From a virus, in IMG/VR virus record IMGVR_UViG_3300044631_002183, positions 32,001-96,000 of that record: a DNA stretch of 64,000 nucleotides; one strand, 5' to 3'. Of the stretch, positions 1 to 64,000 are shown piece by piece (positions within the stretch are counted from its first letter, which is position 1; each line of letters begins with the position of its first letter). The notes below the pieces were generated by a model, which was not told the origin of the DNA, ran no database searches, and worked only from the letters and a program-made list of their open reading frames with translations. The position numbers were made by a program, and so were the translations under genes.

Positions 1-714
1 TTTGAAGTAGAGGAAGGAACAAATACTTTAGACTCAATTACTCAAGCAACATTTACAAGTGGAGTATCTAAAGTAGGCTCTTTAATTTTAAACTATGGAT
101 ACGAAACAAATAGAGAAGAGCTTGTTCCAACTGGATTGCCAATTAATATATCATTAACTTATTACTCAGGAGTAACTGGTTACATGGGAATGGTCAGCGA
201 TGTTGTCATCGCCAGCGGTGGCAATGGCTATCTTGCAGCACCAACAGTAATATTTAGCGGAGGCGGCGCATCAATTGCTGCTTCTGGGCAAGCTATATTG
301 GGCGTAGATAGCCTGACTTATGATTCTGTAGTTGATGTCAATATGACATATTTTGGATCAGGATACAATTCTACCCCTACAGTAATTTTTTCTGGAGGCA
401 CGGGAATATTAAATAATTTTAATCCAAATATAGCCAGTGGAATCGCTGAAACATCTTTTTACACAAAGAGCGTCACAGGATTTTTCGACTTAAGAACAGG
501 AATAAATGATAATTTAGTAAGCTATAGAGATAATTCTTTCACATCTGGGTCTGCTGGTTATGTGAAAAATAATGTTTTTATAACCGACACATCTTCAATA
601 ACAGTGCAAGTTGTCTATGATACAAAATTCGATAATGAAATTCTTGTGGCTAAACTAACACTGAGTGGAATAGATAATAATATTATAGAAAAGCACATAA
701 CAGGAGTAAAATAA
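1..714 (+). CDS. Putative virion structural protein (5'-truncated by window edge)
   Basis: Frame 1 is open from base 1 to the TAA at 712-714, so the TTG at 136 is not the true start. Two copies of a G.GY...PTVIFSGG motif typical of myovirus baseplate/tail-associated proteins. Confidence 0.6.
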   Translation, partial: FEVEEGTNTLDSITQATFTSGVSKVGSLILNYGYETNREELVPTGLPINISLTYYSGVTGYMGMVSDVVIASGGNGYLAAPTVIFSGGGASIAASGQAILGVDSLTYDSVVDVNMTYFGSGYNSTPTVIFSGGTGILNNFNPNIASGIAETSFYTKSVTGFFDLRTGINDNLVSYRDNSFTSGSAGYVKNNVFITDTSSITVQVVYDTKFDNEILVAKLTLSGIDNNIIEKHITGVK

Positions 715-718
715 ATAA

Positions 719-1291
719 ATGAGAAAATCAACGCTAGTATCTAACGACGCATACCCTTTCATAGCAACATGGAATGGTTCTAACGCGAATACAGCCACTG
801 GCCTGAAGGTTAATGCTGCTCTCAAGCAAGTAGTAATTTCTCAAATTGGAGCTCAGGCAGCGGCTCTATTCGAGAACGATTTTATAAATTATAACGATGG
901 ATTTATATTGTGCCAGAATATCCCTGATAATCTAAATACTCTTTTTGCTGCTACTGCTAATACAACAACAAAAAATTTTAGAAAGACATTACGTTTCACG
1001 CCAGTGAAAATGCCAGCAACATTCAAAGGCCAGAAAGGAAATCTATCCAGCAACTACGAATATGGAGAAAGATTGCGCGTTTCCGTATCTGTAGAGTCTG
1101 TAAATAATAATCAGACTGTAATTAAAGCTAGACAAATACCAACTATAAATGGAACGCCTGTGCAGCTAAGAGCTGGGCCAATAAAAAATAATTCTGGCGT
1201 GAATTTCTTAGTTTATAGAGATGCTAATATGGCAGCTAGAACTTTAAAGTCTCAATCCGGTGGAGGCGGTGGGATTGGAGTGTGGAGTTAA
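719..1291 (+). CDS. Hypothetical protein, probably structural
   Basis: 190-aa ATG ORF tightly packed (3-4 bp gaps) in the + strand operon; no recognised motif. Confidence 0.6.
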   Translation: MRKSTLVSNDAYPFIATWNGSNANTATGLKVNAALKQVVISQIGAQAAALFENDFINYNDGFILCQNIPDNLNTLFAATANTTTKNFRKTLRFTPVKMPATFKGQKGNLSSNYEYGERLRVSVSVESVNNNQTVIKARQIPTINGTPVQLRAGPIKNNSGVNFLVYRDANMAARTLKSQSGGGGGIGVWS

Positions 1292-1294
1292 TTT

Positions 1295-4200
1295 ATGCCA
1301 TCTCTTCCTCTAGCCAAAAAAGTAAAAATTAATCAACAAACTGATTACGAACATCATAATCTTTTAGCTGAAGCATTTAATGAAAAGATTCTTTCTGGAC
1401 TAGGAGACTGCTCTTGGAGAATATTTTACTACGCTTTTTCGATGTTCAGAGGATTGAGAAATCCTCAAGACAGTAATTATCCGGCTCAAGATGAGTGGTT
1501 TAAATTCTATGCTAATCTAGAGCCAAAGATGACATATGGAAAATTTGGTTGGCCAGAGGCTCAAGCTGGAGAAGCTCAAGGGGCTAATGTCGCTAATCCA
1601 TTCATGGCTTGGATATTCGGGAGAGCTTCTAGAGTCACTCAAGCGAACGGGACTAAGGACGATACAAAAGATGGCGTTCATGGATACTGGTCGGAGCCAA
1701 TTCGTTTATCTGGTTTGGAATTAGCGTTGCCTAAAAATATGCCATCTAAAATTAGTGGCGATCCAAATTTAAATATAGTATGGAGCGATTCAGAAATACA
1801 AAGAGGCTGTTTAGCTTTCGAGGCTAACTTCAAATATTTGAATAAAGGAGGAGCACTAGGAACTAAAACCCTAGAACTAGCATCTCTTGGAATATGCTCT
1901 GCTGCAAGAAGGCATCTAAGATATGTCACAGAGGCCGTTTCCACTGGAAGATACGCTCCAAGCTATGTTCCAGATCAAGAAGGCAAGGGCGGGATATTCA
2001 GAAAAAAGAACGCTTCTAAAGATCAAATAGAGCAGGCTATATTTTATTATCTAAGCTTTTTTAGAGGCACAGAAGACCAGAGAGCGAGGCACACAATCAA
2101 GGGAAAAAATGTAATCACTCATGGATTTGACTTTGAGAAGTTTTTCTCTAAGCAGTTTCTTTTAGCTCCTAATTATTCTAGGCCAAAATACGAATTGAAT
2201 CCTAATGGATCAATAAAGCTAGATAATTTAGGCAATAAAAAAATAAAATATGACTCTTTTGGTTATCCAGAGCTTTTCCCAGAAGGTCCAGGCAGTTTTA
2301 TTTGGACAATTGGTTATAATTATGCTACTTTAAATACTGCAACAAGCGCTTATTCTGTAAAGACAAATTCTAGTGACGCGTTCTTATTTAAAGGCCAAGA
2401 TAACGGAAAAGAACTAAAATCTTTCAATACCAATCCTCCAGATTCCAATAATAGATTTTGCTTGTCTGCTATATTTATTCAAACTTCAGATATAGCTTGT
2501 TCTTATACAGATTCTGATAATTTCTTACTTTCTGGATTGTATATTGATGTTTATGTTAATGGAGAGATATACGAATCGATACCAATAACTCAAAACGACA
2601 GATATCTCATTAGTAATAGGACGGGAGTTGTCAATGATGTAAGCCTTAATTCTACTAATCAATATAGAATTTATCAATTTAATAAAATACACTACTTTGT
2701 TTATCCTGTAAAAGGACAAGTTTCATTTAGAGTTAGGGGATCAGAAGGCGTGACTGAGCCTACTTTTAATAATTTTGGCACGCTTCAGCTAGGAAAGAAA
2801 ATTGTAACACCAACAGTAACTCAACAATCTTTTTCAATAACTATACAGTTCGCTCACGTTCTAGAAATGAAGCCCAGCGCTGCTGACGCTTACGTTATGA
2901 TGAGAGTGGCAACAACTGAGGGCGCAGGAACAGATGCTGGTCAAATGGACCCAGTAGGGCATTTTAACGCAGACACAGCTAAAACAGTTTTCACAAATTA
3001 TAGCAGATATGGAGTGGCATATAATTTTAGAAGCAAGACATTGTATCAAAACGATGCTTATGTGAGCGCAAATCCAGTCTACGAGTCTGCTAGAAAATTT
3101 ATTTCTGGTAATGTAAGAATGGCGGATAGAACAGCTTTAGTTGATTATGAAATAGACGCGGATGGAAATTCTGTATTATATTTTAATAGATATGCGCTAG
3201 GTATGAAAAATACTGGCGTAGATATATTTAGAAATATGGGTCCATCAATAACAGAAGTGGGCAATAGATCTATAAGAGGAGCAAAGCCAGAAACATTTAT
3301 TCCAATAACTAAAGGGAAGTGGTATATTGTAGTAGAATTAGACACTCCAAGAAGAGGCTCTTCTTATGTAACTTACGTTGATAATAATAAGAAAAAAATA
3401 CTAAAGCACGGATCTACATTCAGAGGCGGAGATTATTATTTTGTATCAGAGTATTCTACTGGTACAATAGGTGTGTATGAACTAGATGGAATAACTCCAG
3501 AGTCTTTGATATCGGCGATAGAAAAGCAAGAAATAGTAATAGATGGAGTAAAACAAAAAGTATCTGGAAACATAAGCAATGAATGGACGATGTTCATGAC
3601 TTATAACTTGTACCATTGGTCCAATAGTTCTTACTGGAAGCCTTCAATGTATGGCGATGTAATGGGAGCATTGAATGCTAGATGCTTGACCGCAAGTCAG
3701 TCTTTGGAGCCGCTGAGAGGAACTTCCAGAAACGTAAAAAAGGCTTTAGCGAATGTATCTTGGAGACCAAATGACTTGCCACTTATTGTAGAAGCTCCAT
3801 CTGGATATAATTACATAGAGAGCGCAAATACTAAACCTCAATATGGAGACTGGAGAGGGAATTTGGATTATCCAAGCAACTTTGCTGCTAGTTGCCCTAT
3901 ATATAAGCCTCCTTATAAAATTAAATCTATAGTAAGAGTCAATCCATACGATCCAAGATCAGATGTGATAAAAGTAATAATAGAAAATAGATTACAAAAT
4001 ACAGGTAAAAGTGTAGATCCTTCTCTTGGTCTTGGCAAGCTTTCTGATGTTCCAAAGGGAAGGCTGTCTAATAAATTGCAAGACTTTATAAAATTTGCCG
4101 AATCAAACGTGGATCTTTATAGGACAGATGAGAACGCTTTGATCAACTATCTTTGCCACACTATGGCAGGAATACAATGCCCAAGAGGAATTACTGGGGA

Positions 4201-4564
4201 TGTTTCTATGGATAATGGAGGGTTTTGGCAAAAACAAAGACCTTTTGGCTGTTGTTATCCTAGATTCTATTTCGTGAAACTGATTCCTAAAGTATCAAAA
4301 AATACAGTAATGTATTCAGATCACTATATGCAAATGGAATATTATTTAAGAGCTATGTGTAATGGCTTTATAAATAAAGGATCTGAAATGGAACCAGGAC
4401 AAGTACAAGCTATTATACAAGCTGGATTAAGTGGAATAACTATACCGGGTGGATATGATTCTGCCGTAGGGGACTATTTATTTGAAGACTTAATGAGAAA
4501 TTCTTATGATAATGGGAGCGATCAAGCTTCTCCTATTAGTCCCAATATGGTAGGAAGACAATAA
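1295..4564 (+). CDS. Large hypothetical protein, probably virion structural
   Basis: 1089-aa ORF in the operon; no recognisable enzyme motif. Confidence 0.6.
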   Translation: MPSLPLAKKVKINQQTDYEHHNLLAEAFNEKILSGLGDCSWRIFYYAFSMFRGLRNPQDSNYPAQDEWFKFYANLEPKMTYGKFGWPEAQAGEAQGANVANPFMAWIFGRASRVTQANGTKDDTKDGVHGYWSEPIRLSGLELALPKNMPSKISGDPNLNIVWSDSEIQRGCLAFEANFKYLNKGGALGTKTLELASLGICSAARRHLRYVTEAVSTGRYAPSYVPDQEGKGGIFRKKNASKDQIEQAIFYYLSFFRGTEDQRARHTIKGKNVITHGFDFEKFFSKQFLLAPNYSRPKYELNPNGSIKLDNLGNKKIKYDSFGYPELFPEGPGSFIWTIGYNYATLNTATSAYSVKTNSSDAFLFKGQDNGKELKSFNTNPPDSNNRFCLSAIFIQTSDIACSYTDSDNFLLSGLYIDVYVNGEIYESIPITQNDRYLISNRTGVVNDVSLNSTNQYRIYQFNKIHYFVYPVKGQVSFRVRGSEGVTEPTFNNFGTLQLGKKIVTPTVTQQSFSITIQFAHVLEMKPSAADAYVMMRVATTEGAGTDAGQMDPVGHFNADTAKTVFTNYSRYGVAYNFRSKTLYQNDAYVSANPVYESARKFISGNVRMADRTALVDYEIDADGNSVLYFNRYALGMKNTGVDIFRNMGPSITEVGNRSIRGAKPETFIPITKGKWYIVVELDTPRRGSSYVTYVDNNKKKILKHGSTFRGGDYYFVSEYSTGTIGVYELDGITPESLISAIEKQEIVIDGVKQKVSGNISNEWTMFMTYNLYHWSNSSYWKPSMYGDVMGALNARCLTASQSLEPLRGTSRNVKKALANVSWRPNDLPLIVEAPSGYNYIESANTKPQYGDWRGNLDYPSNFAASCPIYKPPYKIKSIVRVNPYDPRSDVIKVIIENRLQNTGKSVDPSLGLGKLSDVPKGRLSNKLQDFIKFAESNVDLYRTDENALINYLCHTMAGIQCPRGITGDVSMDNGGFWQKQRPFGCCYPRFYFVKLIPKVSKNTVMYSDHYMQMEYYLRAMCNGFINKGSEMEPGQVQAIIQAGLSGITIPGGYDSAVGDYLFEDLMRNSYDNGSDQASPISPNMVGRQ

Positions 4565-4565
4565 T

Positions 4566-7500
4566 ATGAGTGTAGAAACAGACAATAAGGATTTTATAAC
4601 AACAGCTTTGTCCGCAGTTGGACCTAGCTTGACTCCAGATTTCTCTAAATACACTTATGGATTATGGGTTTCATTTTTCGAGAATCCAAACCATAGCGAG
4701 AATGGATATACCGTACCAAAGCCTTTGGTAGAAGATATAGTAGCTTCAAAATTTGCAGTAACAGGAAAAAGATTCTCTATAATTAATTACGAAGGAGAAG
4801 CCCCGAAGGCTAGATTTTTTTTGACTGAGGGTTTTCTTGGGTTAGATGGTTATGATTATTTAAGAGACTTTGAGATAACAGATAGATTCATATCTGGGTC
4901 TAATCCAAACGTAATAATGCCAGACATGGATTACGCTGGCAAGGTTTATCGTAGATACGAGATTACAGGCTTAACTAAATCAAAATCCACAAACAATGAT
5001 ATCTTAACTGTATCAGGAGAAGACTGGGCGCAGACTAGTATTCCTGTAAGCGCTAACAATACAGACAATATTTATACCTATACAGATTCAGGATACTCAG
5101 GATACAGAAATGAAGTAACTACAAGATATAAATTCTTATATAACGATAGCGGAAACTCTTTGGTGCAAGACTCTTCTATTTTTGAGATTCCTTTTCAATT
5201 AGAAAATCAGTCTTCGTTAAAATATAGAATATCTAGAGCAAGTGAACCGCTTGGTATTTATGATTTTGCAGAATTAACCGCAGATGGCAAGGCGATAATA
5301 GATTATTCTAAGTATAAGGAAGAGGTTTCTGGAACTATAGATGGGCAAATAGTTTACAACTTTGAGCCGATATCCCAGCTTTCTTTCGGATCGGGAGAAT
5401 TCAACGATATACTAGAAAAGAACATAACGAATAGAAAAAAAATATACGATCCATCTTTAACTGGTTTTAGCATATCTAAGAGCAATAATTTATTTAAATT
5501 CGCACTACAATCTACTGGAAATTTCGATGATATTTATAAGGTTGATGTTTCAGTAGAAAGATTTAATCTCAAAGATAAACCAAATATCTCTGGTTATGTA
5601 ATGTCAAGTTATGATATAGGTGATGGACCGGTAACTATATCATTATCTTCGGGGCTAAATGTCTTCCCAAGAGTAAATGAAGACGGATCTCCATTTGGAT
5701 ACGACAATCTTCAAGACTTGATTGACGTAGAACAAATAGCTGAATCTGAAAAATATGCTCAAGATATACAAATACCAGATGCGGGAGATGAGGAAGACGA
5801 AAGTCAATTATCTAAAGCTATTGAAGATAATTTCTCTGCTACAATAAAAGCAATCAATGGCGAATTTGAAGAAGATCCACAAGACAATAGAGATGGAGAA
5901 GCTTGGGAGGTTAGATCTCAAATAGACTCTAATGATGAAGAGTATTTAACGCAGCAGAATAATGAAATCCAATATTACAAGACTGCTTTACCTAACTTTC
6001 CTCTTCCTAAAAAAATTATAACAAAAGACTTCTATTCAAATTATATAAATTCTGGAGAAAGTTATATTGTTACTCCATTAGCTAGTTATGGATTAGATCC
6101 TACATTCACAGCTTGCGGAGATCAATTCGGAGTATTGGGCTATTATATAAATGAAAGCGAAGTCCCCGGGCAAGAGTCTGTTTTTAGAACGGTAGTGAAC
6201 TCTACTTGCGACGGCCTTTACATTGACGCTACTGGATTCTGCAAAGGAGATTCAGCAATATACGATAACAAAAGATATAAAACAGATGGATTAAAAATCC
6301 AAAACGGATTAGTAACCCAAATTACAGAGAGCGGAGTAATATCAAAAGACGCTTTCATAAATCAAGAGTCTTGGTTAAAGGCTATAAATTACTTCTATAC
6401 TAAAAATTATGTAGCTTCTTTTAATGTATATCCATCTCTGCCAGAGGCCAGTTACAACACTCTTTTTTCACAAGCTCTAAGAGAAGTAAACGAGAGAATA
6501 GGCGGACCAGTTGGAAGTAATGACAGTAGTTCTTTTTATTCTAATGGAGCTAGAAATCCAAGAATATTCGTAGAAAGAGAAATCTATACAAATTCTTATA
6601 GAAGAGACGAATCTTTTGAAATAAATCAGGCTATCACAAGTGGTGTCTACACACCTAGCGATGCCGATTTGGCTAATGAAGAAGTAGAAAAGCTATACTG
6701 CGTACACACATACGAACCAAGCGACGAATCTAGTTTTGTCAAAGATAAGCAGGCTTATTTTTATCCAGTTCAAGATTATAAAGAAGATGTGACTTTTAGA
6801 AAATTTTTAGAGACTTCTGCGGCTGGTTTATCATATACTACTGGAGAAAATTTTGGCACTGTTTCATTTATCGATGGAGATGGAGATCCTGATAAGTTAT
6901 TCAGATTGGAATACGTTACTGGTAATGCTTTTAGTTATAATGGCGTTTCCAGTTCTATAGCGTGGTCTGGGCCAGCGACTCCAGCTTCTAACATATCAAT
7001 AATTGATCAAAATACTAAAAACTATTCATATCACTTGTATGGATATAATAATAATTCTGATATTTTGTCTTTCTTAGATAGTAATGTTATTAGCGGCGAC
7101 TCCGTTTCATCTAATTCTTTTTCTAATTTAGCGGTTGTAAAGTTCGTAAAACAAGGTCTAACAGACTCTGTTTTTAGAATAGAAAAAGATGAAGACAATA
7201 CTAAAGTAACGTTATCTTCTCTTAACCTTAGCGTTGCTGATGCTGCCGGGAATTTGTTAGCTCCTTCCAAGGTAAGGGTAAATATTCAAACTTATAATTA
7301 TAAAGTCCAAAGTAATGTTGAGAATCATCAATGGACCGTCTTCAATCAAAATCCAATCAACAATAATATATACGGAGATAGAAAAACAAATAATCTATCT
7401 GAGCCAAGATTCTTTCAAGACGACGCGGAAGATACAAAAGATGTATTGTCTACTTTATTCTTTTTTCCAAATGGGCCTTACACTTCTAAAAATTATGAAG

Positions 7501-10500
7501 GAAAACCAATCTCTACATCTTCTATAAGATCTTTATCTGATGGTCTTTACGAAAACACAATTTCGATAAAAGAAGAAAACGAAAACCCTAAAAATTATGA
7601 GTCAAATTATGTTCTAGAAATAGCTGACAATGGACAATTAGTCAAGCAAAAGCCTTCTAGCTCTGTGCTAAATTCAATGGCGAGATTTAGCGACACAAGA
7701 AGATTAAGAATCACAAAAATCAAATATAATTTCTACACTAAAGATTTAGTTGTAATTGGAGACGCAGGATCACCATATTCTATTAATTTTAATGATGGTT
7801 GGGAATATGATTTGCAGTATAAATTGAAAGCAGGGACTTCCGGATCTTCTGGCAGCTCTGGTACATCTGGAACATCGGGTTCTTCTGGGGGCGGAGCTTC
7901 AGTGGATTGGACTATAATGTCTAAGGAGGGTCCGTTAACTAAGGATACAATTTCTAGCCAATACTCAATTATTTCTCCTTATTATTTCAGTGCGGAAGAC
8001 TTGGAGAGTCCGAATTTCTTGTCGATGGTTGCGTTTAAGACTAATTTGCCGATGTTCTTAGACGATCAAAACTATGAATTTAGAATACTAAAGAGAGAGA
8101 GGCTAGTAGTTTCTTCCGATTCTGCAAATGTAATTAAAAAGACTAATTTCTTGCCTATAAAAGTAGACTGGGACGAAGTGGCTGGATGCGGGTACTACAA
8201 CATCTATCAAAAAGATAGATACAATAACTTAACATTTTTGAGATCTGAACCTTCAGGAGTTAATAGCGTTTCATATGTAGTTCCTGATATAAGCCAAAAA
8301 AATGTAAATCTTGGCGTTTACAATTTTGGAGCAAATGGAAATAACTACTACGACATAATTGTTTCAGGAGTAAAATCAGCAATAGTTAAAGTCGAAGAAA
8401 CTCTTTCTGGCGAATATGGATTTGAAGTAGGAAATTCTGATTCAGACCAAAATAAGATAAGCAAACTATCTCAAGTTACAACCTACACTCCAGTTCTTGC
8501 CTCTGGGACTGCATACAGCCAGTTACTAGATTTCAATAATCCAGAGTCTAAGACTTCAGAATTCAAAATAGATCAAAATTACAATAATTATTACTTCGTC
8601 ACCGACAAGGCTGATGCTATCTTGTCTAATATTCCAAGCTCTTTTGAAGCTTATGTAATTAATACTGGTAATGCAAGTTGCAATGTTGATTCTACGTCAA
8701 TTAGCACCAATCAATATGCCAAGATATCAAATAATGGCGCTGTATCTTCTGCGTCTGCATCGGCATTGCCTTCATCATCTTTAGATTTGGTTGATTTAGA
8801 AGATGGAGATTCTTTATATTTAACTTCTAATGTAACAATATTAAACGCAACTGTAATATCGACTAAAACTCTTAATGTAATTAATGATTCAAGTTCTTCA
8901 ATAACAGTCACATTTGGTTCTACGGAAACAATAGCTGCTAATCAAACTAAGAGTTTAACTTTTAATGACGATGGATCTTCCAAGACAATAGTATTAAACA
9001 AAACCTATTCAAATATCGCAGCTCAAGATGCTGAAATTTATCATCCTAAAGATGGCTTTGTCAACTTCAATCATACTACTGGATCTTTTAGTTCAGCAGA
9101 TGTTTATAGCAATTTACCAGTGTATAATTTTTCACAAGAGACGCTGAAGATCAATAATTTAGTCGTAGCCCCTGACTCTTTCAATTATGTTTCGTGGAAT
9201 GGCTCTGTAGCTTCCAAGGCTCAAAAGAGTTATTTTGATGATTTAAAAATTTATCTTAAAGGTACAGAAACTACAGCGGACAGCATAAAGTTACTCAAAG
9301 ATGATTCAGAAATTATCTTATCTCAATTTGCTACGGCCTCAGGGATTACTAGAGAGTATTTTTTCCTGAAAGATGAATCTATAAATAGAGCCTTAAATAT
9401 CAAAATTACGAATGGTTCTGCCGTAGAAGTTCTTTCCAAGCAAAGACAAGACTTCAAATTGACTGTCAATAGAAATAACGACTCTTCAATTTCTTATTCT
9501 ATAATTTATCCATCTGGGAATCCATTCTTTGAGATTTCAAATTCTACAGAGCAGTTAGTATTGCTAAAAGGAAATCTTATACAAAATATTGATCTAAAGT
9601 CTCTGGATTCTGGATTAAAACAAGGTTCTTTCGTTTATTTTGTAAATAAAAATAGCTCTAACGTTTATTTCTATAGAGATAAGCAGGAAAACATAATCTA
9701 TACATTGGCTGAAAATCAAATAGCTAGAGCCATGTTATCGACTGTAGGATCTACTAGAATTGTAAGACTAGAGATCCTAAATGATGCTTTTAGTCATTTT
9801 TATTTTGACGCCAGTCAATACATAGATTCTCCAATAAATATCCTAGATTTAAATTTCTGCGCCACTCAGATTTCTTTACCTTCCGCTTCGCAGCTACATA
9901 ATAAAGATCTGTTCCTGGTTTGCAGAAATAGATTCATTCCGAATAAAATAAATAAAGAAAAAATTAAAGACGTAAATTCTATAGTTTCTACAGAAGATAA
10001 TCCTTCTACGCTGGAGATAAATGAGATAGGTGATTTGGCAAGTAATTCTATATCTTTAAGAGTATTCGAAAAAACATCAGGAGACGCTTTGCCTACAGTA
10101 GAAAGAACAAGTTTTTCTCAAAGAACATTCTTAGATCCAGAAGACCAAGTTTTAAGTGAAGATACTTCTAGATTTTTTTACATAAGAAATGAAGATGTAG
10201 ACACATTTACAATCAAAGACTTCTATAATAGAAAAAATGACTATAATGGCAAAATCTTCTTGCCAGTCTCGGATAAGTCTTTAGTGGTTCAATCGTTTGA
10301 TTCTGCCGATGGAAACAATCTATTCAGAGCGAGAAAGTCAAGTTCTATAGATTTTGATTATTCTCCAGATGGATATGTTAATGGAAGACTTCAAGTTTCC
10401 GCACCAGACGTTCTAGATTCTAAAATTTATAGCTACCAAAGCGAAGCGGGATCTACGGCGAAAGCCTTTCCGAATGCATTGGCGACAGATCAAATATTGA

Positions 10501-13500
10501 TGAACTTTGCTTATGATACAGTTACTGTATCAGTAGACTCTTCTACAGTTACTCTAAAGAAAAATAGATTGGTAAAAAATTCTGGAGCTAATTATGTATA
10601 TCCAATATATAATAAAAAAGAATTCTTCATAGCTCTAGTTAATTCCGAAAGAACTAACACAGTAGTCAATGGCGGAACAACTTTTTATTATGTAATAAAA
10701 TCAAATGTAATAGATGTAGATTCTATAGTGTTGCCAGATATTTCTGCTACGATTTCTTTTGCGATTAAAAATGAATCTGGAAGACCATATCAAGTTAAAA
10801 CATTAAGCGGCACGTATGTTTATTTATTAGCCCCAAATGATAAGAAACTATTCACTTATACAGGATCTCCATATACGGTAACAAATGATACGACAGATTT
10901 TGATGATCGTTCAGTAATAAATGAGCCGACTTCTATACAATCATCAAATCAGTATCTTGAATTAGATAGTGAACACCCATTGTCGTCTTTATGGAGTAGC
11001 TCTTTTGCTATTGATACTATAGAAAACGCTTTCATAGGAGAAACTGGAGATGAAACATCTATTTTGTTGACCAGCAGTGGCTTGGTGACAAATTATAGAA
11101 TATTTGATGTTTATTCTGCTGTTCCATCTTCCAATCTTGCGGTGATATATTGCTACGGAAGAAAGCCCGTGAATTTAACTTCAGTAGAAAAATACACTGT
11201 CAATGATTTTTATCTTTTCGTGAAACATAACGAGATAATAATCCGAAAAGAACAGTTCTATTTGTCCGAAGTCACAAAAACGCTAGAGCAATCAGTTTAC
11301 AATTTAAATATTATAGACACTCAGTATTTTGATTTAACTAAGTTGTTTGATTCTCAAAATACAATAAGCAATCTTCCAGATATAATTTTCGTTCCTATAA
11401 CAAAATACTCCTCTAAATTCTATTTGCCAAATTTAAGCGTAGACATTGATGGATCTACCCTAGGGTCTTTGATATCTACAAAGAGAATATTATTTGTAAA
11501 TCTGATTAAGTCAGACGCTTCGGGAGCGAACTCAATATATAATTATTCTGATAGCACAACTACTAATTTATTAGATATCAATTCTTTAGCTTTGTTTAAG
11601 ATACAAAGCGGGCAATGGGTGAAAGAAACCTCCAGCTTGCCTCAAGTCAAGAAAGTATTTCCTACTATAAAAAACATAAAAGGAATTTCAGGGCTTTCCA
11701 CAACAGAAGTGTCTAGTGGTAAAGAATTTGTTTATCTTCCGAATTTTAATAGATTTAATGTAGATCAAAATAGATTCGAAGATCGTTCTTTTAGAGATTT
11801 TTACGTCTTTAATTCTTGCAAGTATAGAATGTATGTAGGCTCTAATAATTCTATGTTAGGAACTGGAGCTTTCACAAAAGTATCTAGAGATTTCACTCAA
11901 AATTTATTTTTGGGTGTTGATTTAGATTTGAATGCTTCTTCTATATTTTCTGTTGTTAATTTTAATTATGCCGAAGGAAGAGCTCCTGAAAATCTTACAA
12001 ATGTTGTTAACTCTTCATTTCCAAATTTAAAATTCGGCACAAAAATAAAAGCGATCCAAACAGTTGGAAACAGTTCGGAGACTCATTTTTTTGAGTATAA
12101 CGCTAATGGAATCGCAAATGAAATAGAAATACAAAATAAGAACTATGGAATATTAGATGTAAAAGATTTGTTAGATTATTCTCCAAATAATAAACTTTTC
12201 GTTTTTGGGTCTTCCCAAATAAATGATACAGGTAATTATTTTGATTCTTACTATTTAAAATTACTCAGAGCCACTCAATTGGGGTCTGAAAAATTCTACG
12301 TCTATAATAATACGCCTTTCTTTTTATCAGTTTATTTTGATTCAGAAGTAGAGTTATCTCTGCTTGTTCCACCAAGAATTTTGGCAGAGGTTAGTAATTC
12401 TGGATTAAGATTTTTGGATGCTTATGAAAAAGGCAAGCTTACAATCTCCAAAAAACAAACTAATGTAAACTATATTTTAAAATCAGATTTAAAGTTATCA
12501 ATAAATGGATTGCTAGACTATACAAATTTTAGAGATGGGCAAGAAGACGCAGATCAAGTAAAAAACATCTTGATAACCAACATGGTAAAAGATGAGCAAT
12601 ACGTGGACTGCTCTTATTTTACCTCCGATAAGATATTTATAGATAGCGCATTTGATAATTTTAAAACAGTATCGATGCCAAGTTTGGGTTCTATGGCTAT
12701 ATCAAGCTCTACTGTAATTAAAAATATAATCAAACCAGTATATAGCATAAACTCAGCCGGACATTATTTGTTTAATGACAATAATAATGACATCTCAGTA
12801 AGCATTCCAGCTTCTGGAGAAGTGTTTTTAATAAATAATTGTCCAAGAGATATATTCGTAAATATACTAAGCCCAGAAAGAAGCAGGGGTAAACTTTACA
12901 GGAATTCTGTTCTTGTTTTGAAGGTGGTTGATACAAATAAAGTAAGCTTAAGATACCTCAAGAAATCAAAAGCTAGAGACGAGTTCTATTGCGTTTTTAA
13001 TCCAAACACAGCCATCTCGACGCAAAGAGAAATAACTCTAAAATTGGGAATAATAAGAAACGAAGATCTATTACCTATATTAGACGACGATCAAGTAGAG
13101 CAAAAATCATATGTTAAACTATTAGCCAAGGATGGTTCTTCTAGCAAAATAAATTTAGCACTGCGCAATTACTACAATGGTAAGGATATACCAACGGATT
13201 CGCCGAATAATGTTGTTGGGTATGAAGTAGGAATAGGGCATGAGACAATTTATAGATTCTTGTTTTTTGATGCTTCTACATCTACCTACACATTGCCAGG
13301 AATCCAAAAAGGAATAAAATATCAAGTAAGCATCGATAAGAGCTTCTTCGACAATATAAATATAAGCACAAACAACTCATTCACCAACACGAAAGAAATT
13401 CCATTCTTGAAATATGATGGAAATATTTATGGCGATGGCGATACATTTGAAGGAAATGGAGTGGAAGTCTATGAAATAAAATATCCAAATTTTGTAAGAC

Positions 13501-14222
13501 TATATAAAGTAGTGGAGGATATAAATAGACCATTCACTGAAGCAGAGACTAAGGGCGAAGAAAATGGTATAGATCCCAGTATAACGGAAGAAGAGCAGGT
13601 TTTAACCAGCGAGCTGGAATTGTTCAAAGAAGCGATTCTAGGCCAGTATAGGGAAGCTGCAAAAAGCATCATAACTTGGATACCTGAAAAATACTCAGCA
13701 TTTTGGTTAGAGTCAAACTACTCTGACGATTGGTGGGTTTTAGATAAAATAGATGCGACTCAAACATTAACTATAGCTTTACCAAATACAAGTAAAACAA
13801 TAACATTCACAAAATGCCAAATTAAAAAGACAGGATTGAAAACTACCCTTTTCAAATATGACTACTCTTATTATTCAGCTTTACAAACAGTGAGGCAGAT
13901 GCCAAATAATAAAGACTTGACTATAGGATTAGATGCTGATTTAAATCCGACCCAGATACAAAGAATCAAAATTTTATTAGGTCAAGAGCAAGACGCTCAA
14001 GACACATTATTACCTAAGAGCCAAATGGAAATAGGAGGTCTTTATATTGCAAGTCTTTTCCCAGATTCTGAATTGGTGAGAAATAGCGAAATAACATCTC
14101 CTGCTATAATAAACTCTGATTTTAATGTTACTGTTTCCGTAAGCAAACTAAAAAATATGCCAGACATTTCTTTCCAAGATTTCTCTGAATCATCTATAAT
14201 TAAAATAATAAACAAAAAATAG
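4566..14222 (+). CDS. Giant (3218 aa) putative virion/tail-associated protein
   Basis: Uninterrupted 9.6-kb ORF, Ser/Asn/Ile/Tyr-rich and beta-like, with an internal GTSGSSGSSGTSGTSGSSGGG insert. Function inferred from context only. Confidence 0.6.
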   Translation: MSVETDNKDFITTALSAVGPSLTPDFSKYTYGLWVSFFENPNHSENGYTVPKPLVEDIVASKFAVTGKRFSIINYEGEAPKARFFLTEGFLGLDGYDYLRDFEITDRFISGSNPNVIMPDMDYAGKVYRRYEITGLTKSKSTNNDILTVSGEDWAQTSIPVSANNTDNIYTYTDSGYSGYRNEVTTRYKFLYNDSGNSLVQDSSIFEIPFQLENQSSLKYRISRASEPLGIYDFAELTADGKAIIDYSKYKEEVSGTIDGQIVYNFEPISQLSFGSGEFNDILEKNITNRKKIYDPSLTGFSISKSNNLFKFALQSTGNFDDIYKVDVSVERFNLKDKPNISGYVMSSYDIGDGPVTISLSSGLNVFPRVNEDGSPFGYDNLQDLIDVEQIAESEKYAQDIQIPDAGDEEDESQLSKAIEDNFSATIKAINGEFEEDPQDNRDGEAWEVRSQIDSNDEEYLTQQNNEIQYYKTALPNFPLPKKIITKDFYSNYINSGESYIVTPLASYGLDPTFTACGDQFGVLGYYINESEVPGQESVFRTVVNSTCDGLYIDATGFCKGDSAIYDNKRYKTDGLKIQNGLVTQITESGVISKDAFINQESWLKAINYFYTKNYVASFNVYPSLPEASYNTLFSQALREVNERIGGPVGSNDSSSFYSNGARNPRIFVEREIYTNSYRRDESFEINQAITSGVYTPSDADLANEEVEKLYCVHTYEPSDESSFVKDKQAYFYPVQDYKEDVTFRKFLETSAAGLSYTTGENFGTVSFIDGDGDPDKLFRLEYVTGNAFSYNGVSSSIAWSGPATPASNISIIDQNTKNYSYHLYGYNNNSDILSFLDSNVISGDSVSSNSFSNLAVVKFVKQGLTDSVFRIEKDEDNTKVTLSSLNLSVADAAGNLLAPSKVRVNIQTYNYKVQSNVENHQWTVFNQNPINNNIYGDRKTNNLSEPRFFQDDAEDTKDVLSTLFFFPNGPYTSKNYEGKPISTSSIRSLSDGLYENTISIKEENENPKNYESNYVLEIADNGQLVKQKPSSSVLNSMARFSDTRRLRITKIKYNFYTKDLVVIGDAGSPYSINFNDGWEYDLQYKLKAGTSGSSGSSGTSGTSGSSGGGASVDWTIMSKEGPLTKDTISSQYSIISPYYFSAEDLESPNFLSMVAFKTNLPMFLDDQNYEFRILKRERLVVSSDSANVIKKTNFLPIKVDWDEVAGCGYYNIYQKDRYNNLTFLRSEPSGVNSVSYVVPDISQKNVNLGVYNFGANGNNYYDIIVSGVKSAIVKVEETLSGEYGFEVGNSDSDQNKISKLSQVTTYTPVLASGTAYSQLLDFNNPESKTSEFKIDQNYNNYYFVTDKADAILSNIPSSFEAYVINTGNASCNVDSTSISTNQYAKISNNGAVSSASASALPSSSLDLVDLEDGDSLYLTSNVTILNATVISTKTLNVINDSSSSITVTFGSTETIAANQTKSLTFNDDGSSKTIVLNKTYSNIAAQDAEIYHPKDGFVNFNHTTGSFSSADVYSNLPVYNFSQETLKINNLVVAPDSFNYVSWNGSVASKAQKSYFDDLKIYLKGTETTADSIKLLKDDSEIILSQFATASGITREYFFLKDESINRALNIKITNGSAVEVLSKQRQDFKLTVNRNNDSSISYSIIYPSGNPFFEISNSTEQLVLLKGNLIQNIDLKSLDSGLKQGSFVYFVNKNSSNVYFYRDKQENIIYTLAENQIARAMLSTVGSTRIVRLEILNDAFSHFYFDASQYIDSPINILDLNFCATQISLPSASQLHNKDLFLVCRNRFIPNKINKEKIKDVNSIVSTEDNPSTLEINEIGDLASNSISLRVFEKTSGDALPTVERTSFSQRTFLDPEDQVLSEDTSRFFYIRNEDVDTFTIKDFYNRKNDYNGKIFLPVSDKSLVVQSFDSADGNNLFRARKSSSIDFDYSPDGYVNGRLQVSAPDVLDSKIYSYQSEAGSTAKAFPNALATDQILMNFAYDTVTVSVDSSTVTLKKNRLVKNSGANYVYPIYNKKEFFIALVNSERTNTVVNGGTTFYYVIKSNVIDVDSIVLPDISATISFAIKNESGRPYQVKTLSGTYVYLLAPNDKKLFTYTGSPYTVTNDTTDFDDRSVINEPTSIQSSNQYLELDSEHPLSSLWSSSFAIDTIENAFIGETGDETSILLTSSGLVTNYRIFDVYSAVPSSNLAVIYCYGRKPVNLTSVEKYTVNDFYLFVKHNEIIIRKEQFYLSEVTKTLEQSVYNLNIIDTQYFDLTKLFDSQNTISNLPDIIFVPITKYSSKFYLPNLSVDIDGSTLGSLISTKRILFVNLIKSDASGANSIYNYSDSTTTNLLDINSLALFKIQSGQWVKETSSLPQVKKVFPTIKNIKGISGLSTTEVSSGKEFVYLPNFNRFNVDQNRFEDRSFRDFYVFNSCKYRMYVGSNNSMLGTGAFTKVSRDFTQNLFLGVDLDLNASSIFSVVNFNYAEGRAPENLTNVVNSSFPNLKFGTKIKAIQTVGNSSETHFFEYNANGIANEIEIQNKNYGILDVKDLLDYSPNNKLFVFGSSQINDTGNYFDSYYLKLLRATQLGSEKFYVYNNTPFFLSVYFDSEVELSLLVPPRILAEVSNSGLRFLDAYEKGKLTISKKQTNVNYILKSDLKLSINGLLDYTNFRDGQEDADQVKNILITNMVKDEQYVDCSYFTSDKIFIDSAFDNFKTVSMPSLGSMAISSSTVIKNIIKPVYSINSAGHYLFNDNNNDISVSIPASGEVFLINNCPRDIFVNILSPERSRGKLYRNSVLVLKVVDTNKVSLRYLKKSKARDEFYCVFNPNTAISTQREITLKLGIIRNEDLLPILDDDQVEQKSYVKLLAKDGSSSKINLALRNYYNGKDIPTDSPNNVVGYEVGIGHETIYRFLFFDASTSTYTLPGIQKGIKYQVSIDKSFFDNINISTNNSFTNTKEIPFLKYDGNIYGDGDTFEGNGVEVYEIKYPNFVRLYKVVEDINRPFTEAETKGEENGIDPSITEEEQVLTSELELFKEAILGQYREAAKSIITWIPEKYSAFWLESNYSDDWWVLDKIDATQTLTIALPNTSKTITFTKCQIKKTGLKTTLFKYDYSYYSALQTVRQMPNNKDLTIGLDADLNPTQIQRIKILLGQEQDAQDTLLPKSQMEIGGLYIASLFPDSELVRNSEITSPAIINSDFNVTVSVSKLKNMPDISFQDFSESSIIKIINKK

Positions 14223-14223
14223 T

Positions 14224-17004
14224 ATGTCGTATTTTTATTTAAGATCAGATTTTTTTGGAGATGGAGCTCTTTCTGGAGACGCCTTTGGATCTCTATTCCA
14301 AGACAATCAATATCTAGTAGTAAGCTCGGAAAATTTTAATAATAGTGCGTTTATAAGAAATATTTCGGCCAGATATTTGGAGAGTATTAATATTGTAAAT
14401 AATGGTTCAATTTTATATCAAGAGCCTATTGGTTTGGCAAATAATGGGGCCGCTTTTGATGTTCTTAATTTATATTTACTTTCTGCTTATAAAGCTGGCC
14501 AGTTAAATTGCGTCAGCGAAGATACTAGGAATACACTATCAAATGCGCAATTAAAAAGTCCTGTTTATATAAATAATATATCTCTTTTAGGAGACGACAA
14601 AACAATATCTTATAATGTTTTAGTTTATTCTTATGAAGGGGCTGTTGTGAATAAGGCTTACCATAGAATGCTGCCGTCTGGCGATGGAAGCTCCGCTACA
14701 ATGCTATCTATAAATATGACTGCTGAAGAAATCCAGAAAGTTCCGACGAATAATATATATACAAACTATAGCAATTGTAAGGTTCTAAATTTGCTTATTG
14801 AATCTTCTAATAACACAGGATATTTTTACTATAAAAATTTAATAATTATAGAAGACAAGTCGCTAGATTACTTGGAAGATTTTTCTGGAAAATTTTACTA
14901 TGACGCAGGGACTCAAAGATATTATTTAGATGATGCTCTCACAGAATGCTCTGTGAAGGTTTACGATTACTATCATCCATATATTCTTTTAGTGTCTTCA
15001 GATGCGTGGGCTTCCAAAAGCGTATTCCATGGGCCTGTAAAATTGCAATTAGAAACTACAAATGACACAGCTTTAGATGACGTATCATCAGAAATCAGTT
15101 ATTTATATGTTAATATATGCAACTCTTCTACCACTGTAGCTAATAATAATACAATTTCATGCACTAGTAATGCTGGAGAAGTTTCTGTTAATGTAAATGG
15201 AGTGATTAAGCTTTTTGATGATCAGCAAATTTGTCCAATTAATGGAACAGCAAAAACTGTAATCGCAGTATTTTCTTTAAAGCCTTTGGAAACTTTAACT
15301 TTATACAAAGATTTCTCTTCAATAACTACAGTAAAATCAGACGTTTGGGGCTATAATTTTAGATACATAAAATACTACGACGGAACAAATTACTATTCAT
15401 TTAAAGATAATGGTAGCGTTGCTTCAGCTACGGTGCATTACATCGATGAAACTTTGGACCTGTCTAAATATTTTAGCATAAAAGAAGTTTCAGATGGTTT
15501 AACATTATCAGACGCTGGGAAAATAGAGGCAATAACTTTAGCATTTAAAGTCTATAAAATAGCGACAACAGATGCTGATGCAACTGATTATTACATAGAT
15601 ATACCCATAAATGTATTATCTCCAGAAATTATATCTATAGAAGAAGACACGGAAACAAGTCTAATAACAATAAAAACAAATTACGCTACAAGGCTAACTT
15701 ATAAATTCAATGATGAATCAAGCATTTCTGTTAGCGTAACGGATACGGCGGATGGTACTAATCAAACGACAGCCATAAGCTCTAGTGGTAAATTTGGAAC
15801 TTTTTATTGTAAAGCTTTTAATTATTATTATGATTTCCAAGGACTGATTAGACAGCTTTATTCTTCAGAAGAAAAATCTTTAGAGCTTATAAGAACCATA
15901 ACCATTCCGTCTTTTACTTTGACAGTAAAAATAGGAGCATCTACAAAAACAATATACGATAGCCAAGGAGGATCGCAATCTTCTTTAGCTTTTACTAATC
16001 TGGCACAAGATGCAATGTATACATATACTGTATATTCTGATTATATTACAGATACTGGAGATTATACTTTTCAACTTGCGTATAGTTTATCTAACACTCA
16101 ATATTCATCAATATTTTTAAGGTTTGGAAATAATCCTACTTTACATCCAATGATTTTGTCTGGAGGAGTGTCAAAATACATCATATCAAAAAAAGATTTA
16201 TTTGAGTCTTTGGATGTGAATAATGGCATTACTCTTTCTTTCTTGGCTGATAAAAAAGTTGCGTTTGATTTCCCATTTACATTTTTGAATACATCGCAAG
16301 CTAATCTTCCAGTCTGCAATGCCTTTTCTTTATCTACAGTGCAGTTAACTTATCCACAAGTTTCAATAGGATTTACTTTATCTTATACCTATGCAGATGA
16401 AATACAATACTCAGTAATAGATCAGGATGGAAATATTCTAAATCAAATAGTAATAAGAGAAAGATTCAGAGACATAGAGTCTTATTTTTTGCTAGGAACA
16501 ACTAGGCAGAGAACTATACAAGTTAATAATCTCGTTCTAAATGAAAGCGTCACTTCTTTGAGAGTCTCTGCTACAGCTAGTAATTTATATTCTGCTGCTG
16601 ATCCTACAAGAAGAGAAGATACAGAAATCTCTAGCCCAACATACTATTTACCATTAAAGATAGGTGAGGCAGAGGTTGTTTTATATTCTGACTCTGGGCT
16701 AACTAATGAATTAACTGAAATAGTTAAGGGGCAAGAATTTCGGGCTTTTCTTCAAATTAAAGATATCAATGGAACTGTAGTACCATCAGGCAATTATCCT
16801 AGTTATATAGCTGCGGGTTATCAGCCAGAGATTTTTATTTTAGAGTCAAGAGGTGACGCTAATAATGATCTAGAAGGTGTAATTTCAAGTAGAGTGGATA
16901 ACTATACTTTTAAATTTACAATAAATAATGGAAGTAAATTTGATGACACTGCGGCAGTGTTTCAAGCTCAATACATTCCAGTAATTGATCCGGAGATTGT
17001 CTAA
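14224..17004 (+). CDS. Large hypothetical protein, probably structural
   Basis: 926-aa ORF 1 bp after the previous stop; TAATG overlap with the next gene. Confidence 0.6.
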   Translation: MSYFYLRSDFFGDGALSGDAFGSLFQDNQYLVVSSENFNNSAFIRNISARYLESINIVNNGSILYQEPIGLANNGAAFDVLNLYLLSAYKAGQLNCVSEDTRNTLSNAQLKSPVYINNISLLGDDKTISYNVLVYSYEGAVVNKAYHRMLPSGDGSSATMLSINMTAEEIQKVPTNNIYTNYSNCKVLNLLIESSNNTGYFYYKNLIIIEDKSLDYLEDFSGKFYYDAGTQRYYLDDALTECSVKVYDYYHPYILLVSSDAWASKSVFHGPVKLQLETTNDTALDDVSSEISYLYVNICNSSTTVANNNTISCTSNAGEVSVNVNGVIKLFDDQQICPINGTAKTVIAVFSLKPLETLTLYKDFSSITTVKSDVWGYNFRYIKYYDGTNYYSFKDNGSVASATVHYIDETLDLSKYFSIKEVSDGLTLSDAGKIEAITLAFKVYKIATTDADATDYYIDIPINVLSPEIISIEEDTETSLITIKTNYATRLTYKFNDESSISVSVTDTADGTNQTTAISSSGKFGTFYCKAFNYYYDFQGLIRQLYSSEEKSLELIRTITIPSFTLTVKIGASTKTIYDSQGGSQSSLAFTNLAQDAMYTYTVYSDYITDTGDYTFQLAYSLSNTQYSSIFLRFGNNPTLHPMILSGGVSKYIISKKDLFESLDVNNGITLSFLADKKVAFDFPFTFLNTSQANLPVCNAFSLSTVQLTYPQVSIGFTLSYTYADEIQYSVIDQDGNILNQIVIRERFRDIESYFLLGTTRQRTIQVNNLVLNESVTSLRVSATASNLYSAADPTRREDTEISSPTYYLPLKIGEAEVVLYSDSGLTNELTEIVKGQEFRAFLQIKDINGTVVPSGNYPSYIAAGYQPEIFILESRGDANNDLEGVISSRVDNYTFKFTINNGSKFDDTAAVFQAQYIPVIDPEIV

Positions 17005-20000
17005 TGGGAATAAGAACAACAGCAAAGAAAAGCTATCCAATAGCAGGAAGCGGAGAAATTCCGGGAACTTCTTCTTTGCCAACGGTAGAATTCAGATATA
17101 GATCTTATGAAGATTTAAACAAATTTGATCTTATCTTTGTGGTATCTAATGCTTTAACAGTTTCATTGTCTAAGCAATTTAGAGATGGATCTTCGGGAGC
17201 TTTGATTGGAAAGCCAGAAATTAGTGATGTTAAAGATTTTGAATTCCAAACTTTTACTAAAAATAGATCTTATACTACTGTATTTATTTTAACTGCGACA
17301 AATTCTATTGGATCTGTATCGACTTTACCTTTATATATTGATCCAGCGATTCCAAATATTATAGATTTGCCAGATGAGATTGTTTCTGATTTTAAAATAT
17401 CGAGAGAAACAGACTCTTATGATTTAATAAACTCTCAGCTTACACTATCAATTACTGATGTTTTTGATATATCAAAGCTTTCTTCTTTAGAGCTGTTTTA
17501 TAAAAGAAAAGATTTTGAACAGTGGAAGTCTTTAATTTTAAGTAAAGATAATCCTATTGTATTAAAAAGTAACAACGGTTCAGAATCTGGATATGTTTTT
17601 GACTTCAAGAAACAGCCTATTTCAAGGCCAAATTCAGGAGGATATTTTGATTTTTATATAAAAATAAATCTTTCGAATATAGAGCCTGTATACACAAGCA
17701 CAAAGACTCTATTCTTTGATAATCTAGATGACACAGCGCCTCAAAGGCCTAAAGACTCTTCTATTTCTACAAATATTGTAGATATAGAAAATCCTGCTAC
17801 ATTAAGATACGAAATATCTACTAAATTTTCTGAAGTATATACAATCACCAACAATTCTAGTTCTATAGACCAAAATGATGTTCAATCATCTCCAGCGGAT
17901 TCTTATTCTCATGGATTTTTGGACACTAATAAATTTAAAGGTTTATCTGTAGGATCTTATACTTTTGTAAATGAGAACGGGAAAAATTTATTCTATTATG
18001 AATATGATAATGCCGGAACAAAGGGGTATTTTTATCCAGCATCAGTTTCAGAGATATATCCATGCATAGTGACTAATAAAGAGGGTGGATCTAATAAATC
18101 CATCGTTCTGTATTGGAAAGTAAATGATGATTTTTTTGATTACAGTTTTTTTGAGAATAATATATCAATAACCACAACAAATTTTCAAGTAAAACTACAA
18201 TATAAAGACTCTAGTTCTTATGTGGATCTAACTAATGCAATAAAGATAACTAAAGATCCAGTTCAAATGTCGGCCAATGAGAATACTAAATTTGGCTTTT
18301 TTTCTAAATATCAAAAGTTTGTTTTATCAATAGAGAGAGATGTAGATATCAAAAATAATACCGCTAAATCTTTATTCGATAGGATAAGCGAATCTGATAA
18401 TTCAAGCGATAATTTAAGACTTGTAGTTTTAAAACATGATGTAGATTGCTATTTCGGTGGAGTTACAAGAAGCTATTTTTTTGATAAAATGCTAATGCCT
18501 CCTAATTGGAAGTATATAGCTTATGACAAATATATTACAAACAAATACATCACAAATACTGATCTAGAAATAAGGACCGCTTCTGATAAAAAAATCAATC
18601 TTGATTTAGCGAGCCCAATTTTAAGAGGTATAAGGCTGCCAGACGCTGGATTCTATAAGTATGACCAGTTAAATGGATTGAAAGTAAAATTCTCGGATTC
18701 TTATGGAAATAGTGCAGTAACTACCTTTGATTTTAAGATTTTGTATAAGTTATCTTGCGAGTATGATGTATTTTATAGAGACCCAGTTTTAGAGGGAACA
18801 GTTAATTCAATTTTATTGCCATCTATACCGAATGATGTTTTCTTAATACCGCCGACTTTAAAAGTTTCTCCTCCAAATTTAGTTCCAGAGTCACAAGGCG
18901 GAAAGCAGGCTGAAGGAATAGTAAAATTAAATGAATATGGCAAAATAGTAGGTCTGCAAATAACTGATCCCGGGCATGGTTATTCGTTATTCAAAACACT
19001 CCAAAGCAAGAGAGAGCAAACTTTTACAGATTTAGTACCTTTTGTTAAAAAGTCTTTTCAAATAGTAGCCAATGATTTAAATATTTCTAGAAGCGTATTA
19101 ACTTTGCAAAATAATTCTTTTGATAAAGAAAATCTTGTAGCTTCTTTGGAGGGTGGAGTTAGGTTAGCGAGTGCATACGCAGACAAACAAAGGTTAGAGC
19201 AGAACGGCGGCAACTCGTTCTCGGCTGAGCAAAAAGCTAAGCTTGATGATTATTTAAATTATAACTTGCCAGAAGAGTCAAGTAATACAGAAAATTCAGT
19301 AGAGTTATATAATTTAGAAATGACAGAAGAGGAAAAAGATGTCTCTTCTATAGGCATTTTAAATGAGACTTGGAATATAATTTCAAAACTATATACTGAT
19401 AAGTACATAAATCCAATAGAGCAGTCTCAAGTTTACACAGAAGACACAGATGCCAGCGTAAGCGAAATCGAAGAGTCCAGTATACCTAGTACAATAAATA
19501 CTACAAAAGACTCTACGGCAATAACACCGATATCTCTCAATCCAAATGTCCAGCAAAAGAGTGCTAGTGGTGGCTCTCCAGAGTTATTCTCTCTAAATGG
19601 CTTAACTATAGTACCAGATGCAAGTGCCGCTGTATTTGTGTCAAGCAAATTCAATGCTCCTCCTTGGTTAACTCTATTGCCGCTTTCTGTGAGAGCGGAT
19701 GGTCAATACGGCTTTGGTCCTTTGGCGAATATGCTTCCTAGAGCGGAAATGTTCAATAGGTTAGTCATGGGAATAAATAATCTTAATGAGGTAAGAGTTA
19801 TTCTGCCAATGATTTGGGCTATAGATCAAAAAAATACTAACAATACTTGGTATGATGTTTCTAGTGGAGAAAATGAATATGAATTAATATCTTTCAATAC
19901 TAACGGCACAAAAGTTGGGGCAAGCAGCGAATCAAGCTCTTATCTGCCAATAAACTCTCAATTAGGAGTGTCTGCTTCTAGAAGCGTGACTAGAAGCGAG

Positions 20001-20510
20001 CTTAAAGCAGATGAGGCTGAGCCTATAGGTTTGTCAGCAAATGTTTATAAGGTTTCTTCTGAAGACTCTTCGGCTGTATCATTCAAGCCATTTGTGCATC
20101 CTTTGATGGCTAAGTCTTTTAAGGAAAGCTACCTAAGAACATTTAAGAGAAAAATATTAGGAATAGTTACAGAACAAACAACGACTTGCGTAAATAATAA
20201 CGCTCCGATAGGAATAGGGGGGTATACAGCAATTGGTTGCAATGGAATATTCGGAGACGCATACGAAAAACAAGTCCCTGCTGGTACTTTATTGCCAACG
20301 CCTAATGAAAATTATAATACTTACTTTGCATTTTTTGATGCAGGAGGAACAATAGAGGCATCTGCTCGCGGCACTGCTCAAGCTCTATCAGTTTCAAATG
20401 GAACAAATAATGGAAGAAAAGTTTTCTGCACTTATAATTGTGGAGATTCATATTCTAAATCTATAGATTTTAGATACGCGAATATGTTCCCAGGAACAAT
20501 AAAGATATGA
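17004..20510 (+). CDS. Large hypothetical virion protein
   Basis: 1168-aa ORF containing GKIVGLQITDPGHGYS, related to the G.GY motif of the first ORF and common in myovirus structural proteins. Confidence 0.55.
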   Translation: MGIRTTAKKSYPIAGSGEIPGTSSLPTVEFRYRSYEDLNKFDLIFVVSNALTVSLSKQFRDGSSGALIGKPEISDVKDFEFQTFTKNRSYTTVFILTATNSIGSVSTLPLYIDPAIPNIIDLPDEIVSDFKISRETDSYDLINSQLTLSITDVFDISKLSSLELFYKRKDFEQWKSLILSKDNPIVLKSNNGSESGYVFDFKKQPISRPNSGGYFDFYIKINLSNIEPVYTSTKTLFFDNLDDTAPQRPKDSSISTNIVDIENPATLRYEISTKFSEVYTITNNSSSIDQNDVQSSPADSYSHGFLDTNKFKGLSVGSYTFVNENGKNLFYYEYDNAGTKGYFYPASVSEIYPCIVTNKEGGSNKSIVLYWKVNDDFFDYSFFENNISITTTNFQVKLQYKDSSSYVDLTNAIKITKDPVQMSANENTKFGFFSKYQKFVLSIERDVDIKNNTAKSLFDRISESDNSSDNLRLVVLKHDVDCYFGGVTRSYFFDKMLMPPNWKYIAYDKYITNKYITNTDLEIRTASDKKINLDLASPILRGIRLPDAGFYKYDQLNGLKVKFSDSYGNSAVTTFDFKILYKLSCEYDVFYRDPVLEGTVNSILLPSIPNDVFLIPPTLKVSPPNLVPESQGGKQAEGIVKLNEYGKIVGLQITDPGHGYSLFKTLQSKREQTFTDLVPFVKKSFQIVANDLNISRSVLTLQNNSFDKENLVASLEGGVRLASAYADKQRLEQNGGNSFSAEQKAKLDDYLNYNLPEESSNTENSVELYNLEMTEEEKDVSSIGILNETWNIISKLYTDKYINPIEQSQVYTEDTDASVSEIEESSIPSTINTTKDSTAITPISLNPNVQQKSASGGSPELFSLNGLTIVPDASAAVFVSSKFNAPPWLTLLPLSVRADGQYGFGPLANMLPRAEMFNRLVMGINNLNEVRVILPMIWAIDQKNTNNTWYDVSSGENEYELISFNTNGTKVGASSESSSYLPINSQLGVSASRSVTRSELKADEAEPIGLSANVYKVSSEDSSAVSFKPFVHPLMAKSFKESYLRTFKRKILGIVTEQTTTCVNNNAPIGIGGYTAIGCNGIFGDAYEKQVPAGTLLPTPNENYNTYFAFFDAGGTIEASARGTAQALSVSNGTNNGRKVFCTYNCGDSYSKSIDFRYANMFPGTIKI

Positions 20511-20770
20511 GCTTAGATAATTTTAGCAATTTATTTAAAGAAGCTGCAAAAGTTTCTAGAAGTCTAGCGTCATCAGCGGCTAAAGCAGGAGTAGCAATTG
20601 CAGATGGTAAACCAATTATAGCCCAAAAAAACAAATCTCAAGAAAGATTAGACGTGTGCAATAAATGCAAAGACCTAGACAAAAGCCTAGGTCGATGCAC
20701 TGTGTGTGGATGCTTTGTATCTGCTAAGGTTAAAGCAGATTATGAAAGCTGCCCGTCGGGCAAATGGTAA
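20507..20770 (+). CDS. Small Cys-rich protein (DUF6171-like)
   Basis: RLDVCNKC...RCTVCGCF...SCPSGKW pattern; ATGA overlap with the upstream gene. Confidence 0.65.
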   Translation: MSLDNFSNLFKEAAKVSRSLASSAAKAGVAIADGKPIIAQKNKSQERLDVCNKCKDLDKSLGRCTVCGCFVSAKVKADYESCPSGKW

Positions 20771-21463
20771 TTAAGCCTTTTTGATTCTCTCAATAAGCTC
20801 GAAAATCTTTGGCTTAGAAAGATCGTTAATAGAAGTAACTTCTTCAGCCTTCTCGTACTTGTCCTTGATAAGGCGCTTTTGAATCTGCTCGAAAGAAATA
20901 TTCTTTTCTTTCATAAGATTATAAAGCACTGTAGCTGGAGACATTGGATTATCTGACATTGGCTCGTCAATAACCTTAACGCCGATTTCTTCTTGGCCAA
21001 CAATATTGATCTTCAAGAAGTTGCGAACACACCTTACAAAAGCTCTATTTTCAGCTATTGCAGCTAGATAGTTACGAGCAAAGCTTTGCGTATTATCTGG
21101 AGAAGCGTCAGCTAAAGCCTGAAAAGACACATCTACATTTGAAGTCTCGTAATTACCAATCCAATTAATGTAGCAACTAGCGATTACATAATTTGGACTA
21201 GCTTCTGGAACGTCGTAAGAAACGCAGGTGAAACCTCTGATTTGGGCAAGCTCTTTGATGCCGCCGAGAAGAATAAGGAGATCCTTGTCTTCTAGTTTTG
21301 TGATATCTGTTTCTTGAGTGCGCTGCTTGTTAGGCACAAGAAACTCTGGGCGGATCATCTTGCGCCAGTTAACATAACCATCTTCATTGAAGATGTACGG
21401 AATTGGCGGCTCTTCTAGAAGACCAAATTGGTTCCTTTTAAGGGTTTTCGGAGGAGTACTCAT
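20771..21463 (-). CDS. Putative Rad52/Sak-like single-strand annealing protein
   Basis: AIAENRAFVRCVRNFLKINIVGQEEI resembles the AET.A..RAL motif of Rad52-like phage SSAPs; lies at the end of the replication module. Confidence 0.45.
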   Translation of the reverse strand: MSTPPKTLKRNQFGLLEEPPIPYIFNEDGYVNWRKMIRPEFLVPNKQRTQETDITKLEDKDLLILLGGIKELAQIRGFTCVSYDVPEASPNYVIASCYINWIGNYETSNVDVSFQALADASPDNTQSFARNYLAAIAENRAFVRCVRNFLKINIVGQEEIGVKVIDEPMSDNPMSPATVLYNLMKEKNISFEQIQKRLIKDKYEKAEEVTSINDLSKPKIFELIERIKKA

Positions 21464-21478
21464 CGTGTCTAATGTGGA

Positions 21479-22630
21479 TTAGATTTGCTCTTTCGTCAAG
21501 AAGTAAAAGTAATCAGCCTCTTCTTTGAAGGACTCATCTATAGAAGTCGGAAGCGCGGATTTCGCTTCTCTTACATTATCGCTGCTGATCATAGATTTAG
21601 CATGCCATCTACTACAGAATGTTTTTCCAGATTTAACTACTATTTTATTGCCTTTAAAATATACCTTAGATTTATCTAATCCATCTAAGAACTTGAGATC
21701 TAATACATTCAGACGATTTATTTTTTTGAAATCCATGTATTTCATTTTTTCTTTGTCCAGATCTTCTCCAGTCAAAGATGTAATAAGATCAAATTCTATC
21801 TCTAAAGAATGAAGCAAAGATACGAAATCATCGTCAGAATCTTTTTCTATTCTATAGTATAGCTTTTTAATATTGTTCTTACGGCGAATCAGTAAATTCT
21901 TGTTTATTGGTTTATTTGTAACTACAGAAGCTGATAGAAGCTGCAATTGTTTATCTAGATTATCTTCTGAGAAAAAGTAATCCATTCTAATAACTAGTTC
22001 ATTCTTCCCATCGGCTTTGATATCAAAGACATTATCTGGCATTATCTCTATGCTTTGCGTAGCATAAACTCTTCCGACAGAGATTGTATTATCGAATTCT
22101 GGAGTATAATTGAATAGCATTTCGATTATTTTTTTAGCTATTTCTTCTGGTCTAATATTATTTATGGGCGCAGCAGTTGGATTTACGAAGTTTTTGCGCT
22201 TACAATCTGAATCGATAACGTTCTCTTGTTCTAGAGTGTTCTCTAAATAATAGTCGTATTTTAAATAACACTGTTTAACACCATACTCAGAGCATATCAA
22301 AGAATAAATTTTAGAAGCTCCACAGAAAAGCTTCGCCCTTTTTAATAGATAAGTTTTCTGGGCTAAGTGAACAGAATTATCGATATAGACATGCTTAAAG
22401 TGATACTTTTTATCGTCTATGAAATGAATAATATTTATATTTGCTTGCTTTAGGAGCGGCTCAATTAACTCAATTACTCTAAACCAAAAATTGTAATTTT
22501 TATTTGGGTCTGATGATTGGGTATCTAAAACTATATAATCATCGAATGGAAGTGGAAAAATTTTCTCGTAAATATGCGCTTTGCCCGGCTCTAGGCCGGT
22601 TGTAGCTTTGAAAGATTTTAGCAAGTTCAT
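21479..22630 (-). CDS. Degenerate GT9 (heptosyltransferase-like) C-terminal-domain protein
   Basis: YIVLDTQSSDPNKNY..W..VIEL, LAQKTYLLKRAKLFCG and INNIRPEEI follow the GT9 C-terminal Rossmann domain pattern; the usual DSG motif is replaced by ASK. Confidence 0.45.
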   Translation of the reverse strand: MNLLKSFKATTGLEPGKAHIYEKIFPLPFDDYIVLDTQSSDPNKNYNFWFRVIELIEPLLKQANINIIHFIDDKKYHFKHVYIDNSVHLAQKTYLLKRAKLFCGASKIYSLICSEYGVKQCYLKYDYYLENTLEQENVIDSDCKRKNFVNPTAAPINNIRPEEIAKKIIEMLFNYTPEFDNTISVGRVYATQSIEIMPDNVFDIKADGKNELVIRMDYFFSEDNLDKQLQLLSASVVTNKPINKNLLIRRKNNIKKLYYRIEKDSDDDFVSLLHSLEIEFDLITSLTGEDLDKEKMKYMDFKKINRLNVLDLKFLDGLDKSKVYFKGNKIVVKSGKTFCSRWHAKSMISSDNVREAKSALPTSIDESFKEEADYFYFLTKEQI

Positions 22631-24492
22631 TTGATTAAAACAGAATGATGATTATTAATAGAAAAATTATCTAAGCAATATGATTCGTAAAAGTTATTTT
22701 TCAAAAACTCTGGATCTGAAAATTGCTTAGTCTGCACGAAGGCTTCCTTTATTAATGTGTTGCCAGAAAAAATTGGCTGGCTGTTCTCATTAGAGGAAAC
22801 AAAGATATGCTTATCTGGATACTTTTCTTTTATAGCTGATATGATTTTAGTAGATAGAAATATATTCTCTAAAGTAGAATTAATTGAAACAAATATTCTA
22901 TCCTCTGGCTTAGTGTCTCCGAAGAGATCTTCTAGTTTAAAACTTTTATTTTTATCGTTTTCTTTGTATGCTACTTCTCTGAAATATTGATCGATAGTTT
23001 GTCTTGAAGTCCCAGCTTTGATCTTTTCTATCCAATGCAGCAATCCTTCATCGTCGTCAAGTACTTCTTTAGATAAAATCAAAGAGTATAGAGATTTTAA
23101 CCAAAGAATATTATCTTCTGCTTCTGGAATATCAGCGTTTGGATTGCATGATTTTACTGGATCTTTTTCCAAAGAATACTCCTTAAAGTCGCAAGAGTCT
23201 AAAAACTTTTCTATTTTTTCACCAACACTAGTAACAGAAAAATTATCAATAACCCATTTTCTAGCTTGCTTGCCCATCTTAGCTTTTTGATCATCTGGCA
23301 TTTCATAGGCAAGTTTAAGGTTATTAGCTATAGAAACTGGACAAGTAGAAGCTTTAATGAATTCTGTGCCGAACTCTCTATACTCGCTCCAAGCCAACGG
23401 AATAGAAGCGGCTTCAGGCTCGCACATTTCCTCTCCGCAACTATAATTAGTAACAAGAGTAATTAATCCAGTTAACTTTGCTTCTTGAATGGGAATCTCT
23501 TGGCCACCACTTGTAAATGGATGACAATAAACATCCATTAAGTTATAAATTTCATTCAACTGCTTTTCAGTAGTCCCAAGAGATGTAGAGGTAGTCACGC
23601 AAGAGTCTTTAGTTTTGCATCTATGGCAATCTGCATCATGCCCTTCGAAATTACGAACATGATAAGATCTGCATTTTTTACAAATATAAGTCGTTAAGAT
23701 GTCGCGCATATCTACTCCGACTTCTTTGCAAAGTTTTTCTATGCCCCAACCTTCTTTCCAGTGAGTGTGCAATAAAAGCTTAGGTTTGCTATTTGGATTT
23801 TGACTTTTGAAAGATTTAAATCCTTGTAGAAGATTCGGAACAGACTTCCTCAACTGATTTCTGAAAACAAATCCTATAATAAAATTATCTTGGTCTATGC
23901 CATTATTTTTTCTTAGAGCAGCTTTTTCTTCTTTTGAAAATGGTTTGAACTCTGAAACATCAATAGCTCCATGGACAGTTTGAACATGAGTGTGTCCAAG
24001 CTTGTGCATTTCTTTTTCAGCAAAATTAGACCAAACCCAATAATTCTTGATCTTAGGAGCAGCGGCAACAGCGGAAGGCAAAAGAGGCAGAGAATCTAAA
24101 GTAACCCACAAAACATGATTTAGTCTATTGAACCAAGTTTTATTTATCGCATAATCTACTCCCCAAAAATCTTGGACTCCAATATAGATATCTGGTTTTT
24201 CTTTTTCAATAATTTTATCTAGCTCTAAAGCGCCATAAGAATAAAGTCTTCCTTTATCTGGGTGAGAATTGGCTTCTTCTAGTTCTGGACCGGAAGTTGG
24301 GTAACATCCATAGCTTTTCCAAGGAGTTCTTTCAAGTTCTGTGTTATTTTTTGTTAATCCGCCGCCAAGAGAGATAATCTCGTACTTACCAGTCTTATAT
24401 AAATAAGAAAGAATGGCCTTGGTATTTCTACCAAAGCCAGTCTTAGACAGAGCAAAATCGCTGTGATAAAGAATCTTTTTCTTTTTTACCAT
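22627..24492 (-). CDS. GT-B (GT4-like) glycosyltransferase with CxxC-CxxC insertion, DUF4214-like and GT9-N-like C-terminal domains
   Basis: KTGFGR, FRNQLRK, YNLMDVYCHPFTSGGQEIPIQEA (GT4 core); CKKC...CHRC insertion; LYSLILSKE..DDEGLLHW (DUF4214-like). Confidence 0.75.
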   Translation of the reverse strand: MVKKKKILYHSDFALSKTGFGRNTKAILSYLYKTGKYEIISLGGGLTKNNTELERTPWKSYGCYPTSGPELEEANSHPDKGRLYSYGALELDKIIEKEKPDIYIGVQDFWGVDYAINKTWFNRLNHVLWVTLDSLPLLPSAVAAAPKIKNYWVWSNFAEKEMHKLGHTHVQTVHGAIDVSEFKPFSKEEKAALRKNNGIDQDNFIIGFVFRNQLRKSVPNLLQGFKSFKSQNPNSKPKLLLHTHWKEGWGIEKLCKEVGVDMRDILTTYICKKCRSYHVRNFEGHDADCHRCKTKDSCVTTSTSLGTTEKQLNEIYNLMDVYCHPFTSGGQEIPIQEAKLTGLITLVTNYSCGEEMCEPEAASIPLAWSEYREFGTEFIKASTCPVSIANNLKLAYEMPDDQKAKMGKQARKWVIDNFSVTSVGEKIEKFLDSCDFKEYSLEKDPVKSCNPNADIPEAEDNILWLKSLYSLILSKEVLDDDEGLLHWIEKIKAGTSRQTIDQYFREVAYKENDKNKSFKLEDLFGDTKPEDRIFVSINSTLENIFLSTKIISAIKEKYPDKHIFVSSNENSQPIFSGNTLIKEAFVQTKQFSDPEFLKNNFYESYCLDNFSINNHHSVLIK

Positions 24493-25061
24493 AGATCGTC
24501 ATCCGACGACTCCTGCTTAGGAGCCTCTTCCTTTTTAGGAGGGGCTGCTTGAGGAGTAGCGGCTGATCTATTATCTTGTTCTAGCGAAGCCTTTTCAAAA
24601 CTTTTCGCTAGAGCAAAGCAGAAGAAGGACTCAAGGCGGACGCCCTCACCGAATGTAAAGCCAATTAAAAATGAGGTCTTGTCCTGAGAGTTCTCCTTGC
24701 TCTCCTTTGAGACTGAAAAAGAGTAACCAACTTGGGCCATCTTTGATGGATCTTCCTTAGTGCCGCGCATGTAAGGAGAGAACTTAATCCTAGTAACCTG
24801 CTTAGCCGAATCATGGAACGCAGAAATTTCGCCATTGCGCCTAATAGCGGAAATGATATCAGAAGCCTCAGTGAGGCTTAGCTTGACGGAGCATGACATT
24901 TTTGGATTCTGGGCATTGCCAGCGAATGAACCACGCTTAGTTTGGTCATCCCAACTAGCTTGCTTGATCATGTTTACGAAGATGCAGTCGTCCTTAGCAG
25001 AATATTTAAAGGAGCAGCCACAGCCAGTGTTCTTAGGATTCGGTTTGTAAAATTGAAGCAT
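24486..25061 (-). CDS. Putative ssDNA-binding/replication accessory protein
   Basis: Start moved to the ATG at 25061 (MLQFYKPN), just after a promoter-like element. Beta-rich core, low-complexity linker and acidic tail SSDDDLW as in SSBs; adjacent to dnaE. Confidence 0.45.
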   Translation of the reverse strand: MLQFYKPNPKNTGCGCSFKYSAKDDCIFVNMIKQASWDDQTKRGSFAGNAQNPKMSCSVKLSLTEASDIISAIRRNGEISAFHDSAKQVTRIKFSPYMRGTKEDPSKMAQVGYSFSVSKESKENSQDKTSFLIGFTFGEGVRLESFFCFALAKSFEKASLEQDNRSAATPQAAPPKKEEAPKQESSDDDLW

Positions 25062-25080
25062 ACAATTTATAATGGTATTT

Positions 25081-27660
25081 TTACTCCGGATTGTCAAGAT
25101 TTTTTTCCTTTAATTCAGACAATTTGGTGTATATTTTCAGTGTCTGAATTCCAATAGTGTCTCCAAATAAACAGTCTTTCTTTTTCGAGCCTTTAACGAT
25201 AACGATGTCATCCTTTTCTGGCATTTTTTCGTTATTACAAGACTTATTAAAGTCAATTTTATCGTTAAAAGTAAGGATCGGGATAGATCCAAATTCATCA
25301 GACACAATCATCTTAAATGTTCTTGTTTTCTTTTCATTTTTAGAGATCCATTCGGATGCGTCATCGACTTTACCGACTACATACACGACTTGATTGTCAG
25401 AGCATTCAAGAGCTTGTGAAGTAGTGATTAGATTTGGCATCTTTTGAGAGAAGATCGCATTAAGAGACTTATCATAGCTATATCCAAGAAGCTTGTTCTC
25501 ATAGAACCAGTTGGCAAAGCTTTCAGATTTATTATTTTGCTGATAGATCTTCAAGTATGGATCATACTTCTTTTTAATGGTTGCTAGTCTTGTTTCTTTT
25601 ATTAAGAGCTTGCCGTTTTCATTTTTGGTCTCGGAAAGCTTCTTAACAGTCTTGAGCAAGTCGTTCTCGCACTCTGGCCCATATTGCATGGCAAGAAATT
25701 TCTCCTTCTCAGTCAATACATTCCATAACTGAGCCTCTAATACAACGCGGCTTCTTGAGGCGGAGAAACCATCCAAAGCGCCAGCCTGAATCAAAGCTGA
25801 CAAAACGCCAATAGATAGACCAACTTCCTTGGCAGCTTGGAATACTTCAAATTTACTAGATTGCTCGCTCTTAAATAGTTTGAGCTTATCCATAGTCTTT
25901 TCTGAAATTCCTTTGATTGAAGAAAGTCCGAAGCGAATATCATTGCCCTGAATTGCGAATTCAGTTTCAGATTTCAGAATATGAGGACCAAGCAGAGATA
26001 TCCCAAAGTGACGCAACTCTTTTTGGATCTTGGATATTTCTTCTAGTGGCGCTGGCTCATGCTTAGTCATCTCAAGCAAAGCCAAGAAGAACTCTTTAGG
26101 ATGCTTGAATTTAAGATATACAGTGCAAGCCGCAAGCGCAGCATAGCTCATTGAGTGAGACTTATTGAATGAATAGTTAGCTGAATTTTCAAGAATTCGC
26201 CACAAAATATCGCCAACCTCTGGAGCGATATTATTTTCTTTAATTTTATCAGAGATTTTCTCTTTCCATTTCTTGACCTCTTCAACCTTCTTTTTGCCTA
26301 CGATACGGCGAAGAACTTCTGCTTCATCTAATGTAAAGCCTATTTTATTAGACATTTTCATAAGCTGCTCTTGATATAGAGCAACGCCTCCGCTTGTGCT
26401 TAGAACAGAGTCGAAGAATGGATGGATTGGCTCGTAGACGTTGTTGTTAGTGAAATTGGCGTATTGCTCTACGAACTCTAGCGCGCCCGGGCGAGCAAGC
26501 GCTAGGACGCCGCTCAACTCTTCAAGATTCTTGGGTTTGACTTTCCTGCAAACCTTAAAGTTAGTGTCAGCTTCGATTTGAAAACATCCGTGAGGAGTCT
26601 TTAGGTCTTGAAGTTGTTGATAAACAATAGGATCATTAAAATCAACGTCAGAAACTTTGATTCCAACTAGCTTGCAAACACGGTCAACGATTGAAACGCT
26701 TCTAAGACCAAGAAGATCAAGCTTAACATTAAATACAGAAATCCAATTCATGTCATAACTGGAGACCTGTTCTTTATCGCTGGTAAGTTCGACAGGGCAG
26801 CTTTGATCTATCGGGTAGTACGAAAGCATCATTCCAGATGCGTGGACGCTCTTATTCTTGATTAGGTTTCTTAGCTTTAGAGCGGTCTTGTAAGATCTAG
26901 GATTTTGTTCGCACCATTTCCTAAGCTGCTCAACCTCTGCGTTAGCCTCCTTTAGGTCCATGACTTGACCGAAAGTCTTTGGTATCAAAGAGCTAACTTC
27001 ATTCATTTCTGACTCTGGCTTCTCGTCAATGATCTTGCCGCATTCTTTGATCAGCAGTTTTCCGCTAAGAGTGGTCAGAGTAAGAATCTTAGAGGTTCTT
27101 CCAGTGAATAGTTGATCAAGATATTTAATTACCTTATGCCGATTATAGTAGCAGATATCGATATCGACATCTGGGGCTAAACTTCCATCTATGTAATCAA
27201 CACCATCAATCGTTTGTTTTTTTGATCTGGTTTTAGAAATGAATCTTTCAAAAAAGAGGCCGTTTTTTATTGGATCTATTTTAGTGACTCCTATAAGAAA
27301 AAGGATCAAGCTCCCAGCAGCACTTCCTCTGCCCAATCCAAGTGCAATATCATTTTTACGGCAAAAATCTACCACACGCCAAACTAGAAGAATATAATCA
27401 ACATATCCAAGTTCTTTTATGATAGAAAGCTCATATTTTGCTCTTTCTACATAAGAATCATATTCAGAAGAGTTTTTAACTAAAGTTAAATTCTTAAATC
27501 CTTCTAAGCATAAATGCCTAAGAAAGTTAAAATTATCTTTGTCGGAATTAGATTTGAAACCATTGTTTTTCTTGTCTTCTTCAGTTATCAGAAACTCAGG
27601 AAGTCTTACGCCATAAAGTGGCAACTTAATATTAGAAAATAAAGAATTAAAGTCGTTCAT
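25081..27660 (-). CDS. dnaE: DNA polymerase III alpha (DnaE-type) catalytic subunit lacking the PHP domain
   Basis: GRGSAAGSL, LFFERF, PDVDID, HASG, KLDLLGL, YQEQLM, YSFNKSH, IRFGLSSIKG motifs and a C-terminal OB-like region. Confidence 0.95.
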   Translation of the reverse strand: MNDFNSLFSNIKLPLYGVRLPEFLITEEDKKNNGFKSNSDKDNFNFLRHLCLEGFKNLTLVKNSSEYDSYVERAKYELSIIKELGYVDYILLVWRVVDFCRKNDIALGLGRGSAAGSLILFLIGVTKIDPIKNGLFFERFISKTRSKKQTIDGVDYIDGSLAPDVDIDICYYNRHKVIKYLDQLFTGRTSKILTLTTLSGKLLIKECGKIIDEKPESEMNEVSSLIPKTFGQVMDLKEANAEVEQLRKWCEQNPRSYKTALKLRNLIKNKSVHASGMMLSYYPIDQSCPVELTSDKEQVSSYDMNWISVFNVKLDLLGLRSVSIVDRVCKLVGIKVSDVDFNDPIVYQQLQDLKTPHGCFQIEADTNFKVCRKVKPKNLEELSGVLALARPGALEFVEQYANFTNNNVYEPIHPFFDSVLSTSGGVALYQEQLMKMSNKIGFTLDEAEVLRRIVGKKKVEEVKKWKEKISDKIKENNIAPEVGDILWRILENSANYSFNKSHSMSYAALAACTVYLKFKHPKEFFLALLEMTKHEPAPLEEISKIQKELRHFGISLLGPHILKSETEFAIQGNDIRFGLSSIKGISEKTMDKLKLFKSEQSSKFEVFQAAKEVGLSIGVLSALIQAGALDGFSASRSRVVLEAQLWNVLTEKEKFLAMQYGPECENDLLKTVKKLSETKNENGKLLIKETRLATIKKKYDPYLKIYQQNNKSESFANWFYENKLLGYSYDKSLNAIFSQKMPNLITTSQALECSDNQVVYVVGKVDDASEWISKNEKKTRTFKMIVSDEFGSIPILTFNDKIDFNKSCNNEKMPEKDDIVIVKGSKKKDCLFGDTIGIQTLKIYTKLSELKEKNLDNPE

Positions 27661-28295
27661 ATTTCAACTTGGAATTTGATTTTGTTCCAAACTTTCAGGT
27701 TTAGTTCTAGGTCGATGATGGCGTTATGGAGATTATCGTAGTCGTGATCTATGCTGTAGTCTTTGCCCAAAGCAGTAAGATTTGTCTTGATGCCTTTTTT
27801 ATAAGTATGGAGAAGCTTATATTGATATTCAATTAAAGACTCTTTTGGCATCTTGGGAATACCATACTTAATTCCTTTAGCCAAGCAATTGGTGTCTAAG
27901 ATCTTATTAACTAAATGATTCGCTCGCAATCCTTTGAGCAAATACATTTCTTTTATAAGATAGAGGTCGAAGCCAAGAATATTGTGACCAATAATATAGT
28001 CAGAAGAGTCAAGCCAATCCCTAATAGTGCCAAACACATCGTCAAATTTCTTGCCAGTTGTTTCGATGAGTTGCTCTGGGTATCTTGTGATTCGTTTTGC
28101 ATCTTCTGATATTTTAAGATTAGTATCCCACTTAATCAAGAAATCTCGCTCATCGATCTTCTTGCCGCCTACAGTATCAAGCATTGCAACCTGCCAAGGA
28201 AGATTCTGGCAGAAGTTAAGGCAAAGATTTAAGGTTTCGCAGTCGATAAAAACAAGGCGTTTAGACTTGTCAAATCTCAGTAGTTCATTTTCCAT
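27657..28295 (-). CDS. dnaQ: DEDDh 3'-5' exonuclease (DnaQ/epsilon-like)
   Basis: ExoI DCET, ExoII GHNILGFD, ExoIII HNAIID. Confidence 0.85.
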   Translation of the reverse strand: MENELLRFDKSKRLVFIDCETLNLCLNFCQNLPWQVAMLDTVGGKKIDERDFLIKWDTNLKISEDAKRITRYPEQLIETTGKKFDDVFGTIRDWLDSSDYIIGHNILGFDLYLIKEMYLLKGLRANHLVNKILDTNCLAKGIKYGIPKMPKESLIEYQYKLLHTYKKGIKTNLTALGKDYSIDHDYDNLHNAIIDLELNLKVWNKIKFQVEI

Positions 28296-29052
28296 ATTTT
28301 TCCTTGAATGATTCGGCGCAGAATTCGTTTGAAGAGCAGTGTTCCAGATTAGGCTTGTTCAAAGTGGTTCGCTCAGAAATGCACCTGAAAGTTAGATAAG
28401 CCAAAAAGTCTTCTTTGTTCTCATAATAAACAGATTGAGCTTTAACCGCTAGAAGCTTATCTGTTGTAATTTCTTCCACTTTAGACTTTAGAATACCATC
28501 GAATGGCAAATTATTATCTTCTATAAAATAGACAGGCTTGCAAAAGCTGAAATCAGGAATACAAATGCTGTAAGTCAAATTATTCTTGAAGACATAAGAG
28601 TCATAAAATGGAATGCCCAAGCAAAGATTATTTTCATCCCATAACTCTTTAAGAGTCTTGCAGTCTATTCTTGGATAATAATAAAATCCTCTGGTGCTTG
28701 CACTAGTTGAAATTTTAATTAGATTTTGATAGCCTTCAGAATTCCTAATGAAAACTATAACTTTATGCTCCTTATCTTTGGATTCAGCAGTCTTGTTGTC
28801 TATATCATCACATACAGTCAATCGCAAACCAAATCTTAAATCTAATTTGGCATCTTCGCAAGACTTGTAAGCCTCAAGAAATCCAGAGATAGAGTCATCG
28901 ACAAGATAAACTTTATCTAAACCAAGCTTTTTAGAGATATCTATTATTGAACTTGGTTCATCTGCATCGCTAGATCCAGCCTTGGCAAGCGTTAAAACAG
29001 ACTTCCCAAGACTATAATGGGACTTAAAAAGCGGGATCGCTGAATACTCCAT
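28285..29052 (-). CDS. Stand-alone PHP domain of DnaE (N-terminal part)
   Basis: SHYSLGKS, YLVDDSISGF and NSEGYQNLIKIST...FYYYPRID match the DnaE N-terminal PHP domain; several metal-ligand His residues are absent. Confidence 0.85.
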   Translation of the reverse strand: MEYSAIPLFKSHYSLGKSVLTLAKAGSSDADEPSSIIDISKKLGLDKVYLVDDSISGFLEAYKSCEDAKLDLRFGLRLTVCDDIDNKTAESKDKEHKVIVFIRNSEGYQNLIKISTSASTRGFYYYPRIDCKTLKELWDENNLCLGIPFYDSYVFKNNLTYSICIPDFSFCKPVYFIEDNNLPFDGILKSKVEEITTDKLLAVKAQSVYYENKEDFLAYLTFRCISERTTLNKPNLEHCSSNEFCAESFKEKYGK

Positions 29053-29085
29053 GCCTTAGTATGGCTCTGAAAGTTTGGAAGTCAA

Positions 29086-30033
29086 TCAAAAAGTCAACTC
29101 ATCTTTGCGCCAGAATGGGCAACCTTTGTATTCTTTTTTATTTATAAGTTTTACCTTGGGATCATTAACCAAAGAGTTCTTATCAAAAGAAGATTTAACG
29201 TATTTATCATTCTCGTCTACGCCAACATAAAAAGTATTTGGAAGCCTAGATGGGCATATCCACTTACCGGGGACATCGCTGCCGCACATCCATTTCTTTT
29301 TAGGAGATTTAGCTGCGAGATTTTCTACAGCTTTCTTTTCATCAAAAGAAGAAATATATCCAGCTACATAACTTAAATAAGCTTTGAAACCTTCCAATTG
29401 TTCAGCAGTTGGCTTAGGGGCTTCTTGGATTGGCTGCTTCTTAAACTTAAGAAAAATAAAAGAAACATCTGGAATATGACCTTTGGTCTTAAAAACTGCC
29501 AAAGAGTACATTAAATTTTGCAAATTGAAATCAATCTCTTCTTTAGAGAACTTTCCTTTGCTTGACTTATAATCGTAAATTTTGTATTCGTTATCACTAA
29601 ATTTAGCGAGCTTGTCGATAAAACCATTGATAATATAATCTTCTTCTTCTAGTTTAAACTCGGACTCCGCCTCGACAAGTATAGCGCCAGAACAGAAAAA
29701 ATCACTTTGAAGACCAGTCTGGATCATAGAGTATATCATCTCCAGATTTTCCTCGTCATCAACCTTGAGCTTTTTGGCGTTTTTTAAGATAAGTTTATGT
29801 ATAGCTGGGTTTTTAATTACGCCAGCTTTACCGGAGCACAAATCTTCAAAATACTTCTTATGCCTATCAGTTAATAGAAGCTCAAAAATTAAGTGGCAAA
29901 TTGTGCCTCTAGATGCCCCAGAGTTGGAGATATCAGGCATCTTAAAAATATATTTAGTATAGTAAAGCCAACTGCATCCTTCGGCAGTTTTGATTTTACT
30001 AGCACTTAGCTTTACTTTTTCTACGGCGCTCAT
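29086..30033 (-). CDS. PD-(D/E)XK nuclease (RecB/AddB/Cas4-like)
   Basis: LSASKI...C, RGTICH, GFIDKL, IYDYKSSK, Q..MY; C-terminal Cys residues that could bind an Fe-S cluster. Confidence 0.85.
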   Translation of the reverse strand: MSAVEKVKLSASKIKTAEGCSWLYYTKYIFKMPDISNSGASRGTICHLIFELLLTDRHKKYFEDLCSGKAGVIKNPAIHKLILKNAKKLKVDDEENLEMIYSMIQTGLQSDFFCSGAILVEAESEFKLEEEDYIINGFIDKLAKFSDNEYKIYDYKSSKGKFSKEEIDFNLQNLMYSLAVFKTKGHIPDVSFIFLKFKKQPIQEAPKPTAEQLEGFKAYLSYVAGYISSFDEKKAVENLAAKSPKKKWMCGSDVPGKWICPSRLPNTFYVGVDENDKYVKSSFDKNSLVNDPKVKLINKKEYKGCPFWRKDELTF

Positions 30034-30965
30034 TGTATTGAATTATACCAGTTACTGATCAGAGATCTATCTTTTAAATGCATTTCACCGAAATCTTTTG
30101 CTCCAAATGGCAGTTTTATTTCTACTTGACTGGGATCAAAGTAGTTCAAAAGTCTTTGCTTGGCAGATTCCGCAGCCATGTTTCCAGCAGCATTATTGAA
30201 GCTGTCGTCATTAAAGGCAATTACAATTTTCTTAGGATTGTACCCGATGAGAGAATAAACAATCTTTGGCGAAAGATTCAACCCAAAAGATACTATACAA
30301 TTATTTATTCCATTTTCTCTTAGAGCAAGCATATCGCCTATGCTTTCTACAAGAATTATTTCTTTGGAAGATTTAATGTCTTTAGCGTTAACTTTAAGAG
30401 GGAACGCCCACTCTTTCTTATCACCAATAAGTTTCCATTTTGGGCGACCTTCTAGGCTAATTTTAGAAACATCTCTACCAGCAAAGCCAACTATTTCATC
30501 CTTGCAGTTGAATATTGGGAATACATATCGATTGAACATCTTGCCAGTGGTTGCAACGCCGCCCTGAAAAGGAGCAAGAGTTTGGCTTGATATTCCTCTG
30601 TTGCCCCAGTAAGAATCGTCTCTAAGAAGCTTGATCAATAAAGACTTATCAAATACAGTGGTTTGAGTTGTAGTTACTCTTTGCTGATGCTCTTCTTCAT
30701 TAGAAGTATTGATTCCTTTTTCAGAAATCCATTTTTTGGCTTCGTCTATAGACTTTAATTTAAGAGTCAGCCTAACTAAATCTTCTATAGACCCACTAAT
30801 ATTTTCTTTGAAGTCAACCCATTGCCCAGAATTCTTCCAAATCCTGAGTACATTATCGTTACCAGAATCTCTATAAAGAGGTCTGGTTCTGAATTCTCTG
30901 CCATGATCTGCCAGAGTGTAACCGATATCTGTTAGTATCTGTCTTACTGATTCGCAATCGTTCAT
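30030..30965 (-). CDS. dnaG: DnaG-like TOPRIM primase
   Basis: RYVFPIFN, VGFAGR, PKW, LVESIGD, AFNDD and KDFGE motifs; next to dnaB. Confidence 0.85.
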   Translation of the reverse strand: MNDCESVRQILTDIGYTLADHGREFRTRPLYRDSGNDNVLRIWKNSGQWVDFKENISGSIEDLVRLTLKLKSIDEAKKWISEKGINTSNEEEHQQRVTTTQTTVFDKSLLIKLLRDDSYWGNRGISSQTLAPFQGGVATTGKMFNRYVFPIFNCKDEIVGFAGRDVSKISLEGRPKWKLIGDKKEWAFPLKVNAKDIKSSKEIILVESIGDMLALRENGINNCIVSFGLNLSPKIVYSLIGYNPKKIVIAFNDDSFNNAAGNMAAESAKQRLLNYFDPSQVEIKLPFGAKDFGEMHLKDRSLISNWYNSIQ

Positions 30966-32425
30966 AGAACTTCGCCATCACCAGAGTCATCAAGTTCGGG
31001 CCTCAAAGCTTTAGCAGACAAAACATCCTCTAAAGTTCCAGTCTCCTCAACATTAAAGTTATTAATATTGAAGCTTATATAATTAGGAGCGTATTTTATC
31101 TTCTTGCCCTCTTTGATCCTAACTAAATCATGATGACCGGCGGAATCCTTGCCTTGGAAACGCGTGGCCAGAGGAATGAGCTTATGAGACCCAAACTCTG
31201 GTCCATCATCAGCAATCTCTTCGACGCTCTTGCGCCGAAAAATGGCAACGAATGACGCGAACCATTGGAGCCGATCAGATTGAGAAATCGCGCTGCTATC
31301 ATCAACGCCGTTTTCAGCGCTTCGGTTAAGTTGGCAAGCAGTCAAGATTGGAACATTCAATTCTGAGCACAGCTCTTTCAAAGCGTTGACTTTTTCGCCA
31401 ATCAACTGATATTCTTGTTTATTCTTATCAGACTCGCCGGTAAGCTTAATATAATCGTATACAATAACACATTGATTTCCTCTGCCTACCTTAGAGAAAT
31501 ACCACCGCTTCACGATAGATACAACTTCTTCAATAGGTTTACCAGCTACCTGAAGGTGATCTACTTGGTTGCTTAATGACTTAATCTTGCTTTTGCTTTC
31601 TTCGAATTTCTGGAATAGGCTCACATTCTTTTTCCAATTGCCAGTCTCAAGATGCCAAACTGGAATGCCAGTCAAAGAAGATGCTATTCTGAACTTCATG
31701 TCTATAGTAGACATTTCAGTGTCTAGAACCAAAGCTCGACAGCCTTTGTTTATCGTGGTGATCTTGATGGCTAGATCGTTCAAGATCGTTGATTTTCCGT
31801 GCTTTGGGCGGCTTACCCAAGCATAGATATTACCGGGGCGAATACCACCATAAAGACGATTAAAGTTTTGATATGGGCTAATTAAGCCAGTATCTTGGAT
31901 CGGATTATTCCCGCGTTCTTCGATAATTTCTATAACATTAGCAGTTATGTCTTCAGGCTTATTATTTTCAGCAGCATAAACACAAATCTTGCTATTATAA
32001 ATCTTATCTGATTCGTTGATGATTTCTTCGATTGGCTTTTCGGCGCATGAATTAGCAAATTTTTTGATCTCGTCTCCGGTTTGTTCTATCTCGCGGCGGA
32101 TTCTGAGTTTAAGAAGCTCCTTAGCACCTTCAATCAAGCCAGCTTGAGACGTTGGAATAAGGCAAATACTATTGACATAATTGAAAATATCAATAGACTG
32201 ATCTTTAAATGTTATGCCAAGATTCTGGCACTTCTGGGATATCAGAACTTTGTCTATCTGCTCTCCCTTATTAAAGGTCTCTTTAAAGACGCAAAAAATA
32301 GTATAATGAACCTCATTGATGAAATCGCTGTCGCTAATAAAAGCTTCAATGTCAGCAAATGAAGTTGGGAATCTGATTAGTCCAGATAATACGTATTTTT
32401 CTACCTGTAGTGAATATATCGCCAT
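30962..32425 (-). CDS. dnaB: Replicative DNA helicase DnaB
   Basis: N-terminal EKYVLSGL, Walker A RPKHGKST, TEMS, VYDYIKL, CQLNR. Confidence 0.92.
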   Translation of the reverse strand: MAIYSLQVEKYVLSGLIRFPTSFADIEAFISDSDFINEVHYTIFCVFKETFNKGEQIDKVLISQKCQNLGITFKDQSIDIFNYVNSICLIPTSQAGLIEGAKELLKLRIRREIEQTGDEIKKFANSCAEKPIEEIINESDKIYNSKICVYAAENNKPEDITANVIEIIEERGNNPIQDTGLISPYQNFNRLYGGIRPGNIYAWVSRPKHGKSTILNDLAIKITTINKGCRALVLDTEMSTIDMKFRIASSLTGIPVWHLETGNWKKNVSLFQKFEESKSKIKSLSNQVDHLQVAGKPIEEVVSIVKRWYFSKVGRGNQCVIVYDYIKLTGESDKNKQEYQLIGEKVNALKELCSELNVPILTACQLNRSAENGVDDSSAISQSDRLQWFASFVAIFRRKSVEEIADDGPEFGSHKLIPLATRFQGKDSAGHHDLVRIKEGKKIKYAPNYISFNINNFNVEETGTLEDVLSAKALRPELDDSGDGEVL

Positions 32426-32841
32426 TAAAGTTTGATGTTAAATTTATCTACGAAAAACTGCTCTGTTAGGTTTTTTACTTCATCTTCATAAATCTCCACC
32501 AATTGAAACTTATTTAAAGAAAGCCACTTTTCTTTAGCGACATCTCTCTTAATAGACTTCAAATAGTTTAGACGCGAATCTCCATGAAAGAATTTATTAT
32601 AAGCAGAGTGCTGCTTTCCATGGACCTCTACAGCTATTCTTAGAGTAGCGTTAACGATATCGACTTTGAGTCGAGATCCGAAAACAGGAAACTCTTCGTA
32701 GACAATATGATTTTTCCAGTACTGTTTAAGAAATTGCTTGGTATTAAATTGTACTTTGGATCGAGAAGCCGCCTCCCAATCTATCAAATATTGAGAGACG
32801 TTTTTGCTTACAACCTTTCCATATACATTAAAAAGCTTCAT
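32425..32841 (-). CDS. DUF559/Vsr-like endonuclease
   Basis: EEFPVFGSRLKVD...IAVEVHGKQH...RD..K pattern. Confidence 0.7.
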   Translation of the reverse strand: MKLFNVYGKVVSKNVSQYLIDWEAASRSKVQFNTKQFLKQYWKNHIVYEEFPVFGSRLKVDIVNATLRIAVEVHGKQHSAYNKFFHGDSRLNYLKSIKRDVAKEKWLSLNKFQLVEIYEDEVKNLTEQFFVDKFNIKL

Positions 32842-33953
32842 TTCTTAAGAGCGCTAATAAACTTATTGAAAAGATACTTGGTAATATCTTGATGCTCTTC
32901 TAGGAAGTTCTTTAGATTGGCCTCTCCTTGATGCTGCTTTGGCATTTCAAGGCTGTTATCGGCAAGTTCTTTGATAAGTTCGTCAGTGATGGTAATCCAA
33001 GCTCCCTTGGCATGAGCGAACTCCCAAGCCAAAAGCTGGTCTACAATCTCGTACTCGACCCAAACGCTTGATCCGTTAGAGCGGCCATACTTAATTGGAT
33101 AGCGAACTTCTCTGCCAGACTTCTCGTTAGGAGTCTTCTTAAAGACAATCTTGCACCAATGCCCGACTGGATTACCTTCTCCCTTTGCGTTAGCGTAAAT
33201 AAAATCCTTATTCCATCTCTGCTGGAATTCTAGAATCCAGTCTGAATAGTGGAGAGCAGCATTTCCGCCGCTGGCATTAGTGACCTTTGGATCGCCCTTC
33301 TCATACGGATTGATCTTAATAGAAGATCTAACCTGAGAAATAATAAAACAAACATGTCCGCGAGAAGAGAAAGCCGCAGCCATCTTCCTCAAAAGATCAG
33401 AGGTGAGCAATGCCGCTCCAGCAGTTTTATTCGCTTCGGTGGCGGACTTCGCCAGATCGTTTCTAGGAACCAATGCGTCTAGACTGTCGATAATAAAGAA
33501 ATAAATATTTCCATCATCGTTGTCTTTGATGAGTTCGCGCATAGTGTCGGTAACGAATTCGTAGTCGTTCGTTGGGATCACTCGCCACTTGCTTGGATCT
33601 GTATTGACGCCAGATCTTGCAACCATGTTTTCGCTCAAGCGCCCTTCAGATTTAATATAAATAATGCAACCCTTTTCTGGATGCAAGAGCTGAAAATTAC
33701 GAGCAAACGATAAAGCATTGCTGGTTTTTCCGCCTTCAGTAATTCCTGAAGACCTGATGATACCGGGATGGATTCCGCCGCCCATTTCGATATCCAAAGT
33801 AAGGCTTCCGCTGCTTACAACATAATCAATATTATTGTCAAAAGCGTAGTGGTGGTCTTTGTTTCTATTAAGAATGCTATCCAGCACCTTAAGCTTGCCT
33901 GAAGAATTTGAAACCTCGGCTTCTTCTTGGACTTCTTTTTTTGGTCTTGCCAT
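32838..33953 (-). CDS. recA: RecA/UvsX-like recombinase
   Basis: SGSLTLDIEMGGG, Walker A GITEGGKTS, IIDSLDAL, ISQVR, SGGNAALHYS. Confidence 0.92.
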   Translation of the reverse strand: MARPKKEVQEEAEVSNSSGKLKVLDSILNRNKDHHYAFDNNIDYVVSSGSLTLDIEMGGGIHPGIIRSSGITEGGKTSNALSFARNFQLLHPEKGCIIYIKSEGRLSENMVARSGVNTDPSKWRVIPTNDYEFVTDTMRELIKDNDDGNIYFFIIDSLDALVPRNDLAKSATEANKTAGAALLTSDLLRKMAAAFSSRGHVCFIISQVRSSIKINPYEKGDPKVTNASGGNAALHYSDWILEFQQRWNKDFIYANAKGEGNPVGHWCKIVFKKTPNEKSGREVRYPIKYGRSNGSSVWVEYEIVDQLLAWEFAHAKGAWITITDELIKELADNSLEMPKQHQGEANLKNFLEEHQDITKYLFNKFISALKK

Positions 33954-33954
33954 A

Positions 33955-34314
33955 TTATTTATTGTTGAAAATATTTAGAAACTGCTTGAAAGATGTGGGT
34001 TTTAAAACGACCTCAGTTGGAGGCGCGACAGGATTATCTTCTAAAACTATCTCTTCCTTTTCAAAAGAAAGAGATTGATATTTTTTGATATCGTTTAAGA
34101 AATTTTTTCCATTGTCTCCCAGAAACCAAGTAAGAGAGATGACCTTTGTCCTTCCCTTAAGGCTAATCAACCAATCAAAACCGTATTCTTCTATCAACTT
34201 GGTTGCAATTCGCATCTCATTAGGCCAATTGCAAGATTTAGTGTCAGAAAGAAATAAAATAATAATCTGCTGCTGCTGGCTTAGCTTTCTTGGTTTCTTC
34301 GTTTTAGCAGTCAT
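33955..34314 (-). CDS. Hypothetical protein
   Basis: 119-aa ORF directly upstream of recA and preceded by a promoter-like element. Confidence 0.6.
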   Translation of the reverse strand: MTAKTKKPRKLSQQQQIIILFLSDTKSCNWPNEMRIATKLIEEYGFDWLISLKGRTKVISLTWFLGDNGKNFLNDIKKYQSLSFEKEEIVLEDNPVAPPTEVVLKPTSFKQFLNIFNNK

Positions 34315-34332
34315 CGTTCCAACTATGCGTGG

Positions 34333-35394
34333 TTACGAGGATTTGTCAAGCAAAGAGATGTCGTGGGCAACCATTTTTTTCACCAAGCTCTTGAAATCGA
34401 CTTTCGGAGACCATCCAAGCTCTTGTCTGGCAGGGATTGAATTTCCCATCAATAAATCTACTTCTGCTGGTCGATAAAACTTTTCATTTACTTTAACTAA
34501 AATAGAAGAACTTGGATCATTTGATATGGCATATTTTGTTGATACGCTATACTCTTCATTTATTCCAGATCCATGCCAAATGCCATCTATACCAGCCTCA
34601 TTAAAAGCAATTTCTACAAACTCCCTGATAGAATGAGTTTCGTCGCTAGAAAGAACATAATCTTTTGGCGTATCTTGATTAAGCATTTTCCATACTCCAT
34701 CAACAAAATCTTCGGAGTCAGACCAGTCTCTTTTAGCGTCTAGATTACCTAAATTAATTGGGTCGAAAACTTTGCCGTTTTTTATAGCATGATATATTCT
34801 GGCTACGCCTTTTGTTATTTTTCTAGTAACAAACTCTTCGCCTCGCTTGACGCCTTCATGATTAAATAAAATACCGTGGATAGCGTAAAGATTGTAAGAT
34901 TCTCTATAAACTTTCACCAAGTGCCTTGCGGCGGCTTTAGAAGCTCCATATGGGCTTCTTGGGCGGATTGGATGGTTTATGTCTTGAGGGATGGCTGCAA
35001 CGTCTCCGAATTCCTCGCTAGATCCAGCAGAATAAAATCTACAATCTGGTTTGAATCTCCTTATAGCTTCGAGACATCTAGCTACTCCTGAAGCGTTGGT
35101 ATCAAATGTTTGCAATGGTATAGTCCAGCTACACCCTACAAAACTCTGAGCACCAAAATTAATAAAATAATCTGGTTGAATTTCTCTAACTATGTTGTCA
35201 ATACTGACGCTATCAGATAGATCTCCATACACAAATTTAAATCTAGGATCGTTTAAAAAATTAGTACAATTTATAAAATTTGGATTAGAGCTTCTTCTAA
35301 TCATCCCATAAATTTCAGCAGAAGTATTTTTTAGCAAATATTCCGCCATATTCGCTCCATCTTGGCCAAGAATGCCTGTGACGATGATTTTCAT
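34333..35394 (-). CDS. gmd: GDP-mannose 4,6-dehydratase
   Basis: TGILGQDG, AQSFV, SSEEFG, PRSPYGASK, GILFNHE, FVTRKIT, LGNLDAKRDW, YRPAEVDLL. Confidence 0.95.
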   Translation of the reverse strand: MKIIVTGILGQDGANMAEYLLKNTSAEIYGMIRRSSNPNFINCTNFLNDPRFKFVYGDLSDSVSIDNIVREIQPDYFINFGAQSFVGCSWTIPLQTFDTNASGVARCLEAIRRFKPDCRFYSAGSSEEFGDVAAIPQDINHPIRPRSPYGASKAAARHLVKVYRESYNLYAIHGILFNHEGVKRGEEFVTRKITKGVARIYHAIKNGKVFDPINLGNLDAKRDWSDSEDFVDGVWKMLNQDTPKDYVLSSDETHSIREFVEIAFNEAGIDGIWHGSGINEEYSVSTKYAISNDPSSSILVKVNEKFYRPAEVDLLMGNSIPARQELGWSPKVDFKSLVKKMVAHDISLLDKSS

Positions 35395-35702
35395 TAGAAC
35401 TCAATTCTGCCGAGTAAAATATCCTTCAACATAACCCAATCAGAAGCTTTAGCCCAAAGAGGGTTTTTAAAAGCTGCTGGTTTGTTTTTCTCAATGAAAA
35501 AATGCCCACTCCACGCAAATGGATACACTACGAAAGGCAGCGCTATGAACATCGGCAAAAAAAGTAAAGACTTCCAAAATACTAAATAAACACAAGTAAT
35601 AAAATAAGCAATAGTAACTAATTGTCCAAGAACGTGAAGTCTTCTGTTCCACTTATTCTTATGGAGAGTCAGATACATTTGATAGTATTCTTTAAATGTC
35701 AT
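35394..35702 (-). CDS. DUF962/Mpo1-like membrane protein
   Basis: YLTLH...NRRLHVLG, hydrophobic segment, AWSGHFFIEKNKPAAF. Confidence 0.8.
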   Translation of the reverse strand: MTFKEYYQMYLTLHKNKWNRRLHVLGQLVTIAYFITCVYLVFWKSLLFLPMFIALPFVVYPFAWSGHFFIEKNKPAAFKNPLWAKASDWVMLKDILLGRIEF

Positions 35703-36145
35703 AGGTTTGTTTTAAGCAAATCGCTTGATGAATATATTTTAGGCAAATCCAATACGATTTCAAAAATATTATTATCTTTGCAAGCCTGAGATTCCGCTGA
35801 AACAAGATTGCCTTGTTTTCTATCTCCGCTGTTAAAAAAAGAGATTCTAGATTTAGGAAAAGATTGCCTAATTTTATTTAAAGTAGCGCATTGAGTTTTA
35901 TCTTTATCGAGTGAAATTATTGAAAGGTCTACAGATCTCAAACTGGAAACAATTTTTCTTCTATGCTCTTCGTCCATGAATCGCTTAGAGCCTTTCAAAA
36001 AAACTTGTAAATCGCTATTAACTACAGCTATCAAAAAATCGCAATTCTTTTTAGCGCCATCTATATACTCTATATGTCCATAATGTATTGGATTAAAATA
36101 TCCAGATACAATTCCGATATGCAAGTCATCTAGAAGATATTTCAT
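35699..36145 (-). CDS. HIGH-family nucleotidyltransferase (cytidylyl/adenylyltransferase)
   Basis: SGYFNPIHYGH, VNSD, SGDR, YSSS; start placed at ATG 36145 (MKYLLDD). Confidence 0.85.
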   Translation of the reverse strand: MKYLLDDLHIGIVSGYFNPIHYGHIEYIDGAKKNCDFLIAVVNSDLQVFLKGSKRFMDEEHRRKIVSSLRSVDLSIISLDKDKTQCATLNKIRQSFPKSRISFFNSGDRKQGNLVSAESQACKDNNIFEIVLDLPKIYSSSDLLKTNL

Positions 36146-37103
36146 TGGAATTATTGAATATTGTATAAGCTCCATTGTAGTCAAAATCAAACTCTAGGAT
36201 ATTGTCAGAAAAAATTTCAGATATCTTTTTCTTTACGCTAGGATCGCATAGAATTAAAACAAAACCACACCCTCCTGCTCCAAGTAGTTTAGCCCCATAA
36301 GCTCCAGCATTCATGCATGTAGATATTATAGAGTCTACAGATTTAGTAGAAACATGACTTGAAATTTTAGACTTCTCAAGCCAGGCGTCATACATTAGCT
36401 TGCCCATAGACTTAATATCCTCAGAAAGAAGATGAGAATACGCTTCGTGAGCGAGCTTTAGAATAGGAGTTTTATCTTTATTTTCGTGAGATTTTGCGAC
36501 GTTATCAGAAACTCTTTGCTCATTCGAATAAATAAGCACCATTGAATCTCGAAGATGATCTCTGAATTCGTTTGTTATAGATAAAGGCTTAACAAAGAAA
36601 TCTCCATTCTTTTTTATTTCTATTGTGTTCAATCCACCATAAGCGGCCCAAATTTGATCTTGTATTCCGCCGCTCTCTTTTAGTATATTTCTTTCTATTT
36701 CTATAGCATCTTTAGCTATTTGTTTTTTAGATATTTCTTTTCCTAAAAAAGTTCTAAGCAAATGACTCATACCTACGCAGTAAGAAGAAGATCCGCCTAG
36801 TCCAGTGCGCGATGGAATGTCTGAAAATGAAATAAATTCAATTGACCCATTGATTCCAAAATATTTTAAAGTTTCTCTAATTAAAGGATTTTCTATATCA
36901 AGAAGGCTTTTCACTCGCTCGAATTTAGAATAGCTTATCGTACTTGCTTCAGATAAAATCTTAGGCTTATTTCTTATAGATAGATAAGCATATTTATTAA
37001 TAGTACATCCAAATATAAAAGATCCATGCTGACTATAAAAATCAGCATAATCAGTAGATCCGCCAAAAAACGAAACTCTAAATGGAGACTTTACTAAAAT
37101 CAT
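36126..37103 (-). CDS. hddA: GHMP sugar kinase, HddA-like (heptose-7-phosphate kinase)
   Basis: SPFRVSFFGGSTD, PSRTGLGGSSS, GIQDQ..AAYGG, GAKLLGAGGCGF. Confidence 0.8.
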   Translation of the reverse strand: MILVKSPFRVSFFGGSTDYADFYSQHGSFIFGCTINKYAYLSIRNKPKILSEASTISYSKFERVKSLLDIENPLIRETLKYFGINGSIEFISFSDIPSRTGLGGSSSYCVGMSHLLRTFLGKEISKKQIAKDAIEIERNILKESGGIQDQIWAAYGGLNTIEIKKNGDFFVKPLSITNEFRDHLRDSMVLIYSNEQRVSDNVAKSHENKDKTPILKLAHEAYSHLLSEDIKSMGKLMYDAWLEKSKISSHVSTKSVDSIISTCMNAGAYGAKLLGAGGCGFVLILCDPSVKKKISEIFSDNILEFDFDYNGAYTIFNNSNEISSR

Positions 37104-38281
37104 GAAGGCAAATCATTGACAAGAGAAGTGAGTTCGGTAATGTATTCTTTAGGAAGCTCTGGGTAATTGCCAATATACCAGCCGAAATTATGACAATGAT
37201 CAGTAACTGGAAAATTAAGATAACTGTTTCCGAAAATCCTTCTAAGATATGGCTGACGTAACTGATTGCCTCCGCCAGATAAACCGCGCCTAAACTCAAT
37301 TCCTGCATTGCGCAAAGCGGTTTCCACGTTCATTGCTAATGCCCAATCAGGCTTCTTAAGAATTAAGGTGAAAGCATAATTTGAATTACCAGTCCTATCA
37401 AAATCAACAAAAAACTTATCAGGATTTAAATTATCTAAAAAGATATCTAGATTTTCTGCTCTGATTTTATTGTTCTTATCTAGATTAGGCAATTGATTTA
37501 AAGCTAATACAGCATTGATTTCTGTTGATCTGAAATTGTGAGCTGCTTCCAAGAAAACAAAATCCTTGTTTAAATCTGGATTTTCGTTGAGAACTTTCTT
37601 TTTTAGATCTTCATCAGTCGTTTCCCTCAACATTCCATGAGATCGAAAGGCTCTAATTAATTGATATATATCATGGTTATCAGTGCAAATCATTCCTCCC
37701 TCAATGGAGGTCATGTGGTGAGCGTAATAAAATGAAAAGTTAGAAATGTCGCCGAATGTACCGACCTTTCTGCCATTAAACGTAGCGCCATGAGACTCGC
37801 AAACGTCTTCGATTAGAAGAATATTTTTTTCCTTACAAATCTGGATAAGCTCATCAGAAATACCGTTGTATCCAAGAATATGAATCAATAGAATAGCCTT
37901 AGTCCTGCTCGTAATTTTACGCTTAATATCTTCAATATCTAATGCTAGATTATTAAGCTTAATATCGCAAAATACTGGAGTGAAATCATTCTGTAAAACT
38001 GCTGCTACATCTGAAACCCAAGCCATTGGAGGCACAATAACTTCTCCTCCTTGAGGAAACTTATACTTGAGATAAAGTAAAGATAACTCATTAGCTGCGC
38101 TGCCTGAGTTTACCATTACGTTATATTTTGTTCCAAGCCACTCTCCCCATTTAGCTTCGAATTCTTTTACTTTTGAAGCATTGGTAAGAATCGGCAAAGG
38201 ATCTTGAGATAAGAAATCAATAATAGCATTTGCATCTGAGCGTGAAATGTTATTATGCATCAATGGCCACTTCATATTCAT
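37100..38281 (-). CDS. colD: DegT-fold PLP enzyme, ColD-like GDP-4-keto-6-deoxymannose 3-dehydratase
   Basis: NSGSAAN, EDVCESHGA, SFYYAHHMTSIEGG. His replaces the Schiff-base Lys, as in ColD/E1, and the E1 Fe-S Cys motif is absent. Start at 38281 (ATGA overlap). Confidence 0.75.
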   Translation of the reverse strand: MNMKWPLMHNNISRSDANAIIDFLSQDPLPILTNASKVKEFEAKWGEWLGTKYNVMVNSGSAANELSLLYLKYKFPQGGEVIVPPMAWVSDVAAVLQNDFTPVFCDIKLNNLALDIEDIKRKITSRTKAILLIHILGYNGISDELIQICKEKNILLIEDVCESHGATFNGRKVGTFGDISNFSFYYAHHMTSIEGGMICTDNHDIYQLIRAFRSHGMLRETTDEDLKKKVLNENPDLNKDFVFLEAAHNFRSTEINAVLALNQLPNLDKNNKIRAENLDIFLDNLNPDKFFVDFDRTGNSNYAFTLILKKPDWALAMNVETALRNAGIEFRRGLSGGGNQLRQPYLRRIFGNSYLNFPVTDHCHNFGWYIGNYPELPKEYITELTSLVNDLPS

Positions 38282-39186
38282 AGTCTTACGTTGGGATAAT
38301 TTTCTACAAACCAATCAACAGATTTAGATATTCCTTCTTCGATTGTCGTAAATTTAAAATTGTTAATAGATGCTAGTTTATTACCGCTTAATTTTCTAAT
38401 TTTTTGACCGCTTGGTTTAGAGGTGTCAAAAACTAGTTTCTTTTCTATGTCAAATTTCTTAGCTATTAATTCTGCGACATATCCAATTTCAGTGGGCATA
38501 TTGTTAGAAAAGATTAAAGGTTCTTTATCGAAATAATTTTCCAAAGCCCATTGAGTGAGATCTGCAATATCTTGAGTAAAAAGAAAATCTCTCTGTTGTT
38601 TTCCGTCTCCCCATACTATAAAATTTTCTCCAGTTTTAGTGGATTGAAACGCTCTATGAATTAATACAGCGACAACATGTCCAGTTTCTGAATTATAGTT
38701 ATCATTTATTCCATAGATATTTGTTGGAACAATACAGTTGTATTTTAAGCCAAATTTTTCATAACAAATTTTGCTTTGGACATCTAACATTCTTTTAGCG
38801 TATCCATATGGATAATGGACTTCAGCCGGTTCTGAATGATGGATATGTTTTTCGCAATATGGCAAAGGGGCGGAGTCAGAAAAAATGCAAGAAGACAAGA
38901 AAGATAATACTCTTTCTACTTTAGCCTCTTTGGCGGCATGAATGATATTTGTATTTATTGCTACATTATCATAAAACAAAGAATACTTTTCTTCAAGGTG
39001 ATATTTTAATCCTCCAACTTTAGCGGCACAATGAACTATGGCATCGGGATTAACGTCTTTGATGAGTTTTTCGGCTTGAGATGGGACGCGCAAATCATAA
39101 GAAGAAGAAGGAAATCCAACTCCAAAATTTAGATTAGAGCCTACTGATCCAGTTTTACCAGTAATAAGAACATTTTTATATTTCAT
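38278..39186 (-). CDS. fcl: GDP-L-fucose/colitose synthase (Fcl/ColC family)
   Basis: HCAAKVGG, LSSCIF, YGYAKR, PTNIYGINDNY, GHVV, VWGDGKQQRDF. Confidence 0.85.
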   Translation of the reverse strand: MKYKNVLITGKTGSVGSNLNFGVGFPSSSYDLRVPSQAEKLIKDVNPDAIVHCAAKVGGLKYHLEEKYSLFYDNVAINTNIIHAAKEAKVERVLSFLSSCIFSDSAPLPYCEKHIHHSEPAEVHYPYGYAKRMLDVQSKICYEKFGLKYNCIVPTNIYGINDNYNSETGHVVAVLIHRAFQSTKTGENFIVWGDGKQQRDFLFTQDIADLTQWALENYFDKEPLIFSNNMPTEIGYVAELIAKKFDIEKKLVFDTSKPSGQKIRKLSGNKLASINNFKFTTIEEGISKSVDWFVENYPNVRL

Positions 39187-39767
39187 AGTTTATCGCATTC
39201 TAAATTTAAACTCATGAGAATGCCTCCAAAATCTACGCTTTTTCCATTATCTAGAATGAAATTTTTCTTCATCGTGGGGAAATAAGCACTCGCATATGTA
39301 TCGATATAATTATGAGGCCATGTTGTGCGCCAATCCCATTCTTTTACATTAGAAAATTTTGCATTTAGAAGCTCCTTGGTTAGAGATTCTTTAGTGTGAA
39401 TATTTTTATGGAAATCCCAAGAGTCTCTTTGCGATCCCATGAACATGCTTTTAACTAAATTTTTATCGCCAGTCATTAAAAGCAGAGCCGAAGTCTTGGA
39501 GGCGTCTGGAACAGAGATTCTTAGTTTGCCTCCTTTTTTTAATTTTTTAAACCATACATCCAAAGCCTTATCTGTTTCGGAATATGATAAGTGCTCAAAC
39601 ATATGAACAGATTCAATTAAATCTATAGATTCATCATCGAAAGTGTTGAGTTCAAATGCGTTATCTATTCTATCTGCGTATTGATTGCTTGGGTCTATGT
39701 CTACATTTATATAGGTAGGCAAAGGCTTTGTTCTGCAACCTAGATTAACTTTAATTAGATTATTCAA
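39183..39767 (-). CDS. SAM-dependent methyltransferase (type 11-like)
   Basis: VNLGC, YINVD, HMFEH, LKKGGKLRISVPD. Confidence 0.8.
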   Translation of the reverse strand: MNNLIKVNLGCRTKPLPTYINVDIDPSNQYADRIDNAFELNTFDDESIDLIESVHMFEHLSYSETDKALDVWFKKLKKGGKLRISVPDASKTSALLLMTGDKNLVKSMFMGSQRDSWDFHKNIHTKESLTKELLNAKFSNVKEWDWRTTWPHNYIDTYASAYFPTMKKNFILDNGKSVDFGGILMSLNLECDKL

Positions 39768-40533
39768 ATTTAAATGTCCTTTCCCAAAATGGATTAGCTT
39801 TTGTCCAGTTGTTGTAGTCTATAACTAAATCTGGCTCGGCATCTCCATCGTAAATTTTATTAAACAACGGCTCGTCATTTAATTCGTAAGCTAGTTGAAC
39901 TGGAATTTTATTTACGGGATCCCATGGTTTCCAATCGAATCTTGCCACTCTTCGTGGTGCATAATGCATAATGCCGCCATCTCTTTGAACCCTAAAAGCG
40001 AGATCATGGGTGTTCATATTTATATGCTCCCAACGGCAATCTAATCCGCCAAGTCTCCTATAGTTTTCTAAAGTATACATAAATTGGGGAGCTATTTTCC
40101 AATTTCTATTAACTAATTTTTTATGTAGACCGCTATGATAATCACATGTCCAGTATTGTGGAATAGTATGTTGATTACCTGTAAAGCTTTGGCCTTCTGA
40201 GTATATCATTATCATGCCATCTTTTTCGCTTTTACTATCCATTATCTCTATGCATTCTGCTAAGGCACCGTGTTCCAAAATACAATCATCAGAAAGTGAA
40301 AAGATATACTTTCCAGTCGCTACTGTTGAAGCAAGTTGAAAACATCTAGATGGAGACCCAAAATCTCTAATATAAATAAAATTTATAACAGAAGCTAGTT
40401 CGGGGGGCGGAAAGTTAGGGCCGCAACAAATTAACTGAAAAGATGCGCCTAGTTGTTGGCGTAGATCATTATATATATTTAACCAATTATCTGATCTTAT
40501 GCCAGAGACTACTACAGAAATCTTGTATTTCAT
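39760..40533 (-). CDS. GT-A (GT2-like) glycosyltransferase, paralogue 1
   Basis: ISVVV..IR, ATGKYIFSLSDD, LGGLD, DLAFR. Confidence 0.7.
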   Translation of the reverse strand: MKYKISVVVSGIRSDNWLNIYNDLRQQLGASFQLICCGPNFPPPELASVINFIYIRDFGSPSRCFQLASTVATGKYIFSLSDDCILEHGALAECIEIMDSKSEKDGMIMIYSEGQSFTGNQHTIPQYWTCDYHSGLHKKLVNRNWKIAPQFMYTLENYRRLGGLDCRWEHINMNTHDLAFRVQRDGGIMHYAPRRVARFDWKPWDPVNKIPVQLAYELNDEPLFNKIYDGDAEPDLVIDYNNWTKANPFWERTFKFE

Positions 40534-41330
40534 GTTAATAATTCATTATATGATGATGGATTAGAATTACCAAATCTTCTTTCCCATTTTTCTGGATAGA
40601 ATTTATGGTTATTTATATCTATATTTTTTCTGCTCGCGTATTGATAATTCCATATACTCCAGAACAAAGGAGTGTCTAATTGTTCTTGGGCTATTTGTAT
40701 TGGTTTATGCTCTAAACCTTTAGATCCTCCAGACCAATCTGCAGTAGTCACATTTCCAGCAGAGTGATAAACAATAGATCCATATTTTTGTAATCTAATA
40801 AGCAGATCAGCTCCAGCTTGAGTTAAATATTCGAAACAACAATCGAAACCCCCGTATTCAATAAATAAATCTTTTTTCATTAAGAAATGTACATTGATAT
40901 TCCAGTTTTGGTTCAATGTGGGAACAGGGCAGGAGTTGGCTACTGTCCAATAATGAAGGGGAAACTCTTCTTTTACTTCGTGATTAAGGCTTTCTACATA
41001 TCTCATTGAGACTACATCATTAGATCTGCATTTCTGCTGAAATAAATCTATAGCTTCATCTATGGCGTTTTCAATAAATAAAACATCGTCTGTTGTATGG
41101 TAAATCAATTCTCCAGAGCATTCTAAAGCCGCCATGTGCGCAGATTTAGTAGGATGAGAGTATGTTTTTATAAATTTAACATTAGCTTTGTTTTTTAACT
41201 CATTAGGCAAGTCAAAAGGTCCAGCTATGACAAATTCAAAATCGTGTTTTTTACAAGATTTTAAAGCGCTTTCATATAATTGATTTAAATAGAAAGTCCT
41301 GATACTTGGCAAAAATATAGATAGTTTCAT
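40530..41330 (-). CDS. GT-A (GT2-like) glycosyltransferase, paralogue 2
   Basis: LSIFLPSIR, SGELIYHTTDD, YGGFD, DLLIR. Confidence 0.7.
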   Translation of the reverse strand: MKLSIFLPSIRTFYLNQLYESALKSCKKHDFEFVIAGPFDLPNELKNKANVKFIKTYSHPTKSAHMAALECSGELIYHTTDDVLFIENAIDEAIDLFQQKCRSNDVVSMRYVESLNHEVKEEFPLHYWTVANSCPVPTLNQNWNINVHFLMKKDLFIEYGGFDCCFEYLTQAGADLLIRLQKYGSIVYHSAGNVTTADWSGGSKGLEHKPIQIAQEQLDTPLFWSIWNYQYASRKNIDINNHKFYPEKWERRFGNSNPSSYNELLT

Positions 41331-42109
41331 TGAAATCTATGCTTCCAAATTGAAGGGGCGTTTTTCCAATTCATTAGATCTATTCTATTTTTTGATGGAT
41401 CTATTATTCTTGAGTATTTATCTCTGAAAATAGGAGCGTCTTCATAGACTTGGCTAATTTCTATCGGACCATGATCGTCTTGGCCGTGATCGCACATTAT
41501 AATTGGATGGTCACTCATATAAGTCTTGCATCCATCGCTTTGGCATCTGATAGCTAAATCTGCATGACTATATGGGCAAGCTTGGAATCTGCAATCAAAT
41601 CCTCCCATTTCTAGAAAATAACTAGAATGTAAAAAAACAGTATTATAAATCCACCAATCTTTATCTACTACTTGTGGATTAGTTTGATAAGCATTAATCA
41701 ATTTATAATAATCATCATTTTGATATCTTTCTGGATGAGAATAATTAGAGCTTTCTGAGTACTTGGCTACTACAGCATTTTTACTGCTATCTCCTTTGCT
41801 TATCAAAAGATCTAAATTTTTATCTATGGCATCAGGAATAAAAAGAGAATCATCAGAATGAGTCGGAAAAACATATTTTCCTTCTATGGACATTACTCCA
41901 ATTTGGCTTGCTCTAGTCGGGCTTCCCCAATCTTTTATAATTTTTATATTTTTATAAGACTTTACTTCATTAGGCAAGTCATATGGAGATATAATTATTA
42001 ATTCAAAAGTCCTTTTTGTTGAGCTTTGAATTGATTGATATACTTTTGGCCAGTTTTCTGCTCTTATCGCTGGCATCAAAATCGATAGTTCTGGTCTATA
42101 AATATTCAT
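41327..42109 (-). CDS. GT-A (GT2-like) glycosyltransferase, paralogue 3
   Basis: LSILMPAIR, EGKYVFPTHSDD, MGGFD, DLAIR. Confidence 0.7.
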   Translation of the reverse strand: MNIYRPELSILMPAIRAENWPKVYQSIQSSTKRTFELIIISPYDLPNEVKSYKNIKIIKDWGSPTRASQIGVMSIEGKYVFPTHSDDSLFIPDAIDKNLDLLISKGDSSKNAVVAKYSESSNYSHPERYQNDDYYKLINAYQTNPQVVDKDWWIYNTVFLHSSYFLEMGGFDCRFQACPYSHADLAIRCQSDGCKTYMSDHPIIMCDHGQDDHGPIEISQVYEDAPIFRDKYSRIIDPSKNRIDLMNWKNAPSIWKHRFQ

Positions 42110-42639
42110 TATTTTTCGCTATAGTAATCTCCCCATTCAACTAAGATAGTAGACTTGCCGTCTTTTCTTGTAAGAGCTTTCTCATATGCTGGAAAAATAT
42201 CTTCTGGCTCATCTAATCTAATAACTTCTACATTTTTAAGCATCAATCTAAACGCATCGGTAAAATCTCCTACATGTTGATGTTGTGGATGCAGCGGTCT
42301 TTCTGAGCCAATACCAGTTCTAATAATTGCTTTAGTTTTAAAATCAGAAATCATTGGAATCTTGTCCAAATGACTAACGACTTGATTTGTAGCTAGTAAA
42401 AAGAAGTTCCATCTTGGATAAATACTAACTGGGATTTTACCAGCTAATGCAAGACCATTTGTCATACCGGCTTGCAAATCTTCGCACACGGGAAGTTCTA
42501 GCTTTTTATTGTTAGGTACGTCTTTTAAGGTATTAGTCATAGCAGTGCCAGCATACTCAACTGCCTGACCAATAAATAAAGTGTCTGGATGGGACGCTAA
42601 ATAATCCATTGACCTTTTTAATTCATCGAAATATTTCAT
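42109..42639 (-). CDS. TPP-enzyme E1-beta/transketolase pyrimidine-binding subunit (short)
   Basis: FIGQAV, ELPVCEDLQAGMTNGLALAG, HPQHQH; lacks the C-terminal domain; start at ATG 42639. Confidence 0.8.
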   Translation of the reverse strand: MKYFDELKRSMDYLASHPDTLFIGQAVEYAGTAMTNTLKDVPNNKKLELPVCEDLQAGMTNGLALAGKIPVSIYPRWNFFLLATNQVVSHLDKIPMISDFKTKAIIRTGIGSERPLHPQHQHVGDFTDAFRLMLKNVEVIRLDEPEDIFPAYEKALTRKDGKSTILVEWGDYYSEK

Positions 42640-42640
42640 A

Positions 42641-43252
42641 TTAAAATTGAACTCTTTGCCCTGCACCGGCATGAGGCCATTTTGTTTCGTATTTATAATA
42701 ATAGAGATTCTTGTTAATTAGACCTTCTCTAGTCAATCGAACAGTATTCCATGTCTTGCGAGTGTCAGTGCAAACAGATTTGCCATTATCTTCTATGATA
42801 AATTTAACTGGAAGGTCATGATTTCTAACATATTTATAACACTCTTCAAAAGATCCGGTTTCTGAAGTCATGTCTCCGACAAAACAATAAACCCATTGAT
42901 CGCTCTTATCCATCTTGGCAGATAGGCCAAGTCCAACTGCTATCGGCAATATTCCAGTAACTATAGCTGACGAAAATACTTTATACTCAGGAAAACAAAG
43001 AGATATTGATTTACCTTCTAGTATACTTTTTCTTACTTGTTCTTGAGGCACACCCTTTAGTAAACATTGATAGTGACTTCTCCAAGAGCACAGAACCCAA
43101 TCTTGAGGGTTTATATCTTTAAAAATAGAAATCATAGACTCCTCATTTCCATTATAAAGATGTACTGGAGCCTTTATTTTACCAGCGTTAAAATCAGAAG
43201 CGATTAACTCTTCAAAAGATAAAAGATCTTCTTTCGTTAGTTGTGAGATCAT
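42641..43252 (-). CDS. TPP-enzyme E1-alpha subunit (short)
   Basis: PVHLYNGNE, SWRSH, SAIVTG, TPP-binding GD...EDN motif. Confidence 0.8.
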   Translation of the reverse strand: MISQLTKEDLLSFEELIASDFNAGKIKAPVHLYNGNEESMISIFKDINPQDWVLCSWRSHYQCLLKGVPQEQVRKSILEGKSISLCFPEYKVFSSAIVTGILPIAVGLGLSAKMDKSDQWVYCFVGDMTSETGSFEECYKYVRNHDLPVKFIIEDNGKSVCTDTRKTWNTVRLTREGLINKNLYYYKYETKWPHAGAGQRVQF

Positions 43253-44781
43253 GATTCGTAAATTTTTCTTTTTAATTTTATCTCCAGCATTTCTTTTATA
43301 TTTTCTACCGCTTTTTTTCCAAACTTATCATTTATTTTTCGCAAGAAATCTGGGTTGGAATGATACTCTAAGCATGCCATATCTCTAAATTTTAAAACTT
43401 CAGTAGGGCTTAGATTTTTATTTCCTAAAGGAAGAGTTTCATATGAATGAAATGAATATCCTTCGTAAGACTTAGGAAGTTCTAAATTATTATTAAGCGC
43501 ATCTTTATATAATTGACTTCCAGGCAAAGCCATCGCTCCATAGGCATTCCATCCAGCGGTGCATAATTCTTTAGAAAAATCTAATGTTTTTCTCATGCTT
43601 TCTAGCGTGTCCCCGGGAAGGCCAAAGATATAATTAGCCATAACTTCTATGCCTGAGTTTTGCACTTGATCTACTACTCTTTTTATATCTACATCTTCAA
43701 ATTTGCCTTTAGACACTTCTAGTCTGACAATTTTATCTGCGCTTTCTATGCCTAATGCTAACCATTTTATGCCAGCAGATTTTACTATAGATAAAAGTTC
43801 TGGATTGCGCACGGTATCTATACGAGAATAGGCCCACATTATTAAATCTTTACCATATCCTCTGTCTCTTATCATTTCGCAAAGAGGCAGATAGTATTTT
43901 TTATTTAATAAAAACATTTCGTCAGTTATTTTTATGGTTCTGACTCCCATTGAATATAATTTGTCGAATTCTTTGATTATAAATTCTGGACTCCAATATC
44001 TCATTCCACTATATTTACTGGCCACTCCTATTTCATCATTGTCATTTCTATTTACTATATTGATCATGCAAAAATTGCATGAAAATTGACACCCTATAGA
44101 AGTTTGTATTGCGGCATATGGGCTTCTTTTATTTAAATCGTATTCAGAATGCCATAATGGAGATCTGTATAAATCAAGAGGTTTTTCTTTATAAGGAAGA
44201 AGATCCCAAGCATAGCCGGGAAGATCGGAATCCATTTTATCATTTGGCACAATTGACTCTGGAGGATTGATAACAATTGATCCATTTTTTCTCCAAACTA
44301 TACCATTAATTTTAGAAAGATCAGAAAAATCTTTAAGCTTTAAAATATTTCTTAAAGCATAAACAGCCTCATTTGTAAATCCAAAGTCTATGGATGGCTC
44401 ATCTGAAAGTGTCTTTATGGGCAAAGCCTGGATATATGATCCAACGTAAGATATTGGAATATTTATATTATTATTTTTTAGAAATTTAGATGTTTTGGTG
44501 GCTCCAGACATATTAACGGAACCAGCATTAACATTCTGTCCATAAACCACAAAACAAATAAGCCTTGGATTTGATTTTATAATTCTATTTAAACATTCTT
44601 CATCTGACAATTTTTCAGCGTTAATATCTAAAATACCAACAGAATAACCAAACGATCTACAAGACTGAGCCAAAAGTAATGCCCATGTAGGTGGTTCTAT
44701 GGAGGCATAGGTATTAGATAATTCTTGATATATTCCAGAAGAATTCCCCGGAGAAATAAATAAAACATCCATGCTATGCAT
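43249..44781 (-). CDS. Cobalamin-binding radical SAM protein (class B methyltransferase-like)
   Basis: N-terminal B12-binding-like domain, CQFSCNFC, WAYSRID, ALGIES, NYIFGLPGD, ALPGS. Confidence 0.85.
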   Translation of the reverse strand: MHSMDVLFISPGNSSGIYQELSNTYASIEPPTWALLLAQSCRSFGYSVGILDINAEKLSDEECLNRIIKSNPRLICFVVYGQNVNAGSVNMSGATKTSKFLKNNNINIPISYVGSYIQALPIKTLSDEPSIDFGFTNEAVYALRNILKLKDFSDLSKINGIVWRKNGSIVINPPESIVPNDKMDSDLPGYAWDLLPYKEKPLDLYRSPLWHSEYDLNKRSPYAAIQTSIGCQFSCNFCMINIVNRNDNDEIGVASKYSGMRYWSPEFIIKEFDKLYSMGVRTIKITDEMFLLNKKYYLPLCEMIRDRGYGKDLIMWAYSRIDTVRNPELLSIVKSAGIKWLALGIESADKIVRLEVSKGKFEDVDIKRVVDQVQNSGIEVMANYIFGLPGDTLESMRKTLDFSKELCTAGWNAYGAMALPGSQLYKDALNNNLELPKSYEGYSFHSYETLPLGNKNLSPTEVLKFRDMACLEYHSNPDFLRKINDKFGKKAVENIKEMLEIKLKRKIYES

Positions 44782-45746
44782 TATTTCAGAAATGCTTTGG
44801 CTCGATTCAAAATATTTTCCCAGAAAATTTTAGAAGAATATTTTTCTTTGTATGTGTTGTATCCTTGTTGGGCTATTTTTTTTCTTTCTTCTTCATTTTC
44901 AGAATAGTATTTGATTGCTCCGATTAGTTCTTCCATTGTAGAAAATTCAACATAATCATAACCAGGAGTAAACAATCTGCTTGTTGAGGGGTTCTTAAAT
45001 TCAAGTAGGAGTGTTTTGCAAGCTAGTGTTTCGAATACTCTTCCTTTAGTTTGGAAAAAATTAGCTGGGCTTAGAGAGAAATTAAGATTAATTTTGCTTC
45101 TTCTAATAAGTGAGGCATAATCTTCGGCGCTCAACATTTCCTCTCTTTGGCCGCCTCTAATAGAAAGACTTATACCAGAAGAAATTAATTTTTGTAAAAT
45201 AGCATGGCGATCATAGTATCTTGGGCTTCCAATGAAACTAACATCCAAATCTTGCTTTTCTTGCGGATAGAATAAAGAAATATCTTGAGGAACCCATAAA
45301 TCTATATGATTATTTCTGTAGAAACAGTTTAAATCGGAAAAGAAAGTGGGATTATCCCAAGAAACATGTAAACTTACTCTATCTGCTATTTCTTCTATGG
45401 TTTTGAATCCCCAATCTGGGCCAGTATCAGGCCACATAATAGATTGATAAATTCCAAGATCTTTGATTTTCTTAAAAGTTTCAAGAGATGGGTTAAGAGG
45501 AGATTCTCCTAGAAGTGAATAAATTATAATATTTATTTCCCATTTTTTGCAGTAATCTACTAGGAAATTGTCAACGTGGTTTCCATATACAACATACGCC
45601 TCATCTAGATGAATAGTATTCCAGTTGTATTGACTTCCAAAATCAATACTAAATGAATTAAATAAATTATGGAAATTATTGGTTAAACCAAGGTCTGGAG
45701 TTCCATCGCAGAATTTTTCTGTTACGAATAAGACTTTTTTTTTCAT
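44781..45746 (-). CDS. CgeB-like GT-B glycosyltransferase
   Basis: DVSFIGS, SKINLNF, KGRVFE, EERKKIAQQG. Confidence 0.8.
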   Translation of the reverse strand: MKKKVLFVTEKFCDGTPDLGLTNNFHNLFNSFSIDFGSQYNWNTIHLDEAYVVYGNHVDNFLVDYCKKWEINIIIYSLLGESPLNPSLETFKKIKDLGIYQSIMWPDTGPDWGFKTIEEIADRVSLHVSWDNPTFFSDLNCFYRNNHIDLWVPQDISLFYPQEKQDLDVSFIGSPRYYDRHAILQKLISSGISLSIRGGQREEMLSAEDYASLIRRSKINLNFSLSPANFFQTKGRVFETLACKTLLLEFKNPSTSRLFTPGYDYVEFSTMEELIGAIKYYSENEEERKKIAQQGYNTYKEKYSSKIFWENILNRAKAFLK

Positions 45747-45749
45747 TTT

Positions 45750-46703
45750 TTATAGATTGGTATGCTTAGTATTAGAATGAAGAAATACTGAGTAGGCTTT
45801 AATTAGCTCTTTAATTCCATACTCTAAAGAATACTGAGGCTTCCATCCTGTAGCTTCAAGCTTATCGTTGCTAACAATATAATTTCGCTTGTCTAAATCG
45901 GCGCTAAAATTATCTGTTTTAATAACAAAATTGGGAACTTGTTCTTTGATCTTTTCGCATAACTCTAGTTTGCTTAGATTGGCTGAAGAAAGACCGACGT
46001 TAAAAACCTCGCCTTTATGACTGTCAAACTCGACAAGCATCTTAATGAAAGCGCCAGCTACATCTCTAATATGAATATAGTTTCTCTTAAAATGCGATTC
46101 GAAAAGAACAATATACTTATCAGTTAAAGCTTTTAATACAAAATCATTGACAAGAAGATCTTTTCTGAATCTATATGAGGTTCCAAAAACAGTTGCCAAT
46201 CTCAAAGAAATAGCTTTGCCAGAATCTAAAGCGTATTTTTCTCCAGCGCATTTTGTGACCCCATAGGTAGAAATTGGGTTTAGCTTTGTTTTTTCAGTAC
46301 AAAAGGTATCATTTTCTCCAACTCCATATCCACTATTTGTGTTGGGAAGAATTATTCTAGCATCGCTTCTGGAAGTTGAGCATATGAAATCAATTTGATT
46401 AGCATTTACGTCTACCGCTAGAATTTTATCTCTATCGCAAGCAGGAAAGCCCACTATTCCGGCAAGAGGATAAATGTAATCTGCTTCTTGTACATATTTA
46501 GAAAGCTTGGCTCTATCTCTTACGTCGCCATATACAAATTCAAGTTTGGGATTAGATAAGAATGGGAACAAGCCTTCTTGCTTGTACATTAAATTATCAT
46601 AAACAACAACTTTTTCAATTCCTAGACCGGAAGCATTTGCTAGAAGTTGCTCGACTAGAATAGTGCCTAAGTAACCAGCGCCACCAGTAATTAAAATTTT
46701 CAT
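45750..46703 (-). CDS. NAD-dependent sugar epimerase/dehydratase (extended SDR)
   Basis: ITGGAGYLG, LAGIVGFPAC, YGVTK, RLATVFG; start at ATG 46703. Confidence 0.88.
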   Translation of the reverse strand: MKILITGGAGYLGTILVEQLLANASGLGIEKVVVYDNLMYKQEGLFPFLSNPKLEFVYGDVRDRAKLSKYVQEADYIYPLAGIVGFPACDRDKILAVDVNANQIDFICSTSRSDARIILPNTNSGYGVGENDTFCTEKTKLNPISTYGVTKCAGEKYALDSGKAISLRLATVFGTSYRFRKDLLVNDFVLKALTDKYIVLFESHFKRNYIHIRDVAGAFIKMLVEFDSHKGEVFNVGLSSANLSKLELCEKIKEQVPNFVIKTDNFSADLDKRNYIVSNDKLEATGWKPQYSLEYGIKELIKAYSVFLHSNTKHTNL

Positions 46704-46744
46704 ACTATTAAAAAGATTATATTGGATACGTTTTAAGAAAACAA

Positions 46745-47287
46745 TTATTTGTCTCTGCAAGACAATATTGGATCTGCTATCGGCCAAAAAACATTATATT
46801 TTGGATCATTCCATTTAACGTGAATTTGGTCTTTTTGCGATACATATTCGTGAGTAAATTTATAATGGAATAAACATTCTTCAGTCAAGCAAAAATGAGC
46901 GTTTACACATCCATTTGGAACAAGAATTTGATGTTTATTGTGTTCTGTAAGAGTAAACGTTTGATGAACGCCAAAAGTTTCGGAGTCTTTTCTTAAATCT
47001 ATAACAGCAAAATATATAGATCCTTTAAGACATTCTATGAGCTTCCATGTGAACACGTCACCATGGAATCCTCTAAGAACGTTTTTTCTAGATTTAGAGA
47101 AGCTATCTACTATGAATTTATTATTTCCTTTAGTCCAGCTTTCGCTTGAGCAAAAAATTTTATTGTAAAGATTTTCATTATAACCTTCGAAATTTTCTCC
47201 TCTGTAATCAGAAAAGCATTCTGGTTGAATAATAAAAAGATCTTTTATCTTACAATTACTCGAAGTACTTAGATTGAGTGGAATCAT
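46745..47287 (-). CDS. rmlC: RmlC-like NDP-sugar 3,5-epimerase (cupin)
   Basis: DYRG, SRKNVLRGFH, IDLRKDSETFG, VPNGCVNAH, WNDP. Confidence 0.8.
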   Translation of the reverse strand: MIPLNLSTSSNCKIKDLFIIQPECFSDYRGENFEGYNENLYNKIFCSSESWTKGNNKFIVDSFSKSRKNVLRGFHGDVFTWKLIECLKGSIYFAVIDLRKDSETFGVHQTFTLTEHNKHQILVPNGCVNAHFCLTEECLFHYKFTHEYVSQKDQIHVKWNDPKYNVFWPIADPILSCRDK

Positions 47288-47993
47288 AAATATATTTATT
47301 TAATATCTTTGCCTCTTTAGATATATCAAAAGTAGCTGGATTTATAGGATTATCAAAAAACTTTTTCCTGTATTCTATTGCGACTTCATCAGGAGAGATT
47401 ACGGCTTCTATTGTTTTATGTAAAATATGATCGATTTCTATCTCTTTGACATCGATTACTCTTTTGATTGATTTGTACAATCTGTATATTGAATTGTCTG
47501 CGCCTAGAGTTTTGAATTCCTCATACATAAAAAATCCTAATACTTCTGTAGATTTTTTAGATATTATTGGGAAAGAGCAATATCCAGAGACGACATCTCT
47601 GTCTGCACTATTACAAGTTGTCCAGCAGTAGTAGATTTGATCTGTTATATCATTTACAGATAAGTATTTAGAAATTTTTTCAGAAGCTATGACATCCCAA
47701 TTTTTAGTAAGAATAGATATATCGTCATTACATACAAATAAATTTTGGCCATTTGCTGTTTTGACCATTTCGTTATATGATGTTATTAAATTAGATGGCC
47801 TTGGACCTCTGATAAATCTGACATCAAGCCCAAAGTTATTGTTAACTATAGCGTGAGTGAGATCGTCGTCTTCATCATACCTAACAATAATTTCTATATC
47901 ATTTTTATTGTTAGTCGTATTATATACAGAACTTAAAAAATTTTTTAAAAGCTCTGGTCTTTTTCTGGAATTTAAGAAAAGAGAAAATTTCAT
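47256..47993 (-). CDS. GT-A (GT2-like) glycosyltransferase
   Basis: SRKRP, EIIVRYDEDD, LFVCNDD, NWD, FPII. Confidence 0.7.
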   Translation of the reverse strand: MKFSLFLNSRKRPELLKNFLSSVYNTTNNKNDIEIIVRYDEDDDLTHAIVNNNFGLDVRFIRGPRPSNLITSYNEMVKTANGQNLFVCNDDISILTKNWDVIASEKISKYLSVNDITDQIYYCWTTCNSADRDVVSGYCSFPIISKKSTEVLGFFMYEEFKTLGADNSIYRLYKSIKRVIDVKEIEIDHILHKTIEAVISPDEVAIEYRKKFFDNPINPATFDISKEAKILNKYIYDSTQSKYFE

Positions 47994-47995
47994 AC

Positions 47996-48769
47996 TTAGA
48001 TTTTTAGAAATTTAATTAAATCGTCTCTCTGCTCTTTCATATTCTTTAAGCGGAAGACTTTAATTACTCCGTCTTTCTCATACTGATTTATAAAATATTG
48101 ATCTCTAGTTTTGTCATCGAAATCACCTAAAACGCAAATAGTGGCAATCCTGCTCATGCTAGACATTGTTTTAAAACCACTGTCGGTGCCAATGAATTTA
48201 TGGCATAGTTTGACAAGCTCTAAACATGACTCTACATTCATATTTGTATGAGCTACATTTTTAGATTGATTAACTCCGTAATTTTCAAGCTCTGAAGCGG
48301 AGCCAAAAATTACATAATTAAACTCATCAGAGATTACGTTATTAATTACATCAGACGGAATATATTTAGGCGGAAGATTAAATTTGGAATAAGTATCGTA
48401 AGAGAAACTGCTGCCGAAAGGGTGAATTCCTATTACAGGATTATTGTTTTGAAATTTTTCTACAAAAGATTTCGCGTTCTCTTTGCTTTCTTGGGAAAAA
48501 TTAATATCGGAATAAAACGCTCTAGGACACTCTCTGATATTTGTAGTTGAGTTTTCTCCATGGTTCTCAATAATTTTATCAATCTGAGCATCGTGCTCTT
48601 CTATATTATTAAAATAGTAAAAAGAAGAATTTTCAGCGCCTAAACTTTTAAAGAAAGATTCAGCTTGCTTAAAATGTGTATGGACAATAAACTCTTTAGT
48701 TTTATTATTAGCGATAAACCAAGAGCATTGCAAAAAATCGCCGATCCCGCCTCTGACGTAAAATTTCAT
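47996..48769 (-). CDS. GT9-like glycosyltransferase
   Basis: N-terminal GGIGD, IGIHPFGS, FIGTDSGF. Confidence 0.65.
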   Translation of the reverse strand: MKFYVRGGIGDFLQCSWFIANNKTKEFIVHTHFKQAESFFKSLGAENSSFYYFNNIEEHDAQIDKIIENHGENSTTNIRECPRAFYSDINFSQESKENAKSFVEKFQNNNPVIGIHPFGSSFSYDTYSKFNLPPKYIPSDVINNVISDEFNYVIFGSASELENYGVNQSKNVAHTNMNVESCLELVKLCHKFIGTDSGFKTMSSMSRIATICVLGDFDDKTRDQYFINQYEKDGVIKVFRLKNMKEQRDDLIKFLKI

Positions 48770-48786
48770 ATAGTTAAAATGTATTA

Positions 48787-48822
48787 GGGCCTAACTATGG
48801 AAAATTCCATAAAATTAGGCCC
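48787..48822. promoter_or_regulatory. Intergenic stem-loop between nrdJ and the glycosylation island
   Basis: GGGCCTAA (48787-94) pairs with TTAGGCCC (48815-22), with an inner TATGGAA/TTCCATA stem; no clean U-tract on the - strand. Confidence 0.5.
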
Positions 48823-48845
48823 CAATTTTGTAAATATTTATGTAA

Positions 48846-50816
48846 TTAGCGAATCGGGCAAGCGCCTGTAGAGCATTCAGCCATATCAAGCATATCTGAA
48901 CTATTGATAATCAAAGAAGACATGGGTTTAACCTTTGCGATAGCCGAAAGATAAGTCTCCTCATCAATCTCTTGATATGGAGCTTGCTTGAAGCCGTGAT
49001 TCTTGAACAAAAGGAAGCTTACGCTCTTGACATTATGTTCGTAGTTATCTTTTAGCCAAGTCTTCAACGAGTCAAGCTCTTCTGGCTTGTAGTAAGCGGT
49101 GACAGAAACCGCATTGTCTGACCAGTCTGTTTGGAGCTTCTTAACCATATCTAGCTGCTTAAGAACGTCCATGTCCTTTGCGAGAATTGACCCCTCTGGA
49201 GTTTGGCAAGGGAAATAAACTACAACAGTATCTCTATTTTCTGTTCCATCGAAATTAACAAGGAATTCTACATGGTATCCCATATCCTTGCAAATTTGCA
49301 CTAGAGCATCAGAGCTAGACATACGAACAGTGCGCATGTAATACTTGCTGAATGCTGGATGAACGCCGGGGGTTGCTCCACCCAATAGACTCAGCGTACC
49401 ACTAGGCTTGACAGTCGTGAGCTTAATGCTTTCAGGCCAACCGCGCTGCTTGCTCCAAGTCCTATCAAAATTACGAAGAGCGACATAACAATCATCAAGC
49501 CAATCAAGCTTATCCAAAGACTGACATACGCCAGTGACGCCAAGGCCGAGGCGCATATTCTTGTGAACGATCTTATTAGTTTCTTCATGAATGAATGGAA
49601 GAGAGGCAATAGCTTTTTGAGTCTTATATAGAAGAGTCGCGCAATCAATTAGCTCTTCCTTTGATGTGATATTGTTTAGATAAAGCTCGCAAAGATTGCA
49701 GCACTCATAGTTAGAAAGACTAATCTCAGCGCAAGGATTTGTCATCTCGCAGTTATCAACTTCAGTAGGATACATTGAGTTGTCTGAGATAGGTCCGTCC
49801 TTGATTCGACCAAACTTCTGAGACAATGGCAAATTAAAGAAACCATAAGGCTCTCCATTTGCATAGCCGCTATCTTGATTTATCTCGTAGCCGTTTTTCC
49901 AGATTTCGTCAAGCACATGATCATAACTATCTGCATAGATAGTATTATTGCTCATAGCTCGCCAATTTGGAACATTTCCGGTTCCCCAGTTCTTAGCGCG
50001 GAGATATAGAATGTCGTCTGGATCGCCTAGAGCAATTTCAGCACTTCTACGCACATTACCAGCAACAACAACGCTACCAATGATGTTGCAAACGTCAAGA
50101 ACATCAATTGAACGAAGTTTTTTACCTTCTCTTGACTGAAAGAGTTTTGTGATCTTATCGATTCCATCAATAAGGACTTGTGGACCAGAAGCTTTGCCCC
50201 CAAATCCCTTGATTGGCTCGCCGTACCCTCTGATGAGAATCGTCGAATAAGAAAAAGATTTACCTGTAACGTAAAAAGCGTCCAATACTTTCGAAAGCAA
50301 ATTAACCCAACCTTCGCGTTTATCAGGAACAATGTAGTCAGCGTCTTTAGATCCTTCATGAATAACCTTTACACTTTTCTTGATCTTTGGAAGCTCATGG
50401 ACATCTTCTCTGCGAATGCTATAACCCACTCCACCTCCAAGCATCAAGTTCTCAAAAAGAAACAAAAACGCATTAGGCTCTCTCATTGCAACAGCCCAGC
50501 AGTTGAGAAGAGAGTTAGCCCCAAAGCGGTCTACAGTGGAAGTGCCAAGCTGCCAAAGCATTCGGCCAGCAAGATTGCACTTTAAGTTAAAGATATAATC
50601 GTAAATTCTTTCAGCTTCTTGCTCAGTGTATCCAGCGCCGATTTTCTGAGCGCCATTGACGCATCGCTCTACCGTTTCATGCCACTCTTCAGTGTTGCCA
50701 TCCTCCTTTAGTCTGGCGTAGGTTCTCTTGTAGACTATATAACCCAAACCATTGAAGCCCCAGTTTGGTTGTTTATTTTTATATTTGGAAATGAATTCTT
50801 TAGATAGTATGCTCAT
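48846..50816 (-). CDS. nrdJ: Class II (adenosylcobalamin-dependent) ribonucleotide reductase, monomeric RTPR type
   Basis: YKRTYAR, AGRMLW, LLNC, GNVRRSAEI, TNPCAEI, CNLCE, TVKPSGT, C-terminal CSTGACPIR. Confidence 0.95.
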   Translation of the reverse strand: MSILSKEFISKYKNKQPNWGFNGLGYIVYKRTYARLKEDGNTEEWHETVERCVNGAQKIGAGYTEQEAERIYDYIFNLKCNLAGRMLWQLGTSTVDRFGANSLLNCWAVAMREPNAFLFLFENLMLGGGVGYSIRREDVHELPKIKKSVKVIHEGSKDADYIVPDKREGWVNLLSKVLDAFYVTGKSFSYSTILIRGYGEPIKGFGGKASGPQVLIDGIDKITKLFQSREGKKLRSIDVLDVCNIIGSVVVAGNVRRSAEIALGDPDDILYLRAKNWGTGNVPNWRAMSNNTIYADSYDHVLDEIWKNGYEINQDSGYANGEPYGFFNLPLSQKFGRIKDGPISDNSMYPTEVDNCEMTNPCAEISLSNYECCNLCELYLNNITSKEELIDCATLLYKTQKAIASLPFIHEETNKIVHKNMRLGLGVTGVCQSLDKLDWLDDCYVALRNFDRTWSKQRGWPESIKLTTVKPSGTLSLLGGATPGVHPAFSKYYMRTVRMSSSDALVQICKDMGYHVEFLVNFDGTENRDTVVVYFPCQTPEGSILAKDMDVLKQLDMVKKLQTDWSDNAVSVTAYYKPEELDSLKTWLKDNYEHNVKSVSFLLFKNHGFKQAPYQEIDEETYLSAIAKVKPMSSLIINSSDMLDMAECSTGACPIR

Positions 50817-50864
50817 AGGTAAAAAGAGGTAAGATGATTTACACAGTATTAGAGGAAAATGGAA

Positions 50865-51239
50865 TTAGTCAAGTTGAATGTTAGGAACTTCTGAAGGATT
50901 TACCTTGCTCTTATATTTCATACCTCTTCTTTTCTTGGAGTATTTCTCTTCAGCTTTTTGACGCAACGGATCAACTCCATCGTGTTTTGCGGCTCTTTTG
51001 TCACTAAGCTCTTGAGAATAATCCCAGATTTCTCCAAGAGTACCTTTCATCTTACCTGTCTTTTCTACAAATTTTGACGATGAGTCTAAATCAAATTCTG
51101 TGTCTATTTGAGCATTAGGTATAGTAAAAACTCTTTCATACTTAATTCCTTCCTCGGAATAGGTGTGATCGTCGTTCATGCCCTGAAACACAGAAATAAT
51201 CTTACCTGTCTTAGGGTTCTTAAAAAGATAAATTGGCAT
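50865..51239 (-). CDS. FmdB-like small protein (Cys-less ribbon variant)
   Basis: MPIYLFKNPKTG...ERVF aligns with the MPIYEY.C..CG FmdB pattern but lacks the Cys residues. Confidence 0.5.
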   Translation of the reverse strand: MPIYLFKNPKTGKIISVFQGMNDDHTYSEEGIKYERVFTIPNAQIDTEFDLDSSSKFVEKTGKMKGTLGEIWDYSQELSDKRAAKHDGVDPLRQKAEEKYSKKRRGMKYKSKVNPSEVPNIQLD

Positions 51240-51240
51240 A

Positions 51241-52323
51241 TTAAATTAAAGATAGCAGCTTGTTTGCTGTAGTGGAATACTTGAATTGTTCTTGTATTTT
51301 TAGCCCTTGATGGTTGATTCTGTCTTTCTCGACTCTTCTGATTGCCTCTTCGCAGCCAGCAATAAATTCGTCTTCAGAAAAATCAAAAATATTGCCTTGA
51401 TTAAATGGGGTTCCTTTAGAGAAAAACTTGCCATCGTAAACTTCGATCTTTGATCTTGGTTGGACCAAAATGGCATTGCTTTCGTTCGCCCACTCTTTGT
51501 AAGAAGTGGCATTTAAAACAACAGCGTGTTTACCAAGGCCGACAGATTGGAATTCCGGCAAGCCCCAGCCTTCCGCTCCAGACATAGCTAAAATAATATC
51601 AGCAGAATTAAGAAAGTTATTATATGTAGCATTTTTAGGCATGGTAGATAAAAACGTTACATTAAATATAGGCTTTCCATCTAGTATATTAGAATATATA
51701 GACTTTAGCTCTGCTGGATCTTGATAAAAAGCGTTATTAATTGCGCACTGCAAAGAATACCTCTTGTCCTTTCCAAACTTTTTAATCCAAGCTTTGATTA
51801 TTTTTGCATGGTGTTTTCTCTTTTCGAATTTACCACATACATTGAAAGTAATTCTACCATCATCAAAATACTTTTTATTTGTTATTTTGAAGTGCTTAGA
51901 ATCAAATCCTAGTGGAACCACAGTTGATTGAATTCCAGAATTTGCAAAAACATCCTTAGTGTATTGAGAAGTAACACAAACATCGCTGCTCTTTAAAATA
52001 TTTGATTCAATTGGAGTAAGTTGATCAGTTTCATGGAATGTCAAAAGCACTTGCTTGTTAGAATATGATCTAATTGAATCATTAATGTGCCAAACTCTAA
52101 TAATAGGAATATTTCTATTGTGCTTTAAAAAAGCATCGTTATGATTTCTAATAATCCAATCTACAAATTCTTGCTCAAAGTCATAGGCAGAGAAGTCTAT
52201 TTGATGTTCAGAAGCTTTAAATATAGAAGGATTGAGTCCCATTTTAAAGAACTCATATAGCAAGTTAAAACTTACTTGCCCAAAACTTAAAGAATTTAGA
52301 GGAACTTGAACAGCAAAGTGCAT
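51241..52323 (-). CDS. GT-B (GT4-like) glycosyltransferase
   Basis: VVPLGFD, CGKFEKRK, SGAEGWGLPEFQS. Confidence 0.8.
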   Translation of the reverse strand: MHFAVQVPLNSLSFGQVSFNLLYEFFKMGLNPSIFKASEHQIDFSAYDFEQEFVDWIIRNHNDAFLKHNRNIPIIRVWHINDSIRSYSNKQVLLTFHETDQLTPIESNILKSSDVCVTSQYTKDVFANSGIQSTVVPLGFDSKHFKITNKKYFDDGRITFNVCGKFEKRKHHAKIIKAWIKKFGKDKRYSLQCAINNAFYQDPAELKSIYSNILDGKPIFNVTFLSTMPKNATYNNFLNSADIILAMSGAEGWGLPEFQSVGLGKHAVVLNATSYKEWANESNAILVQPRSKIEVYDGKFFSKGTPFNQGNIFDFSEDEFIAGCEEAIRRVEKDRINHQGLKIQEQFKYSTTANKLLSLI

Positions 52324-52353
52324 AAAAAAACCTACCTATTGTTATAGGTAGGT
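52324..52353 (-). terminator. Rho-independent terminator-like hairpin abutting the GT4 start codon
   Basis: 10-bp stem ACCTACCTAT/ATAGGTAGGT with a 4-nt loop, then a T run and ATG on the - strand. Confidence 0.7.
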
Positions 52354-52375
52354 GAAAAAGATTTTCTACTTTTTA

Positions 52376-52675
52376 TTATAGAACCCCATCATCGTCCTCA
52401 GACGTTGATTGCGTCTTTTTAGATGACGCTGGAGCGGCTGTGCCAGCCAATTCCTTTTGCTTATTTTCAGCACGATCAGAAGCGTAAATCCGAAAGTCCG
52501 GAGACTTGTCAGACTTCTTCTCCTTGTTTGAGAAGATAACAATATCAATCTTTCCCTCAAGAGAGGAATTAATATGACCAGTCATATACTTCTGTGATTT
52601 GTCCTTGCTGACTTTCATCCACAAGGCACCCAGTTCGCGGTTGTCCCACTTATTTTCAGTCTTAGTAGCATTCAT
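52376..52675 (-). CDS. DUF736-like small (probably ssDNA-binding) protein
   Basis: LGALW...YMTG...IVIF.N..K...PDFRIY plus acidic tail EDDDGVL. Confidence 0.6.
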   Translation of the reverse strand: MNATKTENKWDNRELGALWMKVSKDKSQKYMTGHINSSLEGKIDIVIFSNKEKKSDKSPDFRIYASDRAENKQKELAGTAAPASSKKTQSTSEDDDGVL

Positions 52676-52707
52676 GCCGACTCATTATCGTCTCTAAAAA
52701 CAAAATG

Positions 52708-53316
52708 TCAAACTAAATCGAAAGAATTTTTACTTACAATTTTATTCTTCAAGAAAGACCTTGCTTTTTCATGAAGATTAATGGCTGTTTGAGTGCTGAT
52801 GTTGAGTTTCTTTGCTATTTTATTCCAAGTAGTTAACTTAGATGAGTTAGAAAAGTATCTAAGCCTATAAACTTCATTTATTCTCTGATCCTTGAAAGAA
52901 GACAGGAGAGAAGAAAGATAGTCATACATTTCTGTGTTTTTATCAGTAGTAGATAAAATATCCTTGTTAACAAAAGTATCTATTCCAAATCCTTCATTTA
53001 AAACATACTTCTTGTTAGAATTTATATAATTCAGGAAATGATACCTAGCGCAATTACAGAACCAAGTTGAAAACTTCGTTTTCTGCTTCGCATCGAAAGA
53101 CTGAACTGCTTTATAAAGAATAAAGTCTTTTTCAGACTTAATCTCTTCTTTGCTCATCCCCATTTTAGTCAAAGCCTGAGAATATCTTCTGGCTATTGAA
53201 AAATAAAAATTATCATAAGAACTAGATAATTTTTCGAAACTGTCGTTGCAGTTAAACTCTTTAATCTTCTTGACTAAAGAAATATCAGAATCTTGTATAG
53301 ATTTTAATTTTGTCAT
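52708..53316 (-). CDS. Phage RNA polymerase sigma factor (sigma70 regions 2 and 4)
   Basis: LYKAVQSFDAKQKTKFSTW (region 2); RLRYF...TWNKIAKKLNISTQTAINLHEKA (region 4 HTH). Confidence 0.8.
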   Translation of the reverse strand: MTKLKSIQDSDISLVKKIKEFNCNDSFEKLSSSYDNFYFSIARRYSQALTKMGMSKEEIKSEKDFILYKAVQSFDAKQKTKFSTWFCNCARYHFLNYINSNKKYVLNEGFGIDTFVNKDILSTTDKNTEMYDYLSSLLSSFKDQRINEVYRLRYFSNSSKLTTWNKIAKKLNISTQTAINLHEKARSFLKNKIVSKNSFDLV

Positions 53317-53771
53317 AAACTTTATCCTTGATGCTCTGTGTTTCCACAGAGACTTTCCTTTCTACCATCGCCTTATAGCTTTTCCTTGAGTTGGCTACGA
53401 AGCAATAGCAGGTCAACTTAGACTCTTATATCTAAGTATTATTCACCCCAAAAGTACCCGAATCAGTCATCGCATCTCCGGCTTTAGCAAGTCCGTTTAG
53501 CTATCGACTACCTTTGGCTATTTCAGTCTGTTGTTTACGCAGTGACTTTTTTTCAGACGCTACCATCGCCTTTTCCTTTGAGAGGAACGAAGTTTCTAGC
53601 AGTTTTAAATAGGACTCATTTACGACGCGGCCTCTCCCGAACGCACGCTGGAATTTCTTCCAATTTCCTATTGTCTTTTGACGGGCTTGTTGATCATTTA
53701 AGATTTTTAAAATAAGGAGTCTATCCTTAAGTGAGCGTGGTTTCGCTCGGCTACCTCTGCACAACAGACTG
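53317..53771 (-). ncRNA. Candidate large structured non-coding RNA or 5' leader of the sigma factor gene
   Basis: Only long intergenic gap in the window. Promoter-like element at 53777-53805; 11-bp long-range stem 53761-71/53524-34; several local hairpins, two with GAAA tetraloops; duplicated 13-nt motif. Confidence 0.65.
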
Positions 53772-53806
53772 CACACAGTTTTAGATGCTTTTTCCGAAAA
53801 GTCAAA

Positions 53807-54214
53807 TCATTTCTTCAATGAATCCGGTGAAGCCTTTGAAGCGATATAAATAAGATTCTTTAAATCTTTCTCAGAAATATTAAGAACATCACATTTTTCA
53901 GAATCGCTTCCAAGAGCTTGACACATATCATTTATTACAGATGCGATCCCAGCAGCAACCAAACCGCTAACTTCGATTGTTTGAGAAAATGACTCAAGAG
54001 GCTTTACCAAGACCCAGTAGTCTTCGCCATTCAAAGAGCAAGAACGAAGCACGTTTGCCTTTTCCATTTCTTTCAATGCGCAAATAAGAGCAGCGTTTTC
54101 AGAGTCCTCATCGTCCGAGACAAGAATAACTTCTTTTCTATTCTTCTTTACATTAAAACAGGTATGATTGTTGAAGTATTCGTTGAGGAGCTGATAACAT
54201 TCAATAATGTTCAT
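53807..54214 (-). CDS. Hypothetical protein
   Basis: 135-aa ATG ORF with its own promoter-like element. Confidence 0.6.
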   Translation of the reverse strand: MNIIECYQLLNEYFNNHTCFNVKKNRKEVILVSDDEDSENAALICALKEMEKANVLRSCSLNGEDYWVLVKPLESFSQTIEVSGLVAAGIASVINDMCQALGSDSEKCDVLNISEKDLKNLIYIASKASPDSLKK

Positions 54215-54219
54215 ACCTT

Positions 54220-54283
54220 AATATGGTAAAGGATCAATAAAAATCAAACTTTATGTTGACTTTTTTTATAGTGCCCCAATAAT
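54220..54283. promoter_or_regulatory. Back-to-back divergent sigma70-like promoters
   Basis: - strand TTGATT-N16-CATATT, 5 nt before ATG 54214; + strand TTGACT-N16-AATAAT, 6 nt before ATG 54290. Confidence 0.6.
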
Positions 54284-54289
54284 ACTGGC

Positions 54290-54712
54290 ATGGATATACA
54301 CATCAAGTTGCTTAGCGATTTGGCCAAAACTCCGACTCAAGGAACTCAATTTTCGGCTGGTTATGATTTGTATGCAGCAGAAGCTGTTGTTGTGCCAAGA
54401 CTTGGAAGAAAGCTTATTAAAACCAATGTAAGCTTGGCCATTCCAATGAACTACTATGGAAGAATCGCTCCAAGGTCCGGCTTAGCTTACAAGAATGGCA
54501 TTGATGTACTAGCTGGAGTAATTGACTCTGATTACCGTGGAGACATAGGTGTAATTTTGTACAATACTGATGCAAATATAGACTTCGAAGTGAAGGTTGG
54601 AGATAAAATTGCTCAAATAATCATTGAGCCTTGCGCCTCTGTCAACTTCGTAAACACCCAAACTCTTCCTGCAACCAAGCGCGGAGAAGGCGGATATGGA
54701 CATACAGGCTAA
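54290..54712 (+). CDS. dut: dUTPase (trimeric)
   Basis: AGYDL, RIAPRSGLA, GVIDSDYRG, GDKIAQ, RGEGGYGHTG. Confidence 0.97.
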   Translation: MDIHIKLLSDLAKTPTQGTQFSAGYDLYAAEAVVVPRLGRKLIKTNVSLAIPMNYYGRIAPRSGLAYKNGIDVLAGVIDSDYRGDIGVILYNTDANIDFEVKVGDKIAQIIIEPCASVNFVNTQTLPATKRGEGGYGHTG

Positions 54713-55049
54713 TTTTATACAAGCCGCATCTTGCGCGGCTTTATCATTTTTGTTGTATAAAACGGAATTTCTTGTCGAATATGGCAAGATTTTCCGTCTT
54801 ATTTCATTTTCAAAGCTTATAGAGTATAAGTGCTTCAAGATCCAAAATAATAAAAAGTCAAATTATCTTGATTTCTTAAGCTATAATAGCGATAACTTTT
54901 TTATTAAGCTGTTAAGCTGCCCTTATTGTTTGGGATTTTGGATGTGTTTAATTGCATCAAAAATTCAATTTGTCCTTTTTGTTTATTTTGTGTATGTAAT
55001 ATTGTATAAGATGATAGACATTATGTTTGACTATGGAGCTAGAAATTAA
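54696..55049 (+). CDS. Small membrane protein (DUF1360-like)
   Basis: KLLSCPYCLGFW followed by a hydrophobic segment. Confidence 0.5.
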   Translation: MDIQANFIQAASCAALSFLLYKTEFLVEYGKIFRLISFSKLIEYKCFKIQNNKKSNYLDFLSYNSDNFFIKLLSCPYCLGFWMCLIASKIQFVLFVYFVYVILYKMIDIMFDYGARN

Positions 55050-55332
55050 AGGACTTATAGAATTTTGTAGGGCTATTTCATCAAGCCCAACAGAAGTGGC
55101 CAAATCAAAAGAGTTAGTTGACTGTTTGTCTTTTTGCTTAGATGGATTGTCTAATTGTAATTGCTCAAATAAACCAAGCGTAGAATCTTATGAGCAAAAA
55201 TATTTAGAAAGAGCAAGTTCTTTTTCAGAAGATGCTTTGAAAGTTCTAGGAGTTATTCTAGATCCTAATTCAGCTTACTCAGATATTTACATTTCATTTC
55301 CCAATATAGATAAAAAAATAAAAATCAAATGA
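55027..55332 (+). CDS. Hypothetical protein
   Basis: About 100-aa ORF (start may be ATG 55033); ATGA overlap with the next small ORF. Confidence 0.5.
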   Translation: MTMELEIKGLIEFCRAISSSPTEVAKSKELVDCLSFCLDGLSNCNCSNKPSVESYEQKYLERASSFSEDALKVLGVILDPNSAYSDIYISFPNIDKKIKIK

Positions 55333-55508
55333 AAGAAACAAAACTTGACATTAACTCAAGACTTGTAGGAAAGACTGTTCGCGTTTTAGACCCAGATGGC
55401 GAATGGGTAGGAGAAGTTTCTGCTGTTAAAGATGAATATACGTTCTTAGTTTCTAATGGCAATACTTTAGTGGCTGTTGATATTTTTGATATTAGGTCTC
55501 TAAATTAA
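55329..55508 (+). CDS. 59-aa protein missing from the ORF track, possible Sm/Hfq- or SH3-like beta-barrel
   Basis: Read manually: MKETKLDINSRLVGKTVRVLDPDGEWVGEVSAVKDEYTFLVSNGNTLVAVDIFDIRSLN*. ATGA-coupled to the upstream gene and fills the gap. Confidence 0.6.
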   Translation: MKETKLDINSRLVGKTVRVLDPDGEWVGEVSAVKDEYTFLVSNGNTLVAVDIFDIRSLN

Positions 55509-55524
55509 GTGTAATGTTTGTTAT

Positions 55525-55725
55525 ATGCCACTTCCAAAGCCTAGAAAAAACGAAAAGCAAAGCGAATTTGTATCAAAATGTATGGGCGATCCTACCATGA
55601 ACAAGGATTTCCCGCAACAAAAACAAAGAGCCGCTGTTTGCTATAGCCAATTCAAAAGAAAAGCAAAGGCATCTGAGTCTCTAGATTGGGAAGATTCTTC
55701 TGACGAAAGTTTCATAATTTATTAA
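55525..55725 (+). CDS. Small phage-type hypothetical protein
   Basis: MPLPKP..NE....FVSKCM.D......FP...QRAAVCYS pattern; preceded by a GTGTAA motif. Confidence 0.6.
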   Translation: MPLPKPRKNEKQSEFVSKCMGDPTMNKDFPQQKQRAAVCYSQFKRKAKASESLDWEDSSDESFIIY

Positions 55726-55726
55726 T

Positions 55727-55753
55727 AAAAAAGGCGCGGTTTTTAGCCGCGCC
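55727..55753 (-). terminator. Rho-independent terminator between convergent genes
   Basis: GGCGCGG/CCGCGCC stem followed by T6 on the - strand. Confidence 0.75.
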
Positions 55754-55761
55754 GTGTTGTT

Positions 55762-55929
55762 TTACTTCTTCTTCGAGGAGCCAGAGCTTCCTGAACTTCC
55801 CGGTGGCGCTGGCTTGCCTACGTTACCAGTGTTACCAGTCTTCTTAACCGCCTTCTTCGTTGCTGTAGTTGTTGCAGGCTTTGATGCCTTCTTAGTAGAT
55901 GTCTTAGTCTTAGATGTCTTGTTCATCAT
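55762..55929 (-). CDS. 55-aa Lys/Thr/Ser-rich basic (histone-H1-like) protein missing from the ORF track
   Basis: Read manually: MMNKTSKTKTSTKKASKPATTTATKKAVKKTGNTGNVGKPAPPGSSGSSGSSKKK*. Has its own promoter-like element (TAGACT-N16-TAAGAT) and terminator. Confidence 0.7.
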   Translation of the reverse strand: MMNKTSKTKTSTKKASKPATTTATKKAVKKTGNTGNVGKPAPPGSSGSSGSSKKK

Positions 55930-55933
55930 TTTT

Positions 55934-55997
55934 ATCTTAATCGTAACTTTAAAAAAGTCTAGAAAAATCTTGACTTAATCAAAAAAAATTCTATACT
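55934..55997. promoter_or_regulatory. Back-to-back divergent sigma70-like promoters
   Basis: - strand TAGACT-N16-TAAGAT; + strand TTGACT-N16-TATACT, 9 nt before ATG 56007. Confidence 0.6.
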
Positions 55998-56006
55998 TGA
56001 TAAGTC

Positions 56007-56618
56007 ATGGGCATAGAGGATAAAATTATTTGCTTGTGCCTCAACAAAAGGTGGCAACCAATTGGGGTTAAATCTGTAAGAGATGCTTTCAGTGAATTGG
56101 TGCATCCCAATTGTGTGGCATTAAATGTCATCTATAAGAAAAATGAAGATGGATCTTTAAATTTTTCTGACATAGAAGATATTCAAGCCGTCAAATGGGA
56201 CGAGTGGCTAACTCTTCCTGTCAGAAAGTGCGACTTAGAAATTCGCACAAGCAAGATGTCTATAAGAGTACCGACTATCATTGCTTCGTCTAAATACTCT
56301 GAAGTACCCGTAAAAACATTTCGTCCTACTAGAAACAATATTTGGCTTAGAGACCAAGGTATTTGCCAATACAGTGGTAAAAAATTAAAACCAGAAGAAG
56401 CAAATATAGACCATCCTTTTCCAAAATCAAGAGGAGGCCCGAACACTTGGGAGAATATGGTTCTTTGCCACAAGGATATAAATTCTAAAAAGGGAAGCAA
56501 AACACCAGAAGAAGCTGGGCTAAAACTTATTAGAAAGCCAAAGCCAATGGCCCCGAGATTAGCAAGTGATGCTATTGATTTCAAAAACCATGTTGATTGG
56601 AGCGTATTTTTAAAATGA
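56007..56618 (+). CDS. HNH endonuclease (McrA-like family)
   Basis: RNNIWLRD..ICQYSG, NIDHPFPKSRGG.NTWENMV, N..KG.KTPEEAG. Confidence 0.9.
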   Translation: MGIEDKIICLCLNKRWQPIGVKSVRDAFSELVHPNCVALNVIYKKNEDGSLNFSDIEDIQAVKWDEWLTLPVRKCDLEIRTSKMSIRVPTIIASSKYSEVPVKTFRPTRNNIWLRDQGICQYSGKKLKPEEANIDHPFPKSRGGPNTWENMVLCHKDINSKKGSKTPEEAGLKLIRKPKPMAPRLASDAIDFKNHVDWSVFLK

Positions 56619-57316
56619 ACAAAATAATAGGAATATCAGGACTAGCAGGAGACGGCAAAGACTCTTTGTGCAATATGCTAAGAGTTTTATTTGAAGGCTC
56701 TGGATATGCATTTGAGCGCATGGCTTTGGCCGACGAATTGAAGGAGGAGTGCCGCGAAGCCTTAAAGTCTATGTATAATATAAATCCAATACTATGCTCA
56801 AGAGAAGAGAAGGCTCTTATTAGAGATTTCTTAGTTTTTTATGCTAAAGTAAAACGTGAAGAATCTAAAGGAACTCATTGGATTGGAAAACTAGCTAAAA
56901 AAATTTCTAGTCTACCAAAAATTGAGTCCGATAGAATAATTTGCATCCCAGATGTTCGTCACGCTCAATATGAACACGACGAGGTTGCTTGGATTAAAAA
57001 AAATAAAGGCATCTTAATTCATGTCAAGAAGTATCAACTAGAAGAAACTTTTACTTTCAAGAAATCTTATTCTATTCCAGTTAATAATGAAGAGGCGACA
57101 CACACCCCAAAGCTAGAAGCTCTTGCTGATTTTGTTATTGAATGGCAAGATACTTCTCCTGTCGCTCCTGAAAACAGCCACTTCTCAAGAGAATCAGTTG
57201 TTGAATTATTTATTCTTATCAGAGACTCGTTCCTTGTTGACCCACCTAAAGAGACAAAGCGTCTCAGCAAGTCTCAAAAGATTCGTAAAAACATAGAAAA
57301 ACTAAAGAAAATATAG
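56615..57316 (+). CDS. Deoxynucleoside monophosphate kinase (T4 gp1-like)
   Basis: IIGISGLAGDGKDS, ALADELK, IPDVRH..E; start at ATG 56615 (ATGA overlap). Confidence 0.75.
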   Translation: MNKIIGISGLAGDGKDSLCNMLRVLFEGSGYAFERMALADELKEECREALKSMYNINPILCSREEKALIRDFLVFYAKVKREESKGTHWIGKLAKKISSLPKIESDRIICIPDVRHAQYEHDEVAWIKKNKGILIHVKKYQLEETFTFKKSYSIPVNNEEATHTPKLEALADFVIEWQDTSPVAPENSHFSRESVVELFILIRDSFLVDPPKETKRLSKSQKIRKNIEKLKKI

Positions 57317-57332
57317 TGGCACGGCCTCTGCT
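57317..57332 (+). promoter_or_regulatory. Putative sigma54 (-24/-12) promoter
   Basis: TGGCACGGCCTCTGCT versus the consensus TGGCACG-N4-TTGCW, correctly spaced, ~15 nt before ATG 57347. Confidence 0.55.
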
Positions 57333-57346
57333 TGAATGAGATACCT

Positions 57347-57682
57347 ATGTATTACACACTTAAATCATCAACTCAATTGACTAAAGAACTCAACAGCTAC
57401 CTAACATTAGACTTGTGGAAAGAAACAGAAGAGGCGTTCAAATTAGAGCTTGACACTCCGGGCTTTTCAAAGAATGAAATAACTGTTACTTCTAAAGGAA
57501 ATGTTGTTTGCGTCACCATTTCTCCAAAACAAGGAAACAAGAGAACCCCATTCTCAGCAGAATACAAGCTGCCAAACTCTGCTGTCGTTTCTGAATCTAT
57601 TGCTCATCTTGAAGATGGTGTTCTAAAGATAATCGTTCCTAAAAAAGAACAAGAAAAAGTTAATGTAATTCCTATAAAATAA
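57347..57682 (+). CDS. Small heat shock protein (Hsp20)
   Basis: LELDTPGFSKNEI, F...YKLP, AHLEDGVLKIIVPK (alpha-crystallin domain). Confidence 0.9.
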   Translation: MYYTLKSSTQLTKELNSYLTLDLWKETEEAFKLELDTPGFSKNEITVTSKGNVVCVTISPKQGNKRTPFSAEYKLPNSAVVSESIAHLEDGVLKIIVPKKEQEKVNVIPIK

Positions 57683-57720
57683 TTTGACTTTTTTTATATC
57701 GCCGCAACAATATAGTTGCT

Positions 57721-57909
57721 ATGAATAAGTACACTATTACGGTTACAGAGTCTGCCGCAGGAACATTTGCGGTAACTGATGTTCAGAAGGCTGTTAAGAT
57801 CAATCAGCATCGAACCGATGCTAAGCGTATGCCTCGTAACGCATTCGGCTTTTCTGCTGCATCAGATCCTCAAAGCTTGACCAAGCGAGCAACTCGCCGT
57901 AGTCGCTAA
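57721..57909 (+). CDS. Small basic hypothetical protein
   Basis: 62-aa ORF flanked by a TTGACT-N16-AACAAT promoter-like element and a strong terminator. Confidence 0.65.
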   Translation: MNKYTITVTESAAGTFAVTDVQKAVKINQHRTDAKRMPRNAFGFSAASDPQSLTKRATRRSR

Positions 57910-57916
57910 AACAACT

Positions 57917-57943
57917 GGGGGAGCGAAAGCTCCCCCTTTTTTT
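57917..57943 (+). terminator. Rho-independent terminator abutting the next ATG
   Basis: GGGGGAGC-GAAA-GCTCCCCC-TTTTTTT, then ATG at 57944. Confidence 0.85.
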
Positions 57944-58141
57944 ATGGACAATTTAGATATGCTTATTAAAACCTCTGAGTTCTATGAAGCGGAGGCCGAA
58001 AGACTCTTGGAGAAGCTGCGATCTTGCAAAACAAAAAAGCAAACACTAGATGTCGTTGCAGAGCTTAAGTCTTTGAAGCAAAAGATTAAATTTGAGATAA
58101 ATCAAATCTCTAAAATTCTAGAAGACAACGCAGAATATTAA
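57944..58141 (+). CDS. Small coiled-coil hypothetical protein
   Basis: 65-aa helical ORF; its stop overlaps the convergent gene's stop (TTAA). Confidence 0.5.
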   Translation: MDNLDMLIKTSEFYEAEAERLLEKLRSCKTKKQTLDVVAELKSLKQKIKFEINQISKILEDNAEY

Positions 58142-58662
58142 TAAGCAGTATAGCCATAAGTTCTTCCTGATCTGATGTATGGATAATTGTCTGGAAAAGC
58201 TCCAGCAACAATATCGTCTCCAACAACTTGGCCGGGAACAAACTTTTTGCCTCTGTAGGCGCTGATTAGCAACTTTAGGGATTCTTCCTCTTGTTTCTTT
58301 TCGGCGCTTACTGTTTTTATCAGTTGATTTTTATCTAGTTTTCTGACCTTTGTGTCATTGTGAGTTACTTCTATAACATCATCGGAATCTGTAGAAGTCA
58401 ATTTAGATCTAATGATTACAGCATATCTGTGTATTATGTACATCTTTTTTAGGATTGCTACAGCATTAATATCTATTTGAACTGTTGTGTTGTCTGCGTC
58501 AACTATCTCATAGGTTGTTTCATCAACTACAAAATTAGAAAAAAGATAACTATTAAGCGCCCCGACATTCGCTCTAACCCAAAAAGCTATAGCCGCGATA
58601 CTTAAATCGCTTGGGCTATTTAAATCAAAATATATTTCTTGAGCTATGTCAACAACCTTCAT
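58138..58662 (-). CDS. Hypothetical protein, possibly head-tail connector/neck
   Basis: 174-aa ORF at the end of the tail-fibre operon, with a GTGTAA motif 9 nt upstream of its ATG. Function is a guess from size and context. Confidence 0.45.
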   Translation of the reverse strand: MKVVDIAQEIYFDLNSPSDLSIAAIAFWVRANVGALNSYLFSNFVVDETTYEIVDADNTTVQIDINAVAILKKMYIIHRYAVIIRSKLTSTDSDDVIEVTHNDTKVRKLDKNQLIKTVSAEKKQEEESLKLLISAYRGKKFVPGQVVGDDIVAGAFPDNYPYIRSGRTYGYTAY

Positions 58663-58671
58663 ATGTTATAA

Positions 58672-59253
58672 TTACACAAAAATAGTCTGATCTGGGTTAT
58701 ATTTTGGCATATGAGGAAAAGGCGGTATAGAAATATTCGGCGCAGATGTAGGAATAATAGGCCAAGTTACTGTAGAAAGATCTTCTACATTAAACAAATC
58801 TCTTAACTGTTGTCTAAATACAGCAAAATCTGTTCTTGCGTCTTGAGAAATTGGCACGTCAGGGATTTGAGTGAAATCAGTCATTTTCAAATACTGGTCT
58901 CTTATTGGAGTAACGTTTGCAATAAAAATTTTATCTAATGTTTCTATATCTGCAGAATCTAAGTCAGCAAGAAAATACTGTATATTGACGACCTTAAGAT
59001 TTTGGTCTAATGAAATTTGAGATTTTATTTTCTGATTAACCCCACAAATTGGCTTAGTTGAATCTATAAATTTCCAAAAAGCATAGCCCGCTAAACCAGT
59101 CCAGCTTAAATCAAACATTAAGTCTGGAGAATTTATTGCGACATTTGCAAAGCCAGAAGTTTCTCCAAAGTTTTCTGGCAAGAAAGTCGGGCCATACTGC
59201 ATTATGTACGACTGAGATGCGTCGTCCCATTTCATGTAATAATATTGGTTCAT
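58672..59253 (-). CDS. Tail fibre assembly chaperone
   Basis: RDQYLKMTDFTQIPD.P......AVFRQQLRDL....VTWP, a typical Tfa/tail assembly chaperone motif. Confidence 0.8.
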   Translation of the reverse strand: MNQYYYMKWDDASQSYIMQYGPTFLPENFGETSGFANVAINSPDLMFDLSWTGLAGYAFWKFIDSTKPICGVNQKIKSQISLDQNLKVVNIQYFLADLDSADIETLDKIFIANVTPIRDQYLKMTDFTQIPDVPISQDARTDFAVFRQQLRDLFNVEDLSTVTWPIIPTSAPNISIPPFPHMPKYNPDQTIFV

Positions 59254-59256
59254 AAT

Positions 59257-59979
59257 TTAAACTAAAGCTGTAAAGTTGTATTTTAAATAATATCTTCTTG
59301 CTATATCATCGTGTTCTGCTGCCGTTAATCTAGATCCATTCCAAAACATAAAATGACCTAAACGAATTGCTGATTGATAGTTATCCGTGAATCCTCCATA
59401 TTTGCAGATTCCCACTCTTCCCGCTGTTGAGGCTGCATATGGGCCTCCAGTTGCTGTTCCCCCATCTGTTCCATTTGCTCTATAAATTTTAAATATTGAT
59501 CCTGCGCCACCGCCGGTAAAATCATTAGTTACTGCAACCATATAAAAAGTATTTGCTATATTACCATAAGAAGAGCTTGATAAAACAGCGACTCCATTTC
59601 TTGAATATCGCATAGGGCCAAAAGTATCATTCCATCCAATCCACCAGTCATGAGTGCTAGAAGCGTAAGCTCCAGCTATAATACATGGAAAACCAACCAT
59701 TGCCCCGCTTGGACCAGTTTGTATTCCTATATGAATAGAGTAGTCATTTTGATGAGTAATATTTGCGCATTGTATTGTTTTGCCGCTAGTATTTGTTGTG
59801 TTATTTATATCTAACATTCCGCACCTAAAAGATCCAAGCCAATTAGCATCCGCCGTCATATTATTGACAGTTCCGTTGTTTCCATTTCCACTCAAATCAG
59901 GAATTGAAGTGTTAAACGCTGTTAAAGCGCTTGCTCCATATCCTTGAGTAAAATCATATCGTATTGTTGGTGCTGGCAT
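59257..59979 (-). CDS. LamG/concanavalin-A-like domain virion protein
   Basis: DLSGNGNNGT start and beta-sandwich pattern ending in FWNGSRLTAAE. Confidence 0.65.
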   Translation of the reverse strand: MPAPTIRYDFTQGYGASALTAFNTSIPDLSGNGNNGTVNNMTADANWLGSFRCGMLDINNTTNTSGKTIQCANITHQNDYSIHIGIQTGPSGAMVGFPCIIAGAYASSTHDWWIGWNDTFGPMRYSRNGVAVLSSSSYGNIANTFYMVAVTNDFTGGGAGSIFKIYRANGTDGGTATGGPYAASTAGRVGICKYGGFTDNYQSAIRLGHFMFWNGSRLTAAEHDDIARRYYLKYNFTALV

Positions 59980-59980
59980 A

Positions 59981-60709
59981 TTATTTAGATCCTGTTCTAT
60001 ATGCTACTCTTTGATAGCTTCTATCTGCCGCGTTAAACATAAATTTATCAAGCCCCGGATTTGTAGTACCTAAACTAAAATAGGCGTTAGATCCTGATCC
60101 GAATGTGATGTAAGCATTGCTTCCAACATACGCAATTGTTCTAGCTGTGCCGAAAAAAGTAGTTGAAGTTATTGGAACATTTACAAAGCTGTCGTCTACG
60201 CTTCCATTTTGTAAACTTGTCCAACCGCTTGGAGGCCAAGTTCCTGTAGAAGAGGCCCCCAACGATGGAGCTGTTGATCCGGATGCGCTTAACGCTCCAT
60301 TTATATATTGATAGCTAGAATAAAATGTAGTAGCAGTTATCGCAGCATTCCAAACATAAGTAGTATTCGCTGTTGGCGAGAATGAGACTCCAGATCCTGT
60401 GGCGCTATAATGCCCAGATATTCCTCCAGTATTTGCCCAGTTCCCCAACCTCAACTCTACTTGCCCATTTACAAACAAATAGATTTCATAAATACAATTA
60501 CTTGCCCCCGGCGTTCCGCTTGTAGAAGATCCGCCCTCGAATCTTATTTGGGTAAAGTTGACGGCAGATCCCCCTCCAGTACCCCCAGTACCTCCGGTTC
60601 CTCCAGTGCCTCCTGTTCCGCTTGATCCGCTTGATCCACTTGTGCCAAAATTTGGATTAATATATGGCAATCCCCAAGAGTTTGTTAATCCAGATCCTAT
60701 AAAAATCAT
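59981..60709 (-). CDS. Tail-associated protein with GT/GS repeat and nidogen-like beta domain
   Basis: GTSGSSGSSGTGGTGGTGG linker; DDSFVNV...FFG....AYVGSNAYITFG motif. Confidence 0.55.
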   Translation of the reverse strand: MIFIGSGLTNSWGLPYINPNFGTSGSSGSSGTGGTGGTGGTGGTGGGSAVNFTQIRFEGGSSTSGTPGASNCIYEIYLFVNGQVELRLGNWANTGGISGHYSATGSGVSFSPTANTTYVWNAAITATTFYSSYQYINGALSASGSTAPSLGASSTGTWPPSGWTSLQNGSVDDSFVNVPITSTTFFGTARTIAYVGSNAYITFGSGSNAYFSLGTTNPGLDKFMFNAADRSYQRVAYRTGSK

Positions 60710-63700
60710 ATAGTAAATCCTGTGCTATCTAAGTTTTGAGCTATTATAGATCCAAACCATCCGCTATTATAACTAATAGAAGTGAAAGCAAAAACATCGC
60801 ATCTTCCATTCACATTAGTTAATGTAGGATTTATACCTCCGGGCCAGTATATTCCAGATCCTGTCCAAGCAATCGCATTACTTCCAAGATATTTAATTAC
60901 TGCTATTACAGTTTCAGCATTTCCTGTAGCCGATCCTCTACTGGAAAATGATACAGAAGTAGCGCTAACGCCACTATTCATTTGCACAACAAAAACATTT
61001 CCGTAGTTCAAATCAAATGGTATAGCTCCATTAGCAGCAAGAATATAAGATGTTCCTTTGCCCATTATAGATCCAGCTACTCCTAATTTATTACCATTAA
61101 ATGTTAGATTCGCTTCACCATTTAATCCTGAACCAGTAGCTGTAACAACATAGTTGTCTACGTTGTTTGTTATAGTAGCTCCAGCTCCTTGAGACCCAGT
61201 GGAGCCTAATCCGCCAGTGCCACCAGTTCCCCCTGTTCCTCCTGTTCCCCCTTGCGAGCCTTGAATGCCTTGAGATCCGGTAGACCCCAAGCCGCCGGTT
61301 CCTCCAGTGCCACCTGTGCCTCCTGTGCCTCCTTGAGAACCAGTAACTCCAATGAGCCCTGCTGGACCCACTCTTCTAGCAGTAGATATGACTGTATTTT
61401 GTGCGGCGTTCCCAGTGTATCCAACATTTGTTAAAGTAACTGAAGTAGTGCTACTCCAAGAATTAATTGAAAAGTATCCAGCGTTTTCTATATATATAAT
61501 TTGACTTACTTGCATCCAGTCAGTATTTCCTACGCTCACTACAACAGTTGAGGAAACCGCTGGCATGGTAAATGCCGCCGTAGTTGTAGTAAACGCGTTT
61601 CGGCCAGCAGACCCAGTAGAGCCTATAGATCCTGTAGAACCAATTCCACCAGTTCCGCCTGTTCCGCCTGTTCCGCCTTGAGATCCTTGTATGCCTTGAG
61701 ATCCAGTCGAACCTATTCCTCCAGTGCCTCCTGTTCCACCTTGAGAACCTTGGATACCTTGAGATCCAGTTGAACCTATCCCGCCAGTACCTCCGGTCCC
61801 ACCAGTTCCACCTGTGGCTCCAGTAGAACCAATGCCTCCAGTGCCTCCTGTAGCGCCAGCAGACCCGGCGCTTCCAGACTCACCCATTGGCCCGAAAGCT
61901 ACGTTTGTTAATCCCAATGTAGAAGATATAGTATAAAAACTTGCATCTAAATATAAAGGACTTCCTACAGCTCTTGAAACTGTCCTTTGAACTACTCCAT
62001 CTTTCCAATATCTTATATTAAATCCATCATAAGTTATAGAACATACTGTACTTGTTGTATAAGAACCGGATTGACCAATATCTGATCCATTTTCATAAAT
62101 TCTTAACGTTCCATCTCCGACAAAATACCAAGCATAGTCAATACTAGTATATGAAGCATCTAATGTTGGATCAGTGTTTAATCCAATCATTACATATACT
62201 CCAGTAGTATTAGATCGCATTGAGCAGTAAACACCTCTAGTATAACTTTGAGTGGAATAAAGGTGTCCATCCCAAGTATTTGCATTTCCAGAAGCTTTTA
62301 CAAATGACGTGCTATCTGCTCCATAAGTAACTCCTCCACCAAAATTAGGAGTCCAATCCGAAGCGCCTCTTGCTCCTGTTCCGCCAGTACCGCCTGTGCC
62401 TCCTTGAGATCCTGTAGACCCTATTCCTCCAGTGCCGCCAGTGCCTCCTTGAGACCCTGTAGATCCTATTCCTCCAGTGCCACCAGTGCCTCCTTGAGAC
62501 CCTGTAGATCCTATTCCTCCAGTGCCACCAGTGCCTCCTTGAGACCCTGTAGAGCCAATCCCACCAGTGCCACCAGTGCCGCCTGTGCCTCCTTGCGACC
62601 CTTGAATTCCTTGAGACCCAGTTGATCCAATACCACCAGTTCCGCCGGTTCCTCCAGTGCCACCTGTCCCGCCTTGAGAGCCCATTGAACCAGAAGTCCC
62701 AGAGCTTCCAGAGCTTGAAGCATTTATTTTTGTTCTTACTTGCCCATCTGCTTCTATAACCAGAACGTTGTTGCTAGTTCCAGTCGATATTCCAGTGAAT
62801 CTAATATTTCCACTTACATCTAACTTATATTGAGGATTTGGCTGGCCTATTCCAACCTTGTTGCCGCTAATAGTAAAATCTCCGCTATTAAATTGTCCGG
62901 CTTTAATTGTATTATTAGCAAATACTTCAAATACTGGTAAACCAGCAATAGTATTTACAGACATCAAAGAATCAGAAAGATCATCTATAATAGAAAATAA
63001 TCCACCATTTGTCCCATCTGCTCTTATTAATGTATCCCCAGATACAGCAGAAACCGCATGTATTTTTCCAGATGGTGTGGTTGTTCCTACTCCAAGATTT
63101 CCAGCATTAAACCATTGATTTGTTGTGTCAAATTGTAATCTATTAGCAGAGCTATAATTAAAAGACAATAAACCATCACCAGCATTATTTGTTAATACGA
63201 AAGACCTTGTCGCATTTGATATAGCAAATTGAGGGGCGCTCGCGGCATAAGCTGTTAATAACCAACTTGGGCTAGTTGTACCTATTCCAATATTAGTTCC
63301 ATTATCATATATGTTAGAATTTGTTAAAGTTGTTGCAGAATTAAATTTAGCGACATATCCAGATGAGCCAGACAAGCTTGCGCTAGATCCTTGAGACCCA
63401 ATTCCGCCAGTTCCTCCTGTCCCGCCGGTTCCGCCGGTTCCGCCAGTGCCGCCCTGAAATCCTTGTATTCCTTGTGAACCTGTGGAGCCTATTCCTCCAG
63501 TACCACCTGTTCCTCCAGTTCCTCCCTGAGAACCAGTTGATCCTCTTGAACCAACAGAACCTAGAGACCCGAAAGAACCTTGAATACCTTGAGACCCAGT
63601 TGACCCAATGCCCCCTGTCCCACCTGTACCGCCTGTCCCTCCAGTTCCGCCAGTAGAACCAGATGTACCAGACGATCCCGAAGTTCCTGAAGAGCCGCTT

Positions 63701-64000
63701 GTTCCAGAAGACCCACCCGATCCGGAAGTACCAGAGCTTCCAGAAGAACCAGAGGAGCCAGAGGAGCCGCTGCTGCCAGCTTCACCCATAGGCCCGAATG
63801 CTACATTTGTTATTCCTTGAGAATTCGCAGAATAAAAACTAGAATCAAAATAAAGAGCATTTCCAAGTCCTCTAGCAACAGTTCTTTGTATTACCCCATC
63901 TTTCCAGTATCTTACATTGGCTCCATCATAAGTAATTGCTAAAACTGTGCTTGCAGTATAAGCTATTCCAGTAAGTACCGCAACATTGTTTTCCCATATC
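60706..64000 (-). CDS. Long collagen-like (Gly-X-Y) tail fibre protein, 5'-truncated by window edge
   Basis: Frame is open from the window end through ATG 63789. Gly-X-Y blocks rich in Ser/Thr, NIGIGTTSP-type fibre repeats, a duplicated globular domain ending ITNVAFGPMGE/LTNVAFGPMGE, and a C-terminal WPGG..PTLT...DVF domain. Confidence 0.8.
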   Translation of the reverse strand, partial: IWENNVAVLTGIAYTASTVLAITYDGANVRYWKDGVIQRTVARGLGNALYFDSSFYSANSQGITNVAFGPMGEAGSSGSSGSSGSSGSSGTSGSGGSSGTSGSSGTSGSSGTSGSTGGTGGTGGTGGTGGIGSTGSQGIQGSFGSLGSVGSRGSTGSQGGTGGTGGTGGIGSTGSQGIQGFQGGTGGTGGTGGTGGTGGIGSQGSSASLSGSSGYVAKFNSATTLTNSNIYDNGTNIGIGTTSPSWLLTAYAASAPQFAISNATRSFVLTNNAGDGLLSFNYSSANRLQFDTTNQWFNAGNLGVGTTTPSGKIHAVSAVSGDTLIRADGTNGGLFSIIDDLSDSLMSVNTIAGLPVFEVFANNTIKAGQFNSGDFTISGNKVGIGQPNPQYKLDVSGNIRFTGISTGTSNNVLVIEADGQVRTKINASSSGSSGTSGSMGSQGGTGGTGGTGGTGGIGSTGSQGIQGSQGGTGGTGGTGGIGSTGSQGGTGGTGGIGSTGSQGGTGGTGGIGSTGSQGGTGGTGGIGSTGSQGGTGGTGGTGARGASDWTPNFGGGVTYGADSTSFVKASGNANTWDGHLYSTQSYTRGVYCSMRSNTTGVYVMIGLNTDPTLDASYTSIDYAWYFVGDGTLRIYENGSDIGQSGSYTTSTVCSITYDGFNIRYWKDGVVQRTVSRAVGSPLYLDASFYTISSTLGLTNVAFGPMGESGSAGSAGATGGTGGIGSTGATGGTGGTGGTGGIGSTGSQGIQGSQGGTGGTGGIGSTGSQGIQGSQGGTGGTGGTGGIGSTGSIGSTGSAGRNAFTTTTAAFTMPAVSSTVVVSVGNTDWMQVSQIIYIENAGYFSINSWSSTTSVTLTNVGYTGNAAQNTVISTARRVGPAGLIGVTGSQGGTGGTGGTGGTGGLGSTGSQGIQGSQGGTGGTGGTGGTGGLGSTGSQGAGATITNNVDNYVVTATGSGLNGEANLTFNGNKLGVAGSIMGKGTSYILAANGAIPFDLNYGNVFVVQMNSGVSATSVSFSSRGSATGNAETVIAVIKYLGSNAIAWTGSGIYWPGGINPTLTNVNGRCDVFAFTSISYNSGWFGSIIAQNLDSTGFTI
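62397..62592. repeat. Near-perfect 45-bp tandem repeat (about 4 copies) inside the tail fibre gene
   Basis: Unit cctccttgagaccctgtagatcctattcctccagtgccaccagtg encodes GIGSTGSQGGTGGTG on the - strand. Confidence 0.8.

Follow-up and report, generated by a model that had tools for sequence, protein, structure and literature searches.

The window, by which we mean the whole 64-kb stretch of DNA that was analysed, contains a 490-nt gap between two genes that is occupied by a structured RNA and its promoter; all features described below lie on the minus strand. The gene downstream encodes a sigma factor of 202 aa (52708-53329, including a Shine-Dalgarno sequence AAGGA at 53325-53329, with the ATG at 53314-53316), and its naming as a phage sigma factor in the first-pass annotation is borne out by a match to Pfam Sigma70_r2 (E 5.4e-07). 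The gene upstream is syntenic and encodes a protein of 135 aa (53807-54214), with its stop codon at 53807-53809. A host-type promoter follows directly (53777-53805) and consists of TTGACT at 53800-53805, a 17-nt spacer and AAAACT at 53777-53782, with a predicted start at ~53771. This TTGACT-N17-AAAACT element, first noted by eye, is present in the sequence as claimed, and its TTGACT box is kept straight after the upstream stop codon in 15/15 aligned relatives, with a variable spacer. It was not listed by a simple consensus scan because its -10 element is weak. Among distant members, the promoter is TTGACA-17-CATAAT in locus L146 and of the TTGCTT or TTGACG type elsewhere. The proposed start near 53771 agrees with the relatives, whose alignments begin at query positions 36-52, i.e. 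53771-53755.

The structured RNA extends over 53334-53771, or ~438 nt up to the end of its terminal hairpin. An nhmmer profile match spans 53327-53771, the size across the family is ~420-440 nt, and the last element of the conserved core is the second copy of a short tag, ending at 53362. The RNA is richer in GC than its flanks, as had been remarked (43.3%, vs 29.4% for the sigma gene, 37.0% for the upstream open reading frame and 35.9% for the window). The gap had also been called the only long one in a compact genome; other gaps of ~260-410 nt between open reading frames of at least 150 aa occur elsewhere in the window. An open reading frame of 91 aa (53501-53776) lies inside the RNA and has no Pfam match. 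It was put to the relatives as a possible protein gene and is kept only in the near-identical L001 and L002, being broken into fragments of 58-70 aa or absent in the remaining 13 distinct relatives; we regard it as spurious. The alternative that the locus serves as a small protein gene might also draw on short reading frames beginning within the tags, since the tag in the window's clade contains an AUG 7 nt after an AAGGA-like word. This AUG occurs in the tags of the window's superclade and is absent in the L083, L088, L129, L134 and L140 classes, and the tag was rejected as a translation start. With the 91-aa frame refuted, there is next to no chance that a protein product explains the locus.

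The minus strand of the 490-nt gap folds at -139.5 kcal/mol, vs -118.9 +/- 5.3 kcal/mol for dinucleotide shuffles (z -3.85; none of 100 shuffles as good), while the plus strand gives a z of -0.28 and is matched by 39 of 100 shuffles. Thus, the fold beats its shuffled controls on the minus strand only. In an alignment of 15 sequences, 97.6% of the cells assigned to helices are paired vs 88.8% in shuffles, and slid controls are 35-50% paired. Changes on both sides of a pair number 110 in this alignment vs 30.3 in shuffles, a count reached by none of 500 shuffles. In a larger alignment of 45 sequences with a mean pairwise identity of 59%, there are 272 such changes vs 97.3, and again none of 500 shuffles reaches the observed value. 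The covariation is therefore strong against shuffled and slid controls alike. The region is also conserved in relatives, with nucleotide identities of 71-96% for the RNA vs 62-81% for the flanking genes and the RNA above both flanks in 9/9 relatives. The consensus fold comprises 16 helices, including one covarying pseudoknot, and many unpaired bases are invariant among members. Because hundreds of base-pair changes are compensatory and the G-U pairs are strand-specific, we conclude that selection acts on the RNA fold. The locus almost certainly encodes a large RNA of complex tertiary fold, a member of a family that is confined to phages and missing from Rfam 15. The original suggestion of a multi-domain non-coding RNA or cis-regulatory leader of no known family, read from the minus strand, is supported by the fold, the covariation and the negative outcome with Rfam 15.

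The transcript forms two domains, of which the 5' one, closed by helix P1, holds helices P2-P4, a branch made of P6, P7 and P8, and a first copy of a repeated module. In P1, the 5' strand CAGUCUGUUGU (53761-53771) pairs with 53524-53534, and the helix is extended by GCAG (53757-53760) with CUGC (53539-53542); the 3' strands of P1 and of this extension, P1b, together form CUGC..ACAACAGACUG (53524-53542). Both the perfect complementarity of CAGUCUGUUGU to ACAACAGACUG and the GCAG/CUGC extension, which had been pointed out beforehand, were recovered. Seven of eight P1 pairs show changes on both sides (alignment A2), and across 45 sequences the P1 duplex averages -13.1 kcal/mol with its own partner vs -8.0 kcal/mol with foreign partners, 84% of which are weaker. 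The P2 hairpin GAGCG-AAACCA-CGCUC (53733-53748; 53744-53748 with 53733-53737) has five pairs, one of them with a both-side change, and is found in the window's superclade and missing from the L083 clade. The P3 hairpin UAAGGA...UCCUUA (53713-53729; 53724-53729 with 53713-53718) has both-side changes in 5/6 pairs among 20 sequences. P4 is AUC-UUAAAU-GAU in the window (53693-53704) and CUC-GUAA-GAG, with a GNRA loop, in most relatives; its closing C:G pair is kept in 44/45 sequences. P6 pairs AAUAGGA (53666-53672) with UCCUAUU (53608-53614), with both-side changes in 5/7 pairs among 14 distinct sequences, and encloses P7 (UUGGA-AGAAA-UUCCA, 53649-53663) and P8 (GCGUG at 53644-53648 with CGCGU at 53625-53629). 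Both-side changes occur in 4/4 pairs of P7 and 3/5 pairs of P8 in the 45 sequences. A pairing AUUC/GGGU returned by an unsupervised scan conflicts with P7 and was discarded. The segment CCCG (53682-53685) could pair with CGGG in the P8 loop (53636-53639). This pairing is formed in 44-45 of 45 sequences but is nearly invariant, and one divergent member has UCCG with CGGA as judged by eye; we consider it a candidate pseudoknot.

The 3' domain consists of a long hairpin, a short hairpin and the second module. The base of the long hairpin (53448-53517) is formed by CCAAAGGUA (53509-53517) with UACUUUUGG (53448-53456), followed by a middle helix UCGA/UCGG and an apical part CGGACU...AGCCG. It is the top covarying helix in the unsupervised scan and has both-side changes in 10/11 pairs in the 45 sequences. 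Its internal loop GAUGCGAUGACUGA contains the 3' strand of an inter-domain pseudoknot, in which AGUCA (53543-53547), located after an A-run, pairs with UGACU (53465-53469). This pseudoknot, with the consensus AGUCN/NGACU, was not among the stems of the first-pass annotation. Its five pairs are formed in 45, 45, 45, 45 and 39 of 45 sequences; the last is C-G in 21, A-U in 14 and G-U in 4, and two others show single compensations to U-A and A-U. As predicted from these alignments, the pseudoknot locks the 5' and 3' domains together. RNAalifold suggested two pairings in competition with this pseudoknot, GGU.GC/GUCAC and GAC/GUC, which were rejected, and a third, GCC with GGC of the first tag, which is lost in the L083 clade. 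The short hairpin ACUUAGA-UAUAAGAG-UCUAAGU (53416-53437; 53431-53437 with 53416-53422) has eight pairs, two with both-side changes, and 97.3% of its cells are paired in 14 distinct sequences. Past the second module, the terminal hairpin CUCUGUG-GAAA-CACAGAG (53334-53351) ends 17 nt before the ATG and is followed by no U-run on the minus strand; in L009 it carries pairing-preserving changes, as seen by eye in the alignment. All coordinates of the first-pass annotation read back correctly from the sequence. The stems that it listed lie where it placed them, but for GCUAU/GUAGC, and for UUCCU/AGGAA as written, covariation is one-sided or missing.

Each domain carries one copy of a module with the same plan, namely a hairpin with a CUCAA loop, then an A-rich linker, then a tag of 10-18 nt. 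Module 1 (53560-53600) comprises GCUAGAAACUU, the hairpin UUCC-UCUCAAA-GGAA (53573-53587), an A-rich linker and tag copy 1, AAGGCGAUGGUAG (53560-53572), which is repeated exactly in module 2. For module 1, RNAalifold suggests the pairings GCUA/UGGY, CUU/AAG and YC/GG, with one-sided changes. Module 2 (53362-53415) comprises UUGACCUGCUAUUGCUU, a hairpin with its CUCAA loop at 53386-53390, a linker and tag copy 2, again AAGGCGAUGGUAG (53362-53374). Within any one genome the two tags have the same sequence, which changes from lineage to lineage. The modules lie ~198 nt apart in the window, and the spacing is constant at 196-213 nt in most members. A TTGAC word precedes module 2 in most lineages and is absent in the L083 clade. 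To our knowledge, such twin tags have no close precedent among described RNA families.

Direct repeats of this kind, the same within a genome but varying between genomes, could also mark a DNA-level element, such as tandem promoters or operators, protein-binding sites or an origin-like region, and the TTGAC word before module 2 would suit this explanation. The model of the 135-aa protein upstream points the same way: its N-terminal part has a winged-helix-like fold (pLDDT 80.3), with weak matches to winged-helix DNA binders (E 0.03-0.2), and the distant L074 clade has a homologue upstream of its RNA as well (33% identity, E 3e-18). Against this stand the compensatory changes and strand-specific G-U pairs, a fold z-score that is significant on one strand only, and the loss of the TTGAC word in the L083 clade. 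The covariation largely refutes a DNA-level element, and we consider it very improbable. The same 135-aa protein was considered as a binding partner of the RNA and dropped, as no RNA-binding fold was found in model comparison.

Pairing partners of the tags were sought inside and outside the RNA. In the window's clade, CUGCUAUUGCU can pair with the tag at -13.8 kcal/mol. A classical attenuator of the 1:2/2:3/3:4 kind, in which both tags would compete for UUGACCUGCUAU (X2), was considered: tag and X2 reach -13.8 kcal/mol in the window's clade, but family-wide the tag's own partner averages -8.1 vs -7.3 kcal/mol for foreign partners. A later comparison gave -7.7 (own) vs -8.0 (foreign) for X2 and -5.5 vs -5.4 kcal/mol for X1. 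With no family-wide covariation, the attenuator was rejected as a general mechanism, and no tag pairing with covariation inside the RNA was found across the family. Elsewhere in the genome, a tag 11-mer with at most one mismatch occurs in the whole window only at the two RNA sites and one further match, and tag 7- and 8-mers are not enriched elsewhere in the window. In a complete relative of 174.5 kb, the exact tag 12-mer is found only at its two sites, and mismatched matches number 8 vs 6 for the control. These near-control occurrences in the two sequences led us to reject the tag as a genome-wide motif, such as a late promoter or small-RNA target. No complement of the tag was found in the window or the complete relative genome.

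The RNA matches no described family in the searches performed. Rfam 15 (4227 models) gave no match at the gathering score in the whole window, six chance-level matches at E<=10 in 53100-54000 (best 22.9 bits vs a cut-off of 40), and two irrelevant matches only in 11 diverse family members. This covariance-model search, proposed with the original observation, identified no known family in any of the three sets. Rfam 15 includes RNase P, tmRNA, group I and II introns, GOLLD, ROOL, OLE, HEARO, raiA, 6S, T-box, cobalamin and the small ribozymes. In the window, ARAGORN called neither a tRNA nor a tmRNA. Short words resembling conserved regions of bacterial RNase P RNA were noticed and dropped, as no Rfam model backs them.

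Homologues occur on at least 62 IMG/VR contigs and 55 metagenome contigs. Two further IMG/VR pattern matches, L037 and L163, are chance matches in unrelated sequence. A scan of 185,579 species genomes with two patterns found no homologue; the 25-base pattern from the 3' domain retrieved no metagenome and no genome contigs, and that from the 5' domain retrieved 55 and 0, respectively. Among 50,697 phage records, blastn in distant mode with the window RNA and an L083-type RNA found no match, and tblastn with the sigma factor found none either. Because the cultured phages and hosts that were searched lack it, the RNA shows what phage lineages known only from metagenomes still hide. A literature search, limited in extent, found no published description of the RNA. 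The 10,006 candidates that Fremin et al. (2023; PMC10690425) drew from the same viral collection may include this RNA; the term 'sigma' is absent from the main text of that paper.

The association of the RNA with the phage sigma gene, suspected from the window, extends to the family. The sigma gene lies downstream on the same strand in 47/48 informative distinct loci (18 further loci are too short to tell), as the first downstream gene in 28 and after one to three genes in 19, and in 18/18 informative loci of a second set from a separate scan. The orientation of RNA and sigma gene is constant across loci. In the window, 45 nt separate tag 2 from the ATG, and no terminator or promoter-like site was found on the minus strand in this interval. 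In the sigma gene of the L034 clade, the Shine-Dalgarno sequence and AUG form a duplex with the tag-2 region, at -12 to -13 kcal/mol in 4/5 listed sequences and at -8.5 kcal/mol in the fifth, L048. In L134, L140, L105 and L092, tag 2 forms a hairpin with downstream sequence, which in L134, L140 and L105 is followed by a U-run and has the next start codon less than 40 nt away; a further lineage-specific downstream hairpin occurs in L099. Against the downstream 60 nt, the tag averages -7.4 kcal/mol with its own sequence vs -6.4 kcal/mol with foreign sequence. No expression platform common to the family was found, and the window's clade has only a 4-bp GAUG/CAUC contact. In a ~92%-identical relative, the sigma gene and the whole RNA lie on one 1823-nt contig (depth 36) of a lake metatranscriptome. 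Parts of the locus (sigma gene, RNA or upstream gene) are covered by contigs from four RNA-library runs, which are silent on transcript ends, strand and level; DNA carry-over is possible, and uncovered parts carry no weight.

The RNA probably helps to time the transcription switch of the phage. Our best reading, to which we assign a probability of roughly 0.4, is that it is a cis-acting 5' leader gating the sigma operon. We favor this reading because the sigma gene is downstream at constant orientation in nearly all informative loci, with a short gap in the window in which no terminator or promoter-like site was found, because the L034 clade and the L134, L140, L105 and L092 lineages have the pairings and hairpins described above, and because the lake contig joins RNA and sigma gene. 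Host RNA polymerase would start at the sigma-70-type promoter at ~53771, and the RNA would form the 5' leader of the sigma-operon transcript and act on it in cis. Its folded body may serve as a sensor or binding platform, with the tags recognized by some factor, protein or RNA. Whether downstream expression proceeds would then depend on the state of tag copy 2 next to the start of the operon, through a hairpin masking the Shine-Dalgarno sequence and AUG or through a terminator-like hairpin, according to lineage. The outcome would be the timing of the switch from host sigma-70 to phage sigma. The data establish the RNA with its fold, the position of its promoter, its linkage to sigma and the twin tags, whereas we infer that it acts in cis, that the tags have a role and that there is a signal. 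No segment of the RNA was found to covary with the tags, which counts against the proposed switch. Against a cis-acting leader are L146, with no sigma gene within its 14-kb locus, the tRNA-Gly gene behind the RNA in L088, a 357-nt spacer between RNA and sigma gene in L067, and the lack of a shared platform. The size, the pseudoknots and the invariant unpaired bases also count against it, as such features characterize ribozymes or 'ornate' RNAs more than they do known leaders.

L146 is the only informative locus without a sigma gene. It has the complete RNA, its own promoter and both identical tags, but its downstream genes are convergent and no sigma gene occurs within the 14-kb locus. This locus opens the main rival reading, in which the RNA acts in trans as a scaffold, as a decoy for a protein or RNA polymerase, or as an 'ornate' RNA. 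Its place at the head of the sigma operon would be one of encoding only; it would be made with, or processed from, the sigma transcript and work as a free RNA or ribonucleoprotein, the tags being twin sites for one partner. In L088, the tRNA-Gly gene starts directly after the RNA, at a distance of 8 nt, and terminator-like hairpins at the 3' end in four lineages would likewise suit a free RNA. An independent small-RNA gene would have its own promoter and its own intrinsic terminator; the promoter is present and conserved, and the window has no minus-strand terminator. Conservation above the neighboring genes, the pseudoknotted two-domain fold and the confinement of the family to phage and metagenome contigs are also in keeping with action in trans. 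However, a purely trans-acting RNA needs no linkage to sigma in 47/48 loci at fixed orientation and short distance. Moreover, the window's clade has no terminator between RNA and sigma gene, L146 is a single metagenome contig, and the window and the complete relative genome contain no complement of the tag. Overall, action in trans is a serious possibility that we would still not expect to prevail.

In river metatranscriptomes, three contigs stop at the CUCAA loop of module 2, two of them at 53385 and one at 53392, and have no loose ends. They give a weak hint that the RNA might be cleaved, by itself or by an RNase, at or near the CUCAA loops or tags, ~198 nt apart. An internal fragment of ~200 nt would be released together with a sigma mRNA with a short 5' end, and the element would be a new ribozyme or processing signal. 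The near-identical modules at constant spacing in most members and the many invariant unpaired bases would agree with this. On the other hand, the river contigs are of low depth (2-4x), and their ends may be assembly breaks or reflect an internal start, as TTGACC-17-CAACTC lies just upstream of them. No contig ends were seen at module 1, and known ribozyme models gave no match. We consider processing of this kind improbable. A broader proposal spans these possibilities, namely that the RNA represents a new class of large riboregulator or ribozyme of uncultured aquatic phages. Its twin, fast co-evolving tags would be either the address for one partner (a host or phage RNA, RNA polymerase, sigma or an RNA-binding protein) or two cleavage sites, and it would set the handover from host sigma-70 to phage sigma, free or in cis. 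Taken as a whole, this proposal is tentative and rather unlikely.

Known systems offer partial parallels. GOLLD, ROOL, OLE and raiA are large 'ornate' orphan structured RNAs, several of them from phages or prophages. Like GOLLD and ROOL, the sigma-linked RNA is phage-borne, exceeds 400 nt and combines numerous conserved helices with pseudoknots and unpaired bases that do not vary, with one member adjoining a tRNA gene (L088). Its large, conserved, pseudoknotted multi-helix fold and its occurrence on viral and metagenome contigs only are traits of the GOLLD/ROOL type. Unlike them, it is smaller, matches no Rfam model in sequence or structure, is tied at fixed orientation to one gene, and has twin tags whose sequences change in step. 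Some leaders depend on a protein or have repeated binding sites; examples are the PyrR-binding loops of the Bacillus pyr operon and the T-box. The sigma-linked RNA resembles riboswitch and attenuator leaders in its position within a 5' leader, its covarying sensor-like fold and its repeated identical sites, and attenuators in that tag 2 of some lineages is one strand of a terminator-like or Shine-Dalgarno-hiding hairpin. It differs from riboswitch leaders in being ~2-4x larger than typical aptamers, in having no family-wide expression platform or alternative pairing that we could find, and in occurring in L146 without a downstream gene. RNA-level control of sigma factors is an established principle; the E. 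coli rpoS mRNA has a long 5' leader with an inhibitory fold that is opened by small RNAs and Hfq. The phage RNA is likewise a long structured leader with A-rich tracts before a sigma gene, but it has no homology to the rpoS leader, is far more conserved and compactly folded than a leader serving just to mask a ribosome site, and yielded no small-RNA partner in the tag-complement search of the window and complete relative. 6S RNA, a ~180-nt rod with a central bubble, is a decoy of the sigma-70 holoenzyme. The phage RNA would similarly be tied to the choice of sigma factor, and shutting off the host holoenzyme could be of advantage to a phage with a sigma factor of its own, but the RNA is multi-branched, has two domains and has no Rfam match.

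Very few RNAs with large complex folds are known, and they usually perform sophisticated tasks such as catalysis, sensing or assembly. The present RNA is tractable, with ~420 nt, a well-determined secondary structure, a covarying inter-domain pseudoknot and dozens of diverse variants. It has a clear genetic partner in the phage sigma factor, which presumably drives a later stage of infection, and the twin tags provide a ready handle for experiments. If the RNA indeed gates or assists this sigma factor, it would provide the first example of a phage-encoded sigma controlled at the RNA level, and with it a new means of timing viral transcription programs.

As for the phage itself, its DnaE-type polymerase reached ~30% identity at best in the search for cultured relatives. 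The moraphages, judging from passages of their description (PMC12619734), are not evidently its lineage. The complete relative of 174.5 kb carries the RNA as a single copy.

The 490-nt gap bounded by a 135-aa ORF (53807-54214, - strand) and a 202-aa ORF (52708-53316) with a Pfam Sigma70_r2 match (E 5.4e-07) encodes an RNA of ~440 nt (53334-53771, - strand) that is real and, judged against Rfam 15 and the literature searched, new. Reading of window positions 53000-54200 on the - strand confirmed every stem, with its coordinates, that the first-pass annotation had listed when proposing a large structured RNA at this site. As a - strand RNA, the gap was predicted to fold at -139.5 kcal/mol vs -118.9 ± 5.3 kcal/mol for dinucleotide shuffles (z -3.85), with none of 100 shuffles folding as well; the + strand gave a z of -0.28, with 39 of 100 shuffles equally good, so the excess stability belongs to the - strand only. 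The RNA was also GC-richer than its flanks, as had been suggested (43.3% vs 29.4% in the sigma gene and 37.0% in the upstream ORF; 35.9% across the whole window). Protein-level conservation of a 91-aa ORF, the alternative raised at that stage, was refuted, as its frame is intact only in the near-identical relatives L001 and L002 and is interrupted or missing in all 13 other distinct relatives.

A search with the sigma protein returned 25 IMG/VR loci, and the gap is kept in all of them, which bears out the expected conservation: blastn aligned 395-490 nt at 74.5-98.8% identity in 24, and the 25th (L019) carries a divergent full-length copy (nhmmer E 2e-30). The 24 alignments open at query positions 36-52, in agreement with the transcription start predicted near 53771, and the TTGACT directly behind the upstream stop codon is kept among relatives with a variable spacer after it. 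Nucleotide conservation of the RNA exceeded that of both flanking genes in nine of nine relatives compared; in L013, for example, the RNA is 95.5% identical vs 77.2% and 76.4% for its neighbors. A profile built from the sigma alignment reached a distant clade (L074-L076) in which sigma is 39% identical and the RNA is present (nhmmer E 4.5e-17) one gene further upstream, ahead of a dNMP-kinase-like ORF. That ORF, inserted between the RNA and sigma in L074 (881-1507, + strand) and its relatives, encodes a P-loop protein of ~208 aa that is weakly deoxynucleotide monophosphate kinase-like, its Pfam DNMK match (E 6.5e-06) falling just short of the cut-off. A 22-base pattern from the 5' domain matched 37 IMG/VR and 55 metagenome contigs; neither it nor a 3'-domain pattern had a match in 185,579 prokaryote species, each represented by one genome. 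These 92 loci reduce to 66 distinct sequences, all of which are matched by the family profile (E 1e-21 to 1e-130), and a less strict pattern brought in 22 more IMG/VR loci, 21 of them family members. Removal of sequences at least 97% alike left 45 full-length RNAs with a mean pairwise identity of 59% (minimum 40%). Exactly one copy occurs in a complete 174.5-kb relative. The DNA runs containing the window's stretch are lake-water metagenomes, and phage records contained no match to the RNA or to sigma. Gene content of the window (20771-50816, - strand; 1-20510, + strand) fits a large uncultured tailed phage, with a DnaE-type polymerase, a DnaB-like helicase, ribonucleotide reductase, glycosyltransferases and tail-fibre-like giants; by polymerase, the closest cultured relative stands at about 30% identity, with none nearer.

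The fold is supported by covariation. RNAalifold predicted 91 pairs from 15 close relatives, 31 of them with changes on both sides, and for testing one dubious helix was swapped for an inter-domain pseudoknot. Among these sequences 97.6% of cells were paired vs 88.8 ± 0.5% in column shuffles, and both-side changes numbered 110 vs 30.3; none of 500 shuffles reached either value, and sliding the partners by 1-3 columns left 35-50% paired. The RNAalifold-based pairs, including the pseudoknot, were then mapped over to an alignment of the 45 sequences, in which 34 pairs from well-aligned helices, each formed in 38 or more of the 45, and four CCCG/CGGG pairs were tested. P1, which closes the 5' domain, P3, P6 and the module-2 pairs were among those left out, as indels misalign the clades there; the selection inflates the percentage paired, which is accordingly no independent figure. 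Both-side changes again exceeded shuffles (272 vs 97.3 ± 7.7; 0 of 500 as high), the covariation score was 0.490 vs 0.213, and slid controls were 32-47% paired. P1 was assessed independently of any alignment by pairing the 5' end of each sequence with its own and with foreign 3' partners: mean duplex energy was -13.1 kcal/mol vs -8.0 kcal/mol, and on average 84% of foreign partners were weaker. When all column pairs were scanned without supervision, the basal helix of the 3' domain, P7, P8 and one inter-domain helix ranked highest.

The pseudoknot pairs AGUCA (53543-53547, - strand), which follows an A-run inside the P1-closed domain, with UGACU (53465-53469, - strand) in the internal loop of a 3'-domain hairpin. 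Its five pairs form in 45, 45, 45, 45 and 39 of the 45 sequences; the last is C-G in 21, A-U in 14 and G-U in four, and compensations occur at other positions in L129 (C-G to U-A) and L134 (G-C to A-U). Because this helix crosses P1, the two domains are locked in a single fold. A second candidate, pairing CCCG (53682-53685) with the CGGG of the P8 loop (53636-53639), both on the - strand, is unproven since it is nearly invariant, and by eye a divergent member has UCCG with CGGA.

Each domain ends in a module composed of a CUCAA-loop hairpin, an A-rich linker and a tag. In 44 of the 45 sequences the two tags match exactly over 10-18 nt and occupy homologous places, separated by 196-255 nt (mostly about 198-213 nt); the repeat is only 8 nt in the divergent L067, and the arrangement recurs in 19 further loci. 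The repeats fall into 15 sequence classes, that of the window being AAGGCGAUGGUAG (53560-53572 and 53362-53374, - strand). No segment of the RNA is a covarying partner of the tag, which was found nowhere else in the window or, in either sense, in the complete relative genome. Such concerted change would be explained most simply by a shared external partner. The conserved module part CAAAGGAAA resembles words recurring on the - strand across the window, which from their sequence may be ribosome-binding sites.

The association with sigma held in 47 distinct loci, with sigma as the first downstream gene in 28 of 66 instances and after one to three genes in 19; another 18 end too early to judge. 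It failed in one (L146), where sigma is absent within 3 kb downstream and throughout the 14-kb locus. Even the distant clade is syntenic, with the 135-aa gene upstream and a DUF736-like gene after sigma. The 135-aa protein (33% identical to its L074-clade homologue, E 3e-18) was modeled with a winged-helix-like N-terminus (pLDDT 80.3) and only weak matches to small viral winged-helix DNA binders and MecI/BlaI (E 0.03-0.2); judging from this model, it could regulate the adjacent promoter. Lineage-specific hairpins involve tag 2. In the L034 clade the sigma Shine-Dalgarno and AUG pair with the tag-2 region and the bases after it (-12 to -13 kcal/mol in four of five listed sequences, -8.5 in L048), and in L134, L140, L105 and L092 a hairpin with tag 2 as its 5' strand lies less than 40 nt ahead of the next gene, followed by a U-run in the first three. 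The L083 clade has a weak 7-bp hairpin downstream of tag 2, and the window's clade nothing beyond a 4-bp GAUG/CAUC contact around the terminal hairpin, with no - strand terminator after tag 2 in the window. Tags paired with their own downstream 60 nt at -7.4 kcal/mol vs -6.4 kcal/mol for foreign ones, which indicates no family-wide expression platform. On the basis of the near-universal, oriented and close linkage to the sigma operon, together with these hairpins, we rank first a cis-acting leader of that operon, at a probability of roughly 0.4.

Ranked second, and held still more tentatively, is an RNA acting in trans, a reading that draws on the ribozyme-like complexity of the RNA, its terminator-like ends and two loci. 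In L146, a single metagenome contig, a TTGACA-17-CATAAT promoter precedes a complete RNA with identical tags that stands alone between - strand genes (6360-8572), with convergent genes after it; one of these, the - strand ORF at 7604-8572 downstream, encodes a PARG-like macro domain (Pfam E 4e-15). In L088 a tRNA-Gly(GCC) gene (1310-1385, + strand) starts 8 nt past the RNA, with sigma ~1 kb further. The cis-leader and trans readings are compatible rather than mutually exclusive. A further locus that speaks for independence from sigma is L067 (on the L019 contig), where a 357-nt spacer separates the two; by eye, the spacer (about 1140-1500) has several hairpin-like stretches and, twice, a word like CGGAACC.UAACGAAA.

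Rfam 15 gave nothing at gathering score across the whole window, in keeping with the earlier failure to recognize a family, and at E<=10 only chance-level matches in the RNA region and 11 diverse members; ARAGORN reported neither a tRNA nor a tmRNA. No published description was found in the literature searched. The unnamed candidates catalogued by Fremin et al. 2023 (PMC10690425), which were drawn from the same viral collection, may include this RNA.

Parts of the window's stretch occur in six metatranscriptome runs, four of which were compared with the window; their contigs attest presence in RNA libraries rather than the ends or strand of transcripts. A lake run yielded a 1823-nt contig (depth 36) of a ~92% identical relative covering sigma and the whole RNA, and three river runs yielded short, low-depth contigs, without loose ends, over the 5' part of sigma. 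The river contigs stop at 53385, 53385 and 53392 (- strand), at the module-2 CUCAA loop, just downstream of a TTGACC-17-CAACTC word pair (53388-53416, - strand). Their shared end point hints weakly at a processing site or an internal start, or may be an assembly break. The terminal hairpin (53334-53351), read on the + strand and followed by ACTTTCCTTT, scores as terminator-like; it coincides with the end of no + strand gene. A promoter-like TTGACA-16-GATAAT (11 of 12 matches; 52684-52711, - strand) overlaps the last sigma codons and precedes the DUF736-like ORF (52376-52675).
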